The translations under genes and the position numbers were made by a program. A DNA stretch of 64,000 nucleotides from contig ML992507.1 in NCBI GenBank assembly GCA_010093995.1, positions 803,576 to 867,575 on the forward strand. The letters run 5' to 3'. Of this stretch, positions 1 to 64,000 are shown one piece after another. Under the pieces are notes generated by a model that saw nothing but the letters and a program-made list of their open reading frames with translations, ran no database searches and was not told the DNA's origin. How positions within the stretch are numbered: the stretch's first letter is position 1; the number at the start of each line of letters is the position of its first letter. Source of the stretch: Elsinoe ampelina (lineage: Eukaryota).

Positions 1-1362
1 GTGGGCGATGCTGCTGGGACTACGACCGAAACTCGGTTCACCGATGAATCCACACTCCATCTAGACACAACGTTGTTCTCGCTGTGTTCCTCCTTGAGCT
101 TGCCGACGACGGTTTTTGAGTATCTCTCAGCATCAGTGAATGGATTGGGGTTCCGCAAGTTCACGAAGCTCTGCCTTCTCAGACTGTCCTCTCGCGTCTT
201 GTCCCTCAGAAGTGACACTCGACGATTCAATTCTTGCACCTGATTCTTCAATTCTGCGGTGGCGGGTGACGATCCAGTTTCATCGCTACCTTGACCGCTA
301 GTTGGTGTTACTGGACTCGATATATTGCGTGTTGGCGTATGAAGTCGCGAGCTGCTCCGGAGGCTCTTTAACGATCTCATCTGTGGTAGTTCCTGGCTCT
401 TGGATGCTCGTAGCGGCGCTGGTGCCCAATCTTCAGACTCTTCGTCTACGATTTGGGCGACTATCCCGGTAGGTGATTGGACAGGTGGGTGTACAATTGT
501 GTTGTCACTTCGTCCTCTCACGTGACCAAATTTTGGGGCCGATGTTGACTCGGGCGAATAGGCGCTGTTCTCACTGCGGAAGAATCGATTCGTATATGGG
601 GACTTGTGCATATGAACCGATGCTGCTCGCTGCAGGTTCTCGGCTGTCAAGGCTCGTGCTCCCTTGAGGTTTTGGTCCATGAGCTGTGGTGGTCAGTAAG
701 GGAATTCTGACCATAAGAGGTACACCCACGTTCAGCCGCTTCTTTGCGTTGGCTAGGATCAATTCCGCTCGCCTGCTTAGTTCGGCCGAAGAATTCTCCT
801 GCCGTCGTTGTGATCCCGATCGTGAGCGTGACCGGTTGCGTAGAAGCGCCGCAGGACTCCGTCCTCTGCCAGATTTTGTAGGGGTTGCTGCGCCGGAGCC
901 TGCCTCATCGAGAGTGACAATGTCCGACTCTTCCCCATCATACTTGTATTCCGGAATCGCATCCCAGTCCAGTGTCGCGGTAGAAGTGGAAATGAATGAA
1001 GCCTTGCGTTGCATCTCTGGATTGTTCCACCGCGAATCCTCATCTTCGACAGTGCTAGACCGGGAGGCTCTTTTAGTGTCACCAGTGCTCAATCTGACGG
1101 TCAAGTAATTGTCGTCCTCTGTCGTGCTCCTTTCGAGACCTCTCCTCCTTGACATGGATCCCAAGCTCTTCTTTGGGGTGATCGTCCGGGGTACATCCTT
1201 ATCGCCAACTTGATCCAGCAGATACGAGGGTGAGGGTGGCCGGCCAGCTCGTGGGGGAGAGGTTGTCACATAGGCGGCCTCATTTGGGAGGACCATCTCC
1301 GGGTTGGTCAGGGTTGGAGAGGGAAGAGAAGCGATACTCTTCACGTGAATGAGAGGATCCAT
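1..1362 (-). CDS. Hypothetical Ser/Arg-rich protein with short coiled-coil segments; 3' end runs off the window
   Basis: ATG at 1362 (MDPLIHVKSIASLPSPTLTNPEM). Intron 729-684 (GTGGGT..ACTGAC..CAG) joins AKKRLN to LMDQNLKGARALTAENLQR, and the frame continues toward position 1. Confidence 0.75.
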
Positions 1363-3461
1363 TTTGATCGAGTCTTCGCGACCCGTGGGTCATAAGCTCC
1401 CACAACGAGACCAAACCTTCTTTCTCCGACAAGACCGCTGCATTGGCTTGTCTCAAGATCCGGAAGTAGTGAGTGATAACGCAAGCGAAGACTTGCTACA
1501 CCGAACCATGTTGGAAAGGGTAGGCGGGATCAAAGGTCAGGCTTCTTGGGGATCAGCGGAAAAAAAGGCGTTAGCGAGACCCGTTGACGGGCAGAATGAA
1601 CGGCGTGTTGCTTCGGCGGGATAGCTTGAGAGGAACAGGCAAGGTTGGTGTGCGTGATCGTCCGCCATGGGCTTGAGTGCCCGAGACATTCTGGGGCTCG
1701 CGCGCCAATCGCTTTGGCTCCAGGTTAAATGCCCTAGGGCGTTGAGATGCATTTGGCAGGAGAAGGGGAACGATAAGGAAGAGGGAGAAGAAGCTTCCTG
1801 TGTACCACATGTCGATACCTACTGTACGATTGAGTTGATAGTCGGCGGTTTCATTTGATATTGTTCTGCTGCAAGTGCGGCAGAGTCAACAGGTCAGGCC
1901 CGTCATCGACCGGATTTCCGGGTTCTGCTTGGAATCCCTGTGATGATCCCACGCGAGCAAGAGACAGGTCATGACAGTTGTGGTGGATGCGAGAGCCTCA
2001 AATGGGCTGACGGTACATGTTCAACGTTCATCTCCATCTAACGGCCACTGGCGTCACATACTGCGCACATATGCGTACCCGATGGACGTTGACATTGGCA
2101 AGGCCGGAGCTCCTTGCATGCAGTACGGAAGTGGTTGCATGTCCTTCGGCTCCATGCATTTGGCATCTCAATGTTCGGAAACTATTATGACATTGCCAAT
2201 CCCACCGGCTATGGAGGCTTGTTTGCGATTCATTTGCTCACGTGACAGATCGTGGTAGTATCCGACAATGAAAAGTCTTCTTTGGTTGGCCATGTTTAAA
2301 TCTATGCAGCCTTTCAAAAGCAAGACCAAGGTGCAACGCATCACAGCCACATGGATTTGTGCATCCTCGAGAATCGCTTCACTCGGTCAAACGGAACATT
2401 TCACAGCGATTGTTGGAAGCCGACTGTGTCTGAGAGCATCTCATGAAGCCGCAATAAGGTAACCCCCTCTTTCGCCAGCACAGCAGCTGCAAAAGCCTCC
2501 ATCAAGCTTGCGCAACCTCAGATACATCCAGGTCGAATCAAAGCCACAAATGAGGCACACCTACAGGATATGTACCCTATACATTCCGAGACTAGTCCTG
2601 GAAAGCGATCTGGCCCGAGAGGTCCTCCCAAAACTCGACCAAAAATGCAGCTTGGCGGCGGGAGGCAAGTTGCGGTGAAGCCGTCTTGTATGCACCTCAT
2701 CCACCACAGTGGGTCTGGTCCTCATAGAGACCATACAAATGCCATGACAAGCCGCGAAGATCTCCGAGCGAGGTTCCACGAGTCACAACATCTCTTTCTT
2801 GCCTCGAATTTTCTTTTTCTTTCCACCTCTGTACTACCAGCATGGTTTGATGGTGGTATTCTTCACGAAGTCATGACTGATGAGTAACGGCCGTTCAAGT
2901 TCAATCTCGCTTGACGATTGGCGGCAGATACACATTTGGCATCCTGGTGCGTTTCAAGAGGTGCATGAGGAGCAAAAGTGAGGGGCAGACAAGAAAAGGA
3001 CACTCTTGAGTCTTGACCAAGTCGAAGAAAGCGAGGGGTCACATCTCTGGTTCGGCAACGCGGGCCTGTCCCACTCTTGAAAAACAGATTGGCTGGGGCC
3101 GTCTTTTGTTGGAAGTCGGAGAGAAGCCAACTTGGAGAGAAACTCTCGTGCTCACGACAAACGACCACACCTTGTGACCACTTCAATCACCTCTACCAGC
3201 AAACTTTTCCTACCACTTGACGCCAATTGCCTGTTTGTTCAGGATCGCGGTACGAATACTGTCATCCCCCCAAAAGAATCGTCGTCGGACAATTCTCACC
3301 ACCTGTAATCTTTCCCCCTGTCTACCGCCACCCTTGCGACATTCGCCCGGCGTTTCTGAATTTCGGGGTCCTGGATAGCAGCACACACGACAGAAATCGG
3401 TCGCCTTCCATGATATCGCAAGTTCCGACTCCAGTGACAAACCTCTCGCGATCAATCCTTC

Positions 3462-6400
3462 ATGGCCGCTGCTCTGATAGCTTCACCCCTCGTCGATCCG
3501 CTCGCAGGATGGCCAGGACGAAACATCTCGCCGCCGGAGACGGAGCCGGCTGAGCGCATGTTCTACAACTACTCTCCTCACCCTTCGTATGGCGCACAAT
3601 TGGATGACCGATTGCCTACACTAGCCGATTCTCTTCAGATATTCCAGGCTTTCCAGCAGTCATTATTACTGCTCAGCGCATGCCAGACCGTGGCGCAAAT
3701 CGCTTTTGCACTTCCCTTGCCAGTCCCGAAATTTACAGATAACGACGACACCCTTCTTCACGACCCTCACGACTTTACGAACACTGACGACCATGCACGA
3801 CCATCACCAATCCTCCGACCCACCACAAATCGCAACACCAGCAAGGACATCATGCCTTCCTACCTGCCAGCGCTTCCAAGGCTCCCCTCTGAGCCTTCTA
3901 CTGTCCCTTCATTCGCCTCTCTCGATCCTTCCGCACTCTATCGTCAACATGGGAAAAAGGCGGCCAAGGCTGCTGCCAAGGCAGCTCAGCGTAGTAGATG
4001 GGCAGACTCGGGCGACGAAGGGGATGGCACAAAGAACCCAGATGAAGGCGGGGACGGCTCTGCTCCTCCAGCGGACGGTGCTGGTGCCGGCGGAGCTGAC
4101 GGAGGTGAAGACCCGGATAAGAACAACAATGAGGCTGGTGATGATGAGTGGGCTGCACCACTCACGGCAAAGCAGAAAAAGGCAGCTAAGAAAAAGAAGC
4201 AAGCTGCATTCAGCTGGGATGCGCTGGGGGACGAGGGCGGTGAAGGTGGTGAAGGCAACACTGAGGGAGAAGCATTGGGGAACACGGAGACACCTGCAGC
4301 AGTCGAGGCTGATGCTGCAGACGAATGGGGAGGTTTTGAGACTGCTGGGAACAAAAAGAAGAAGAAGGGTAAGAAAGGAGAACCTGATCCACCACCTGTG
4401 CCCGCACCGCCACCCGCTGCCAAGATCGGAGCGAAAGACAAGGATGGATTTGATGAAGTCGATCTCGGTGGAAATGCGCCCAAGCTGGACCTCGACTTTG
4501 GAACCAGTGAGAAGAAGAGCGGCGGTGGTTTTAGCTTTGGTGGTTGGGGAAGTGGATGGGGCTCTGGTGGAGGGGCCGCAAAGAGTTCATGGGACTTCTC
4601 TGGCGCTGACGACAAGCCTGCCACTAAAGATGAGTCGAAGGACTCGACAGATGCGTGGACATCGTTCGGGTCAACCAAGAAGGACAAGGCAAAAAAGTCA
4701 GGCTTCGATTTCGGATTCGGCAGCGATGATAAGGTCGATGGAGTTGCTGGCAAGACCAAAGACGATCCTTGGGCCAAGCTAATGGGAGACTCTAAGTCAA
4801 GTAAGAGTAAAAGCAAGGTCGAGGACATCACTGTCGAGCCAACGACCGAAGCGGCCGCCGATACTACCACAGCAGATGCAAACGCAGATGATATCTGGGG
4901 AGGTTGGGCTACAACTTCAACCAAGAAAGGCTCCAAGAAGGGCAAGGCTTCTAAAGAACCAGAACCGCTCAAGGAAGAGCTTCCACCTCCACCGCCACCA
5001 CCTCCCGTTGAAGAAGATCCCTGGGCTGAATTTTCTACCGGGAAGAAGGGCAAGAAGAAGAAAGGCGGGAAAGAGCCCACTCCAGAGCCGGAAGTGAAGC
5101 CTGCAGAGCCAGAACCCGAGCCGGTGCCCGATCCTCCAGCTGAAGCAGACCCAGACGATTCATATAATTTCAACCTCTCTGCTAAAGAACGAAAACGCCT
5201 TGCGAAGCAGAAGAAAGCTGCAGGCAAGGAGGACATCCCGCCGCCACCTCCAGAGATTCCCGAACCTGTTCCTGATCCACCTGCACCCGAGCCAGCAGCA
5301 GAAGATCTTGAAGAAGATCTGAGCTGGATGTCAGCCAAGGATCGCAAGAAGGCTATGAAACGCATAGAGAAGGAAAAGGCAGAGCGAGAGAAGCTGGAAC
5401 GAGAAGCTGCTGAACAGGCAGATGCGGACAAGCTTGCTGCAGAAGAAGCTGAGCGAGAGGCTGCTGAAGCCAAGGCCGCCGAAGAGGCTAAAGCTGCAGA
5501 AGCAGTTTCTGCTTCTAAATCATCCAAGAGCAAATCCAAATCGAAAGGATCGAAGACAAAGGAGCCTTCGCCTGAGCCTGAACCAACACCGGAACCTGTT
5601 CAAGATCTGGTCGTTGCAGACAAGGGTGGCGATGATTGGTGGGATGAAACACCTTCATCGAAAAAGAAGAGCAAGAGTAAATCGTCTAAGATCATCGCCG
5701 AGGAGTTGCCAGCTGCACCTTCGCCACCTCCCGCTCAAGCCGAGGAAGCAAACGAGAATGACTGGAGCTTTTCCTGGGGACAGGCCAAGAAGGATTCGAA
5801 GAAATCCAAATCAAAGACTAAGGAGCCTTCGCCCGAGGTCGAGGAACCCAAGGCAGATGCCGAAGACGATTGGGGTTCAGGATGGGGAATTGGCACTAAG
5901 AGCAAGAAATCGAAGGGCGTCGTGGAAGTAGCAGACGTGCCGCCCGACACACCTGTCGTCAAGCCCGACAGTCCAGCACAAGAAGAGGATGATATCTGGG
6001 GAAGCTGGTCTACTGGTAAGAAGTCAAAGAAGAGCTCTAAATCAAAGACAGCAGAGCCCAAAGCAATCGAGCCACCTCCGCCACCTCCGGAAGAGCCTCC
6101 ACCGGTTGAAGTCGACCCATATGCTGGTCTATCTAGTAAAGAGATCAAGAAGCTAGAGAAGGAAAAGGCCAAGGCTGAGAAAGAGCGGATCAAGCGAGAA
6201 GCTGCCGAGGCCGCCGAAGCAGAGGCTGCACGTATCGCCGAAGAAGAGGCTGCACGTATCGCCGAAGCAGAGGCTGCACGTATCGCCGAAGAAGAGGCTG
6301 CACGTATCGCCGAAGAAGAGGCTGCACGTATCGCCGAAGAAGAGGCTGCACGTATCGCCGAAGAAGAGGCTGCTGCTGAAGCTGCTCGAGTGGCAGAAGA

Positions 6401-9400
6401 AGCGGCAAAAGCTGAAGCAGAGGCAAAGGCTGCTAAGAAGGCTGCTAAATCGAGTAAGAGCAAATCAAAAAGTAGCCCAGAGAAGGACAAGGTGGACGAG
6501 TCTGCTTTCGCAGATGCGTTCGCTGATGACCTGGATTTGCTACCTCTGGATGAGTCGCCAAGCAAGAGCAAGAGCAGCAAGAAGGACAAGGATGCGAAGA
6601 AGAGTTCCAGCAAGGTGAGTTATATCATTTCTATCTTCGTGTCGGACCAGGACATGGTATACGAGGGCTACGTCGATTCGACAAAGCCTCGCTACTGTTC
6701 CTTCACTTCGCCGCACTTCATGATGCTCACATCACACCTCTCCTCACCTTCACCGTCGTTTCCACCTTCACATTTCACATGATCACGATTCCATGCAATC
6801 CACGGTTGGAATTCTGGGGTAATCGGCCTAGTGCGGCTCGTCACGGCACGGTCCACGCCCCAAGGATTTCCGGGATCCAATCTGCGGTCAATCCGCGGTC
6901 ACAAGCCACACCCGTTCCGGCAAATTGTCAATTAGGAGCCTGGGCCACCCTGTAGTACAGACGCTAACTGTGTAAATTTACAGACATCGCCAGATGACAA
7001 CGTGGACTCTTCAACCACACACATTGACTACCACGACATGCCAAAAGCCTCCGACAAGAAACTAAAGACCGGCGCAAAAGATTCTGTTGCTGATCGCATT
7101 AAAGCTCTTCAAGGCGATTCTAAAGACTCCAAGATTGACCCGAAAAAATCTAAGCGTAAGCAAGCTGAAGAGGAGCTTGCGCCTCCACCGCCACCACCTG
7201 TGGAGCCCCCAGTCGAGCCCTCATCGTCAAAGAAAAAGTCATCGAGCAAATCCAAGGACGTCTCACCTCCATCGAGCTCGAAGAAGGCCAGTAGTCCGCT
7301 TCCCGGAGGCTTTCCAGACAACGACGATCTTCTCGACTCTTTCGACCCCATCGATAGCAAAGGTTCCAAGAAGAAGTCATCATCTTCATCAAAAACTCCA
7401 GAGAAATCCTCCTCGTCCAAGTCGAAGCGCATTGCTGACGATCTCATCGACCTCGCCGACGCTCCACTACCAACTCCGCCGCCCGAGGATAAAGCCTCTA
7501 AACGCGACAAGAAGGACAAGCACAGCAGCAAATCTAAAGACCGCGATCTCTCACCAGAAAAGTCCCTCGAGAAGGAAGACCGCAAGAAGAAATCTTCCCG
7601 CGACAAGCACAGCTCATCTGACGAGAAACCTGAAAAATCGAAGAAGCGCTCATCCGACGACAAGGCGGAGAAGACAGATCGCGATCGCGACCGCAAGTCG
7701 CGTGACAAGGATGCCTCACGTTCAGATCGCAAATCCAAACGTGAGGACGATGTGCCATCATCATCCTCGGAGAAAGGTGGCAAGGACCGACCCAAAGCAT
7801 CTCGCGGGTCGTCGTTTGGAGGACTGTTCGGATCGTCCACTACGCCCTCCAAATCGAAGCCTTCATCCAGCAGCAAACGCCATTCTATCGTCCCGGATGG
7901 TCCAATGTCGCCACCGCCGGAGATTGATCCCAAGACGATCACCGGGAAGGCGGCAGGATTACTCGGAATTGGTCGACGCGATAGCAAAATGGACAAGCGC
8001 AAGTCACGTGGTGTCCCGGATCCTTACGCGCTGGACGACGATATCGTGATGGTGGAGGCACCGGAGCCGCCGTCAGACAAGAAATCGCGTTCCAAGGACA
8101 AGACGCCTTCTTCAAGCAAGAAGAAGCGCGACACATTTATGTCTGGTGGGCTAGGCGACAGTCCCGTCATCGTCGATCCACCTTCCCCTGGTGAGGATCC
8201 CGAAAACCTTGCCTTTGATGTCAAGCGGCCCGGTCTGAAGAGAGCCAACACTTCTACCAAGAAAGGCTTGCTAGGTGGACTGTTTGGCGGAAAGGCCAAG
8301 GAAGCCACTGTCGACCGAGGCTACGCATCTGACGATGCCGCGCGCAAGAAGCGCAGCGCTGCTTCTGGTGATGATGGTGCCAAGCGTCTTCGCCGGGAGG
8401 AAAGAAAGGTTGGCCGCGACAAGCCCTCTAAAGACGCCGACGACTCTGCCGACGCTGAAGAGGCCGAAAAGCGCCGTGCTGATCGCCGTGCTCGTCGCGC
8501 CGAGCGAGAAGCTGCTGATGCCGCCGACTCTGCCAAGAAGGAAGAAGAGCGGCGAGAACGTCACCGGGCCCGTAAAGAGGCGCAGCGTAAGGAAGATGAG
8601 GAGCGAGAGGCTGCACGGCAGGAAGAAAAGCGTAAGCGTCGCGCCGAACGAGAGAAGCGAGACAAGGCCGAGGCGAAAGATCTCGAAGACAAAGAGGCAC
8701 GCCGAGCCAAACGTCGCGATGAGGAGAAGTCGTCCCGCCCCAAGACCGAAAGGCGCAAGACAGAAGACGACGTCGACCCCGAGCGCGAAGCTCGTCGCGA
8801 AGAACGCAAGCTCCGTCGCAGCGCGGGGGTGAAGGATCTCGGCACCGAAGCCAAACCTAGAGACGTCAAAGACAAGGAGCGGGAGAAGATCCGCAAGAAG
8901 AGCGAGTACGTACCACCCCATCCCCGCGACGTCGAGGAGGAAGACCCTTTCTATGATGGGAGGAGAGATTCTAAACGCAGATCAGTCGCAGAGCCTAGGA
9001 GTCGACATCGGTCGAGCAGGAGGTACGACAACGACGAGCAGGATGATGGTAGAGAACGATATGAAGACGCCTGTGAAGGTCCAAGTCAGCCTTACCTTCA
9101 CCCTCAGACAGGCGGGAAGGACAAGACCAGCTCGTGGATCCAGAGCCTCGCAAGCTCAGACCCAGAACTTCCGCCCTTGGCAGCAACAATCCTTGAATCT
9201 CCGCCTGCTCGCCGCATGGATCTCGACGACCGAGCGCGGCGTAGGGAGCAGAAACTCATGGATTACGAAAGCGACGAGGAGTACGAGAAGCGGCGACGGA
9301 GGCGGGACGAGCGGCGCGTGAGGGACAGGGAGAGGGAAGGCGAAGGACACAGGGAAAGCGACGCCGGGAGTGGTAGCAGGGGAAAGAGGGACAGTGTGGC

Positions 9401-9521
9401 CTTCAACAGTATGGGATATGGAGACATGGGAAGGACATGGGATGGAAAGCCAGTGGCAGGGCCTGCGATGCCGCCAGCAGGTGGAAGGAGGAGCAGCTGG
9501 TTCCAGAAACTGGGCTTGTGA
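3462..9521 (+). CDS. Very large (about 1770-1900 aa) low-complexity Lys/Glu/Ser/Pro-rich protein with repeated acidic-Trp motifs
   Basis: ORFs 3462-6782 and 7002-9521 join in phase 0 through intron 6615-6983 (GTGAGT..GCTAAC..CAG). The start codon is uncertain (3462 or 3852). Confidence 0.8.
6213..6373 (+). repeat. Coding 24-bp tandem repeat, 6 full copies plus 1 partial, encoding AE(E/A)EAARI
   Basis: The unit gccgaag(a/c)agaggctgcacgtatc is repeated directly. Confidence 0.97.
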
Positions 9522-10109
9522 GCCAGCCATGGGAAGAGATGGAGTGTTTGAGCGTTAGTTGCATAGCAGTGGCATTTTGGATACGATACCCCTTATCTAC
9601 TACAGCGCGGAGTAATTGAATGTCGCGACTATCTGAACAAGTGGGCACCTTCCTATCTCAAACACTGAAACTCTGCTTGAGCATGTGATGTCTTTGCCTC
9701 AGCCATTGCAACCGAACTCCGCACTACGTCACTCCCGCTTCTACCCATTCCAGTTCTGCCTGCCTGCCCGCACCGTCACCGCGCATCAGTGCAAACTTCC
9801 TGCTGGCAAGAAGTGGGGGTGTTTATCTGTCTGCCTGAACCCTGCTTAATAACCCCTTCCTCACCCTCTATCCCTCACACCAGACTCCCATTCAACCCAA
9901 TCCACACTACCATCACCTACCTACCCACCACCCTCAACCACAAATCCAACAAAACGGCCATCCCCAAACGCCCCCTCCTCATCCTCCTCCTCTCCTCCCT
10001 CGCCATTTTCTCCCTCCTCCAATTCGCCAAACACTCGGAAACCAGAATCACATTACCGTTTCTCCGATCGCAATCGAGCGGCAACTATCCCAACAAAGCA
10101 GCAGCAGAA

Positions 10110-10728
10110 ATGCCTCTCGTTGTACCAGGTTTGCAGAGCAAGGATGGGGAGTCGGGGGAGTTGAGCCAGTGGGCTTCCAAGTTGATGGGGAAGAAGATTG
10201 GGGAGAAGCACGATGAGGTGGTGAGTCTTTCTTCTATTTTCATATGTCGTGGAGGCCAAGGGGAAGGAGGGGGAGGGATGGTGGGGTATTTGAAGGGGGA
10301 AGGGGGCGGTAGCAAGAAGGTGGTGATGGTGAGGTGGGAGGAGCGATCTGGACAGCTGAAGACGTCGAAAGAGGTAGCCGCTGGAGATACCGGGTGCGGA
10401 GCTGTCACGAGAGCTGGAAGCAGAGTGGGAGATGGAGACACGATGCCACTCCTCTCATTCCTGGGGATGTCCAGCGGCCCAGTCATCGGGAGAAAAACAC
10501 AAATTGGATACAGACCACAATGCTGACACAGCCAGACCTTTGCAAAGAGCGACCTCCCGTCCAAGCACCGCGTCATCGGCCCCAATCAAGGCATGACCAT
10601 GGACTTTGTGCCAGAGAGGTGAGCACACCATTTCCCCTCCCACTCCCTTTCAGTCCGTTAACGAGGATATCAGACTCAACGTCCACGTCGACGACAATGG
10701 CGTTGTCAAGGATGTCAAGCACGGTTAG
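10110..10728 (+). CDS. Small peptidase inhibitor I78-family-like protein (about 82 aa)
   Basis: Exons 10110-10220, 10536-10618 and 10674-10728 give MPLVVPG...KLMGKKIG...TFAKSDLPSKHRVIGPNQGMTMDFVPERLNVHVDDNGVVKDVKHG. The TMDFxPERLNV motif is typical of I78/potato-inhibitor folds. Confidence 0.8.
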
Positions 10729-11151
10729 ACCACAACCACGAATCAAGAGGGGAAAGAGAGAGCAGGACGTGGTAGTAGGATGCCTTTTATTCATGGCCGC
10801 TTCTCCTAGCGCTTCGTCTTGTCTTGTCTGATGGCTTGAGTTGAGATATAACTTTTTACAATCGACGGAGGTTTGAACCTCGTCTCTGTTTCCCCCTTTA
10901 CCTGCCCCGGTCGCTGTGCTAGCACTGTCGTGCTTGATCACCAAAGTTCCCAATTGCTGTCCTTCGTCTCGGTAGCGGTGATTATCGTACAGCCCTCTTG
11001 CGTCTCCCCAATGCGGCGGGTCTCGCAGCCAGGGCGGAATGTCGTTCCTTGTAGGTCGAGCATCTGCTCGTTTGAGCGGATACCCATTCCCCATCCGCAA
11101 CTGCCTGCCTCGAGACACCCTCAATCTCTGCCCTACCAACTTGCTCCAACC

Positions 11152-12952
11152 TCATATATAATCCCTCCCACTCTTCTGCAACTCAATCAACCTCCACCCC
11201 CTCGTCTCGGGATTATTCACATCCTCGGGCACCCTCGTGATCCCAATCGCATACGTGACCTGCTGGACCTTATCCTCCATCCCGCTCGCCAACTCCCCCG
11301 ATTTCTTATTCCGATAAACATGCACCTCCTGCGTGCGACACATGATGACAAAAACCGGGATGTCGCCCGGCTCCAACATCCTCGCGTTGAGAATATCCAC
11401 GTTCCTGATGTCCAGTATCCTCCCGTCGCTCTTGAGGCCATGTTGCGTGTACTGCTGCATCAACGCCGCGTAGACCTGGTACTGCGCCGCGGACAGCCAG
11501 AGCTTGAGGGTTTCCACGTCGCCTTTGACGTACGCGTCCAGGACTTCAGGGAGGATATACTCGCGCATTTCTTGCAGGAAGGGCTCGACTTGGAAGGACG
11601 GGTCCATCTCGCGGAATTTTTTGATGACGGTTGCGGTTTCGTTTTCGGCGAAGAAGCCGGCTACGCGGTCGGTGATGGAGCGTGCCGTGGAGATCAAGGG
11701 GTTTTCGGACTCGGCGTAGGTCGATTTGATGCTGAAGAGGCGTTGGGCGAGTTTCGAGTTGTCGCGGAAGTCGCGCCAGGATTCTTTCCAGGCGGCGTCT
11801 TTATGGAGGGTGATGTTCACGCCGGCGCTGGGAGGAAGGTTAGTGATGCTTTTGGGAGGGATGGGTTGGGACGTACTCGGGGTCTTCTTCCAGCTTCTCT
11901 GGTCTCCGCTTCCCGCTGATGGCGTCTTTGAGTTCTTTCTCCTCTCGCTTCTTTCGTCGCTCCTCCTTCTCGACCCAGCCGCCGTATCTGCTACTGCTGC
12001 CATCATCGATCACGTCCTTCACGTTCTTGTACGCCTCAGTCTGTCGTACAGGTCGGGTTGCCTTCTCGAGCCCACTACCGACTGCTGTCGCTCCCGTGCG
12101 TAAACCCTTGACCACGGATGTGTCCCAGGTCCAGGCAGCGCTCTTTCCAATAGCAGTCGCAGTTGTCTTGATAGCAGCGCCGCCAACTGTAGCCGCTTCA
12201 TCCGTCACCTTCGTATATACTCCCTTTGCTCTTTGGACATTCGGGTTCTGTGTAAAGTCGTGTATCGTACCGCCTAATTGTTTCGTGCCCTCGTTCCACT
12301 CTTTCGATTGTTTGAACTCGCTCTGCATGGTCTCCGTGAAAACTTGCCATGGTGTCTTGTTGCCATGCTTCGGTGCCTCGGTGGTTTCTTCCTTTGGCTC
12401 AGCACCTTCCTCTCCTGCAGCAGCTTCCTCGGCTTGCTTTGCCTTCTGTTCTGCCTTCTGTTGTCGCTTGCGGAATTTGGCCTCCTCTCTCTCGGCCTCG
12501 GCGCGTACTCGACGATATGCTTCCTCCGCTGCGTCTACTCCAGAGCTGGGAGCTGGCTCCTCCTTCGGTGCTGCTTTCGTGGCTGAAGCTTTCGTGGGCT
12601 CGGGTTTCGATTGCTGCCTTGACTCTTGCGGCTTTGCAGCTGGTTTGGGTCGCGACTCGGCGGCCCGCTCTTGTGCTCGTGCTTCTCGAAGTTCCTTGAA
12701 TGAAATAGACCGTACTGAGGTGTAAGAAAGAGCCGGGAGGATCTGTGAGATTGCGGTAGGTCGTGTTGAGGGACTCAAAGGTGATATCGAGCTCTGTATT
12801 GACGCGCCGGCGCCATTTGTGATCGTCGTTATCCGTCTATAGGCTGCCGTCCTGCCATACTGGTTTTGTGCTACCGCCGATGATGCATAGATAGATCTCG
12901 AGGCTCCGCCGGTGGAGTTGCGGAGTAAAGAAGAGCGAAGGAGGGCGCTCAT
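11152..12952 (-). CDS. TIM44: Mitochondrial import inner membrane translocase subunit Tim44
   Basis: Arg/Ser-rich presequence MSALLRSSLLR, then DDGSSSRYGGWVEKEERR, MDPSF..FL..MREYILPEVLDAYVKGD and C-terminal GWRLIELQK. One intron at 11876-11828. Confidence 0.95.
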
Positions 12953-13185
12953 GCTAGGAGATAATGACAAAATGAAAGGTCGACAGAAAAGTACGAACAA
13001 ATGATCATAGGAAGTGATCGGATACTTCAGGGAAAAAATGAAGAAGGCCGGATGCACGACCGAGCTCCGACGTCTTAGTGCGGCTCCGCGGGCGGTTCCG
13101 CAAAGCTAATTTGGCGGAGCTGGAAAAGTTGCCCGCCTCACTTGCTTCAAGGTCAGTGACCAGATTAATACCACAAACTCCAACC

Positions 13186-13893
13186 ATGTCGCGGACGATA
13201 GCCAGATCAGTCACGGACTCGATTCATACATCATGCCAGCGGATTACTCATGCAGTGAGCCGGCAGGTACCAATCCGCACACTCAGCACATCTCTCGCAC
13301 GACACGCTAAGCCTGGCGACATAACGGACTCGCTAATGTCATTCCCACAACAAAGACAGAATGTTCCACCATCGGACTATGGAGACATCTCTGGTATCTT
13401 GAGTACCCCTCTCGCGCGCACCAGTGATCCACGAGAAAACGACCGTTTCTTCATACGGCAACCACACCGATTTCACGTCTACGCGACCAAGCACAACACT
13501 CACATCACCCTCACAGCCCCGACTCCGCCACCAGCCGCAAGTAAAGGCAAATCAGATCCGTCAGATGCTTACAAACCACCCGAACCAAATCGGCCTCTTA
13601 TGTCGTTCGCTACTGGCATGATTGGATTCAGAAAAGCAGGGAGAGGCACATACGATGCGGCGTATCAGCTCGCAAGCTATGTATTGAAGCAAATACAAGA
13701 ACGAGGATTGCAGAGAGAGATAAGAGAGATTGAGGTGGTCTTGAGAGGATTTGGAGCTGGACGAGAAGCAGTGACCAAAGCGATACTGGGACAAGAAGGA
13801 CGATTTGTACGGCCAAAAATATCGGCGGTGACGGATGCTACGAGATTGAAATTTGGAGGCAGTAGGAGTCCCAATCCCAGAAGACTGGGCTAA
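13186..13893 (+). CDS. Mitochondrial ribosomal protein uS11m (yeast Mrps18-like)
   Basis: S11 motifs HVYATKHNTHITLT, GMIGFRKAGRGTYDAAYQL, LRGFGAGREAV and DATRLKFGGSRSPNPRRLG, preceded by a presequence-like N-terminus. Confidence 0.92.
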   Translation: MSRTIARSVTDSIHTSCQRITHAVSRQVPIRTLSTSLARHAKPGDITDSLMSFPQQRQNVPPSDYGDISGILSTPLARTSDPRENDRFFIRQPHRFHVYATKHNTHITLTAPTPPPAASKGKSDPSDAYKPPEPNRPLMSFATGMIGFRKAGRGTYDAAYQLASYVLKQIQERGLQREIREIEVVLRGFGAGREAVTKAILGQEGRFVRPKISAVTDATRLKFGGSRSPNPRRLG

Positions 13894-14207
13894 TGTCAAC
13901 ATCAGTACATACAGCAATGTGGATACCGCCCTGAGAGTGAAGAGCAGGCCTGGACCGTCTCTGGTCGACCAACTCTACCAGCTTGTGAAGACCACATGTG
14001 AAGATGCCTGGTGGAGAATCACGCCCAACCGGTATTTCAAGTCTTCCCGTCCTCCGCCACTTTTCATTTCAAATTCACCTCCACGACAGCTTCTATCCTG
14101 CCTTTCATACCTCCGACCTGCCTTTCAAGCCAATTTCCTTGCCCGTTGCCTACGATCGACCAATTCCTATCACCCTTCGCCTCAAAGCGCCATTCTCTTG
14201 CCTTGTC

Positions 14208-14886
14208 ATGTCCACCAATAATCCCGAACCTGGCTGGGGAATCAAGCTCTTCAGAGACGTCCGCTTCGGCGACGAGAAGGTCCCTTGCGGCTACAACTTC
14301 AACCCATGCTGTCGCTGCATCATGCTTGACGCCACAAAGTGCGCCTTTCAGTCGACACTGGCATTGGCGACGGGGCAAACACAACAGAAGACTACGAGTG
14401 GGCCTGCACCTGCTGTGCGAACGACGGCAAGAAATGCTACCAGGTACCACATCTTGCCCGGGCGCATTCCACATCACTAACCAGTCAGACACCGATCGGA
14501 ATGCAAGGCATGATTATCAAGGCATACAACTCCCGTCTTCAAGAACAGTTGCCCGAGGAAGAATGGGTGGAGAAGTATATCAAGCCTCTCAGGCAGGAAC
14601 TTGACAGGTACGCAATCCTGCCCCTTCCAGCTCAGGCCTGCCCTAACGTTCTAGGGCATTCCCGGCCGGCTACTGGAAATCAGCAAAGCTCCACCAGGGC
14701 GGAATCGGGACGACGAGTCAAGACTTTGATGCTGGTAGGCTTCTGGTCACTGCGAGGGTTAGTAGCATGTCCAACTCCATGAGCGAGGACCACATGCTGA
14801 GGTCTGCGCCAAACATCAGGAGAACGAAAGTCATTAGGAAGAGGAAGCGTGGTGAGCCCAGCGAGGACGAGTCGGAAGGGGCATAA
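14208..14886 (+). pseudogene. Cys-cluster paralogue A (Zn2Cys6-like), apparent 1-bp deletion
   Basis: NFNPCCRCIMLDATKCAF, frameshift at about 14349, then VDTGIGDGANTTEDYEWACTCCANDGKKCYQ. Introns 14444-14488 and 14608-14654; stop TAA 14884-14886. Confidence 0.75.
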
Positions 14887-15610
14887 GATCATGGAGAGAG
14901 CATGTCGCCATTGCCTGCGCCTGGCTAGCGACAGGCTTCAGAATTGTGTGTCTGCCGTAACCTGCCTCATCGCAAGTGGGGCGATGGGATGCGAGGTAGT
15001 ATCAAGCAGGGATAGACTGGATTAGACGTCTTGGGCTGTGTCGTGGATTAGGGGGTCCTGGATGATGCCAATTCGGCAGTGCCCACGGGGTTTTCCTGGC
15101 TGTCGGACACTCTCCTACTCGTTCAGCATGCCGGCAGCAATAGTCGCAGTCGAAATCATTCCAAGGTTCGAATAAATCTTCAAATTCGGTGTTTTCGAAT
15201 CATCTCATCGACAGACTGATCGCGAATGGAAACCATTCCCAGGAATGGAAGTGGCAAAGTTCACAGTACCATGCGTGCTGAAGACATTGCAGTCAGTCTT
15301 CAGCGATGAATCCTCGACACCTATACCTTAGTGCTGAGACGATCGGGATCAAACAGAGCGGTAGGTCTTGCCAACCTGGGCCGATATTGACATGTGACAG
15401 GAGACGCCGCCGTCGCATGATCACGTGACAGGGGCCACTATATCTACAATGGCAAGTAGTATAAATATCTCCTCTCCTCTCGCCAGTGGTACTTCTCTTC
15501 TCAACACCATCAATTTTCGCCGCCGCCGCCGCACCCACGAACCCCCGGCCCCTTTCAACTTGTCCAAGCGGACGGTTCCTCATTCCACGATCAACCAATC
15601 CGCAACAAAG

Positions 15611-16553
15611 ATGCCTCCCTCGGGTTCCGATTCCGTTCCTCGCTATCCATTCTTCATCATGGTAAAGGATAAGCGTTTCGGGAGTAAGAAGCAGCCATGC
15701 ACGCCCAACTTCAATCCTTGTTGCTACTGCATCATGAATGACGTCTACAAATGCTGTATTCCTCTCGACACCATCAACAGCAAGGAGCATCGGGAGTCCG
15801 AGGATTACGAATGGGGCTGTAGCTGCTGCATAAATGCCAACAGGAAATGTTATCAAGTAAGTCCCCCGAGCTCAGGAATCGGAGCATACACTGGACTAAC
15901 ACCACCAGGTCCCCACATGCATGAAGGATATGGTTTTCAAAGCCATGATATTCCTGATCGCGACTCAGCCAGCGGAATGGGATTTCCAGCATGACCGTAT
16001 GAGTCCGATCAAGAATGAGCTCAAACGGTAAGCTTACCTTGCCACCATCCCGTGGAAAGCATCTGACAAGAACAGACTCCTACCTCGTGGCTACGAGAAT
16101 GGGAATGCAGAGGTCCACAAGGGATATATCGACGTTGAATGGGCCGGGAATGAGAGCCTGAAGAATAGGCCCTCCACCGGCATTCCTAAGAAAAGAGCTC
16201 GTGCGGATTCCGACGATGAGGATGCCACGGAGAGCGTAAGGATTAAGAGAGAAGAAAGCGCCTCTGCCGAAGAAAGTAGCAAGGAGGCGACAGAGGTCGC
16301 CGGCGGGGGAAGAGAGAGCAGCGTCGAGGAGCAGCAGCATGATGCCAGGAAAGCGTGCAGTAGCGACGAGGACAGTGAACCGGAGGTGCAGAATAAGCCA
16401 CGCAAGAAGCTGGCCAAGAGCCACAAGGCTCCTTCGAGCTTTGTTCCCACCCACGACTACGACAGCGATGAACTGAGCGACGAAATGGATCGTCTCCGCC
16501 GCCAATCGGTCATCAACCACGGGCGTGCGATTCCGGGAAGACGACAGGAATAA
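15611..16553 (+). CDS. Cys-cluster paralogue B (Zn2Cys6-like) with a charged tail
   Basis: NFNPCCYCIMNDVYKCCIPLDT...EDYEWGCSCCINANRKCYQ. Introns 15857-15908 and 16028-16075 sit at the same positions and phases as in A. TAA at 16551-16553, but the frame stays open to 16940. Confidence 0.75.
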
Positions 16554-16983
16554 GATCTCTTCATCCAAAGAAACATCGTGGCGAGGAATGATGCGGTGGA
16601 CGAGATTTGGCGGGAAGGAATACGAAGACTAGCCCAGGTGGGCCCTCATGAAAAGCATACAGGAGTCCATGGGAGATTTCAGAGTTTCCGCTTCCGATGT
16701 CGTGGTTATGGTCGGACAGGACTCACCACGAAGGCCATACGGCTGCTCGGATACGAAGAGGTTCCTATGGCGTGGAACTATTCATCGAAAGCACATGGAT
16801 ATCAAGGAATGCAATTTCATGTCGACTCCCTGAAGTGCATTCAACTGCATGTTCCGCTAACATCAAAGCCACAGTCCGCGGCATCGGACTCTCCGTCCAG
16901 GTCGTTGGCTTGTCGATTACTGACTTCCGGTCACGTTTGAAGGGTAGATTGACTCGTCGTCTTTGCGCCCTGCTCCGTCCTGC

Positions 16984-17752
16984 TCAAGGTTCGTTCTGTC
17001 TGGCCCTACGCTCTAAAGCCAGCTGATCTTGCATGTCCTGGATCTTGTCGAGCAACCGTGTATGCGCATCGTCGACAAAGCCTGTCTGCATCCTGTTCCA
17101 CTTCCTCTTCAGTTTCGCCAGCTCTACCTGCTCTGAGGAGGGTCTGAAGTCTTTGCTGCGTGGACCAGTAGTATCGTAATCGTTCTCTCCACGACCGGGA
17201 TTTCCCACATGAAGACGGAAACTCGAAGCCCAGTCACCGGTAGGACAGTTCCTGTGATGGTAAGTATGTGATGTCCTTCTGATGGGAAGGAGAATTACAT
17301 CTCGATGAGTTCTTGGAGGTCTGCGCGGTAGTTGCCCCAAGACTCGTTGTCGTCCCAGTGCTCGTCTGCGACTTCCAATGCCTTGCCTCTCAACTCTTTT
17401 CGGATCTAGGTGCCTGTTAGCTGAAGTGATGTGTGCGTCTGACAAGGAGTCTTACCTGGAAACACTCAATCTTTTTACTGGCGCACTGCACGCATTGCCA
17501 TGTGAAATCGGGCTCGTTCTTCCTACCTTCGAAGGCTGGAACCGGAATGAAAGTGCAGAAAGACTGCTGGGTGTCGTCCATGATGCAACAGACGCAAGGA
17601 TTGCGATTGCGTTCGGCTACGACCTCAACTTCATGACGACGGACGTCATCGATGACAGGAATCATCTCTGTGCCATCGAGAGTAATGAGATTCATGTATG
17701 GCTGCTTCTCCGAGTCTTCGATAGCGCCTACGGCGCTGCTGAATGTGGCCAT
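16984..17752 (-). CDS. Cys-cluster paralogue C (Zn2Cys6-like), apparently intact
   Basis: NRNPCVCCIMDDTQQSFCTF...FTWQCVQCASKKIECFQ. Introns 17455-17406 and 17298-17252. C-terminal LHVG..DYDTTGP.S followed by a coiled-coil-like tail. Confidence 0.8.
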
Positions 17753-18241
17753 GAAGACGGCTGAAGACGTTTGAAGGAGTAGTTGGCGTGCTGAACTGGT
17801 CATATATCTTGGGTATGGTGAAGCATCGAAGAAGCGGTAGGAATGTATTGCGTGAGTGACAGCTGAAGAAGGCGAAAGTTGAACGAATGATCTCATAGAT
17901 ATTGGACTGGGGATCACATGGTAGAACTAGATGTGCCCAGGCAACAGTAGCATACGGTAAACACACCCAGCACGTGGAAGCATGCGATTTCCATGTCGTG
18001 ATGAAAGAGAACTCACTGAAAGCTTGGGGGGAGGTGAGAGGTGACCTTCACTTTTTTATTAAAACATGTGCGAAGGTGTTATGAATGGAGAGAGTGACTG
18101 ATGAGCAAAGCCATTGCGTGAAACGATAAAGGAAATCTCAGACCAGCTTCATATTTCCTGCTGATTTGTCGATGGACGCCCGGCGATCCGTCCCAATTCA
18201 CAACTGCAATGAGCTACAGTCGAGAATCTCACCTGACTAGT

Positions 18242-19012
18242 TCAGCCCATGATCTGCTCTGCTTCTGCAGCTTTCGGGGCCCTGCGTTGAAGTGCAAACT
18301 GCTGCTGCATCTCCTGCAGAATTCTGTTGAGCTTCTCTTCAGCGTCATCTCCACCTTGCTGGATCTCCTCCCTGTCCCTCTTCACTTTCTGATGGTGGAC
18401 CTGCTCTAGAGTCAGGTCCCAGTCGTCGCTGAGTGGTCCCGTCTGGTCGTAGTCTCTCTTCTCGCCACCTGTCTTGCCGACATGCAAGGGGACCCAATTG
18501 GCGTACTTTCTGTCAGGATAGACACTATCATCGTCAGGGGAAACCAGATCAATGGGATGAATGTCTTACCGCTTGAGCTGCTCGATGATGTCGGTGCGGT
18601 CGTCCTCCCAGAGGAAGTCATCGTCCCAGAACTTGTCCGACATGCAGACCGCAAGTGGTCTGAGGTCCTCCGGCAATTGCAACTGTCAGTGCGAGGTCAT
18701 GAAGCCAAACAAGACTCTTCTCACCTGTAGGCACTCCTCTTCGTTATAGTGACAGTTGACGCATGGCTAGTGTTGATTCTCACCGAGCCTGCTTGGTCCT
18801 TGAGCGGGTACGCGAAGGAATGTGCAGAACGCAGGTTCCTCATTGAGGATGCAGCACACGCAGGGATTGCGGTTGAGGGTGACAGTAGTACCAAAGTCGG
18901 GGTCAGTCAAGCGGTCGTCGTGGTAGATATTGGCAAAGTCCAACCCGGGCTCGTACTCCAGATATAGCTCGCCGGCCGGCGTTTTTTGGGGAACACGTAT
19001 CATCTTTCCCAT
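18242..19012 (-). pseudogene. Cys-cluster paralogue D with an in-frame TAG at the conserved Trp (pseudogene or recoded gene)
   Basis: NRNPCVCCILNEEPAFCTF...ENQH*PCVNCHYNEEECLQ, TAG at 18769-18767. Intron 1 donor at 18724; intron 2 at 18569-18525. Last exon LHVGKTGGEKRDYDQTGPLS aligns with paralogue C. Confidence 0.75.
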
Positions 19013-19436
19013 GGCTGGAGGGACCTTGGTGCCGATGGAGCGGCTCCTTGGTGGTGAGAAGGCGATTGTCCGACAGGGCAGCTGTAAAGCTTGGGAAAGT
19101 TGGTGGAGGAGTGATGGAAAGATGGAAAGCAGGTGTGAAGAATGGAGATGATATGGTAGGGCCGCCAGGCCTTCACATGCTCTGAAAATGGCGAGAGTAG
19201 GCAACGGCAGCATGTGCACTTCATCAGCGCAATTCCTACGATGGCTCTTGTCAGTGCAGTGATCGTGTAAGAATCAACTTACATTTATTCTGCATATTCC
19301 ATAAGCTTTCACATGGCATCTCAGATTGTCGTGATGTGAAGAGAAACTGCATCGGTATTTCCAAGTGATATCTGCCCATCGTTATGCACCCTCAACGCCG
19401 CTCATGCTGACTCTGCCCGATGGCCCATTTTCTCGT

Positions 19437-20751
19437 CTACCGGACGACTGGCTTCCCTTCGAACATGTCGTCGATACCTTCTTGGCTGGCCTGCTCCTCG
19501 TCGACCTCACTCTCCTCCAGCTCATTATCCTCGTCCTCGAAGCCCGTCTCAATCCCTCTTGATTTGAGCCTCGTCTTCATGTCCTCCCTTTGTTCCTCCT
19601 GCCACCGCATCAATGCCGCACTCGTATGTACCCTGAAGCCGTATATTCGAGGTTCGTATCTTCGCTGTGTCTTCTGCGGCAGCATAGCCGGGTAAATCTG
19701 GAAGAGGATGTTCTGGAAGCTGGTACCAAAGTATGCACCGTCGATGGAATTGTGCCGCGATGATTTGGGATTGTAGATGTCCTCACATTTGGCGCAGTAG
19801 AGCTTGACGTTGGAGACGTTTGCCACATCGTGCTGACCCATGGGGAGAAGATGTTGTGATTCGCAGATGACTCGTGGACATTTGCCGAAGACGCCATTCT
19901 TAAATTTGTCCAGCATTTTGGCCAGACCGCGAGTGGTCACAATGTATCGTGCGTGTACTAGACCGTAGAGGTGTCTAGCACTCTTCTCAATCTGATCGCG
20001 CATGTCATCATCGACCTCCATGTCGAATACATCGGTGATGAGGTCCAGCGCATATTGATAGTACTGGACTTCTGTGTTGAGTCCAGTAAGGTTGAAACGG
20101 TCGGTCAGGTAGTCTTCATCAATTTCGCAAAAGTACTCATTGCCACGTGACGAGATGAACTGTGATGGTCAGCAAGCATTCCTTTTCACATGCTGATCAC
20201 GATGATGGCCGACTTCTGACACCCATGCCGTTTCACCGTCGCTGTCGATACTGAGCATTGAGGCGCGAAATGGAGGTGGTGGGGAGAGACTGCTGGCGGC
20301 GTTACCGCTGACGGTGGCTGCTCTGATGGGGATTGGTGAGGTTGAGTGAGGACGTCGATATGAGTCGTCGGCTAGATTGTCAAGTTCTGGGTGGTCGTGA
20401 GGTAAGTCATGGTAGGACATGAGATGATCATCCATGATGTCGCACAAAGCTATGCCTCTTCCGAAGAATAGTGTCGGCTGGCCACATCGGGAGGTGTTGT
20501 TTGATTGGTTTGGGCGAATCAATTGTTTGCGGGCGGCGCATAGGCAAATGCCTCCGAGACAAGCACATTTGTGCAGTCAAGATAGAAGGCGCAAAGGTCA
20601 AGGCGACAATGAAGGCCATGGGTGCCAGCAAACCATCCAATGTCACATGAGGCATCTGCAGGGGAGCCCGAAAAGGCACAATCTAAAAACTCACCCAGTC
20701 CCGCCAGTAGCTCGTGTACTCTGACTCTGTATCGGTTCCGAAATCGTCCAT
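19437..20751 (-). CDS. CKB2: Casein kinase II regulatory beta subunit (beta-2 type)
   Basis: Exon 20751-20695 (MDDFGTDTESEYTSYWRDW), intron 20694-20160, then FISSRGNEYFCEIDEDYLTDRFNLTGL, LYGLVHARYI, CPRVIC...LYCAKC and DGAYFGTSF. Confidence 0.93.
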
Positions 20752-21096
20752 CTTTGATCAGGGTATCATGACGAATTGGTGTAATTTGGCGCGGATAAAG
20801 GCCCTGGTGTAGCGTGAGAGATCGTGTGTGAGCGGTATGACAAGAGGCAGTTTTGCGCAGGGCTGGAATGGACAAACCACAAAGTCTTGGCATTTACGCC
20901 TCTGTCAACGGTTCGTAATTGCTTCAGGAGACACATGGCATTGACGTCTGATTCTCATGATTCATCTACGGATAGCTCCTTATTGATCTTGCTTTTCGCC
21001 ATGCGGAATGGCTGAAGCCAGTGCATCGCCGCTCCAAGTCGTCGCCATCCAACCGCCTACCATCCATATCAACCAACATCCATAACTTTCCGGCAT

Positions 21097-21785
21097 CTAA
21101 TCCAGAGACAACTTCCAAAGGCCGTCTCCAACATAATGCCCACCTTCTATACCGGGACCCTTCTTCTTGTCCTTCATCTCCTTTGTCGAGACCTTCAACA
21201 CACCCACCATGCATGCATGCTCTTTGCCCTCAGCATCAACCACAGCAACTTCGCCGGCTTGGATTTCTGGTCCTCCGTATCCGTCGTTGCCCTTGGTGTC
21301 ACCCTCCTTGACTGACGGATCTGGTAACCGTCCTCCGGGAGAAGTGAGGCCAGGTACCATGAGTGCCGCTCCAGATAGCACGAAGCGAATAGCCCCTCGA
21401 TCTATCCGTATGTGCTTGAAACATTGTGGGTACTTGTGTACGACCTTGAGGTGTGGTATTATGGGATCATCCATGTGCTGCCAGAAGAGCGGTGTCGTTC
21501 CGAGGACGTATAGTTGTACCCTGTCTGGTCTACCATTCGTGAGCAGACTGATCTCTCGTCCAGGCTGATGTACTTACACCTTGACTACATCTAATTGCTC
21601 TTTTTTTGGCATAATCTCGTCGATGTAAGGCTCAATCATTGGGTAGGTCTCCACGACTTTGGCGCGTATCGCTCGTTGGGCCGAGGATTTGACCTTGGAC
21701 TTTGCGCCCGCCGATATACTGATAAATGGTCAGACAAGTATCTCACCAAGCTTCTCAAGTGACTCACTGACTCCTTTTTGAACAT
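21097..21785 (-). CDS. TMA20: MCT-1/Tma20 PUA-domain translation factor
   Basis: MFKK.ISAGAKSKVKSSAQRAIR, IIPHLKVVHKYP, DRGAIRFVLSGAALMVPGLTSPGG and GHYVGDGLW. Two introns, the first at 21771-21719. Confidence 0.92.
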
Positions 21786-22085
21786 GGTCGCAATGATCTG
21801 CTTCAATGGCAGTGTGAAGGAGGAGAGAGATTGCCCCGCCTTGAAACTTCATCAAGCGAAACTGCCCCGCACTGCTTCCGGGCTGAAGATGTGGTCAACT
21901 GTGTACGGTTGACGGAATATGGGGAGCTTGATCAAACCTTCACTTGAACCAGAACCTTCGACGAAACACAGCATCATCTCCAGGCGGCAGGATCAAGTCA
22001 ATTGGATCATTTAGCATAAAGTAAAGGCCTGCACACCTTTGTACATTCAGTACCGGTCATCGATCGAGCTATCTCACTCGCCGGA

Positions 22086-23274
22086 ATGGTCAAGCTTCCT
22101 CACCGCACCCCATTCCACCCAAAACTAATGTTTCCAGGCATCCGACTCCAAGAAGCGCCTCGCGCTCGCGATAATCGACTTCCTCAGCACATCCCTCAAA
22201 GACGGCACGATCGACGCCTCGGACTCAGAGTCTGTCGAGATCGCTACCAACTGCATCGCCGAATCCTTCCACGTCGACCCGAGTAATGAAGCCGCAGTCA
22301 AGGATGCTCTCGGCGGACAGAATCTATTGTCTATCTACGGCGTATACGAGAAGCTCAAAGGGAAATCCACAGCATCCACCGAAGGTCCTTCCTCCGCGCA
22401 AGAAGGCCGCCCCACTTCGCCAGTGACACCTGGGAACGTCCCTTCAGCCTCAGCAGCAAAGGGTGGAGCTACAGAAGAGAGCGAGAAGCTCAAGGGTCAA
22501 GGCAATCTTGCCATGCAGAGGAAGGAATACGAGTCCGCCGTGAATTTCTACACGCAAGCTCTGGAAATCGCCCCTCTCAACCCTATCTACCTTTCCAACA
22601 GAGCAGCTGCCTACAGCAATCTCAACCAGCACGAGTTCGCCAAGAACGATGCCGAGCTAGCTACGGCGACAGACCCCAAGTACACCAAAGCCTGGAGCAG
22701 ACTCGGCCTTGCCCTCTTTGCCCTCGGCGACGCCAAAGGCAGCATGGAAGCCTACAAGAAGGGTATCGACGCCGAAGGCAATGGCGGCAGCGAAGCCATG
22801 AAGAGAGGCTACGAGACAGCAAAGAGAAGAGTAGACGAGGAAGGGGGTGTCGACGAGCTCGAGACTAGCAGAGGCGGTCCCGGTGCAGGCGGCGGTATGC
22901 CCGACCTCAGCGGCCTGGCCAGCATGCTCGGTGGAGGCGGCGGAGGAGCTGGCGGAATGCCTGACCTCGCCGGATTGATGAACAACCCGATGATGCGACA
23001 GATGGCGCAGAACTTGATGAGCAACCCGGATATGATGAACAACTTGATGAACAACCCGCAGTTGAGGGACATGGCGAACAGGTTTGGTGGTGGTGGTGCA
23101 GGAGGAGGCGGCGGGGGAATGCCGGACATGAGTGCTTTGATGAACGATCCTAATATCGCAGAGATGTAAGCACTCCCTCACTCTAATTTCTGGACACCAC
23201 TGACAGTACACAGGGCCAGAAACTTCATGGGCGGTGCTGGAGGTGCCGGTGCTGGACGTGGAGGTGGTCAATGA
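22086..23274 (+). CDS. SGT2: Small glutamine-rich TPR co-chaperone Sgt2
   Basis: ATG-only first exon, intron 22089-22137, then ASDSKKRLALAIIDFL (dimerisation domain), three TPRs (LKGQGN, YLSNRAAAY, KAWSRLG) and an STI1-like LMNNP tail. Second intron 23166-23213. Confidence 0.95.
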
Positions 23275-23636
23275 GAGATGAATGCATGATCAGAGCATGG
23301 AGCGAGCACTTTACATGACTAGGCTGCGTTTAGTCTCCTAGATACCCTGGAATAGAATTTGAAATGTTTCATATCGCTTGTCGTGCCGAACGTGCTGGTA
23401 GTATCAAGGCCCACATCAGTCATGTATCGCCATTAAGATAGCACAAGAGCTGGTAGTTCTAACCCTCGGCATGACATTACAGCGCCCAGTATTTACAAAC
23501 TCGTCTATCCAGCTGAACCAAGTACCATGACCTTTTCTGATCCACGCTCTTTCCCAATTCCAAACGCCAATCCCATGTCCTTCCTCCCTTCTCTTCCCCT
23601 CCCCATCTCCCCTTCCCCCTTCCCCCTTCTCCTCCC

Positions 23637-24629
23637 CTACGAGGTCGAATGAATCTTCGGCATCATCTTCGCCCCCTTTGGCTCCACAAACAACGCCTCC
23701 GCCTCGACCAACCTCTTCCCCTCCCCCTCGCCATCGCCCAACAACTCGATCCACCCCCTCACCCACGCCTTGCGCCCCTCCACCTTTGTCGTCTCAGCCC
23801 TCAACACCACGTAACTCCCCGCCGGACACGGCGCCCGGTAATCAATCTTCAAACTCGCCGTCACTCCCACCTTATTCGGCAGCGCAGGGAAACACGCCCT
23901 CGCCAGCCCCTCGTCGAGCATCGTCGCTAGCAACCCGCCGTGGATGATGCCTGGGTGGCCGCACAGGGCCGGGCCGAGGTAGGAGAGGGAGACGAGGGTG
24001 GGGAGGGGGGAGGTCGTGTCTTGGAAGACGAGGGGGGGCACTTCGATTTTGTCGGGCCCGAGGAGGGTGCCGCCGGTGAGGTTTTGGGGGCGCATGGCCG
24101 GGGGGATTTTCATGTGGGGTCGTGATTCGGAGAAGGAGGGGTTGGTGCGCAGGGAGACGCTGAGGGGGTGGGAGAGGATGTGGGCGTCGATCTCGGCGGC
24201 GAGGGGCGTGGTGGGTTGGTAGAGATTGAGGGTGGCTTCGTCGGATGGTGGGGTGATGAGCCCGCTGATGGTCGGGGCGGAGGGGGATGCGGCCATTGTT
24301 ATGCCGGCGATGAGGAAGAGGACGGAGAGGAGGACGGTACGGATGCGGGAGCGGGATGGTGGTTCGGGTGGTGGGGTGGTGGGGTTGGGTTTGGCTGGTG
24401 GTGGTGAGTGGGTGGGAGGAGTTGGGTGGGTGGAAGGTATACTTGATGAAGAGGAGTATGTTCGGAAGTGTGAGGTCAGGAATATATACAAGGAAGGAAA
24501 AGACTGGTGCCTGGGGAGTCCGATGTGTTTTGTTGATACAATCGGGGAAAGTCTCGCTGAAAATGAAGTCAGGGGACCGGGTTGAAAAGACCGACACCGG
24601 TGGGCCAAGGAAAGAATGGATCGATTCAT
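23637..24629 (-). CDS. Hot-dog-fold thioesterase (PaaI/THEM4-like), probably mitochondrial membrane
   Basis: LCGHPGIIHGGLLATMLDEGLARAC, GVTASLKIDYRAP and KVEGRKAWV; presequence-like N-terminus and one hydrophobic segment. Confidence 0.88.
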   Translation of the reverse strand: MNRSILSLAHRCRSFQPGPLTSFSARLSPIVSTKHIGLPRHQSFPSLYIFLTSHFRTYSSSSSIPSTHPTPPTHSPPPAKPNPTTPPPEPPSRSRIRTVLLSVLFLIAGITMAASPSAPTISGLITPPSDEATLNLYQPTTPLAAEIDAHILSHPLSVSLRTNPSFSESRPHMKIPPAMRPQNLTGGTLLGPDKIEVPPLVFQDTTSPLPTLVSLSYLGPALCGHPGIIHGGLLATMLDEGLARACFPALPNKVGVTASLKIDYRAPCPAGSYVVLRAETTKVEGRKAWVRGWIELLGDGEGEGKRLVEAEALFVEPKGAKMMPKIHSTS

Positions 24630-24964
24630 GGCGCTAGAACGCTGGACATGGAAGCACGGCCGTAGGAGAAGACGCAAAATTACGAATCGCTGGGGCGGCA
24701 GTCGGAGGGTCAGAAATTCTTGTTGTCGAGTATGAGTGATACAGGGTGTAGTTCGCTCGATTTCAGTAGCCGAGGCAAGTCAGAATTTCCGAGACGCTTG
24801 GCAAGTCCGTAAGCAATTTTCCGAGCTCATCTTGGTTAACAGCATACGAGACTGTTGAGATAATTATCTTCTTCCGATATGTACACAAGACTGACATTGG
24901 AGATACTGCCACTGACTGGTTCTCTCCACGGACAGAACATTACCATCAACCAGCTCCAGAACGA

Positions 24965-25834
24965 TCATGAGTAGCTCATCCCTCTCCCTTTGCCCGCTAG
25001 CGACCCTTGCGCCGCCTTCAACGCCTGATCGCATGCTTGAGGCAGGGCAGCTGCATCAGTGACGACGCTGATCATATGAAATCCTCTATCGGCATACTCC
25101 TTTGCTTGTTCACCAGAAGTACAGTAGATGCCAGTTCTCTTTCCAGCCTTCTTTGCAGACTCATGTATCTTCGAGATGGCAGCCTTGAGCTCATCATGCA
25201 TTGAGTCGATGATCGGATATCCGATGTTGTTGCCCAAGTCGAAGGGTCCAATCAGGAGTACATCTACACCAGGAACGTTTGCGATCTCGTCGACATTCTT
25301 TAGCGCTTCCTTGGTCTCGATTTGGACTACTGTGACGAGTCCTTGGTTGGCTTGCTGGTAGTATTCTGTTTGTCGAAGAGCGCCCTTCTGTGCCGTGTAG
25401 AATTTCTCCATCGAAAAAGGAGAGCCAAAGCCACGAGTGCCGTCAGGTGGGAATTTTGCACTACTGACAATTGCTCTTGCATCATCAGCAGTTTTGAGCA
25501 GCGGTACAATCACACCGTGAGCGCCAGAGTCGAGAGCTCTCTTCACCATCCATGCTTCGTTTGCGGCAACACGGACGATCGGAGACACACCACATGCGGC
25601 AATGGCGGCAACACATTCGTGCATGTTATCGTCCGAGATGTTTCCATGTTCTGTATCAACGCATATCCAATCGAAACCGGTGCGAGCTATTGCTCGACTA
25701 ACGTTTGTGCTGGGTAACATCTTGATGGGGTCAGCATAGGAGTGGACAATTTGGACAACTGAACGGACCTGCCACGCCCCGAACGTACTTCCTCCTTGTC
25801 TGAGGGCATTTTGGAATCGATTCGCTGCTTGCAT
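24965..25834 (-). CDS. HpcH/HpaI aldolase family protein
   Basis: GFDWICVDTEHG, KRALDSGAHG, KFPPDGTRGFG, QIET and LLIGPFDL. In-frame 48-nt intron at 25768-25721. Confidence 0.92.
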   Translation of the reverse strand: MQAANRFQNALRQGGSTFGAWQVRSVVQIVHSYADPIKMLPSTNVSRAIARTGFDWICVDTEHGNISDDNMHECVAAIAACGVSPIVRVAANEAWMVKRALDSGAHGVIVPLLKTADDARAIVSSAKFPPDGTRGFGSPFSMEKFYTAQKGALRQTEYYQQANQGLVTVVQIETKEALKNVDEIANVPGVDVLLIGPFDLGNNIGYPIIDSMHDELKAAISKIHESAKKAGKRTGIYCTSGEQAKEYADRGFHMISVVTDAAALPQACDQALKAAQGSLAGKGRGMSYS

Positions 25835-26057
25835 GCTGGTTTGTGACAATATTGCTGGACTGAATTGTCCTCAAAAGGTCAAGATATGTTTGGATAGAGG
25901 ATGAAGTGCGGTGCCCCGCAGCATGCCCCACCGCCGCATCGATCTGCATGGCTGGAACTGGACTTTCGCGCGAGTCTTTCGAGTTGTGAGAGTCGGCAAC
26001 TTGTGTTTGCATCTCAGCATAGAAAAAACAGGTCCAGTTGTAAAGTGCAGGACTCCA

Positions 26058-26448
26058 TCAGATTGCTGGCTTGAGCATGACTTTATCCAGGAGTTCCTCA
26101 ACCTGATCTTCGCGGAATCTGTGCATTAGCTTCAGGGCTTGGGTTGTCGTTTGGAACCTGTGGTTGTTCTCCTTTGTTTTATCGACATGGATCTGTCGAC
26201 CAGAGGTTAGATGAATCATACTTTTTGCAGCTCGTATGGGCATGACCTACCACTGGCGTATCAAACTCGTAGACGGCTTTCCACTTTGCCGCGGGAGCAG
26301 CCATGACATCAACGGTATCGAGCTCGTATGGTCGTTTCTCCCAGACCCTGTCCAATACTCGTTTGGCGTCGTCGCACAAGGAGCAATTGTCTCGGGTGAA
26401 GAGGGTGATGCGAGGGACGTATCGTCGTAAAGTCAATGTCGGCCTCAT
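26058..26448 (-). CDS. Glutaredoxin-like (DUF836-type) small protein
   Basis: ITLFTRDNCSLCDDAK (CxxC), then W...YEFDTPV joined to IHVD...KLMHRF across intron 26250-26193. Confidence 0.85.
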
Positions 26449-26832
26449 TTTGTTTCTGTTGTTTTCCTCGACCTCGACTGACAAGTCCGGCCTTGATGAT
26501 TGTTATGCCAGAGATCGACTGTTCTTATGGATGTTTTGCGGCAGAACAGCCCTGCAGGTGGTTGCATCGGCTGCCGAAAGCTCTCGAAACTTTGCGTCAT
26601 GGCTTCAGGTGTTTTTTCAATCGTGTGGGGTATCGACGACGGTTTGCTTTCTAGATCTCACGGCTCGTAAGGGCATCTGCAGCTGATCTTGCCAATCTCT
26701 CAATCGCATTGCATGAGACGGCATCTGCTGTGATCAAGCCACATTCGCATTCCCGCCACTGCTCGATCTGCGACCTGCCGTAAGCAACTAACCGGGCGAC
26801 CTCGACTCCAAACCCTCCGACCTGACGGAGAC

Positions 26833-27865
26833 ATGTCACAAAAATGTCTGCACAAAGGGTGCGGCAAGAAGTTCGACAAGGAGGATGAATCCGAGTGCGT
26901 ATATCATCCAGGGGTATGTCCAATGCCCTTCTTGTGCCATTGTCGAATGCTGACTATTCCCAGCCTCCAGTCTTCCACGAGGGGCAGAAAGGTATGGCCA
27001 ACATTTTTCGAGATACACTTTCATGCTAACACCACTAGGATGGAAATGCTGCAAACCTCGCGTCCTCACCTTTGACGAGTTCATGAGCATACCCCCTTGT
27101 ACCACAGGCACCCATTCAGCCATCGACAACACTCCCAAAGAACCACCCAAACCAGCCGGCGACATACCTGTCCAGTCCAAACCCTCCGAACCCGCGCTAC
27201 CAGCACCACAACCTCGCCTCCCTCAAACAGCCACCCCCACCCCCTCCAAACCATCCACCCCCGCCCCACCAGAAGACGAATCCGACGACCCCACGCTCCC
27301 TATCCCCCCGAATGCGACCTGCAAACGCCGCGGTTGCACCACCACCTACACCGGCGACCGCACCTCCGAAACCTGCGTACACCACCCGGGCCAAGCGCTT
27401 TTCCACGAAGGCTCCAAAGGGTGGACATGCTGCAAACGACGGGTCCTCGAATTCGACGAATTCCTAAAAATCACCGGCTGCAGCACCAAGTCACGACACT
27501 GTTTCGTGGGCAAGAAAAAGGAAGGCATCGAGGAACTCGACACTGTTCGGACGGATTTCTACCAGACTCCCTCGTCCGTAATCGCGAGCTTGTACCTCAA
27601 GAAGGTGCTGAGGGAGGAGTCGACGATACGATTTCGGGATGCGAGGACGGTGGAGTTGGATCTGAAGACGGCGGATAGTAAGAGGTATAAGAAGGATTTG
27701 GGATTGTATGCGGGGATTGATACGGAGAAGAGCTCGTGGAAGGTGTTGGGGACGAAGGTCGAGTTCAATCTGGTCAAGGCGGATGGGACAAGTTGGCCGG
27801 TGCTGAAGAGTGATGATAGGCATAATGGGGAGATTATACAAATGGGACGGGCGGGGAGGGCATGA
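26833..27865 (+). CDS. CHORD/CS-domain Hsp90 co-chaperone (CHORDC1/RAR1-like)
   Basis: Two CHORD domains ([28 protein letters not shown] and CKRRGC..CVHHPGQALFHEGSKGWTCC) plus a CS domain (RTDFYQT). Introns 26914-26963 and 26992-27038. Confidence 0.93.
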
Positions 27866-28217
27866 GGAACGGACACTGGGGATGGACTAAGTGCATGGCT
27901 GGGGCATGAGCGCATTACGATTGCCGGGCTCGAAGCATTGGACGTGGTAGACGAGTTGATGATACGAAGTGATGACGATGCATGGGGTTGGATGAGGCTG
28001 GCATACGGTGCATGCTGAAAGCGCATTCGCTTAGCAAGAAGGCTTTGACAGTCATACCACCAAATCGGCATGTTCTGTACTATGATATTGAAGATCTCTG
28101 CACTGCTATGAAACCTCCCGACGCCAGGGTATGCCGATTCCGCCAGCAAAGACGCTGCGTCATGTCGTAAAGTCCACATGCCTCCCTCATGCCCATCTTC
28201 TTGACCATTCACTTGTT

Positions 28218-28743
28218 TCAAGGATCACCGAAGTTCGTCCCCTCAGGCGGCTGCGGCAGCTTCTTGTGCGCTGGCGCCGCCATGAATCTTCTTATCTCGA
28301 TCAGTACCGTCTCCATCGTGTAATCTCTCTTCCATGTTGATATACTAGGCAGCTTGGTGAGGTCGACCTTGCCGTTGCGCGGGTCTACACAGGGGATGTT
28401 GACTTTCGAGATGAAAGTGACTTCGGGAGGCTTATCGGGGTAGTCTGGGCCGCAGTGGATGTTCAGCGAGTAGATGCGATTTTCGTGGACGGACTGGTGG
28501 GGGTCAGTGGTTGTGGCAGTGTGAAGAGGGGACGTCTCACGTGAGGTGGGCCGAGAATGGTGCCGTTCCAATTGCTCATGAGGAGGTCATCGCCTTGATC
28601 AAGGCCGTAGGAACATGCCTCTGTCCAAGTGTCAGTCTATCTGCTCAGGTCGTACGGGCAGTTGCCTTACCTGCTCCGAGACCTTTCTCGCCCTTTTCGA
28701 GCTCCTCGAGGAGACGAAAGTTGCGAGGGACTTTCGCTCCCAT
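28218..28743 (-). CDS. MMS2: Ubiquitin-conjugating enzyme variant Mms2/UEV1
   Basis: KVPRNFRLLEELEKGEKG, SNWNGTILGPPHSVHENRIYSL and KKLPQPPEG; two introns. Confidence 0.95.
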
Positions 28744-29064
28744 AGCTGATTCAGACCAGCCTGTGATTGCGAATGAGGTATGTGGTAAGACAGGGATTGG
28801 TGGGAGAATGTTGCGGTGAAAGTCGAAGCTAGTGATTGAGGGACAATGATGGTGGCATGTGGTGTGACGAGTCAGATCCAACCCCCACTGCGGAATGAGG
28901 CAGTCGCCAAGACATGGGCGCCGACCTCACTTGATGCCAGGTGGTACTCTTCAATGAAACGTGCCATTAATCCTTTAAAGAGTGCTTACGACAAATCCCC
29001 GATGGTACCATAGTATATTCCCGATCGACATCACAATGTTGATTGCGCGACTTGGGTCCACGAC

Positions 29065-32000
29065 ATGAGCGGTCAGATACTGGCAATCGAATTGACTGCC
29101 ATATCTCAGGAGGCGAAACGCAGATATGCAGACATCAGGACTGTGTGAGACCCTTTGCACGAGATGCGGTCTTTCGGAAATTGATCTTTGCAGGCCGCGG
29201 ACAAGTCTCTGCAGGAGCTCAAGAGTTTACCATCAACATCTGAGCAACAGCTAGCAGCAGATATCAGCCGTCGAGCATCTTTCATTGACCCCTTCGTTCA
29301 AGGAGCGGTCTCCAAGAATGCCAGACTAGCCAACAGCTCACTTGTCTGCCTTCAAAGGCTGATAGTCATCAAAGGCTTGCCACCATCTAGGCTGAAAGAT
29401 GTCCTGGAAGGCTTCAGTGCATCTACTTCGTTGAGCCTCGATATTCAGCTCAAGATCCTTCAAGCACTGCCAGGACTTGCTCAGAACTATTCTGAACATC
29501 TGACTGGGGATCTCCTTGCCGCAGCATTACGAGTTTGTGCCGCACTCCAAAATGTAAAGACCCTGACCGTCAGCGCTGTAGCTGCGGCGACCTTACAGCA
29601 GCTTGTGGTGTCGGTATTCGACAAAGTCGCTGCAGAAGATGCACAATCTCGCGGGTCCTCCGGATCTCAAGTGGCTCAGATCGACAGCGATGGTTCGACC
29701 ATTTCTTTACGGCAAGCTGCATTTGATGCATACCGGGTCCTGCTAGATATTGCCCTTGCATGTCAAGGCGAGAGGACGAACTTTCTGGAACTCAACAATT
29801 TCCCCTCGACTGTCGGGCTGGAATTGATCCATGCAGCTCTAACATCACATGCATCGATATTCTCCGGTCATTCCGAGCTTGTCAAGGTCCTCAAAGATCA
29901 GGTCGTACCGTTCCTCATTCGTCTGCTCTCCGACAGGCAAAGTTTCGGTATCACATTGCGTGCAATGAGGATCGCTCCTTTGATTGTTCAAAGACACGTC
30001 GTGCAGATGCCTGAGGAATGTGAGATTCTGTTAGGACTTTTGACACATCTGTTGGATCCAGATTCGTCGCCGCCATGGAAGCGAACTATGGTCATGGAAG
30101 TTTTCCGGATAATTTATGCCACTCCAGCACTAGTGATCCAACTATACATGCAGTACGACCAACGGGAAAGTAGCAAGGCAATCGTACGAGACAACATCTC
30201 AAGTTTCGTCAGACTCTCCACCGAGAAACCAGCACTTATAGGTCTGGGTCAACAATCGACTACACCAAGTCAGCCGGACAATGAAAACGAGAACGATGTG
30301 GACGTGGCATCTATCGAGGCTGCAGGTGGTATGGCAGGCATCATCTCCTCCACAGTGACCGAGTCGAACGCACCTGGGATGAGCACTCAGTGGAGCATGC
30401 CGAAAATCCAGATCCTGGATCTTCTCGACAAGAATGAGGCGCCCTCATTCCCGGAAACCTACATTTACACATTGACTTTGGAGTGCCTGAACAGTCTATC
30501 GGACAATCTTGCCAAGATTATTCTTCCTCTGACCATGTCTCAAGATGGTCCAAGTAAGCGGCGGACGAGGCAGCAGCAGACTAGCAAGGAGGAAAGCGAG
30601 CACGAGAGACCAGATGGTCCGCAGAGCAAAACAAGTGGACTCCAGCGATCGCGATCATATCGATCAAGTACCATGCCGATCAACCCTCTTACGCTCGACA
30701 AGATACCCGCTGCACCGAAAGTCAAGGCTATAGCAGCTCTACTCGAGGACTGCTGGCCTGCTCTTCTTGCTACAAGCTCCACATTCCTGTATTCTGCTCT
30801 GGATAACGACTATTACCGGGGCCTGATCAGGTCATTTCAGCGCTTCACGCAAGTTTCAGGACTACTTGACCTTGTGACTGCAAGAGACGCCTTCCTTACT
30901 ACTCTCGGTAAAGCTGCAGTACCACCGAATTTGACAAGTTCTCTGTCATACAGCGTTCCGCAAAGTCCCGGTGTCGGCAGCCCCGGCAATTTGTCAAAGA
31001 CTCTGCTCAGCGTGAACAATGCGCTGAGCGGTCAACCGCAGGGCGGTGCTGCAGGTGGGCGCCGTCCTTCGCATGAACCCGCTTCATTGGTGCTCACAAC
31101 GAGAAATCTGCTCTGTCTTCGAGCCCTGGTCAATCTAGCCATTGCTTTGGGACCAACCTTGAAGGACTCATTCGCCATCATTCTAGGCACTCTCCAACAT
31201 GCAGATTTATATCTCGATTACATGCAACAGAGTGGTTCTAGTGCTTCACTTGCACCGATCGGACATGAAATCGAGGCGGTCAAATCAGCATCAAAGCGAC
31301 TCATGGAAAGCACTTCCGACTATCCCAACGACTCTTTCAAGTATATGCTCGACATATTCTGCCAATCTATCGACGACGACGTTGCGAGCCACTCGGCAAT
31401 CCAGTCGCCAGTTCAGAGCAGGAAGACAAGCGTTGACATGAGCCGACGCCCGTCTAGCGTTGCCGCGGCATCCTCGGATTCTTTTCTGCGAACACCAGAT
31501 CGGTATATTCTGCTCTCCAAGACTGGCAGGCTTGCAGATACGAATATCTCGAGGTTCGCTAGCTACTCACCACATGAGAGTGGGTGGCAAAGGCTTTCCG
31601 AATGTCTCATCTCAGCAGCTACGGAGCGAAGTATCCCTCGCGAATCTCGTCTAGCTGCTGCAGACATTCACTGCAGATCGGTTGTCTCCATGGTCAAGAT
31701 CAGCGTGGTTGAGTCTATGGAAGACACCGAGAAGATTCAGCATCTTGCGTTGAGTTCACTGAAGCGTCTCGTAGAAGATCTGTTTGAACAAGATGTCAGA
31801 CCTACAGCCCTGGATGTGTCTATATACTGTCGAGCATTATATGCAATCCAAGCTGTACTCGAAGCATCTGGAGAAGTGCTTGTCACTGGCTGGGATACTC
31901 TCTTGTCTGTTATCGATATGGCCTTCAGCCGAACTGGTCAAGATGTCACAGACGACGAGCATTCGATCAAACTTCTCATTCCGGGAGCCAAAACCAATGG

Positions 32001-34359
32001 TAACAGCTCTACCCAAGACTTAGGCGATATCAATCTCATCGCCTTGGAAGCTGGCCGCATTGCTTTTGCCATCACACAGATCATCTGCTCCGACTTCCTG
32101 TCGTCATTGCAGCCCAGCCTAATCATCACGGTGTCAGACATACTCCACAAATTCGCAAAGCAAAGAGCTGAAGTGAACATGTCTTTGACAGCGATTACGC
32201 TCTTCGCAGACGTTTCGTCGTTCTTGCTCAAGGATAATGCCAAGTCTGCTTTGGAAAGTATCGCCTCTCCTCAATCAGATAAGGCGCCGCAGAAGATCTA
32301 CGAAGATCTACGAAAGACAGAGAAGGATTCACGGGCGGCACAATGGATTATTCTCCTTCATCAGCTGTCCGAGGTGGCCTCTGACGACCGAGGTGAGATT
32401 CGTAATGGCTCTTTTCAGATGCTGCTTCGAATCTTGCTTGATCAGTCGCTCGACCCACATGCATTCCAATTCGCCTTCACCAGTGTACTCCTCAAAGCTC
32501 TGGAGGACAACATGAAACGACAGACTGCGTCGACGAAACTTGGTGTGGATGGTAATAGTGCAGACCTCAATGCCTCAGCGACTGAGGCTTCGAGGGCGTT
32601 ATTGGAGGGTATTGCGAAATACCTCGGCCAGAATTTGGACACCTTCGAGAAGACAACGCAGTTTCTCGAGACTTGGGACAGACTGATGTCAATCATGAGA
32701 GGCTTCCTTAAGCTGCAAACTCACCACATCAATCAAGCTGTGTATGCTGCGCTTGCGACAGTGCTGGCAGCTCTGCCGGCAGCCAAGGATGACTGGCCGA
32801 GGGCGGTTGGTCAAGTTGGCTCTCTCTGGGGTTCTTGCTTCCCGGTAGCGAGTCAAAAGTCTAAAGAGAGCGGCCAGCAAGAAGCCTTCGTTTCTTACAT
32901 CGATTGCGCCGCGGAGCTCGCACGACTGACGTCCGCCGAAGTGACTGCATCCCAGATCGAGTCAATCGCAAGGAACGCAGTCCGCTGCGTCAAAGAGTCT
33001 CATTTGGAGAGGTTTGGTAGTGACGAGAATAGTACTACCCGCCTGCAGTCATCCACGTTGGTTCTACTCAAATCATTGAGGTCGGAAGTCGAAGATGCGG
33101 CACACATTCTCATTAGTGTGGCCGCAGAAGTTGTTCGGCTTCCATTCGAAGACAATGAGAAAGGGGCCGAAGTTGCGGTAAAACGACCAACCTTCGTGGC
33201 TGTATCAAAAGAGGCCACGGATTGGATGGTCGAGCTGTTTACAAAGCATGCGCAACAGCCGGAGCTTTACGAATCGTCATCTAGCAGCACTGCCATCGCT
33301 GCACTTACACTTCCCATCAAAATCAAGTACCACTTCTCAAAATCTGGCAAAGGCCTTCCACCATGGAAGAAGGCCACGAAGTCAGCACTATCGATATTAC
33401 CTCTCATACTGGCCCAAGTAAAAAGCACGGAGAAAGCAAGTCAGTCCGACATCTGGTCTGCCATCGTCCAGCTCTCCTCCGCAATCATTCACGGGGATTA
33501 TAGTCCTCTTCCGATTCCTTCCTCCTTCCCAGCAATCTGCCAAGTCGAGGAAGACGAGCAATTCGACGCCTTCTCCCTCCTTACTCTGCGCAGCATCATC
33601 CTTCCCCACCTCGGCGCCTCCACCATACCTGACAAGATTCGCGAACAATACTGCCACGCCCTCTTCTCCGCCTCCATCATCCACCCTCTCCGCCCAACAC
33701 AACGCCACCTCCTCACCCCTGCTGCCGACCCACTCACCACCTTACATGACCCCGTGCGACCACGGGTCCACAGCCCCGAGCCATCAAGAAGGGAAGACCT
33801 CGCCTACCTCTGCGCCGCCGAGCTGATCAGCATGGCCACCACGTCTCCCAAGGGGTTCGACTGGCACGAAAGCACCACTTTCACCGCACCTTACACGCCA
33901 GGCGACTATGGCGCACCGGGAAGCGAGGAGAAACGCAATCTCGCACGCGCAGCCCTCCCGTGGGTGCTGGCTAGAGTGGCGACTGTCTTGGGCGGGTACG
34001 TTGCGGACCAGCCTTTGAGGTCGCGGGGGTTGATGCAGATCAGTCTACGCGAGGAGATTTGTTGGCTGCTGAGGAGGGTGGGGGAGGTGAGGTGCGCTGT
34101 TGGTATCGAGTCGACCACTGGCCGGGATGGGGAGGGGCAAGGCGGATCTGGGGGGGAGAAGGATGCAGGTGAAGATGCCCGACTGGGGAGCGAGAAGGGG
34201 CCAAAGGGATTCGGAAAGGGAGACGGATTGGCGCATTTGAGAGCCTTGCATCCGCTTATCGTCAGGGCGGTGGGTGTGGCGGGTCATCCGCGGCATGGTA
34301 ACGAGGAGGTGCTGGCGGCGTTGATGGAGGTGTTGGATGTATCTGGCGGAGAGGCATGA
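29065..34359 (+). CDS. MON2: Endosomal/Golgi trafficking protein Mon2 (Sec7-family DCB/HUS HEAT-like)
   Basis: First exon MSGQILAIELTAISQEAKRRYADIRT, intron 29143-29193, then LDIQLKILQALP, LDLLDKNEAP, ARDAFLTTLGKAAVP and DDRGEIRNGSFQMLLRI. Confidence 0.9.
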
Positions 34360-34527
34360 TATCATGTGTTTAGAGATTTAAGAGAGAGAAAAGCACTTGG
34401 CGTTCAGCGTTCAGCATTCAGCAAGGTGTCCATCCGTCATTGTGCCCATACGTGACTGTATCCCCTCCCGTACTGACCCCTTGGACCCAACCCTGACCCA
34501 CCTCTCCAAACCATCCTTGGTAAAGAG

Positions 34528-36204
34528 TCAGTACTCCCACACCATCGCCCCCTTCGCTTCTCCCGCAAGCAAGATCATCACTTTCTTCCCCCCGAAACCC
34601 TGGACCCGCAGGGCAGCCCATGTCTTTTCCTTTTGAGCAAAGTTGATGAGGGTGATCAGCATTTTGTTGACCAGCGGGGAGGGGAGGAAAGCGTGGTAGT
34701 GGATCTTTTGCAGGGTCAGGGATTGAGGGGTCGGGGGTGGCTGGAGGGAGAGGGTGGAGGAAGCTTTGGCTGAGGTGTCTGGTTGCGGAAGAATGGAGGG
34801 CGGGACGGGGGGAGAGGAGGGGCCGGAGTCCATGGGTATGTCGCCGTCTTTATCCTCTGCTCTAGGGGAGCTTGGGTCGTGGTCCTGGACGTCGGGTATT
34901 ACTCGGTGGCTGGGGCTTCTAGTCTCCCCTCCACTTTCACGGCTGTCGTTATTGCTGGGCTTGGGTGGAGCGAGATAGCTCGTCAAATCTGGTACGGAGT
35001 ATCGGCTGAGAGTGGAGTCGCATTTGTCGCCTTGTTGTAGGCGGGGTGAAGGGAGCATTGCTAGTGATAGGCATTCTAGGAGCTCAGCAGCTTCGGGCTG
35101 ATCGTCTGGTGAAAGAGTGGTGGGGAAGCTTGGGACGAGAGTGTGTGGCAAACAGAGCAAATCTGGTTCGATGGGAAAGAGTAGAGGGTGGTGTGCTTCG
35201 AGAGGTTGTGGACCTTCTTCGCTTGGTGAAGGAGTTTCAAATTTGTCGTCACCGTCGATTTTGTTGGGATACGTGGTCATATCTGGGAGGTCCGGTGCTG
35301 CAACTGAGCCAGTGTCTTTCGTGGCCTGAGCAGGCTCGGATGGCTTGAGCGGTCCAGAGACCTTCTGCCGCTTCGCAGGACGGGCACTAAGATCGAGGCT
35401 CGCATCGTTGAAGTCATAGAAAAGCCACGTCTTTGTCTCTGTCAGAGCGTGGGTAAAGGCGTAGACGATTCGATTGAAGAGAGGTCGGCCGCGGACCATG
35501 GATGGAAGACGCAGGTTGAGGTCGATCGCTGTTCTCATTAGACGCCATGTCACTGGATCTTCGAGGGGAATCATATATCGCAATCATGGAGATTGACCAC
35601 ATACCATATCGTGCCTTGGAGTGCTTCCGCCCAGGTGTGGCAATTGGCTGCCCAACCAAGCCAGCTCGTTCATATGTGGGCTTGTCGAGTTCTAGATGCA
35701 GTATTCCATCATGTAGAGAGTACAGATTGTCGACACCTGAAATGCCTTCGGAGAGCAATAGTATATTGCCTGGTGTTCAGTCAGCTCCTGCGGGAGGTAC
35801 GAGCGTTATAGGTAGATTTGTAGTCCGTTTTCAATTGGTAGAGAATGATCGTGGAATGGGTACGCACCAGTCTTGATATACTGATTGAAGAACTCCCCTT
35901 CGATCAAGTCCTTTAGCTTGAGATATACTCGTGCATATCGCTGCCCACCAATCGTCTTCCGCAACTTCTCGGCGAAATTTGCATGGTCTGGGTCAGTTAC
36001 GAGGAAATCTACCTGCAATCTAGTCAGTGAACAGACTGCGATCTACGTGATTTGACACACTGTGTGGTGGAAAGGACTGTCGAGAATGGACGAGAACGGC
36101 TTTTTCTTGGTCGGTGGCTGCTTGTCGTCTATCGTCTGCGGTAGCAGGATATGCGAGAACAGGCACTTTGGCACTGGGCCTGTGTCTTTGCCGATGTCTA
36201 GCAT
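34528..36204 (-). CDS. RNase P/MRP 40-kDa subunit-like protein
   Basis: Spliced exons give LIEGEFFNQYIKTG, MLSEG, GILHLELDKPTYERAGLVG, IDLNLRLPSMVRG and C-terminal WAALRVQGF...MVWEY, resembling fungal Rpp40. Confidence 0.8.
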
Positions 36205-36551
36205 TGCTTGTTGGGTCTATATCATAAATAGAAAAATTCTGAGATGGCCGTCATTGTGTTCACTGTGGCAGGCGGCGTCAAAAGAACGAATGGAAATATA
36301 TAATCTTGTTGGCGTTCTTGACTTCACACTGCAACGCCACCACGAGGTACAGCAACTTGTAGGCACATCAAAGATTTGAAACGGATCGTTCACACTACAT
36401 TCAGAGCAACTAGTGAGACACTCAGATGAACCTGACACAAGGTATATTATCAATTAGTGTTATCATCTCATTCTCATCACAATCCTCAAAAGACTTGGTA
36501 TCTCGCGCCATACGCCATGCAAATGAGAACAATCTCGTCAATACCACCCGC

Positions 36552-38475
36552 TTAATCCTGCTTCTCCAAATCACCCTCGCTACTGCCTGAGCTGCCATGC
36601 GCCCCCGGTACGTTACTAGCAGCCATGGCAAGCGGGAACGTGGGAGCGAACTTGCTCTTCTCCCTGATCTTCCCACCACGAAGGTAGAAGTAGACGGGCA
36701 CGGGCGCGAAGACAAGAGCGACGCAGCCGAGGAGAGTACCTGCCCATTGGATGCCCATGCCGTTGATCATCTGGCGTGCGAAGAGAGGGAATACGGCGCC
36801 GAAGAGGGAGCGGAGGAAGGTATTGGCGGCGATTGCAGAGGCGGCACTGGACGATGTTAGCGAAATTCAGAGGACCAGGGGCGGGTGCTACTTACAACAT
36901 GAGATAAGCATCAATCAGATAGTTGAGGCATTGGAGGAAAATGCACATAATGCCGAAGCCTGTGCAGAGACCGGACAGTGTTGGGACGATCCAGTGAATA
37001 TCTCTAGTGAAGCCCGTCCAACCGAGCCAGAAGATGCCTATGGCAAAGACAACACCGCCTACGATGACGGGTGGCAATCTCCACTCGGGAATAGGCATAT
37101 TCTTGTTGGCTGCAAGCTTCTTATTATATCCTGGCTGAAGAATGATGATGAAGATGGCGCTGAGAACTTCGCCGAGAATCATTCCAAAGTATGGCAGCCC
37201 TCCTACACCTTGATTCATTCCGTGGACCTGCTGGAAGACGATGGGGTAAAAAGTAAGCATCAGATATAGGAGACCGTAGACGAATGCCATGTAGATGGAG
37301 ATGAGGAGCACGATAGGCTCAGTGAAGAGCATGCGCATGGGTCGGGACAAGTTCTTCTCGAGGAGCTCGCGCAGATCGACCTCAATTTCCTCCTGCTTGG
37401 CGTGGATACCCCAGTTCTTGGTTCTGCGGCGAAGTTCTGAAGCCTTGTTGACGAGGATGATGGGTGGGTAAGTCTCTTCCATCAAGACGAGCAGTAGGAA
37501 TAGACCGAAGAAGCCCATGATGGCCGTAATGTACTCGGTCCATCTCCAGCCAAGGTAAGACATGTTGATGAAGCCTCCGATGAAGGGTGCAAGAAGGGGA
37601 CCAGAGAAGACGGCGACGGAGAAGACCGTGACAGCTATGCCACGTTCTTTGTTGTTGTACATGTCTGCAAAGACGGCTCCCACCAGAGTGAGTGGAGCCG
37701 CACCGAAGAAACCGGCGAAGAATCTGCAAATGAATACCGTTTGAGCATCTTTGCCGACAGCCACAGCGACATTGAAAATGCCGAAACCGAAGGAACTAAT
37801 AATCAGCGGTGTCTTACGGCCGTACAATTCCGAGAATGGTGCCCATAGGATCGGTCCAGTGGCAAATCCGAGAACGTAGAGGGAGACACCTAGTGTGCCA
37901 ACCTCTGTCGAGAGTCCAAATTCTGATCCGATGGAGAAGATGGCTGCTGAGAAGATGGAACTACCGAAGGCAGCGCACAGTGTGACATAGCCCAGAGCAA
38001 CCGCAATACGGAGCTTCTTTGCGTTGGGCCAATTTTGCGCGTGCATTGGATCATCCGGTCCATCGAACTCGACGACGTACTCCTCTCGTTCTGGAAGTGG
38101 AGGCGGGTAGGGCTTGCCAGCACCGAAGTTTGGGAGAGGTTTCGACTGACGGGATGTGGTTCTCGCCTTGAGGGTAGCTCCGACTGTGGCACTGTGTTGG
38201 CTACGGTGCGTCTCTATCCGACTCAAAGCCGTCGGGTGCCGTTCGAGACCAAAGACTTCATCCTTTTGTGTGGGCATCCTCGACATTGTTCCTATCTCTT
38301 GCATACGGACAGAGCCGGCCGAGCTGCTGGAGCTTACCGAGGCGGCATCTGCGGCTTCTTGTGCTTCTGTCTCTACCCTCTCGATTGGTTCGGATTCTTC
38401 AACCTGCTCGCGAGGGAACCTCTCAGGCGAGGCATCGCGTTCTGCACGCGCCATTGCGCGATCCTCCTTGTTCAT
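36552..38475 (-). CDS. MFS drug:H+ antiporter, DHA1 family (Tpo/Flu1-like)
   Basis: [39 protein letters not shown] and PEWRLPP. Intron 36895-36847 joins YLIDAYLM to [14 protein letters not shown]. Confidence 0.93.
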
Positions 38476-39907
38476 AATGGGAGGAGATGTAACGATGGGT
38501 GTGCTAGACTGTTGTGTGAAGAATGCAGGGTGGGATGATAGAGGGATAGCTGTGGTTCAGTGACCGTTGTGAGACTGTGTTTGTTATGACGAAAGAAGAA
38601 GCTGAAAATGCCGGAGGAGGGGCGAGGTGGACAAGGAAGCTCGAGTTTGAAAGTGTGAGGGATATTGATACAAACTCGGAACGTTGCAGCGAAAGGTCTT
38701 TTAATGGAGCTCAACGAAAGGGAAACTCGAGCCAAACAGAACAGCCACCAAACTATGACATGGACTGTCTTTGTCAGTTGCTGACCTCAATCTTCTGGCA
38801 GATGGTTCGGCGTTCGCAAGTCGTTGCCATGGGCCGAGTTTTGCCGGCAGAAAAGTCCGACTTCTCCGAATCATGTTAGGGCCTCGGATTCGAGCTGACT
38901 TTGCACATGGAATAATCGGTCATGGCGTTTGTCTTTGTCCGTAAGCATCGCGGCCTTGACAAACTCCGTTCTATCACATCAATGTTGAGAGCTCCGTGAT
39001 GTGTCATGTAGATGGGCTTGTCTTGTATCAACCTACCATATGCAGGCAAGACTGGATATGCGAGAGATGACCCATGAGCATCTAATAATTGCTGAATCAG
39101 CGGCATGTAGACGAATGAGAAAAGCTTGTTTCACCTGTCCAACGGCTTTTGGGAAGCGGCAAGCCACAGTTTTGGGCGGAAACCTGAAGCATCTGCCAGT
39201 CTGCAGTCACGAGAGTCCAGCATCCATTTCGCAAATTTGTGCACCTCTTTCATGCTCCAGTCTCGACCCGCTGTCAAAATCTGCCGGTATTGCTCTTGTT
39301 GCTCCGGCAGCCGAGTTTGCTATCTGTGTCCGTGTTCACAGCATGCTCAAATACTGTATCTTCCTGCGTATTGGTACTTGTGGAGCTGCCCGGCTGCCTC
39401 GGGGTCAACAATGCAGTATCCAGCAGGGTGGGATCAGGGTTTACCACTTGAGGATCAAGACGGACCCTGTCAGCAACGACTGACTGTAGGGCAGCTGAAC
39501 GAAGAACCCTCAGCCGTGCCTGAGGGTTCTTCATAGATGTGAGATTTGATGCTGACACTTTCACCAAAGCAGATCTCTGTCAGATCACCTCAAAATAGTC
39601 TTTGTTGGGGGTGCTCAGTCTGGCACAAAATCGACAAACCACAGGTCGGCCGTGTTGTTTCCGTCCCAGAATTGACGTCAGGATTTCTGGACCTTGCCGA
39701 ATCAGACTTGGCTGCCGTGAGATCACTCCACATGTCGGTCGGTCGAGATTATTCCTTGCTTCCACGAGTTCTTGTTCCACCACTTCCGGGACCCTGCACT
39801 CTTCATCCTCCGCTGCATAACTCGTCCTCGTCAGGCATTCCCAGGTCATTCATCCTTCATAAAACTTCCATTGCTCCCCCGACGCATTGTTTTCAACCAC
39901 CGCAATC

Positions 39908-40673
39908 ATGCCCATGATCAGGAATCCGTTTCGCAAGCAGGACGAGAACGCACGTCCATTGAATGAGAAGACAGAGCCGCGCATGTCGATCGACACCAAA
40001 CAACCGACAGAGTACAAGCTGAGCGGTATGTTATTGTACCGATCGCATTGGGAAACCATCTGACATGGAACAGAGATCAACGACAGTGGAGTCTATCTTC
40101 CAGTACGCAACTTCATCCACCGCCAAAATGTAAACAAATCGTCTGACCGCAATACAGCCATCTCCGACTGAGCGTTCAAAGACCTTTTGGTCTAGCCGGT
40201 CCAATGGATCCACCACCTCTTCCAACCAGCGCAGCATCTTGGGTCCGGATGAACCCTTTAATATTTCTCGGGAGTCTTTCGACTCGTACAGACGGTCATT
40301 TGTATGTCGCATAGCATAGACATGCTTCTCTGTTGCATTCTGACAATTCTAGGATATCTCCGCCCGATCTCCGATTATGCAGCAAGAAGGCTTCCCCCGC
40401 GCATCACTGGACTCCCGCCTGCCCATTCAACCTCGACACTCTTCGTCCTTTACTCGACCAGAGCCTACTCGAGAGGAAGACTTTGAAGATGTTGGATTGA
40501 ACGACGAAGCGAAGCCCAAGAAGCGTGGATTCTTCGGCAGATTTGGCGATTCGGCAGACCACCCACACGAGACTGGCCATCACTTTCACATCGGCGGTAG
40601 GAAGAGAGGCCAGAGCGGTACTGGACAAGAATTGGGTGACATGAAGGGTCGCCCTGGTTCCAGCAGCCACTAA
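39908..40673 (+). CDS. Small hypothetical protein, 4 exons
   Basis: MPMIRNPFRK..EYKLS, EINDSGVYLP, PSPTER..EPFNISRESFDSYRRSF and DISARSP..FEDVGLND are joined by three canonical introns. Confidence 0.8.
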
Positions 40674-41312
40674 GATTGTGTAATATTTGTTCGGTTTCTT
40701 TGCTTCATTGCATATCATTGACAGGACGGCGTGGCCGATTGGGGAAATTGCATTGGGAATGGGATTGGAACGGGTATACGACATAACCAGATGACATAGA
40801 TCTGGTGCTATGAAGGCTGCTCCCAAGCATAGCGGCTTTGATGAGAGATTGGGCCTGGTCAATGCCGAACGATTAATGTATGAATGGATGACTATTTCGC
40901 AATTCTCTGCCACCAGCAATGTCTGTCATTGAGACTCGCCGCACAAAACGTCCCCCAGCACGTGTGATTGTTGTAGGTTCGCATACACATGCACCAGTTC
41001 AGCCCTACAACCAAGTGATGATTCATGTGGCGTCCCCACAGCGCAAGTCCCAAAACCATCCCCGCCAAGCACTCTACGCGTGCCACGAAATCTCCACGAA
41101 TTCTCACGTGTGGCACCCCAAAGCGGAAGTGAGTTTGCAGAACCAAACAACCTCCAACTTCACCTTTGAATTTCCACCACCGCCTTTGCGAACACCCTAT
41201 ATTCTTGGATATTTCTACGTCCAACACTTCTGGATACGTCGCCATGTTTGTGTGACCCATCGACCCAACAAGAGCCACACCCAACTCTCACTGTCCAAAT
41301 CATCGAACAACA

Positions 41313-42587
41313 ATGGACCCCTTCACGATCCCTCCCTTCCGCCCAGAAGCAGAGCGCCACGACTCTGCCTTCTCATCCCTCTCTACGCCCCCCATATCTG
41401 CCCCATCAGCGCCGGCCAAGCGCTCAGCTGTCCACACCCCTGTGCTGCAATCGATCGACACGTCGCCTGCGAGCATAGATGCCTTCAAGCGTCTCCAGCC
41501 AGCCCCGGCCACGGGCACCTTTGTCCGAGGCTTCGGCGGAGAAGGGAATCCCGGAAGCGGAGATATCTTCGGAATAAGCATTCCGATACCGCAGGACCAC
41601 GAGCAGGCAGAGAGGAGGGAGAACATGAGATTCCGGAACAAGAGAGCGAGAGGAAGTGCAGGGGGTTTGGGCAAACAGAATCGGGAGAACGGCAGCGAGT
41701 ACATGGATGCAGTTATGGGAGAGCCGAGCAAAGCGCCTGTGTGGGTGAGAGATGGGTCAAAGAGGCCTTTGGGGGAGATGAGGATTGACGTCAGCGCCGG
41801 GAACGTGGACGATAGTCTGGACGACAGTGCTGAGATACAAGAGGATCCATTCAACACTGGTCGCAAGATCAGGGCGAGAAAGCCCAGGGACGAACCGAGG
41901 TGGAGTGCCAGCTCAAGTGAGGGCGAGAGGAACTTCAGCAGGGAGTACCCGCCCAGCCCAAAGAAGAGTCCCGTCAAGCGACTGCTGTTCAAGACGGATG
42001 GACGACCGAGAGGATTAGACTTTGACAGCACATACGGCAGCGTGAATGCCTCACAAGACGAAGCCGAAGTTGGAGAAGAAGACTCTTTCCTAGGAGGCAT
42101 GGCGAATGGGTTCATGCAACGACGAGGCAAAGGAAAAGAAATCCAGCCAGCAGAAGAAGAAGACGAACCCGCGGAGCTACAACACTTCCATCGAATCGAA
42201 AGACCACGAGCCAGGCGATCTCTGATGCGCAGGCGCAGAACGACCGTGCACGAAGACCCCATCACAAGCCCAAAGGTCGACTCGACAAGCAGAATCACGA
42301 AGCCAGACCCCAAGAGAGTCGGATCGGGGAGCTCACTCAGCAGTGTCGAGGAGGCAGCCGTGGTCCAGGAAGTCGCTGGCAAGACGAGACCTGGCCTGCC
42401 TCGACGGACGAGTCTGATGGAGCTGGAGGATACCCCGAGGAAGGCGGAGAAGAAGAAGGTCGCGGTCATGGAGAGGCAGATGTGGGATGCTTGTGGAAGG
42501 GATACGGCGAGGTGGAATAGGGGAGACTTTTCGAGTGGGGCTGTCAACGGGCTGGCCGAGGGGTTGGTGGTGGCTTGTCGTTGGTGA
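41313..42587 (+). CDS. Hypothetical, probably disordered, protein (424 aa)
   Basis: Uninterrupted ATG-started ORF in good context (acaATGG); no domain recognised. Confidence 0.65.
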   Translation: MDPFTIPPFRPEAERHDSAFSSLSTPPISAPSAPAKRSAVHTPVLQSIDTSPASIDAFKRLQPAPATGTFVRGFGGEGNPGSGDIFGISIPIPQDHEQAERRENMRFRNKRARGSAGGLGKQNRENGSEYMDAVMGEPSKAPVWVRDGSKRPLGEMRIDVSAGNVDDSLDDSAEIQEDPFNTGRKIRARKPRDEPRWSASSSEGERNFSREYPPSPKKSPVKRLLFKTDGRPRGLDFDSTYGSVNASQDEAEVGEEDSFLGGMANGFMQRRGKGKEIQPAEEEDEPAELQHFHRIERPRARRSLMRRRRTTVHEDPITSPKVDSTSRITKPDPKRVGSGSSLSSVEEAAVVQEVAGKTRPGLPRRTSLMELEDTPRKAEKKKVAVMERQMWDACGRDTARWNRGDFSSGAVNGLAEGLVVACRW

Positions 42588-43024
42588 AGGCATGAGCGGT
42601 GTCAGAACGCATACGGTTGATGCATGCATGGACTGGATGATTTGGTGGTGGAAATGCATAGCGTGGAGAGAGGTTCTGGATTCAAGGATGGGAAGGCAGG
42701 CTTGATATACAGAACTGCTTTGGCAGAATCATAAAATGACATTACAACTTTTCATAATCCATCGCTCAAGCAGTGTGTACTATTTGCTCATGTTTTTAAG
42801 ATTGATCGAATTGGTGTTGCAGGAAGCCATTTGATAGCCGAGGTCAGCTCGACGTGTACCGTACAGTCAGTCAGTACTACCAGTTGGAAGATGCCTTCGT
42901 TGGCTGACTTTCGACGGCCACATCGGTCTGCTAGGTATCGCACTGCGATGGTGTTGAACAACCCACCACCAACTGATTTTGTCTCACAGCGAATGAGCCA
43001 GTAACCAATAACCACTGAAACGCC

Positions 43025-44558
43025 ATGTCTAACGGACAAGGCCGCAACGAGGGCTCCACGACCCCGGACGAGGAGAATGCAACAGGGAAGGGAGTTGCTC
43101 TAGCTGGAGGATCCCAACCATCGGCAATGCCAAACCGCCCGCGCCCCCATTCTGGGCCCATTCGCTCCGAGGTCGCATTTGTATCAACGGATAGAGGGCA
43201 TTTCGAGAGAGTAGACCAGGCTGCGAAACATTACGTCGACCCCGAGTACGCCGACCTAGACACCGTGGACCGTCGACTCATAGAGTTCGTCGAAATGCTA
43301 GTCCTAATCATGATCGAGCACATCAACTCCAAAGGCAAGGGTCTTAACGGTGGCGTCATTAACAAAGTTACCTTCTGTGAGCTGTAGGAAGAGACTACCG
43401 TCCGCCTGGGTTTGCCGAAGGTGCTCGATTATGAAACAAAGATCGGCAAGCAATCAGGGCATACCTACCGAACAAAGCTCAACCTCGAAGACGATGACGA
43501 CGAGAGTGGTCAGGCTACGGAAGAGGAGCCGGAGGTAGACGAAGATGAGAAGCCGGGCAAGAAATCTAAAACCCCCGATGATGACGACTCCGGCTCTAGC
43601 TCCGACAGCAGTTGCGACGATGTTACCTCTAACGAGGGATACGATCTAGAGAAAGGTCTCCAGCAGGCGCTGGAGGACTTGGTGGGCGATCCCGAGGAGA
43701 CACTCCAAGAACCTACCGAGAAGGAGAAGACCCCAAGCCCACAGGGACAAAGCGTAGGCGTATTTTGACCTCCGAGGAAAAGGAAGAAAAGAGGGCGAAG
43801 AAGGCAGAGAAAGATCATGAGGCGCTCATGAATCTCCTCGCTGGGCAGCGTTTCCTGGCCGAGATCGACAAGATCAATTTCACGCATGGAGCACACAAGA
43901 CTGTCATCCGCGACATTGCCAAGGTCCTAGACCATAGAAGCCAGTCGATCGAGGTCAACGAGCCCCCTGTCGCTGAGGGCCTGCTCCGCGCCATGATGGA
44001 CACGATTAGGGCAGCCACCTCCAAGGATACTCTGCTCTTTATGCTTAGCATGTGCTAGATCCTCGTTCACTTCCCAGAGTACTTGAAAAAACTCGCGACC
44101 GAACTGCAGTTCGGTCTGTCCGTCGAGAACAAGCTCAGGGAGACCCAGCGCCTCTGGAACCTGAACGTCGTCAGTATATCTGTCCTGCTGATCGCACGAT
44201 CGATGACGCCCTGGTCGTCCACGATCATCGCCACCATGTCCAATCGTTCGTGGCAGCAAACGACTTCAAGCTCTCACCTCGATTGATGGTCGTACCGAAA
44301 GTCAGCGCTCTAGACAAGGTCCGGCCATCTCTCTGGGTGGCAACATACTACCAGCAGAAAACCATTGTGGTAGTTCATCCTCACGCATTCACCTTCATCT
44401 ACAATGCTGGTACCACGGCCGGTGCAGGTCGATGTGACATCGGAGAGATACTACCAGCGAAATCTCAATCTGGTAGTGCATCAGCGTTGTGTGATGCACT
44501 AGTGACCATGAGCTATTGGCAGGTTTTGCTGGCTTCCGCACCATGCACCGAGGCATAG
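43025..44558 (+). pseudogene. Disrupted hypothetical gene with an acidic region and a basic KRRR patch
   Basis: Consecutive ORF fragments line up across in-frame TAGs (43385-43387, 44056-44058) and two apparent 1-bp losses (about 43731-43734 and 44164-44165). Confidence 0.55.
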
Positions 44559-44998
44559 CGGATATATTGGGCATCTTGCAGCTGTAGGTAGGGCGCTCGA
44601 ATGTGCGGCGTTGAAATGTCATGACCATTTGGAAGAGTGTGTTGCCTAATGTCCCGTTGGGGTCCTTTGCTGCTAAGGACATGCGGAGCCTTACTCGGTG
44701 GATTAGTCTGAGCTCCCTTTCTTGCTGTGTCATGATTGTTTCCGTCGACAGCAGTGTAGAAGCTGTCTGGGCAGATCATCGGCATGAACGATGTGCTTTT
44801 TCATCTGCGGAGATTTGCTTGCAGCCGGTAGCTCTTACAAAGTCGTCAATTTTGTCACGTACATCGATGTAAGCATCGATGCCTGAATTTGCAGTCTTGT
44901 CGCTTAGTTTTCCCCGTACTTAGCACTCATAGTGTCATCCTATGGCAACGAAAGAAGTCCAGCACAATCAGTGAGATGACCACCGGTCGAGAGGATTA

Positions 44999-47900
44999 CA
45001 GTCGTTTTGAGTTCAACCGAGCCACCCCGGGCTTGGCGTGTTGTACTCCGCGTCGACCTCTCGTTATTAAATTTAGCTAGCTAGAAGTCTATAGAGAATA
45101 CCGATAAATTAAAGCTGAAAAAAGGTGTAATAGTCGCTATACTGCTCTAATTAGGTTGTTACTATTATAGTTAATTATTAGATAGCTAAATTAAAACTAG
45201 TAGATATATAGTTCTTACTTGCTAAAGAGTATACTAATTATGCTATTTATGCTACTACTAAGGTAGCTAGAGCTATAATTCGCTAAATTCGACTATTCCT
45301 TAAGTTCTTTAGTACTTCTTATTCTTCTATTAAAGCTTATATACTACACTCTTATACTTTTACTCCTTTCTTAAAAGATGTAAGTCCTTTATAGCTAAGC
45401 TCTTTCTATACTAACCTATCTAAGGAGGTAATAGCCTACCTAAATAACATCTCTACTACTTATCTTAATAAAGTTTAAGCCTTCTTAAGGGAGATATACA
45501 ATTGCTAAGTATACTTAAGTATAATCTAGTATATAATCTAGCGCTAGTAGTAGTCTCGAAAGGTAACTAAGAAGGTAGCGGCTAAAAGAGATATAATACT
45601 TAGGGCAAATTAGACTCGAAGGTATATACTTTAGCTAGTCGATAGAATTATTTATATTAATAAGTTAGCTTATAATAAGTATATAGTATAGAGGAGATAT
45701 AGGTAGGTACCTATTAGTAAGAAGTATATAGATATCTAGCTAAAGTAGCGTAGTAAGAGGTAGAGCGTATTACTAGCTATTACTATTAATAGCTATCTCT
45801 CTAGTACCTTAATCTACTATAGATTAATTACTAGTAAGATCTTTATTAGCTAGCTAATAGATGTAATAATACTAGAGCTTCTAGCTAGTATAATCTTTAT
45901 TATAGATAATACTTTAATCTACTAGAGCGATAAGGTAAAGAAGCTAGTATAAGAGTATAGAAGTTACCTTAAATACCTACTGCTCTATTTGCTAGATTTT
46001 AATTCTATCGAGTAATTCTTCTTAGTACTAAAGGCATAGGTAAAGTAATACTACGATCTAGTCGCTAGGTACAAGGAATATGCTAATTTCTTAGAGCTAG
46101 CTATCTACTTATATAGCGGACTATACGCTAAGGCGCACTTTAAGAGCTATAGATATAGCATAAGGTTATAGGGGATCTATTTAGTATATAAGAAATTACT
46201 TATGTTAAATAAGTTTAATACTAAGACCTAGTAAAAACTCTTTACTACTACTATAACTACTCTATACTATACGTATACTACTCCGAGTTAGATAAACTAA
46301 GTCTAGTTTAGTAGCCGAACTAGATTAATATCTATCTCGGCCGCCGAGCTAGTTAAATTGTCTATTGCGCTACGTAAATTAGTATCTATATTAGCTACTA
46401 TAAACTAGGCAAAAGTGCCTATTTCGACCGCTAAGATAGTAAGGTATCTAACTTACTTAATTCGATCTAGCTCGTATAACTATCTTAGAGTAATACTAGC
46501 GCTTAAAAGGGCTAATTTAGCTTTAAATCTAGTATAGAAGGCCTTTATTAAAGGCCTAGGTATCTCTCTACCTATCTAAGTATATATCTCTTATACTATC
46601 GAGGTTATAATTCTCCTTCTTTAGCTTAAATTTAACCTAATCTAGCACCTAAATATCTCTTTTAAAGCTTTTCTTTCTCTTTATCTACTTAAAGAATTTA
46701 GTTAAAACTTTATAAGGGTCGGCCTTAGAGGTAATAGGTAAGGATCTTAAGTCGTTTATAGGCCCTAAGCGCTACTATAGCTAGTAAGAAGTAATTAAGT
46801 TTATAATATTAATATAGTTAATAGGTGTTAGAGAAAGTATAAAAGGCGCTAAAGACGCTAAAGGCGTTAGTATTAGTAGTATTAGTAGAGCGCTTTTAAC
46901 ACTTCTTAAGGCCTTTAAGTAATTAAGGCTTAATATAAGGCCTATAGAAGGACGATTAATAGTGGCTTTACTATTGTAAATAGTAGTAGCCTAGGTATAC
47001 TTATTCTCTATTATAATTTAGTAGTACTTACTAGTTAATATACGCTAGTATAACCTCTTATAGTTATAGTAATTACAATTAGTACAAGTCTATACCGACT
47101 CTAATAGAGGCTTCTTATTGCTATTTACGCTCTCGAGTATACTACGTAATTAGCTCGTTACCGAGCCTTAACCTTATAATAGTAGCGCTAGCTATACTAT
47201 CTACGAAGATAGTAGTATTATACTAGCTACTAGAGTCTATACTATCCTTACTAGCGTCGATCTAAGGGAGGATTACTATAAAGGTAGTAGTAGTAGACCT
47301 ATTAAAGAGCTTAGAACTAGTATAGTTAAAGGTAGTTATATAACTCTTAAATTTACTATAGAGTTTATAGCTATTAGTACCTTCTTTATCTCGGTAGTAA
47401 GGCTAAGCCTAAGCTACTAGCAATCCTTAGTAAGCTAATCTTCAAGCTTATTAACTAGCCTCTATATCTTAGCTAGCTCTAATATTACTACTCTAAATAG
47501 CTACTATATACTAAGACGCTTATAGATAGTAGCATAATTAAGTAAAAGTAGCTCAAGTATAGCTTAAGTAATAAGACTACTCTTCTCTACTGCCTAATTA
47601 GCTAGTACTAACTACGATAGATTACTTAGCTAGCTAAACATATGCTTATTATAGTATAGAGTCTTACTTCTAAGCTTTACTACTAGTCTTACCTCTACTA
47701 TCTAACTAAGATAGAGTATATCTAAGTCGCTAGGATCGGTCTCTAGTAACTCCGGCACTTACGACGACTATAGCACCTCTATTACTTATATATCTAGCTC
47801 TTCCTCTAGTGCTATATCTAACTTAATTAACTACCTTAGCTAGTCTAGTATAGGTGTTAGAAATCTTAATTAAAGAGACAGCTACTAAGATCTAGCTTGT

Positions 47901-48409
47901 AAAGGTAGTATAACTTAGTTTATAGCTTACTCTATAAGCCTCTAAAGAGCTAAGTTAGTAGATATAACCTCTAGATAAGGTACTACCTATACTAGCGCTA
48001 GTATATAGCTCTTTAGCTAAATAGTTAAACTATAACAAAGGTTATCTAGTACCTTCTCTAACGAGCTTAAGAAGTGCCTTAAAGAAGAAGAGACTAGTAG
48101 CAACGACGAAGAAGTAGAGAATATTATAATTGTCTCCTATACTACTCTTTAAGGTTTCTTTATATAGCTAGAGCAATAGTTAGTTATAGAAGAAGGACAC
48201 TTACGAGCTATAATATAAAGTAACGTTAGTGTATACTAACTAGTCAATTATACCTTTTTTTTAGCTTTAATTTCATTTAAATAGATAGTGTTATTAAGCT
48301 ATTTAACTCTATATTCTCTCTAGATCTCTAGCTAGCTAATTTTAGTAAGTAGAAGTTAGTAAAGAGTACTACTAAGCCCGGGGTAGCTTAGTTAAACTTA
48401 AAACGACTG
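44999..48409 (+). mobile_element. RIP-degenerated Tc1/mariner (IS630-Tc1, DD34E) DNA transposon, 3411 bp
   Basis: TA on both flanks (44997-44998 and 48410-48411). Left TIR CAGTCGTTTTGAGTTCAACCGAGCCACCCCGGGCTT matches the right TIR in reverse complement, CAGTCGTTTTAAGTTTAACTAAGCTACCCCGGGCTT. The interior is very AT-rich and TpA-rich. Confidence 0.92.
45880..46050 (+). pseudogene. DDE transposase catalytic remnant
   Basis: ata gat aat act tta atc tac reverts to MDNASIH, and tac cta ctg ctc tat ttg cta gat ttt aat tct atc gag taa reverts to YLPPYSPDFNPIEQ, by undoing C>T/G>A changes. D at 45905 and E at 46010 are 35 codons apart (D-x34-E). Confidence 0.88.
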
Positions 48410-48697
48410 TATTATAGCATGTTTTAGCTTACGAATACAGATATAAAATTGTGTATAGTGTTCTTTATAGAGATAGGCCTTATCCGTAACAATCTCTAGC
48501 GTTTCTACTAATATAACATATTTCTAGTTCGAGCTTATATCTAATTAAACTTCTATAAGTGTAATTGTAATTGTAATGACTTACTACACAAGTTGGCATA
48601 GGCTATAGTGTGTTTTGTGTGAAGTTCTTGCAGCATTAAGCACACGGGACGTTTTCGTGGGGCCGACGCACGGATCCCCACAGAATTTGTCTTGCAA

Positions 48698-48704
48698 TAT
48701 ATAA
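48698..48704 (+). promoter_or_regulatory. TATA element upstream of the tRNA-Leu gene
   Basis: TATATAA begins 49 nt upstream of the mature tRNA +1, with a CAA about 30 nt downstream (48728-48730). Function is inferred. Confidence 0.5.
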
Positions 48705-48746
48705 TTTACCAACCAAGGGTCTTTCATCAAAAGCTGTTCCAGCTCC

Positions 48747-48997
48747 GGGAGGGTGAGTAAAATCGTACAACCTCTTCCAGGGCATGAAACTAATAAAACG
48801 CTTCAGATGGCCGAGCGGTTAAGGCGCCACGTGTGCGGATTCTCCAATGCTCATCATCTTCGCCACCACTGACCGGCAGCAGTAAGGTCTAACCTTGACA
48901 TCAATCCGTGGTTCGAAAGAGCGTGGGTTCGATTCGAAAGTCTTCCAATCCATCGAATAATTCCGACAAACTAATACCTGTCCAGCCACTCCTCTCA
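48747..48997 (+). tRNA. tRNA-Leu(AAG) interrupted by three spliceosomal-type introns and one canonical 37/38 intron
   Basis: Exons 48747-48752, 48807-48832, 48883-48887, 48906-48935 and 48986-48997 join to GGGAGGA TG GCC GAGCGGTTAA GGC G CCACG TTAAGGC CGTGG TTCGAAAGAGC GTGGG TTCGATT CCCAC TCCTCTC A. All four stems pair, the variable arm is long as in Leu tRNAs, and the discriminator is A. Confidence 0.88.
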
Positions 48998-49003
48998 ACA
49001 TAC

Positions 49004-49013
49004 TTTTTCTTTT
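49004..49013 (+). terminator. RNA polymerase III oligo-T terminator
   Basis: TTTTTCTTTT starts 7 nt after the discriminator base; there is no T4 run inside the gene. Confidence 0.7.
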
Positions 49014-49200
49014 GGGCTTGCTCTGAATCTTTTGCTCACTTTTGCTACACCAACTTTTGCCTCCTCTGTACAAACTGTCTGGTCTCACTTCCTACGCATT
49101 ATGTGGCTGCAAGAGTATTTGCTTACTGCAACGCAATTTGAGTCTACGTCCTTACAACAGAGGTACTGCAACACATGTCATGGAGCTTGAGTAAAGTCTG

Positions 49201-49302
49201 GCACACGTGGCGCCTTAACAGCTCGGCCATCTGAAGCGTTTTATTAGTTTCATGCCCTGGAAGAGGTTGTACGATTTTACTCACCCTCCCGGAGCTGGAA
49301 CA
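49201..49302 (-). repeat. 102-bp inverted duplicate of 48735-48836 (5' part of the tRNA gene including intron A)
   Basis: The reverse complement matches with one mismatch (gagcGgtt vs gagcTgtt in the D-loop). The copy stops 4 nt into intron B. Confidence 0.95.
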
Positions 49303-50269
49303 CCGAGCGGTCAACAGCCAGGGGTTGCCCCCCGGCTATCTTCCCGCTGGTTCCATATAGTCAGTCCTACAGGCGATCCTACGAAAGATGCTATGTTTCG
49401 ACGGTACCTTAAGCCGCTCTTTGTGACGCCACACGAAGCCTTGGATCGATGAAAAGGGCCCGCAATGTCGAACAGCAAGAAGACAACAGCCACCATCCTT
49501 CTCGAAGGCAAGATGCTTCAGAACTCCGCCGACGCTCTGTGACGGATTTGGGCATACACCCTATAGGACTCATGACTGGCGAGTGCATATCTGGCGAGGC
49601 GAATGGGTCCATACCTAGACAACGTTTGCCATCGAGCTCGGTAATCACCCTACTCAGACACCGGTCGTCGGGGATGTGTGTACGTATTCAGCATGCCCTA
49701 TTTGACTTTTTCGTGCTGATAGGTGGATATCACTGAGCAAGTGACGGTTACTCTATGTCGCGTGTCTGGCTCTCTCGGCACAAAGGCCAAAGCAGACCAT
49801 GACTTCCACCTGTTGAGTTCCATCAACTCTCTTGATTTGCTACATACGGTGACGAGCAAATCTGAATTCCCGTTCTGTTCTACACAGCAAGCCCCCGGAG
49901 CTGCCCATGGGCGTTCCACCGACTTCGAAGAATCAAGGATTGATGCTGTCGCCACCTCCCGATCATAGCTAAGCTCGTACTCTTCGACTATCAGGGCGTG
50001 AAGGATCCTGCCAGCGAGAGCCTCATGTGGTAGGATAGCAGTACCATCGACCGGTAAGGTCACATGAACTGGTATTACGAAGACGTACCCATCACAAAGT
50101 CAGTAGAAAGATACTACCAGAGTGCTCTTCCGCTGATAGTACATCAGCCGAGGGGTCGCTTGAGGTGTCACAGCTTACGTCATGGACCATTGCTGTATAA
50201 GCTATACCTACGAGCGATCTTCACTGGTACCGCCGTATTGCAACACTGGTCGTGTGCTGTCGACCACTT

Positions 50270-51114
50270 CATATGGCGCACATAAGGAACTCGCGGAAAT
50301 CCTTAAAGCTTGCGGCATCAGCTGGTTTGACACCTTTAACAACAATGGCGACCTCCTTTATGCCGGTCAGCGGGCTACTGCCACCCAGCTCCGCCCGCAG
50401 GATATGCCTTTTCCATCGTAGATTGGTGGTAATGCCTGATTTTCTCTCCAAATGGGCCGTCGCACGGGCATCAAGCACCACACACACAGCCTGGTAGTTT
50501 CTGCAGATCCTGCCCTGCCAGCTTTTTCACCTCCGCCGATCTCTCCGCCCACATGGCTTGTGAGCATGGTCAAAAGGAGATCACCTGAAATCACTCCGAG
50601 ACTTGCTCACATTCCTTCTTCAGTGAAGCAAGTATGCGACGTCATTGTCAAGATGCACATGGAGCCGGCATCATATGTAAACAAGACAGCTGCGACCTGG
50701 AGTTTGACAGGATACCAACGCGAGGGTCACCGTGTTACCGATCATTTTGAATCTGGGCTCATTTTTCGCCCGACTTGCGACAAAGAGTATTCATGGTACT
50801 CGGCCCTTTCAAATAATCAGAAGAGAGGTCACTTAGAATTGGGATGTCCCAAGGATCACTGCACGCGATCGTTTGAGACTGAAGCCGAGCTGGAAACACA
50901 ACGTCACCTGTCTCGACACTCGACAGACGGCTGAAAATGCCGCCACTGCGAGCGTTCATTTGACAGTGTCAAAGCTTGCCAGACACATGAGGTCGTCCAT
51001 CTGACTAGGTTCTTGCGTGAGACCTGCGGGACAGTATTCAATGATCATGGCCACTTCAACGATCACAGCCGAAACCACACCAGAGCGAAACCAAATCCCA
51101 GGGACCGTATATGA
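50270..51114 (+). pseudogene. Degenerate gene ending in three C2H2-like zinc fingers; 5' boundary uncertain
   Basis: CPKDHCTRSF..RHLSRH, in-frame TGA at 50932-50934, KCRHCERSF..HEVVH, then FLRETCGTVF..HSRNH with the first Cys replaced by Arg. Confidence 0.6.
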
Positions 51115-51699
51115 TATAGTCCTGATCAAAGTTGATCGAGTCACTTTGGTCTTCAAATGGGTGAGCAAAAATTGATCGTGCCCAAATTCACGAGGTGAAG
51201 TCGCAACTTTGTTTCTCCGGCGGCTCTTTGGTGTCGTCCCGCAAACAGCAGCATCTGCAAGCGGCGAACGAGGCTACATCTTGATTGCATGGCAAATGCC
51301 AACAAATATTTGTACCATCGGTATTCTTTGGATTTACCTTCGGCCCAGCTTGTGTCTCACCACTAGACTTATCCTTGACTCGAGAAATAGCTGGGAGGCA
51401 GTGCTAGTTGTAATGCTCTTTCTCTTGCACCACCACCGATATTCATCCATCTTCCGCTTCACGTTCTTCCATGTGATATCACATGCATCTTCCATTACGT
51501 TGGCTCCCATTCCTCCGCACTAAGCCGAGACTCGCATGCTCGCCGTCACTGCCGATTACGCCGCCGCCTCCATGCGGCGCACGAACCATCGCTGATATAT
51601 ATATACTCTCCGCCCCTTTCCTTTCTCCTTCTACCTTACATCCTCTTCCTCCCTCCCCCGAGCACCCCGGCGCCCCCGACTCGGGGTTTTTCTTTTCCC

Positions 51700-54600
51700 T
51701 TTCGTTTTCGGAAATTCCAAACGATGCGTGCAATGCAAGAGGCCTCGATTCGTCCGGCACCATTGCAAAGATGGTAGCCAGGCTGGAACGCCATGAGAGT
51801 CAGCAACAAACCTCTATCACCAAGCCCCAAGACAATGTCGATCACGCCTTCAAAGATGCACTCCTCACAGCTCTCGAGGACCTCTCCGTAATTCAAGGTT
51901 TCGACCCAGAACGCTTGCCTGTCGACGAGGAAGAAAACGAATTCTTCCAGAAGATGACGATACATTCTCAAGGTGCCAAAGGCAAATCAACGACAGATAT
52001 TCAACTGGCATCTGCGAAACGCATGGATGCACTAAACGAGCGGTATCGACCAAGGACTATCGCTGGCGCGTTTTGGATAGCGGGCTCGAAAACAGCTCGC
52101 CAAAACTTGGTGCATACTTCGGCTTTACAACCACACGCCAAGCAAATTACCTGCTCTCTCCATCCTGTCCACTGGACCGGATCTTGAGCCGCTGGCGCAA
52201 AGCAAACCACGACATAGGCAAGAGGTTTTCTGGCAAGAAGGACATCCCGAACATCAAATTCCACCACCACTTCGAATCGACGTATGCCAAAGCTCGCACT
52301 GTGAAATGAGAAGCATTAGAGCGCGACCTCGACCTGATCTCGAACAGCTCGAGCGCCAAATCGGTGATAATGGGTTATGCTGTAAAGGCAGCTTGCATGA
52401 TCCTGGACAGCTTTCATTACCTGTATCGCCGACCTGAAGTCCAAGACACGCCATGCGACCCTCGAAGGTATGGCCATTGGCGCTCAGAAGACGTACATCG
52501 AGTCTTCATTCTCCTGCTCAACGCCCGCCACATCATGGGAAAGACGGCGAAGTCCGTCAAAACCCACTTCCTGTGTTGTCGTATTTAAAGGATCACGAAC
52601 TCAAAGACGTCGACTCATCAGCTGCTGCAGCCTCACGTCAATCTGCAAATTCCGGGAGAGGGTATGACTTTGGCCACGCTCTCGAAGAAGCCAAGAAAGC
52701 AATTGCGAGAAGAGAAAGACACCGCGCTGCCGAGACAGGGCCCGAGGAGCTCAATGAGGAACAAATCCAGAAGCTCACAAAAACGACTGCCAAAAACCTT
52801 CTCGCTCAGCAAGCAAAGTATCATATGGGCTCGATAAGTAACGCACTTGGCGACATGACACCTGAAGGACGTGAAATGATTGCCGACGACGTTCGCAGAC
52901 ATGTCATTGTGGTTTATCCTCTACCCAAATCTCGGACCTCGAAGGCGGAGGTTACACTACCCAACGAGCATGAAGATTCTTCTGTGCCAGATCTGGCTTC
53001 TGTAATGAGAGGCGAGGCTACTTTACAGGAAGCGACCTACGATCCACAGTCCGAGGTCAGGACCCGCCAGGACAACTGTGAGGGGCCAGACAGTCGAAAG
53101 GAACTCGATGCGCCGCAGCGCCGAAACCTGCTCGAATGCAACGTTTCACTCACCGAATCCTCGATAATCCTACCACCATTTCAACAGGCTTGCAGCACAT
53201 TCAACATCGAGCTTCCAGAAATTCCATCCGTGCCGGATCACGCTGCCGAGGACGATAAATTCAAAGTATTCCAGCCATATAGCGAGCCGGCTCTATGGGA
53301 CGGCAATGATTATGAGGCAGTCATGCTGCCACCGCAAGCGCCCCCGACAGACCATGAAATTTAGGCCAGCCTGTGAAGCCCGACGACTTTCCAATGACAC
53401 CGAAAGTACCGAGATTTTCAGGTTGTCAGTCACACCTCGAAGTGTACTCAGTTTCCAAGGAACGCCAGTTCTAGTAGGAGTTGTAGTACAATGTCTACCA
53501 GAACTTGGTTTCTAAGTGCAAATAGCAGACTTTCAGGCTTGCCATTCACATGTGGTAGTATTTGCACTAATCTTCCTACCAGACGCTGACAGTTCTACAG
53601 TTCTTGTCTTTCTAAGGTGTGACTGACAACCTGAAAATCTCGGTAACGCGAGTCAAGAAAAAATTACGGGTCAAGCCCCCTCAACTCACTGCCATGAGTG
53701 CCATGCGTGCCTTGGAGGCAAGGAGGCTAGAGGGTGGTATCCTCGCTGACGTGATGGGACTTGGGAAGACTATTACGACGTTACTTCACCTCCTCATGCA
53801 GTCCAAAGAAGCAGAGCGCACGGCAAAGTGTCCCAACACTGGTAGGGACGACTTTGAGGTCTCATTTGTCGCTGTCCCCGCCTCTTCCCTCGGACCATGG
53901 AAGGTTGGCTGGAAACGCTGGTTCCAGGGCAAGCTCGACCTATGGATTTGGTATGGCAGTAAAGACACAGCTGCTGCGGCAGATGTATCCAAGGTCCTTC
54001 CACCGAATGCAGAAGGCCTGAACAAATGGCTTGAAGATCATGTAGACATCAATGATCCCAAAACAGCAAGGAAAGTCATACTCACCTCGACTTCAACCAT
54101 GACGTCTAGATGTCTACAGCAAATTCGTCCAGCTTCAACCCGTGATCAGAACGTCGAGGCGAAAGGCAAAGAACGCCAACGACCCGAGGACTATCCAGAA
54201 GACATGTGTACAGAAGACGCTGCAGACTATGAAGCCATGCAGGACGAGGTTGACAATACTGATGAAGCTGCTTGGAGGATCCTTGTCGACCGTCGCTACT
54301 TCCGCAGAATTGTCGTGGATGAGGCCCATCTCTACAAAGGCCGCCATACACAGATTCACATCTGCATTCGCAAATTGAAATTTGCTGCAACTATTCTGTT
54401 GACTGGAACACCATTTACCCGACGACTGACTGACTTCGCTGGACTATTAGCCCTACTCTGGAACGACACCATAAACGAAGAGTACGACGAGCAGATTCGT
54501 AGCAGGACCGCAAGGTCAGGCATTGATGCCTACAAGAGCATGCGCGACGAAGTCGAAGAATTTGTGGGCTCCACCGATTTCGAGCAGATCTTCGCCGACG

Positions 54601-55058
54601 AGAACATACGCCGGTTCATCCCCATGTTCTGCCCAGACTGCGGCCGCATTTTCACTGGCCAACACGCTAGTCAAGCATGTAGAGTACACGAGCTCGAGCA
54701 CACCAACCGATTTAAATGTGAAGTCTGTGATAAGCAGTGTGTTGGTGCTTCCAAGCTGAGGGAACACATGGCTATGCACAACAAATCCAATGATTTCAAG
54801 TGTGAGCTCTGTGGAGTCACCGCATCTGCGCAAAGTGCAATCTGGCGTCATATGAGGAACTTCCATCCGAGTTGGGCGAAGCCAACGTTCACTTGCGCCC
54901 ATTGTGGCAAGGTCGGCAAGCAGGAGCACCACATGAAGATGCATGAAGAGGCATGTTTTGAGAAAGCAGCAAGGGCCGAAGAAGCGGAAGAAGTCTACGG
55001 AGGCATAGAAGGTGGTCCACAAGGCAAAGAGAGTGGTGCAGACGAAGAAGTAGCCTGA
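51700..55058 (+). pseudogene. Disrupted SAP-like + SNF2 N-terminal ATPase + C2H2 zinc-finger gene
   Basis: SAP-like ACNARGLDSSGTIAKMVARL; frameshifts near 52070 and 52570; in-frame TGA 52307-52309 and TAA 53613-53615. ORF 53619-55058 carries GGILADVMGLGKT, IVVDEAH and LLTGTP, then four C2H2-like fingers. Joining all fragments into one gene is an inference. Confidence 0.65.
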
Positions 55059-55101
55059 TGGCGGATCTGTTTTAGGAGGATCTGGTACTTCTGGTAGTAA
55101 T

Positions 55102-55580
55102 CTACAGAACAGAAGAGGCTACGCCTTCCTCGAGCGCAAGACGCACGCGGCGGATTTCGTCGACCTGTACACGCAGCAAGTCATCACCTGACACTGCGGA
55201 CAAGTCCGGCAGTGTAGTGGCTTGAACATTGGTGATTCGGTACAAGCGAATCGCACTTTGTGCTGCTGCTGCTGCTGCATCGAGCTCAGGCTTCTTGTCG
55301 ACTGAGCGAGTCTTGGAGGGATCCAGGCGGTGTCGATCTGCCTTTACGAAGGCGGCGTGGGCGGCGTCGACCAAATTCTGGAGCGTAGGGTCGTCAATCG
55401 GACGACATGCCTGCTTGACCTTCTTACAACACGAGCAAGACTTGCCAGCCTCACTGTCGCAAGAAGAATCTGCCAATGTCAGGACGCCGTCACCTCACCG
55501 CATAGGTGCCGTATACTCACCGACGAGGTAGTATGAGCTGTTACGAGTGCATCCCAATCGTTTTGCATGTGGATAGGTCA
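55102..55580 (-). CDS. Small protein with a degenerate Zn-cluster-like Cys pattern; start not located
   Basis: GCTRNSSYYLV joins DSSCDSEAGKSCSCCKKVKQAC through a GTGAGT..CTGAC..CAG intron (about 55520-55470). Confidence 0.4.
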
Positions 55581-56127
55581 GCACTGTTAGTTAGCAGTGT
55601 CTCTTTAGCTCTCGGGGTGGCTCGACTGAGGTAGCGACAGTTTGTATCAGCATATCTCCACAGCAGATTCAAATTGAATATCTACCTGACCTTGCCTGTG
55701 AATTTCTGGCGGTTCTTAAGGATTAACGAACTAAGAGTTTTCGGTGATGCATCCCTTCGCCTAGATTTTTTCTACTACTAAGACTTGAACGCCGCTGGTT
55801 TCTTCGTTTAAGATGCTAGACCATACCTGCCATGGTGATCGGTGCTGAACCCGACTTGTTAGAATCTGAACATCCACCTCAAAGATGGTCGGCAGAGTGT
55901 CCCATTGCTTGAGATGAGCAGTCAGACGTCAAGGTATTGACATCACGACCTGCTCACTGCAAGTAGAGACCTACCAGCAATGGGTCAACAGAGTATTATT
56001 CAATCATTAGGTAGTAGGAAGGCTCGGGGGGATCTGGCACATATTATTTGTATCGCTACCACTGAACCAGACATCCTGCTAGCTTTGTTCTAATGTAAAA
56101 CATTGATGTCGACCACACCTACCCAGA

Positions 56128-57550
56128 TCATGACCCGAATCCGCTCAGTCTGCAAAACCCCGTCCGACAGCCCACCAGATCCGTCCACATACTACCAGCC
56201 TTGAGCATTGTTGTGTCGCTCCGGAGATTAGAATGAGCCAGTACAGAAAGGGAGCAGTCGTGCAACTTGACGAGGATGAAATTGATCTGATGGATACTGC
56301 AATGACGGTTGTGTAGGAATGGCCGTTGGCAAGGCACTGTTGGCAGGATGCTGTCGACGAGGAGCCATGGATGAGGTGCTGTTAGCGCCATCGGGAGACG
56401 AGCGACACGTTCCGCAAGAGGTGGCCAAGGATCTGTCCGCTCATACTGTCGGCAATGGACCTGAGTACTCTATGCAGTGAGTCGTAGTCGTGGTCTGGAC
56501 AGCGGACGGGGCGACGGTGACGTTGAATTTCCGCCGGCCAAGCTCGCATGGACATGTAGATGGCAGACCGTCCGTTGATGTCGGCAAGGCTATGGAGGTG
56601 TCGAGGTGTGTAGACTGCACACCATAGCTGATGGCTGCTCCTATCAGAAGCATGCCTGATCCATGCGAGACTTGGTGGTCGTGGTGATGGAGTGAGAGAT
56701 TCAGCGAAGTGAGGGCATGGAAAAGGTGTAGGCTCTGTAGTAGACGGTGCTGTATGATTGGAGTTGACAGTGCAGTCGGTGGTGGCGTGCAACCGGTCCC
56801 GTGGCATTGGACAAGCCTGAACAGCAGGTGTGTCCATATGATTGCGAAGTGGCAGCATCCTTGTCTGTCATGGTCGAGCAGGTATGCTGGGATTTTCTGG
56901 AAACGCTGCATGTATCTGTCAGTACCAGTGTGGCGTGAAGTGATTTTGGGGGAACTCACGGGCATTGTTGTCTGATTTGAAGGGGACTTCCGAATCCGCA
57001 TACGATGATCGGAGACGTCAACGAGATGGCTGCCCTCAAAGGTGTGTCTCGGTAGTCGTCCAGGGCAGAAAGATAGAGACAGGAGAAGAGGTGAGATTTG
57101 TGGCGTTTGCGTCAGGCGGGGCCTTTGATAATCTTTTGGCCTTGTCTTTGTCGTAGTGATTGAAGTGTCTGTCCCAGGCAATAGCCGCTGAAGGAAGTCT
57201 TTGCAGTGCCGAAGACTAGATTGTATGCCAGGCTCGAAAGGGTCTTGTGGAAGGAAGTGATGATGATTCTGTGATGATGACTTGGGCCGCATATTGCTCC
57301 CGAGAGTCCATGGAAGTACCAGCGACGTCATGGTCAATAAGGCTGACGATGAGCTACCAGTGGAGGACCCAGACATGTGAACAGCGATTGAGCTGATTGT
57401 GAAATTGGTGGATGTGTTGAAAAAGGGTCACAGATTGCGCCCAAGAGTCGTCAGCTAAGGCGAGTTTTGTGGTCGATGGACTGGCGGTGGTGCTGTCCAG
57501 CTTGGCTTCAGGTATGAGATGGAGGTGCATGTCGAAGATGATGGACTGCT
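56128..57550 (-). pseudogene. Possible degenerate hypothetical gene
   Basis: Overlapping same-strand ORF fragments in changing frames, downstream of intron-like signals; no domain recognised. Confidence 0.25.
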
Positions 57551-57630
57551 CGGTCTTTGGTCGATGGGTGAGTACACTTGGGCTGCATGTTGCCCCCAGA
57601 CTCACCCATCAAGTACAAAAGACCAGGCCG

Positions 57631-57990
57631 ACATCCTGACGGTGTAACTGAAGTGTTGAAGAAAGACAAAAGAAGGTGGAGGGAGAGGTGCGTATCAAAG
57701 ATAATAGCTGCTGTTCAAGTTGTAGATCAATGATTGAGTCCTCGTAGATCGCAGATTGCGCCCGACTCACTCAAAGAGCACAAAAGAGCAGCAGATCAAC
57801 ATCCTGACGATGTACTTGAGGTGCTGAAGAAAGACAAAAGAAAGTGGAGGGAGAGGTGCGATGATGGCTGCTGTTCAAATTGTAGATCAATGAATGAGTC
57901 CTCGTAGATCGCAGATTGCGCCCCACTCACTCAAAGAGCACAAAAGAGCAGGTCAACATCCTGACGATGTACTTGAGATGTTGAAGAAAG
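57631..57990. repeat. Direct tandem repeat with units of 168 and 157 bp plus a partial third
   Basis: Units start with acatcctgac at 57631, 57799 and 57956. The two full units share tgtagatcaatga.tgagtcctcgtagatcgcagattgcgccc.actcactcaaagagcacaaaagagcag. Confidence 0.93.
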
Positions 57991-58697
57991 GCGAAGGAAC
58001 GTGAAGAAAATTTAAGGACGCCGTGCGCTTCGCGAGAGCGGTGACTGATGGTTGCCTAGTCATCCCCTTTTCTGCCATCAATCTCGTTCGTCTGATGATA
58101 TTGTTGGCACTTGACTCTTTCGGGACAATCACATGTCTGAGCCTGAGTGTCGGTACGCCAGTCGTCGCAAGTATTTACCGCAGCCACGTCAGCACCCTTC
58201 TAGTAGTTGACAAATGAGCAGGGTAACCAGTGATAGGATCATCGGAGAAGTAGTAGGAAAGAGATATAGAGATCGTAATTACCATATATTTCCGAGGGTC
58301 CGCAATGGGTACGAAACATGATTGAGAGTGGCGACATGGGTGGCGGGTCGATCTACCACATCAAGACAAGAAACCATTTCAAATACGATCACTGCTACTG
58401 CATGACCAACAATAAGGCTCCGAGCGCATTCACGCAATTAAAGAAAGTTGTCAAGTCAGTATGAGGTTGAGGAGTCCATGTCGGTGAATATCGCGCCAGG
58501 CCCAAAACGGCTAGTGGGTCTCCCGAGCTGAAGCCTTCCGTCACAATCTCATCATGTGTTTCTACGTCGATTTGTTTGTCGTAAGCAGAGAAAGTAAGGT
58601 GTATCGGCACCCCATTACAGCGGTATCGGACTGGTATGTGATTCTGTGGGACTGGAATGCAAAGTCGAGCCGCACCGAGCAGAAGTGTGGTATGATC

Positions 58698-61600
58698 TCA
58701 CGACCCCTTTTCCCCATTCCCGAAATAGCTCGACACCTTCCTTCCCCATCCATCGCTCCTCTTCCTCTCATTCTGCCTTGAAGTCAATTGATCCCGACTA
58801 TCCATTCTCGCCTGCCAGACTGTGCTCCCCGGAGGACCCCTCCCTCCGTCCGTCAGCAAGCCAGTACCGTCCTGCCCATCCACTGATTCGCCCTCGAGAC
58901 TATCACTCCTTCCATGACCCGCCACGATCCCCAAGCCGCTCGCATGATCCAGGTTCTCGCTGATGCTGCGCTTGAGTTGGCCGCTCTCGCGGTGCCGGGC
59001 GAGGCTCCCATCGGGTCGGTGCTGGCCGTGAATGGTGATGAAGGACCCGTCGAGGTTCAAGGGCGGGGAGAGGTTGGGGCTGGTGGCGTTGAGTGTGGGG
59101 CTGAAGGTGTGATATGGTGGGTTCGTGCCCTGGCCTGTGTGACCTGTGTGACCGTTGCGGAGGCTGTTTCCATAAAGGCTGGAGGAGCTGGCGTGGGAGT
59201 GGACTGAGTTGCTGTCTCGTCCTTGCGATGCTGTTGAGTCGCCTGCACCTTTTTGGTGTTCGGTCGGAGGTTGAGGCCCGAATCTGGCCCGAGACGCTGG
59301 TGATGGGCTGCGCGCAGCGGCACCGTTTGGAAGTGGCTTACGTTCTGGTAGGTCGAGAGGGAGTGGTGGGAGGGGTGCATCCCTTGGTGGCGGCGGCGAG
59401 TAGGTGCTTTGAGGCAGAATGGAGGAAGTGTTCACTTCGGCCGCTCCATTCGTGCGTCCCTCGCCAGCTTGGACAGCCTCCTTCTCGTCAGATCCATGGC
59501 CGGCACCTGCCCGATCGTGTTCTGCGAGCCCTCTCAATTGAGCCTCAAGAGCTTCACGTTTGGCCTTCTCCTTAGCAGCTTCCTTCAGTGCTTCCTCCTT
59601 CTCAAGCTCAATCACTTCCAGGGCAGTACCAGACTTGATCGCGGCCAATCTCTCTCGCAAAGCTTTATTCTGATCCCTGAGTTCCTTGTTGTCCTTATTG
59701 GAATGCGTGAGTTGTTCTTCAGAGTTCGCCAGTTGAGTTCGTAGCTCGGCTCGTTCCGTCTCGATAGCGTCGATCCGATGGCCGACGGTCTTGTAGTTCT
59801 TTGTCTCAAGACTGCGCTCCGTGAGCAGATTATTCATGTCCTGTTGAATGTCGTTGACATCTTGCTGGGCAGTACTAAGGTCGTTCTCAAGTTCTTCGTT
59901 CCTGGAGCTCAAGTTGGTGACCTGAGTGGTCAGGTCTGCAACAATGGTGTCACGCTGCTCGATAGTATCTAGCGCTTCTTTCAGTTTTGCATGCAGCACT
60001 TCAGCTTTGGCTGCCGAACATTAGTTTCAGTAAATCATACCCACATGAAGCCACTCACCTTCGTGTCGGAGTACATCAATGACTCTCCCCATGTTCTGAG
60101 CCAGCACCTCCGCACATAACGGATGACCTCTCTCAGCAGCGACCTGGATCGCCAGACCGCGCTTTGGACTACGGTGCGTGACGTTGGCGCCGTAGACACA
60201 AAGAAGCTCCACGCAGCTGCGCTCGCCCTTCCAAGCCGCCATCGTAAGTGCTGTATCACCTTCCGAGGTCTGTGCATTGACATGGGCACCTTTCTCGAGC
60301 AACTTCTGGACCGATACAGAGGACATGTGTGCTGCGGCGTTGATGAGCGGCGTTGCATTGTCGGAACCACCACGAACGTTGACATCGGTTCTGTCGTTCT
60401 CGAGCAGAAGATCGAGTATTGCTGGCTCTGCTATCCTAGTCGCCGCGGTGATTGGATATTTCAGTGTTCCGCCGCCAATATTAGGGTCCGCGCCGTGCTC
60501 GAGTAACATTCGAGCAACATCAGCTCTCGCACTTTCGCAAGCCGCCTGGAGCGCAGATCCACCAGGGAAGCCGATGGTATCTCTAGTAGGTGCGAGCTTA
60601 TTCACATCCGCTCCGGCCTCGACAAGCGAAGTGCATACATCTGTGTGGCCAGCTTTAGCGGCAAGTTGAAGTGCGCACCCACAATTACCCTCAACCAGAG
60701 CTCCCTTTTCCAGTAACGCTCTTACCAGAACATCGTCACCATTCTCAGCTGCGACTGTTATGGCGTCCCGAACATCGAGAGCAGCCTCTGGATCTACCAA
60801 TTTGGCACCGAGTATTTCGCAATGAGCGTCCACCGCATTGGCGTTTGCGCCACAGGTGTTGAGCAGCCAGGTTGCGGTAGCTGATTTCTCAAGCTTGACG
60901 GCCCGGTAGAGGGCTAGATCCCGGACTTCTGGCAGGATTGAGTCGGCTGTGAAATTGTAGAGTTTCTCCAGCAGCTCTTTCTGTTCGTCTGGACCAGTGG
61001 CTGCCAAGAAGAAGACATCGGTCAAGTAGAGGTCATTTCTGCTCTTGTGGTTGGTATCGTTGATGGCATGATCCAGCAGAGCGTTCACGACTGACCAGCT
61101 CCTTTCGTGAGCAGCCGATGAGATCGCATGCCCGACTGTCGGGTTGGTATAGATATGTTCGAAGTCGAGCAATGTCTGAACACTTTCGAGCCGACCGTGG
61201 TAGGCAGCCTCGGACAGAGCTTGCTCCAGGAGGTGCGGGTTTTCTTGCCATTTCTTGATGCCATGTATCAAAATGTCTCGAAACAATTTCGGCTCCGAGA
61301 ACATGGCTGCTAAAGATAGCGGAGCATCACAGGAAGTATAGTCGAAGTTGAAGCGCACATCTCCATTTAGAATCATATTCACAGCCTCGACAGTGCCAGA
61401 TTTGATCGCGGCGTTGATCACCGGTCCATGCTCATTGCTGTAAGCATTGACGTTCGCGCCATGGTCCAGAAGGAGTTTCATGATTGACGAGTGTCCACGG
61501 ACAGAGCAGAGATGCAGAGCCGTCCCGATGCTGCCTTCGCCAGCCTCGATGTCGATACCTGCACGAATGAGGGCTTCGGTAACATCCTGATGTCCATTTA

Positions 61601-64000
61601 GTGCTGCTACATGAAGCTAACGCGACGTCAGCTTCTATCCGCAATCACGAGACAGCATACTTACCGCAGTCATACCATCCGCATTTGTGGCATTTACAGT
61701 GCTTTGGGTAGCGTGCAAGACCAATGCAGAAATCAGGTTCTTCGAGCCGATGGCAGCAGCAATATGCAGCGGGGACATATTCTCCGTCGATGATCCCTTG
61801 AAGTCGGTCGTGAGGGATTCGTACTTCGTCAACCAGAAGGCAGCGAGACTAGGCTCTGGAGACCAGAATCCTACCAGATTGCTGCAAAAGTCCTCAGCCA
61901 GGTCCGGCAATCCATTGTCGACATGGCGAAGTAAATATTTGAAGGGATATTGGCAGTCGGATTGCCTTGAAGTGGTCGCTTCCATCTCTTCAAGATCTTC
62001 AGCGGCCTCGGTTGTTCCTGTTGCGTCGGTGTGCTGCTTCGGCTGATCTCTGCGCTTTGGTCGGCTTGAATTTTGAGCTTCCGTGCGTATGAAACGCATG
62101 CATCTCCAAGCGAGCTCGCCATGGTACTGTTTGGTAGCTGACGATTCAGGGTTGGTTCCGGAGAGGTCCAAGTGGGAAGCTGAAAGCTTGAGAAATCGTG
62201 GCTTCAGTTCCGAGTCAGCGAAGACCACCTTTCCCGCCATGTCTCCCGATGTTACTAAACGGATCAATGGCGAGCATTGCTTGACCAGAGCCTCGAGTTC
62301 ATCCAAGTCCTCCATAGCAGTCAACACGCTGAGCTCTTTAAGCGTCGGCTCTTCGTATGCGACAACCAGAGCTCGGAAAACCTCCTCGACTTCGAGCTGC
62401 AATTTAGAATTGCGCGAAAGTATCTGGTGTTCATCAGCATTGTATGAGCCAGAAGTTTTGGGAGCCTACCAGATTCCATGCATGTTCAACCAGACGATCG
62501 AGGTTGTGTCGATCAACGTCTCGAAGCCGCTTACGGACGGTCAAGTTAGTGCTTCCATTCGGCATTGCCCTCAGCAACATGCAAACAATGTCGATCCACT
62601 TGTTATCCGGTGCGTTGTGTTCGATGGTGTTCCGGATGTGGTAGGCCAGATCGTCACTGTAATTCTTGGTCCGCTTAAGGAGCGAAACCTCATGTCGTGC
62701 ATGTTTTTGCCGGGCAAGTCTGAGCTTGCCCCCATATTGAGGATCGTTCTCCAAATCCACTGCTATGACTTGGTCTGACCTCAACCTCTCCGCAATATGT
62801 GCTTCGTTGCTGCTTGTAATAAGCCACTTGGCTGGCCGATGCTGCTCAGCCAGTCTCGAAGAGGCAATGTCCTCTTTCATGAAATCCAGAAGCTTGAATG
62901 TGGAGCTGCTGTACTGTAGGTTGTGGATATTGCTGACGATGACAAAGGCGCATTGTATAGATGGATCGGTCAGGATGTCTTGAAGACACTGCCAGAGGTT
63001 TTCAACGGTTGTTGTCGCCCTAGTGTCTGCAGCTGAGCCATCTCTGCGGAATCCAGTGCTGTCATTGCTCTCTCGCTGACGGTACTCAGCAACCCTGAGA
63101 AAATGCTTGGCGTGGGATGCTAACGAGTCGTTCTGATTGATAAGCTGTGTGATCAGTGACTTCAGCAAGTTCTCGGCCGAGGAAGCCTCCGGACCCTGCT
63201 CGCACATGAAGAATACATTGAAAGCCGTTGTCTTCCCAGAGATGGCCGATTGTTGTATCTTCTCCACGATCTCGGTGGTGTGCTGGATAGCCGCGAGGGC
63301 TGCAGTAGTTTTCCCAAGACCTGCCCCACCCCGAATCCACAAGCAGGGCTGGTAGGAAGCTGAGATCGCGTGCGCATCCAGCCAAGACCCATACACTGCT
63401 TCCTTAGTCAGCCACGACACTATCGGCTCTTGGCCAAGTAGCGAGCGGACTTTGATGCGCATGTCTACCCCCTCTAGACATTGGCGGATCAGGTTCACAA
63501 CATTCTGATGCATGTTGTTTTGCCCGGAAGCGGTCGCGCGCTTGCGGGAATTGGCATTTGCGTTTTGTACCATTGACTTGAGCTTGCCCTTCAGCAAATC
63601 AAATCTTTGGTCATCAATACTCTCGAATTGGATCAGACCGCTGTGGTCCTTGGTGAGTCCAATCCCATGAGCACCTTGCAGGAGCGCGGAGTCCTTCTCA
63701 ACGAAATGCTTCACCAATAGTCAGCGGGTGGATACCCGTTCTTGGCTAATGTTGACCTACAGCGCTAATACCAAGGGCGCCTGCGCCCGTAGACAGCACT
63801 TTCGAAGCTACACCGACGAAAGCCTTGTTCGAGCTGAGACCAGGAATGACTTTGGCGTAGTTTGAGACGTACTTCTTCCAATTTGTCTGAACTTCCTCGT
63901 AAATGCAAAGAAGCTCGATGGGCGGGCTGATAGATTTGCAGAGATGCATGAAGTCGCCGGTCAGCTCCACCAGACTCGCATTACCTTTGGCCTGTAGCCG
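58698..64000 (-). CDS. NLR-like protein: alpha/beta-hydrolase-like N-terminus (partial), NACHT-type P-loop, ankyrin repeats, coiled-coil and Pro-rich tail; 5' end outside the window
   Basis: Introns 63760-63709, 62469-62424, 61664-61617 and 60058-60011 join all ORF pieces in frame. Motifs: KDHSGLIQF (hydrolase C-end), LWIRGGAGLGKT and many ankyrin units (SPLHIAA, TALHVAALNGH, ALQAAC, TPLINAA). Confidence 0.87.

Follow-up and report, generated by a model that had tools for sequence, protein, structure and literature searches.

The window analysed here, a 64-kb stretch of the Elsinoe ampelina genome, carries on its plus strand, at 48747–48997, the pieces of a tRNA-Leu(AAG) in their correct order, as read from the sequence and as placed by ARAGORN. 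The pieces are separated by three inserts, A, B and C, and by a short intron between tRNA positions 37 and 38. A TATA box and a motif of the likely start-site region precede the first piece, and a T-run and a truncated inverted copy follow the last (Table 1).

Table 1. Features at and around the split tRNA-Leu(AAG) locus (positions in the window)
Position	Strand	Feature	Basis
48698..48704	+	TATATAA box, 49 nt before the mature 5' end	Motif count against ordinary loci
48725..48733	+	CATCAAAAG motif, likely start-site region, at -22	Motif count against ordinary loci
48747..48752	+	Exon 1, tRNA positions 1-6	Sequence, ARAGORN
48753..48806	+	Insert A, 54 nt, GTGAGT..ACTAAT..CAG, between tRNA positions 6/7	Spliceosomal type
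48807..48832	+	Exon 2, positions 7-32; D arm with A box, 5' strand of anticodon stem	Sequence, ARAGORN
48833..48882	+	Insert B, 50 nt, GTGCGG..ACTGAC..CAGCAG, between positions 32/33	Spliceosomal type
48883..48887	+	Exon 3a, positions 33-37, including anticodon AAG	ARAGORN
48888..48905	+	Canonical tRNA intron, 18 nt, between positions 37/38	ARAGORN
48906..48935	+	Exon 3b, positions 38-61; 3' strand of anticodon stem, 11-nt variable arm, T stem and loop with B box	ARAGORN
48936..48985	+	Insert C, 50 nt, GAAAGT..ACTAAT..CAG, between positions 61/62	Spliceosomal type except start
48986..48997	+	Exon 4, positions 62-73, last base discriminator A73	ARAGORN
49004..49013	+	T5-C-T4 run, Pol III terminator-like, 7 nt past the gene	Sequence
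49201..49302	-	Inverted truncated copy, 102 nt, 99% identical to 48735-48836	Sequence comparison

Anatomy of the split tRNA-Leu(AAG) locus

The coordinates and end sequences of inserts A, B and C given in a preliminary description of this DNA all proved exact on rechecking. The same description had stated that exact removal of the inserts leaves no leftover bases, which does not hold, as 18 extra bases (48888–48905) remain between positions 37 and 38. This 18-nt intron is of the same kind as the canonical eukaryotic introns at 37/38 and is the only interruption of the gene with the character of an endonuclease-dependent intron, whereas A, B and C lie at 6/7, 32/33 and 61/62 and carry other signals. 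As read from the sequence, position 32 can pair with the third-last base of the 18-nt intron. Both this intron and the 102-nt inverted partial copy downstream had been overlooked, and the GA start of insert C had been left unweighed as a possible defect.

In the raw DNA of the locus, ARAGORN calls no tRNA with its intron search on or off, and Rfam gives no match at the gathering score or at E<=10. Once inserts A, B and C are deleted by coordinates, ARAGORN calls a 79-nt tRNA-Leu(aag), a call that appears in intron mode only, owing to the 18 nt at 37/38. The acceptor stem of 7 bp (one G-U), the D stem of 3 bp, the anticodon stem of 5 bp and the T stem of 5 bp in this call reproduce the stems listed in the preliminary description, and the invariants of the D loop and T loop, the long variable arm, A73 and the anticodon AAG are those of a tRNA-Leu(AAG). 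Of 80 positions compared with a metagenomic fungal tRNA-Leu(AAG) that has no intron, 66 are identical in the spliced tRNA. The expectation that a tRNA finder would recognise a tRNA-Leu(aag) only in the spliced sequence was thus borne out with ARAGORN, and both ARAGORN and the Rfam tRNA model are blind to the raw locus, as had been anticipated for standard tRNA finders. The tandem CAGCAG at the end of insert B (48877–48882) offers an alternative 3' site at 48879; splicing to the first CAG would lengthen the anticodon loop by three bases, and the tRNA that ARAGORN calls from that product is a different and incorrect one.

The frequency of such an arrangement in the window was assessed in two ways. 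Intervals of 45–60 nt were scored for GT, YAG and CTRAY near the 3' end, and 245 of 2,045,408 random window intervals pass this test (1.2e-4); inserts A and B both pass it. In a removal scan, candidate introns on both strands (273 and 302) were deleted singly, in pairs and in triples and ARAGORN was run on each product, with the result that 10 of 1,564 combinations yield a tRNA, all 10 being triples at the split tRNA-Leu locus. Given a rate of 1.2e-4 per random interval and not a single tRNA from removals outside the locus, a chance origin of the split tRNA-Leu anatomy is excluded. No other split tRNA was found in the window by the removal scan or by scans for T-loop and D-arm motifs. A 'tRNA-Glu' with a 432-nt intron, called by ARAGORN at 43807–44334, lacks a proper T loop and was rejected as spurious.

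Inserts A, B and C compared with mRNA introns

Joining reading frames in the window gave a reference set of 13 inferred local mRNA introns, one of which (53552–53600, GT..AG, 49 nt) is confirmed by an RNA joint, 53551>53601, in sequencing run X5. Eleven of the 13 are 46–54 nt long and the other two 68 and 70 nt; their starts are varied GTNNNN sequences, and CTRAY lies mostly 8–12 nt before YAG. The lengths of A, B and C (54, 50 and 50 nt) fall within the typical local range, and their branch motifs, at 13, 10 and 11 nt before CAG, agree with those of the local introns. All three signals of insert A are identical to those of the inferred mRNA intron at 60011–60058 on the minus strand. The 5' splice sites are less uniform when set against the fungal GTRNGT, since that of A fits, that of B has GT followed by a weak remainder and that of C lacks GT. 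The GA start of C is the same, with zero differences, in DNA contig record 3 of run X1, no shift of the borders in the sequence provides C with GT-AG ends that still restore the T arm, and 0 of the 13 local mRNA introns start with GA. According to the available text of PMC7072748, GA-AG introns exist as a rare non-canonical class.

No bulge-helix-bulge, the motif of a 4-bp helix and two 3-nt bulges by which the tRNA endonuclease acts at odd positions, was found at the junctions of A, B and C, where the central helix has 3, 1 and 3 of 4 pairs and the flanking helices are poor; the best score, 3 of 4 pairs, equals the chance expectation. The absence of TTTT from the inserts was considered as a sign of Pol III and dropped, since TTTT also occurs in 0 of the 13 local mRNA introns. 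The preliminary description had credited the inserts with the size and signals of this genome's mRNA introns and had read them as spliceosomal in type. Length, branch motif, branch distance and YAG end uphold this at the sequence level, as does the lack of a bulge-helix-bulge, while the GA start of C departs from it. By every test applied to the sequence except that start, inserts A, B and C are spliceosomal-type introns.

The three inserts show no similarity to one another, and no further copy of any of them was found in the 64-kb window except that of insert A in the inverted duplicate; they therefore seem to be of separate origin. A tRNA left unbroken at every exon base by three inserts of seemingly separate origin speaks for selection on its spliced form. 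A possible source would be introner-like elements, which occur in the same fungal class, the Dothideomycetes, known for recent gain of spliceosomal introns (available text of PMC4457414). Such elements form families of near-identical copies, however, whereas A, B and C are dissimilar and have no other copy within the 64 kb.

No account of spliceosomal introns in tRNA genes emerged from the literature searches, and the available portions of PMC12530127 and PMC8007984 make no mention of them. In the available text of PMC5855946, spliceosomal introns are placed in the Pol III-transcribed U6 of S. pombe, whose intron is stated to be removed by the spliceosome, in U1, U2 and U5 of Rhodotorula hasegawae and in ascomycete rRNA genes, and tRNA is not named. 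The inserts resemble these introns in being short, of the GT..branch..AG pattern and situated within a conserved and structured portion of an abundant non-coding RNA outside the normal output of Pol II, but they differ in that the host is a tRNA, which carries three of them within about 80 nt in addition to its canonical tRNA intron. The entry of introns into snRNAs is ascribed in PMC5855946 to closeness to the spliceosome active site, a reason inapplicable to tRNA.

Flanking signals, surroundings and sequencing runs

The upstream motifs were compared with 27 distinct ordinary fungal tRNA-Leu loci from metagenomes. TATA[AT]A occurs at -60 to -25 in 6 of the 27, against 1.5% of the 41-nt stretches of the window, and CATCA at -14 to -7 in 9 of the 27, against a background of 46 of 1,549 stretches (3%). 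The spacing from TATA to CATCA is 27 nt at the split gene and 27–29 nt in the ordinary loci L020 and L028, and the whole module lies about 15 nt farther from the mature 5' end than in ordinary fungal tRNA-Leu genes. These counts indicate that the upstream module of ordinary tRNA genes is kept by the split gene. The A and B boxes both lie inside the gene, TTTT is absent from it and the T5 run follows downstream. In Pol III type 2 genes the start site is set by the A box, about 10–20 nt away. Insert A displaces the A box by 54 nt, to 61 nt past the mature 5' end, so that a start set by the A box would fall within insert A and exon 1 would be lost; the use of Pol III would thus depend on the upstream TATA box.

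The inverted copy, 364 nt from the gene, reproduces exon 1, insert A and exon 2 in full, together with 12 nt of the leader and 4 nt of insert B. It shows one difference only, at the conserved D-loop GG, its insert A being identical at 54 of 54 positions, and the likeness ends at the borders of the copy. The sequence beyond it was considered as a second, diverged gene and rejected, because 89 of 300 shuffles score equally well. In a plus-strand read-through RNA, the 5' part of the gene and the inverted copy would form a long perfect hairpin. Adjoining the copy at 49303–49311 on the plus strand is a 9-mer equal to the part of the tRNA D arm at 48811–48819, inside a 17-nt stretch loosely like the D arm of tRNA-Leu, which may represent what is left of a further tRNA gene at the breakpoint of the duplication.

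An AT-rich block of about 4 kb (44500–48600), with a GC content of 0.33–0.41 against about 0.52 and many short degenerate repeats, ends about 100 nt upstream of the split gene and resembles a repeat-induced-mutation relic of a transposon. On the other side, the next annotated gene (50182–50931), on the same plus strand, encodes a hypothetical E. ampelina protein of 206 aa (99% identical), for which the protein search gave no relatives besides the E. ampelina entry. No relatives were found for the minus-strand ORF in 49.3–51.4 kb, and between 49.0 and 51.1 kb neither strand shows codon bias, the codon score giving no indication of which strand is coding. For a transporter ORF of the window, the closest matches after E. 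ampelina (100%) are E. fawcettii, Sphaceloma murrayae and E. australis at 90%.

Four of eight sequencing runs, X1, X3, X4 and X5, were compared as contigs, which carry neither strand nor RNA ends. Run X1 is DNA and X3 behaves as DNA, being covered evenly at a depth near 30 and continuous across a known intron; X5 holds RNA, as seen from its GT..AG joint 53551>53601, and X4 is patchy like X5. The depth of X1 fits one full gene copy plus the truncated inverted copy, and in the DNA run the depth of 48843–49023 is not raised by any contig of at least 85% likeness. X4 and X5 have no contig on the gene body (48747–48997), and none of the runs compared has a contig joining across insert A, B or C; neither result has a bearing on expression. 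Nor does any contig of these runs extend from the gene body into the sequence downstream. Contigs of X5 continue through insert A in the inverted copy, but as they carry no strand this has no bearing on splicing.

Three further observations come from these runs. A 255-nt contig of X4 begins at 48998, one base past A73, where RNase Z would cut. As contigs do not show RNA ends and the stop at this base comes from a single study, it is treated as a coincidence and not as evidence. A thinly supported joint of X5 at 49678–49730 (depth 2.3, shorter side 30 nt) skips 51 nt. Its ends read TG..TA, or GT..AT after a shift of one base, and neither strand makes a normal intron of it. Between reading frames of the SNF2 and zinc-finger gene, the depth of X1 rises from ~157 to 1,166–2,230 over 53400–53650, where many variant letters occur, marking a multi-copy repeat.

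In metagenomes, a pattern of exon 2 followed by the start of insert B had 0 matches. YAG followed by the start of exon 2 matched 38 loci, none of them split (0/38), all being ordinary tRNA-Leu genes whose acceptor stem fits the pattern fortuitously. No orthologous or paralogous split locus was found in these scans. Ordinary metagenomic fungal tRNA-Leu(AAG) genes also carry a 37/38 intron.

Readings of the locus and the tRNA gene shortage in Elsinoe

A free-living cell needs a full tRNA set. The available text of PMC8826637 describes a survey of 459 fungal genomes with tRNAscan-SE 2.0 (eukaryotic mode, score >=50), in which the medians are 144 tRNA genes and 44 anticodon types, 30 anticodons are the theoretical minimum for the standard code and 11 of the 459 species, E. 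ampelina being named among them, fall below it. The species total for E. ampelina is 25 tRNA genes and 22 anticodons; the same source gives 25 genes and 19 anticodons for Teratosphaeria nubilosa, 16 and 16 and also 30 and 25 for Cenococcum geophilum, 35 and 29 for Mixia osmundae, 24 and 18 for Sporobolomyces linderae and 74 and 45 for Myriangium duriaei. Its authors suggest tRNA import or super-wobble as the explanation. According to the available text of PMC12941528, the near-telomere-to-telomere genome of E. fawcettii has 43 tRNAs, and that a nearly complete genome yields only 43 implies that assembly gaps are not the cause. Since a full set is needed and the recognisable genes in the published counts are too few, genes invisible to tRNAscan-SE must exist in Elsinoe. 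Hidden split genes, we infer, may explain the low counts, which have other possible causes as well. Split tRNA genes are possibly widespread in the E. ampelina genome, as the preliminary description had suggested, and the published shortage lends this indirect support.

The reading preferred here, if tentatively and at chances judged to fall a little below even, is that the locus is a real nuclear tRNA-Leu(AAG) gene in five pieces, with three spliceosomal-type introns and one ordinary tRNA intron, and that it is a working gene served by a tRNA-type upstream module, by spliceosomal splicing and then by the usual tRNA enzymes. For transcription, the polymerase, spliceosomal removal, the order of the steps and the function of the product, we infer the following course. 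Transcription would start about 15–20 nt upstream of the mature 5' end, driven by the TATA and CATCAAA module, and would end at the T5-C-T4 run, RNA polymerase III being the more likely enzyme. Inserts A, B and C would be removed by the spliceosome, and the cloverleaf would form only after this removal, whereupon RNase P, RNase Z and the tRNA splicing endonuclease with ligase would finish the tRNA.

A working gene is favoured by the intact tRNA obtained after exact removal, by the match to local mRNA introns and by the exclusion of chance, and further by a TATA-to-CATCA spacing as in ordinary genes, the T-run terminator, the tRNA shortage of the species and the precedent of U6. It is weakened by the GA start of insert C, a rare class seen in 0 of 13 local introns, by the weak GTGCGG of insert B, by the displaced A box and by the shortness of exon 1 (6 nt of tRNA) and exon 4 (12 nt). 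The example is also a single one, with 0 of 38 metagenome loci split and no match to the insert-B-junction pattern, and the low tRNA counts, as published, are not tied to this split tRNA-Leu gene and may have other causes.

An unlikely but still serious alternative is a dying or dead copy, that is, a former tRNA-Leu gene, perhaps once spliced, that would now have no tRNA output, with a T-to-A change at the second base of C blocking its removal and leucine decoding resting on other genes. Decay of this kind would account for the GA start of C, confirmed in DNA run X1, and for the weak 5' site of B, and it would suit a locus in rearrangement, with a truncated inverted copy 364 nt off, at the edge of a 4-kb AT-rich block of degraded repeats. 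Yet the changed base in C is the only break: each of the 79 exon positions suits a tRNA, the canonical intron is undamaged, as are the three branch motifs and the 3' sites, and the locus retains its promoter-like and terminator-like signals. That the tRNA has stayed perfect around three unrelated inserts implies selection on its spliced form until very recently, and in a species that, by the published counts, is short of recognisable tRNA genes, split genes are needed somewhere.

It is improbable that the locus is a working gene within a Pol II transcript, in which the TATA box would drive a longer plus-strand RNA past the T-run and, after the spliceosome had acted, RNase P and RNase Z would release the tRNA from the 5' part of that RNA. 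Spliceosomal introns are normal in Pol II transcripts, and the displacement of the A box from the start site by insert A, the consensus TATATAA and the next annotated gene on the same strand, which encodes the orphan hypothetical protein, would all be in keeping with such a transcript. Nevertheless, ordinary Pol III tRNA genes have the same upstream module and T5 run, none of the contigs, strandless as they are, reaches from the gene body into the sequence downstream, and in a read-through RNA the 5' part of the gene would be paired with the inverted copy over 102 nt, which would hinder processing. The release step would resemble that of MALAT1 mascRNA and trypanosome tRNA-Sec, where RNase P and RNase Z cut a longer Pol II RNA to free a piece shaped like a tRNA; to our knowledge, neither has spliceosomal introns inside the tRNA body.

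Removal of the inserts by another route, be it tRNA endonuclease acting at odd positions or self-splicing, and a fortuitous tRNA likeness are together very improbable, as A, B and C lack the 4-bp central helix and flanking helices of a bulge-helix-bulge, 50-nt inserts are far below the size of group I and group II introns, and the interval test and removal scan exclude a fortuitous likeness. The endonuclease route has a parallel in Cyanidioschyzon merolae, where nuclear tRNA genes carry several endonuclease-cut introns at odd positions off 37/38 and are likewise hidden from standard finders (available text of PMC9602550), but those introns have the bulge-helix-bulge motif, which is absent here, where spliceosomal signals are present.

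For the genus as a whole, it can be proposed that most nuclear tRNA genes of Elsinoe are broken by spliceosomal introns, that the spliceosome is obligatory for tRNA maturation and hence for translation, and that this is the cause of the published 25 genes and 22 anticodons of E. ampelina and 43 tRNAs of E. fawcettii; this wider proposal could be correct, although the balance leans against it. The same trait may be present in Teratosphaeria nubilosa, Cenococcum geophilum, Mixia osmundae and Sporobolomyces linderae, all of which have fewer than 30 anticodons in the published counts. If most Elsinoe tRNA genes are split, this trait would be younger than the divergence from Myriangium, for which 74 genes and 45 anticodons are reported.

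In the textbook division of labour, the spliceosome serves mRNAs and a few snRNAs and a protein endonuclease serves tRNAs. A tRNA that needs both the spliceosome and the endonuclease would, if the preferred reading of a working split gene is true, break this division by host, and the gene would form a new class among the known disrupted tRNA genes. The published puzzle of 11 of 459 fungi short of tRNAs (available text of PMC8826637) would then become a testable claim, and the tRNA counts, codon-adaptation indices and annotations of such fungi would be wrong until tRNA finders handle spliceosomal introns.
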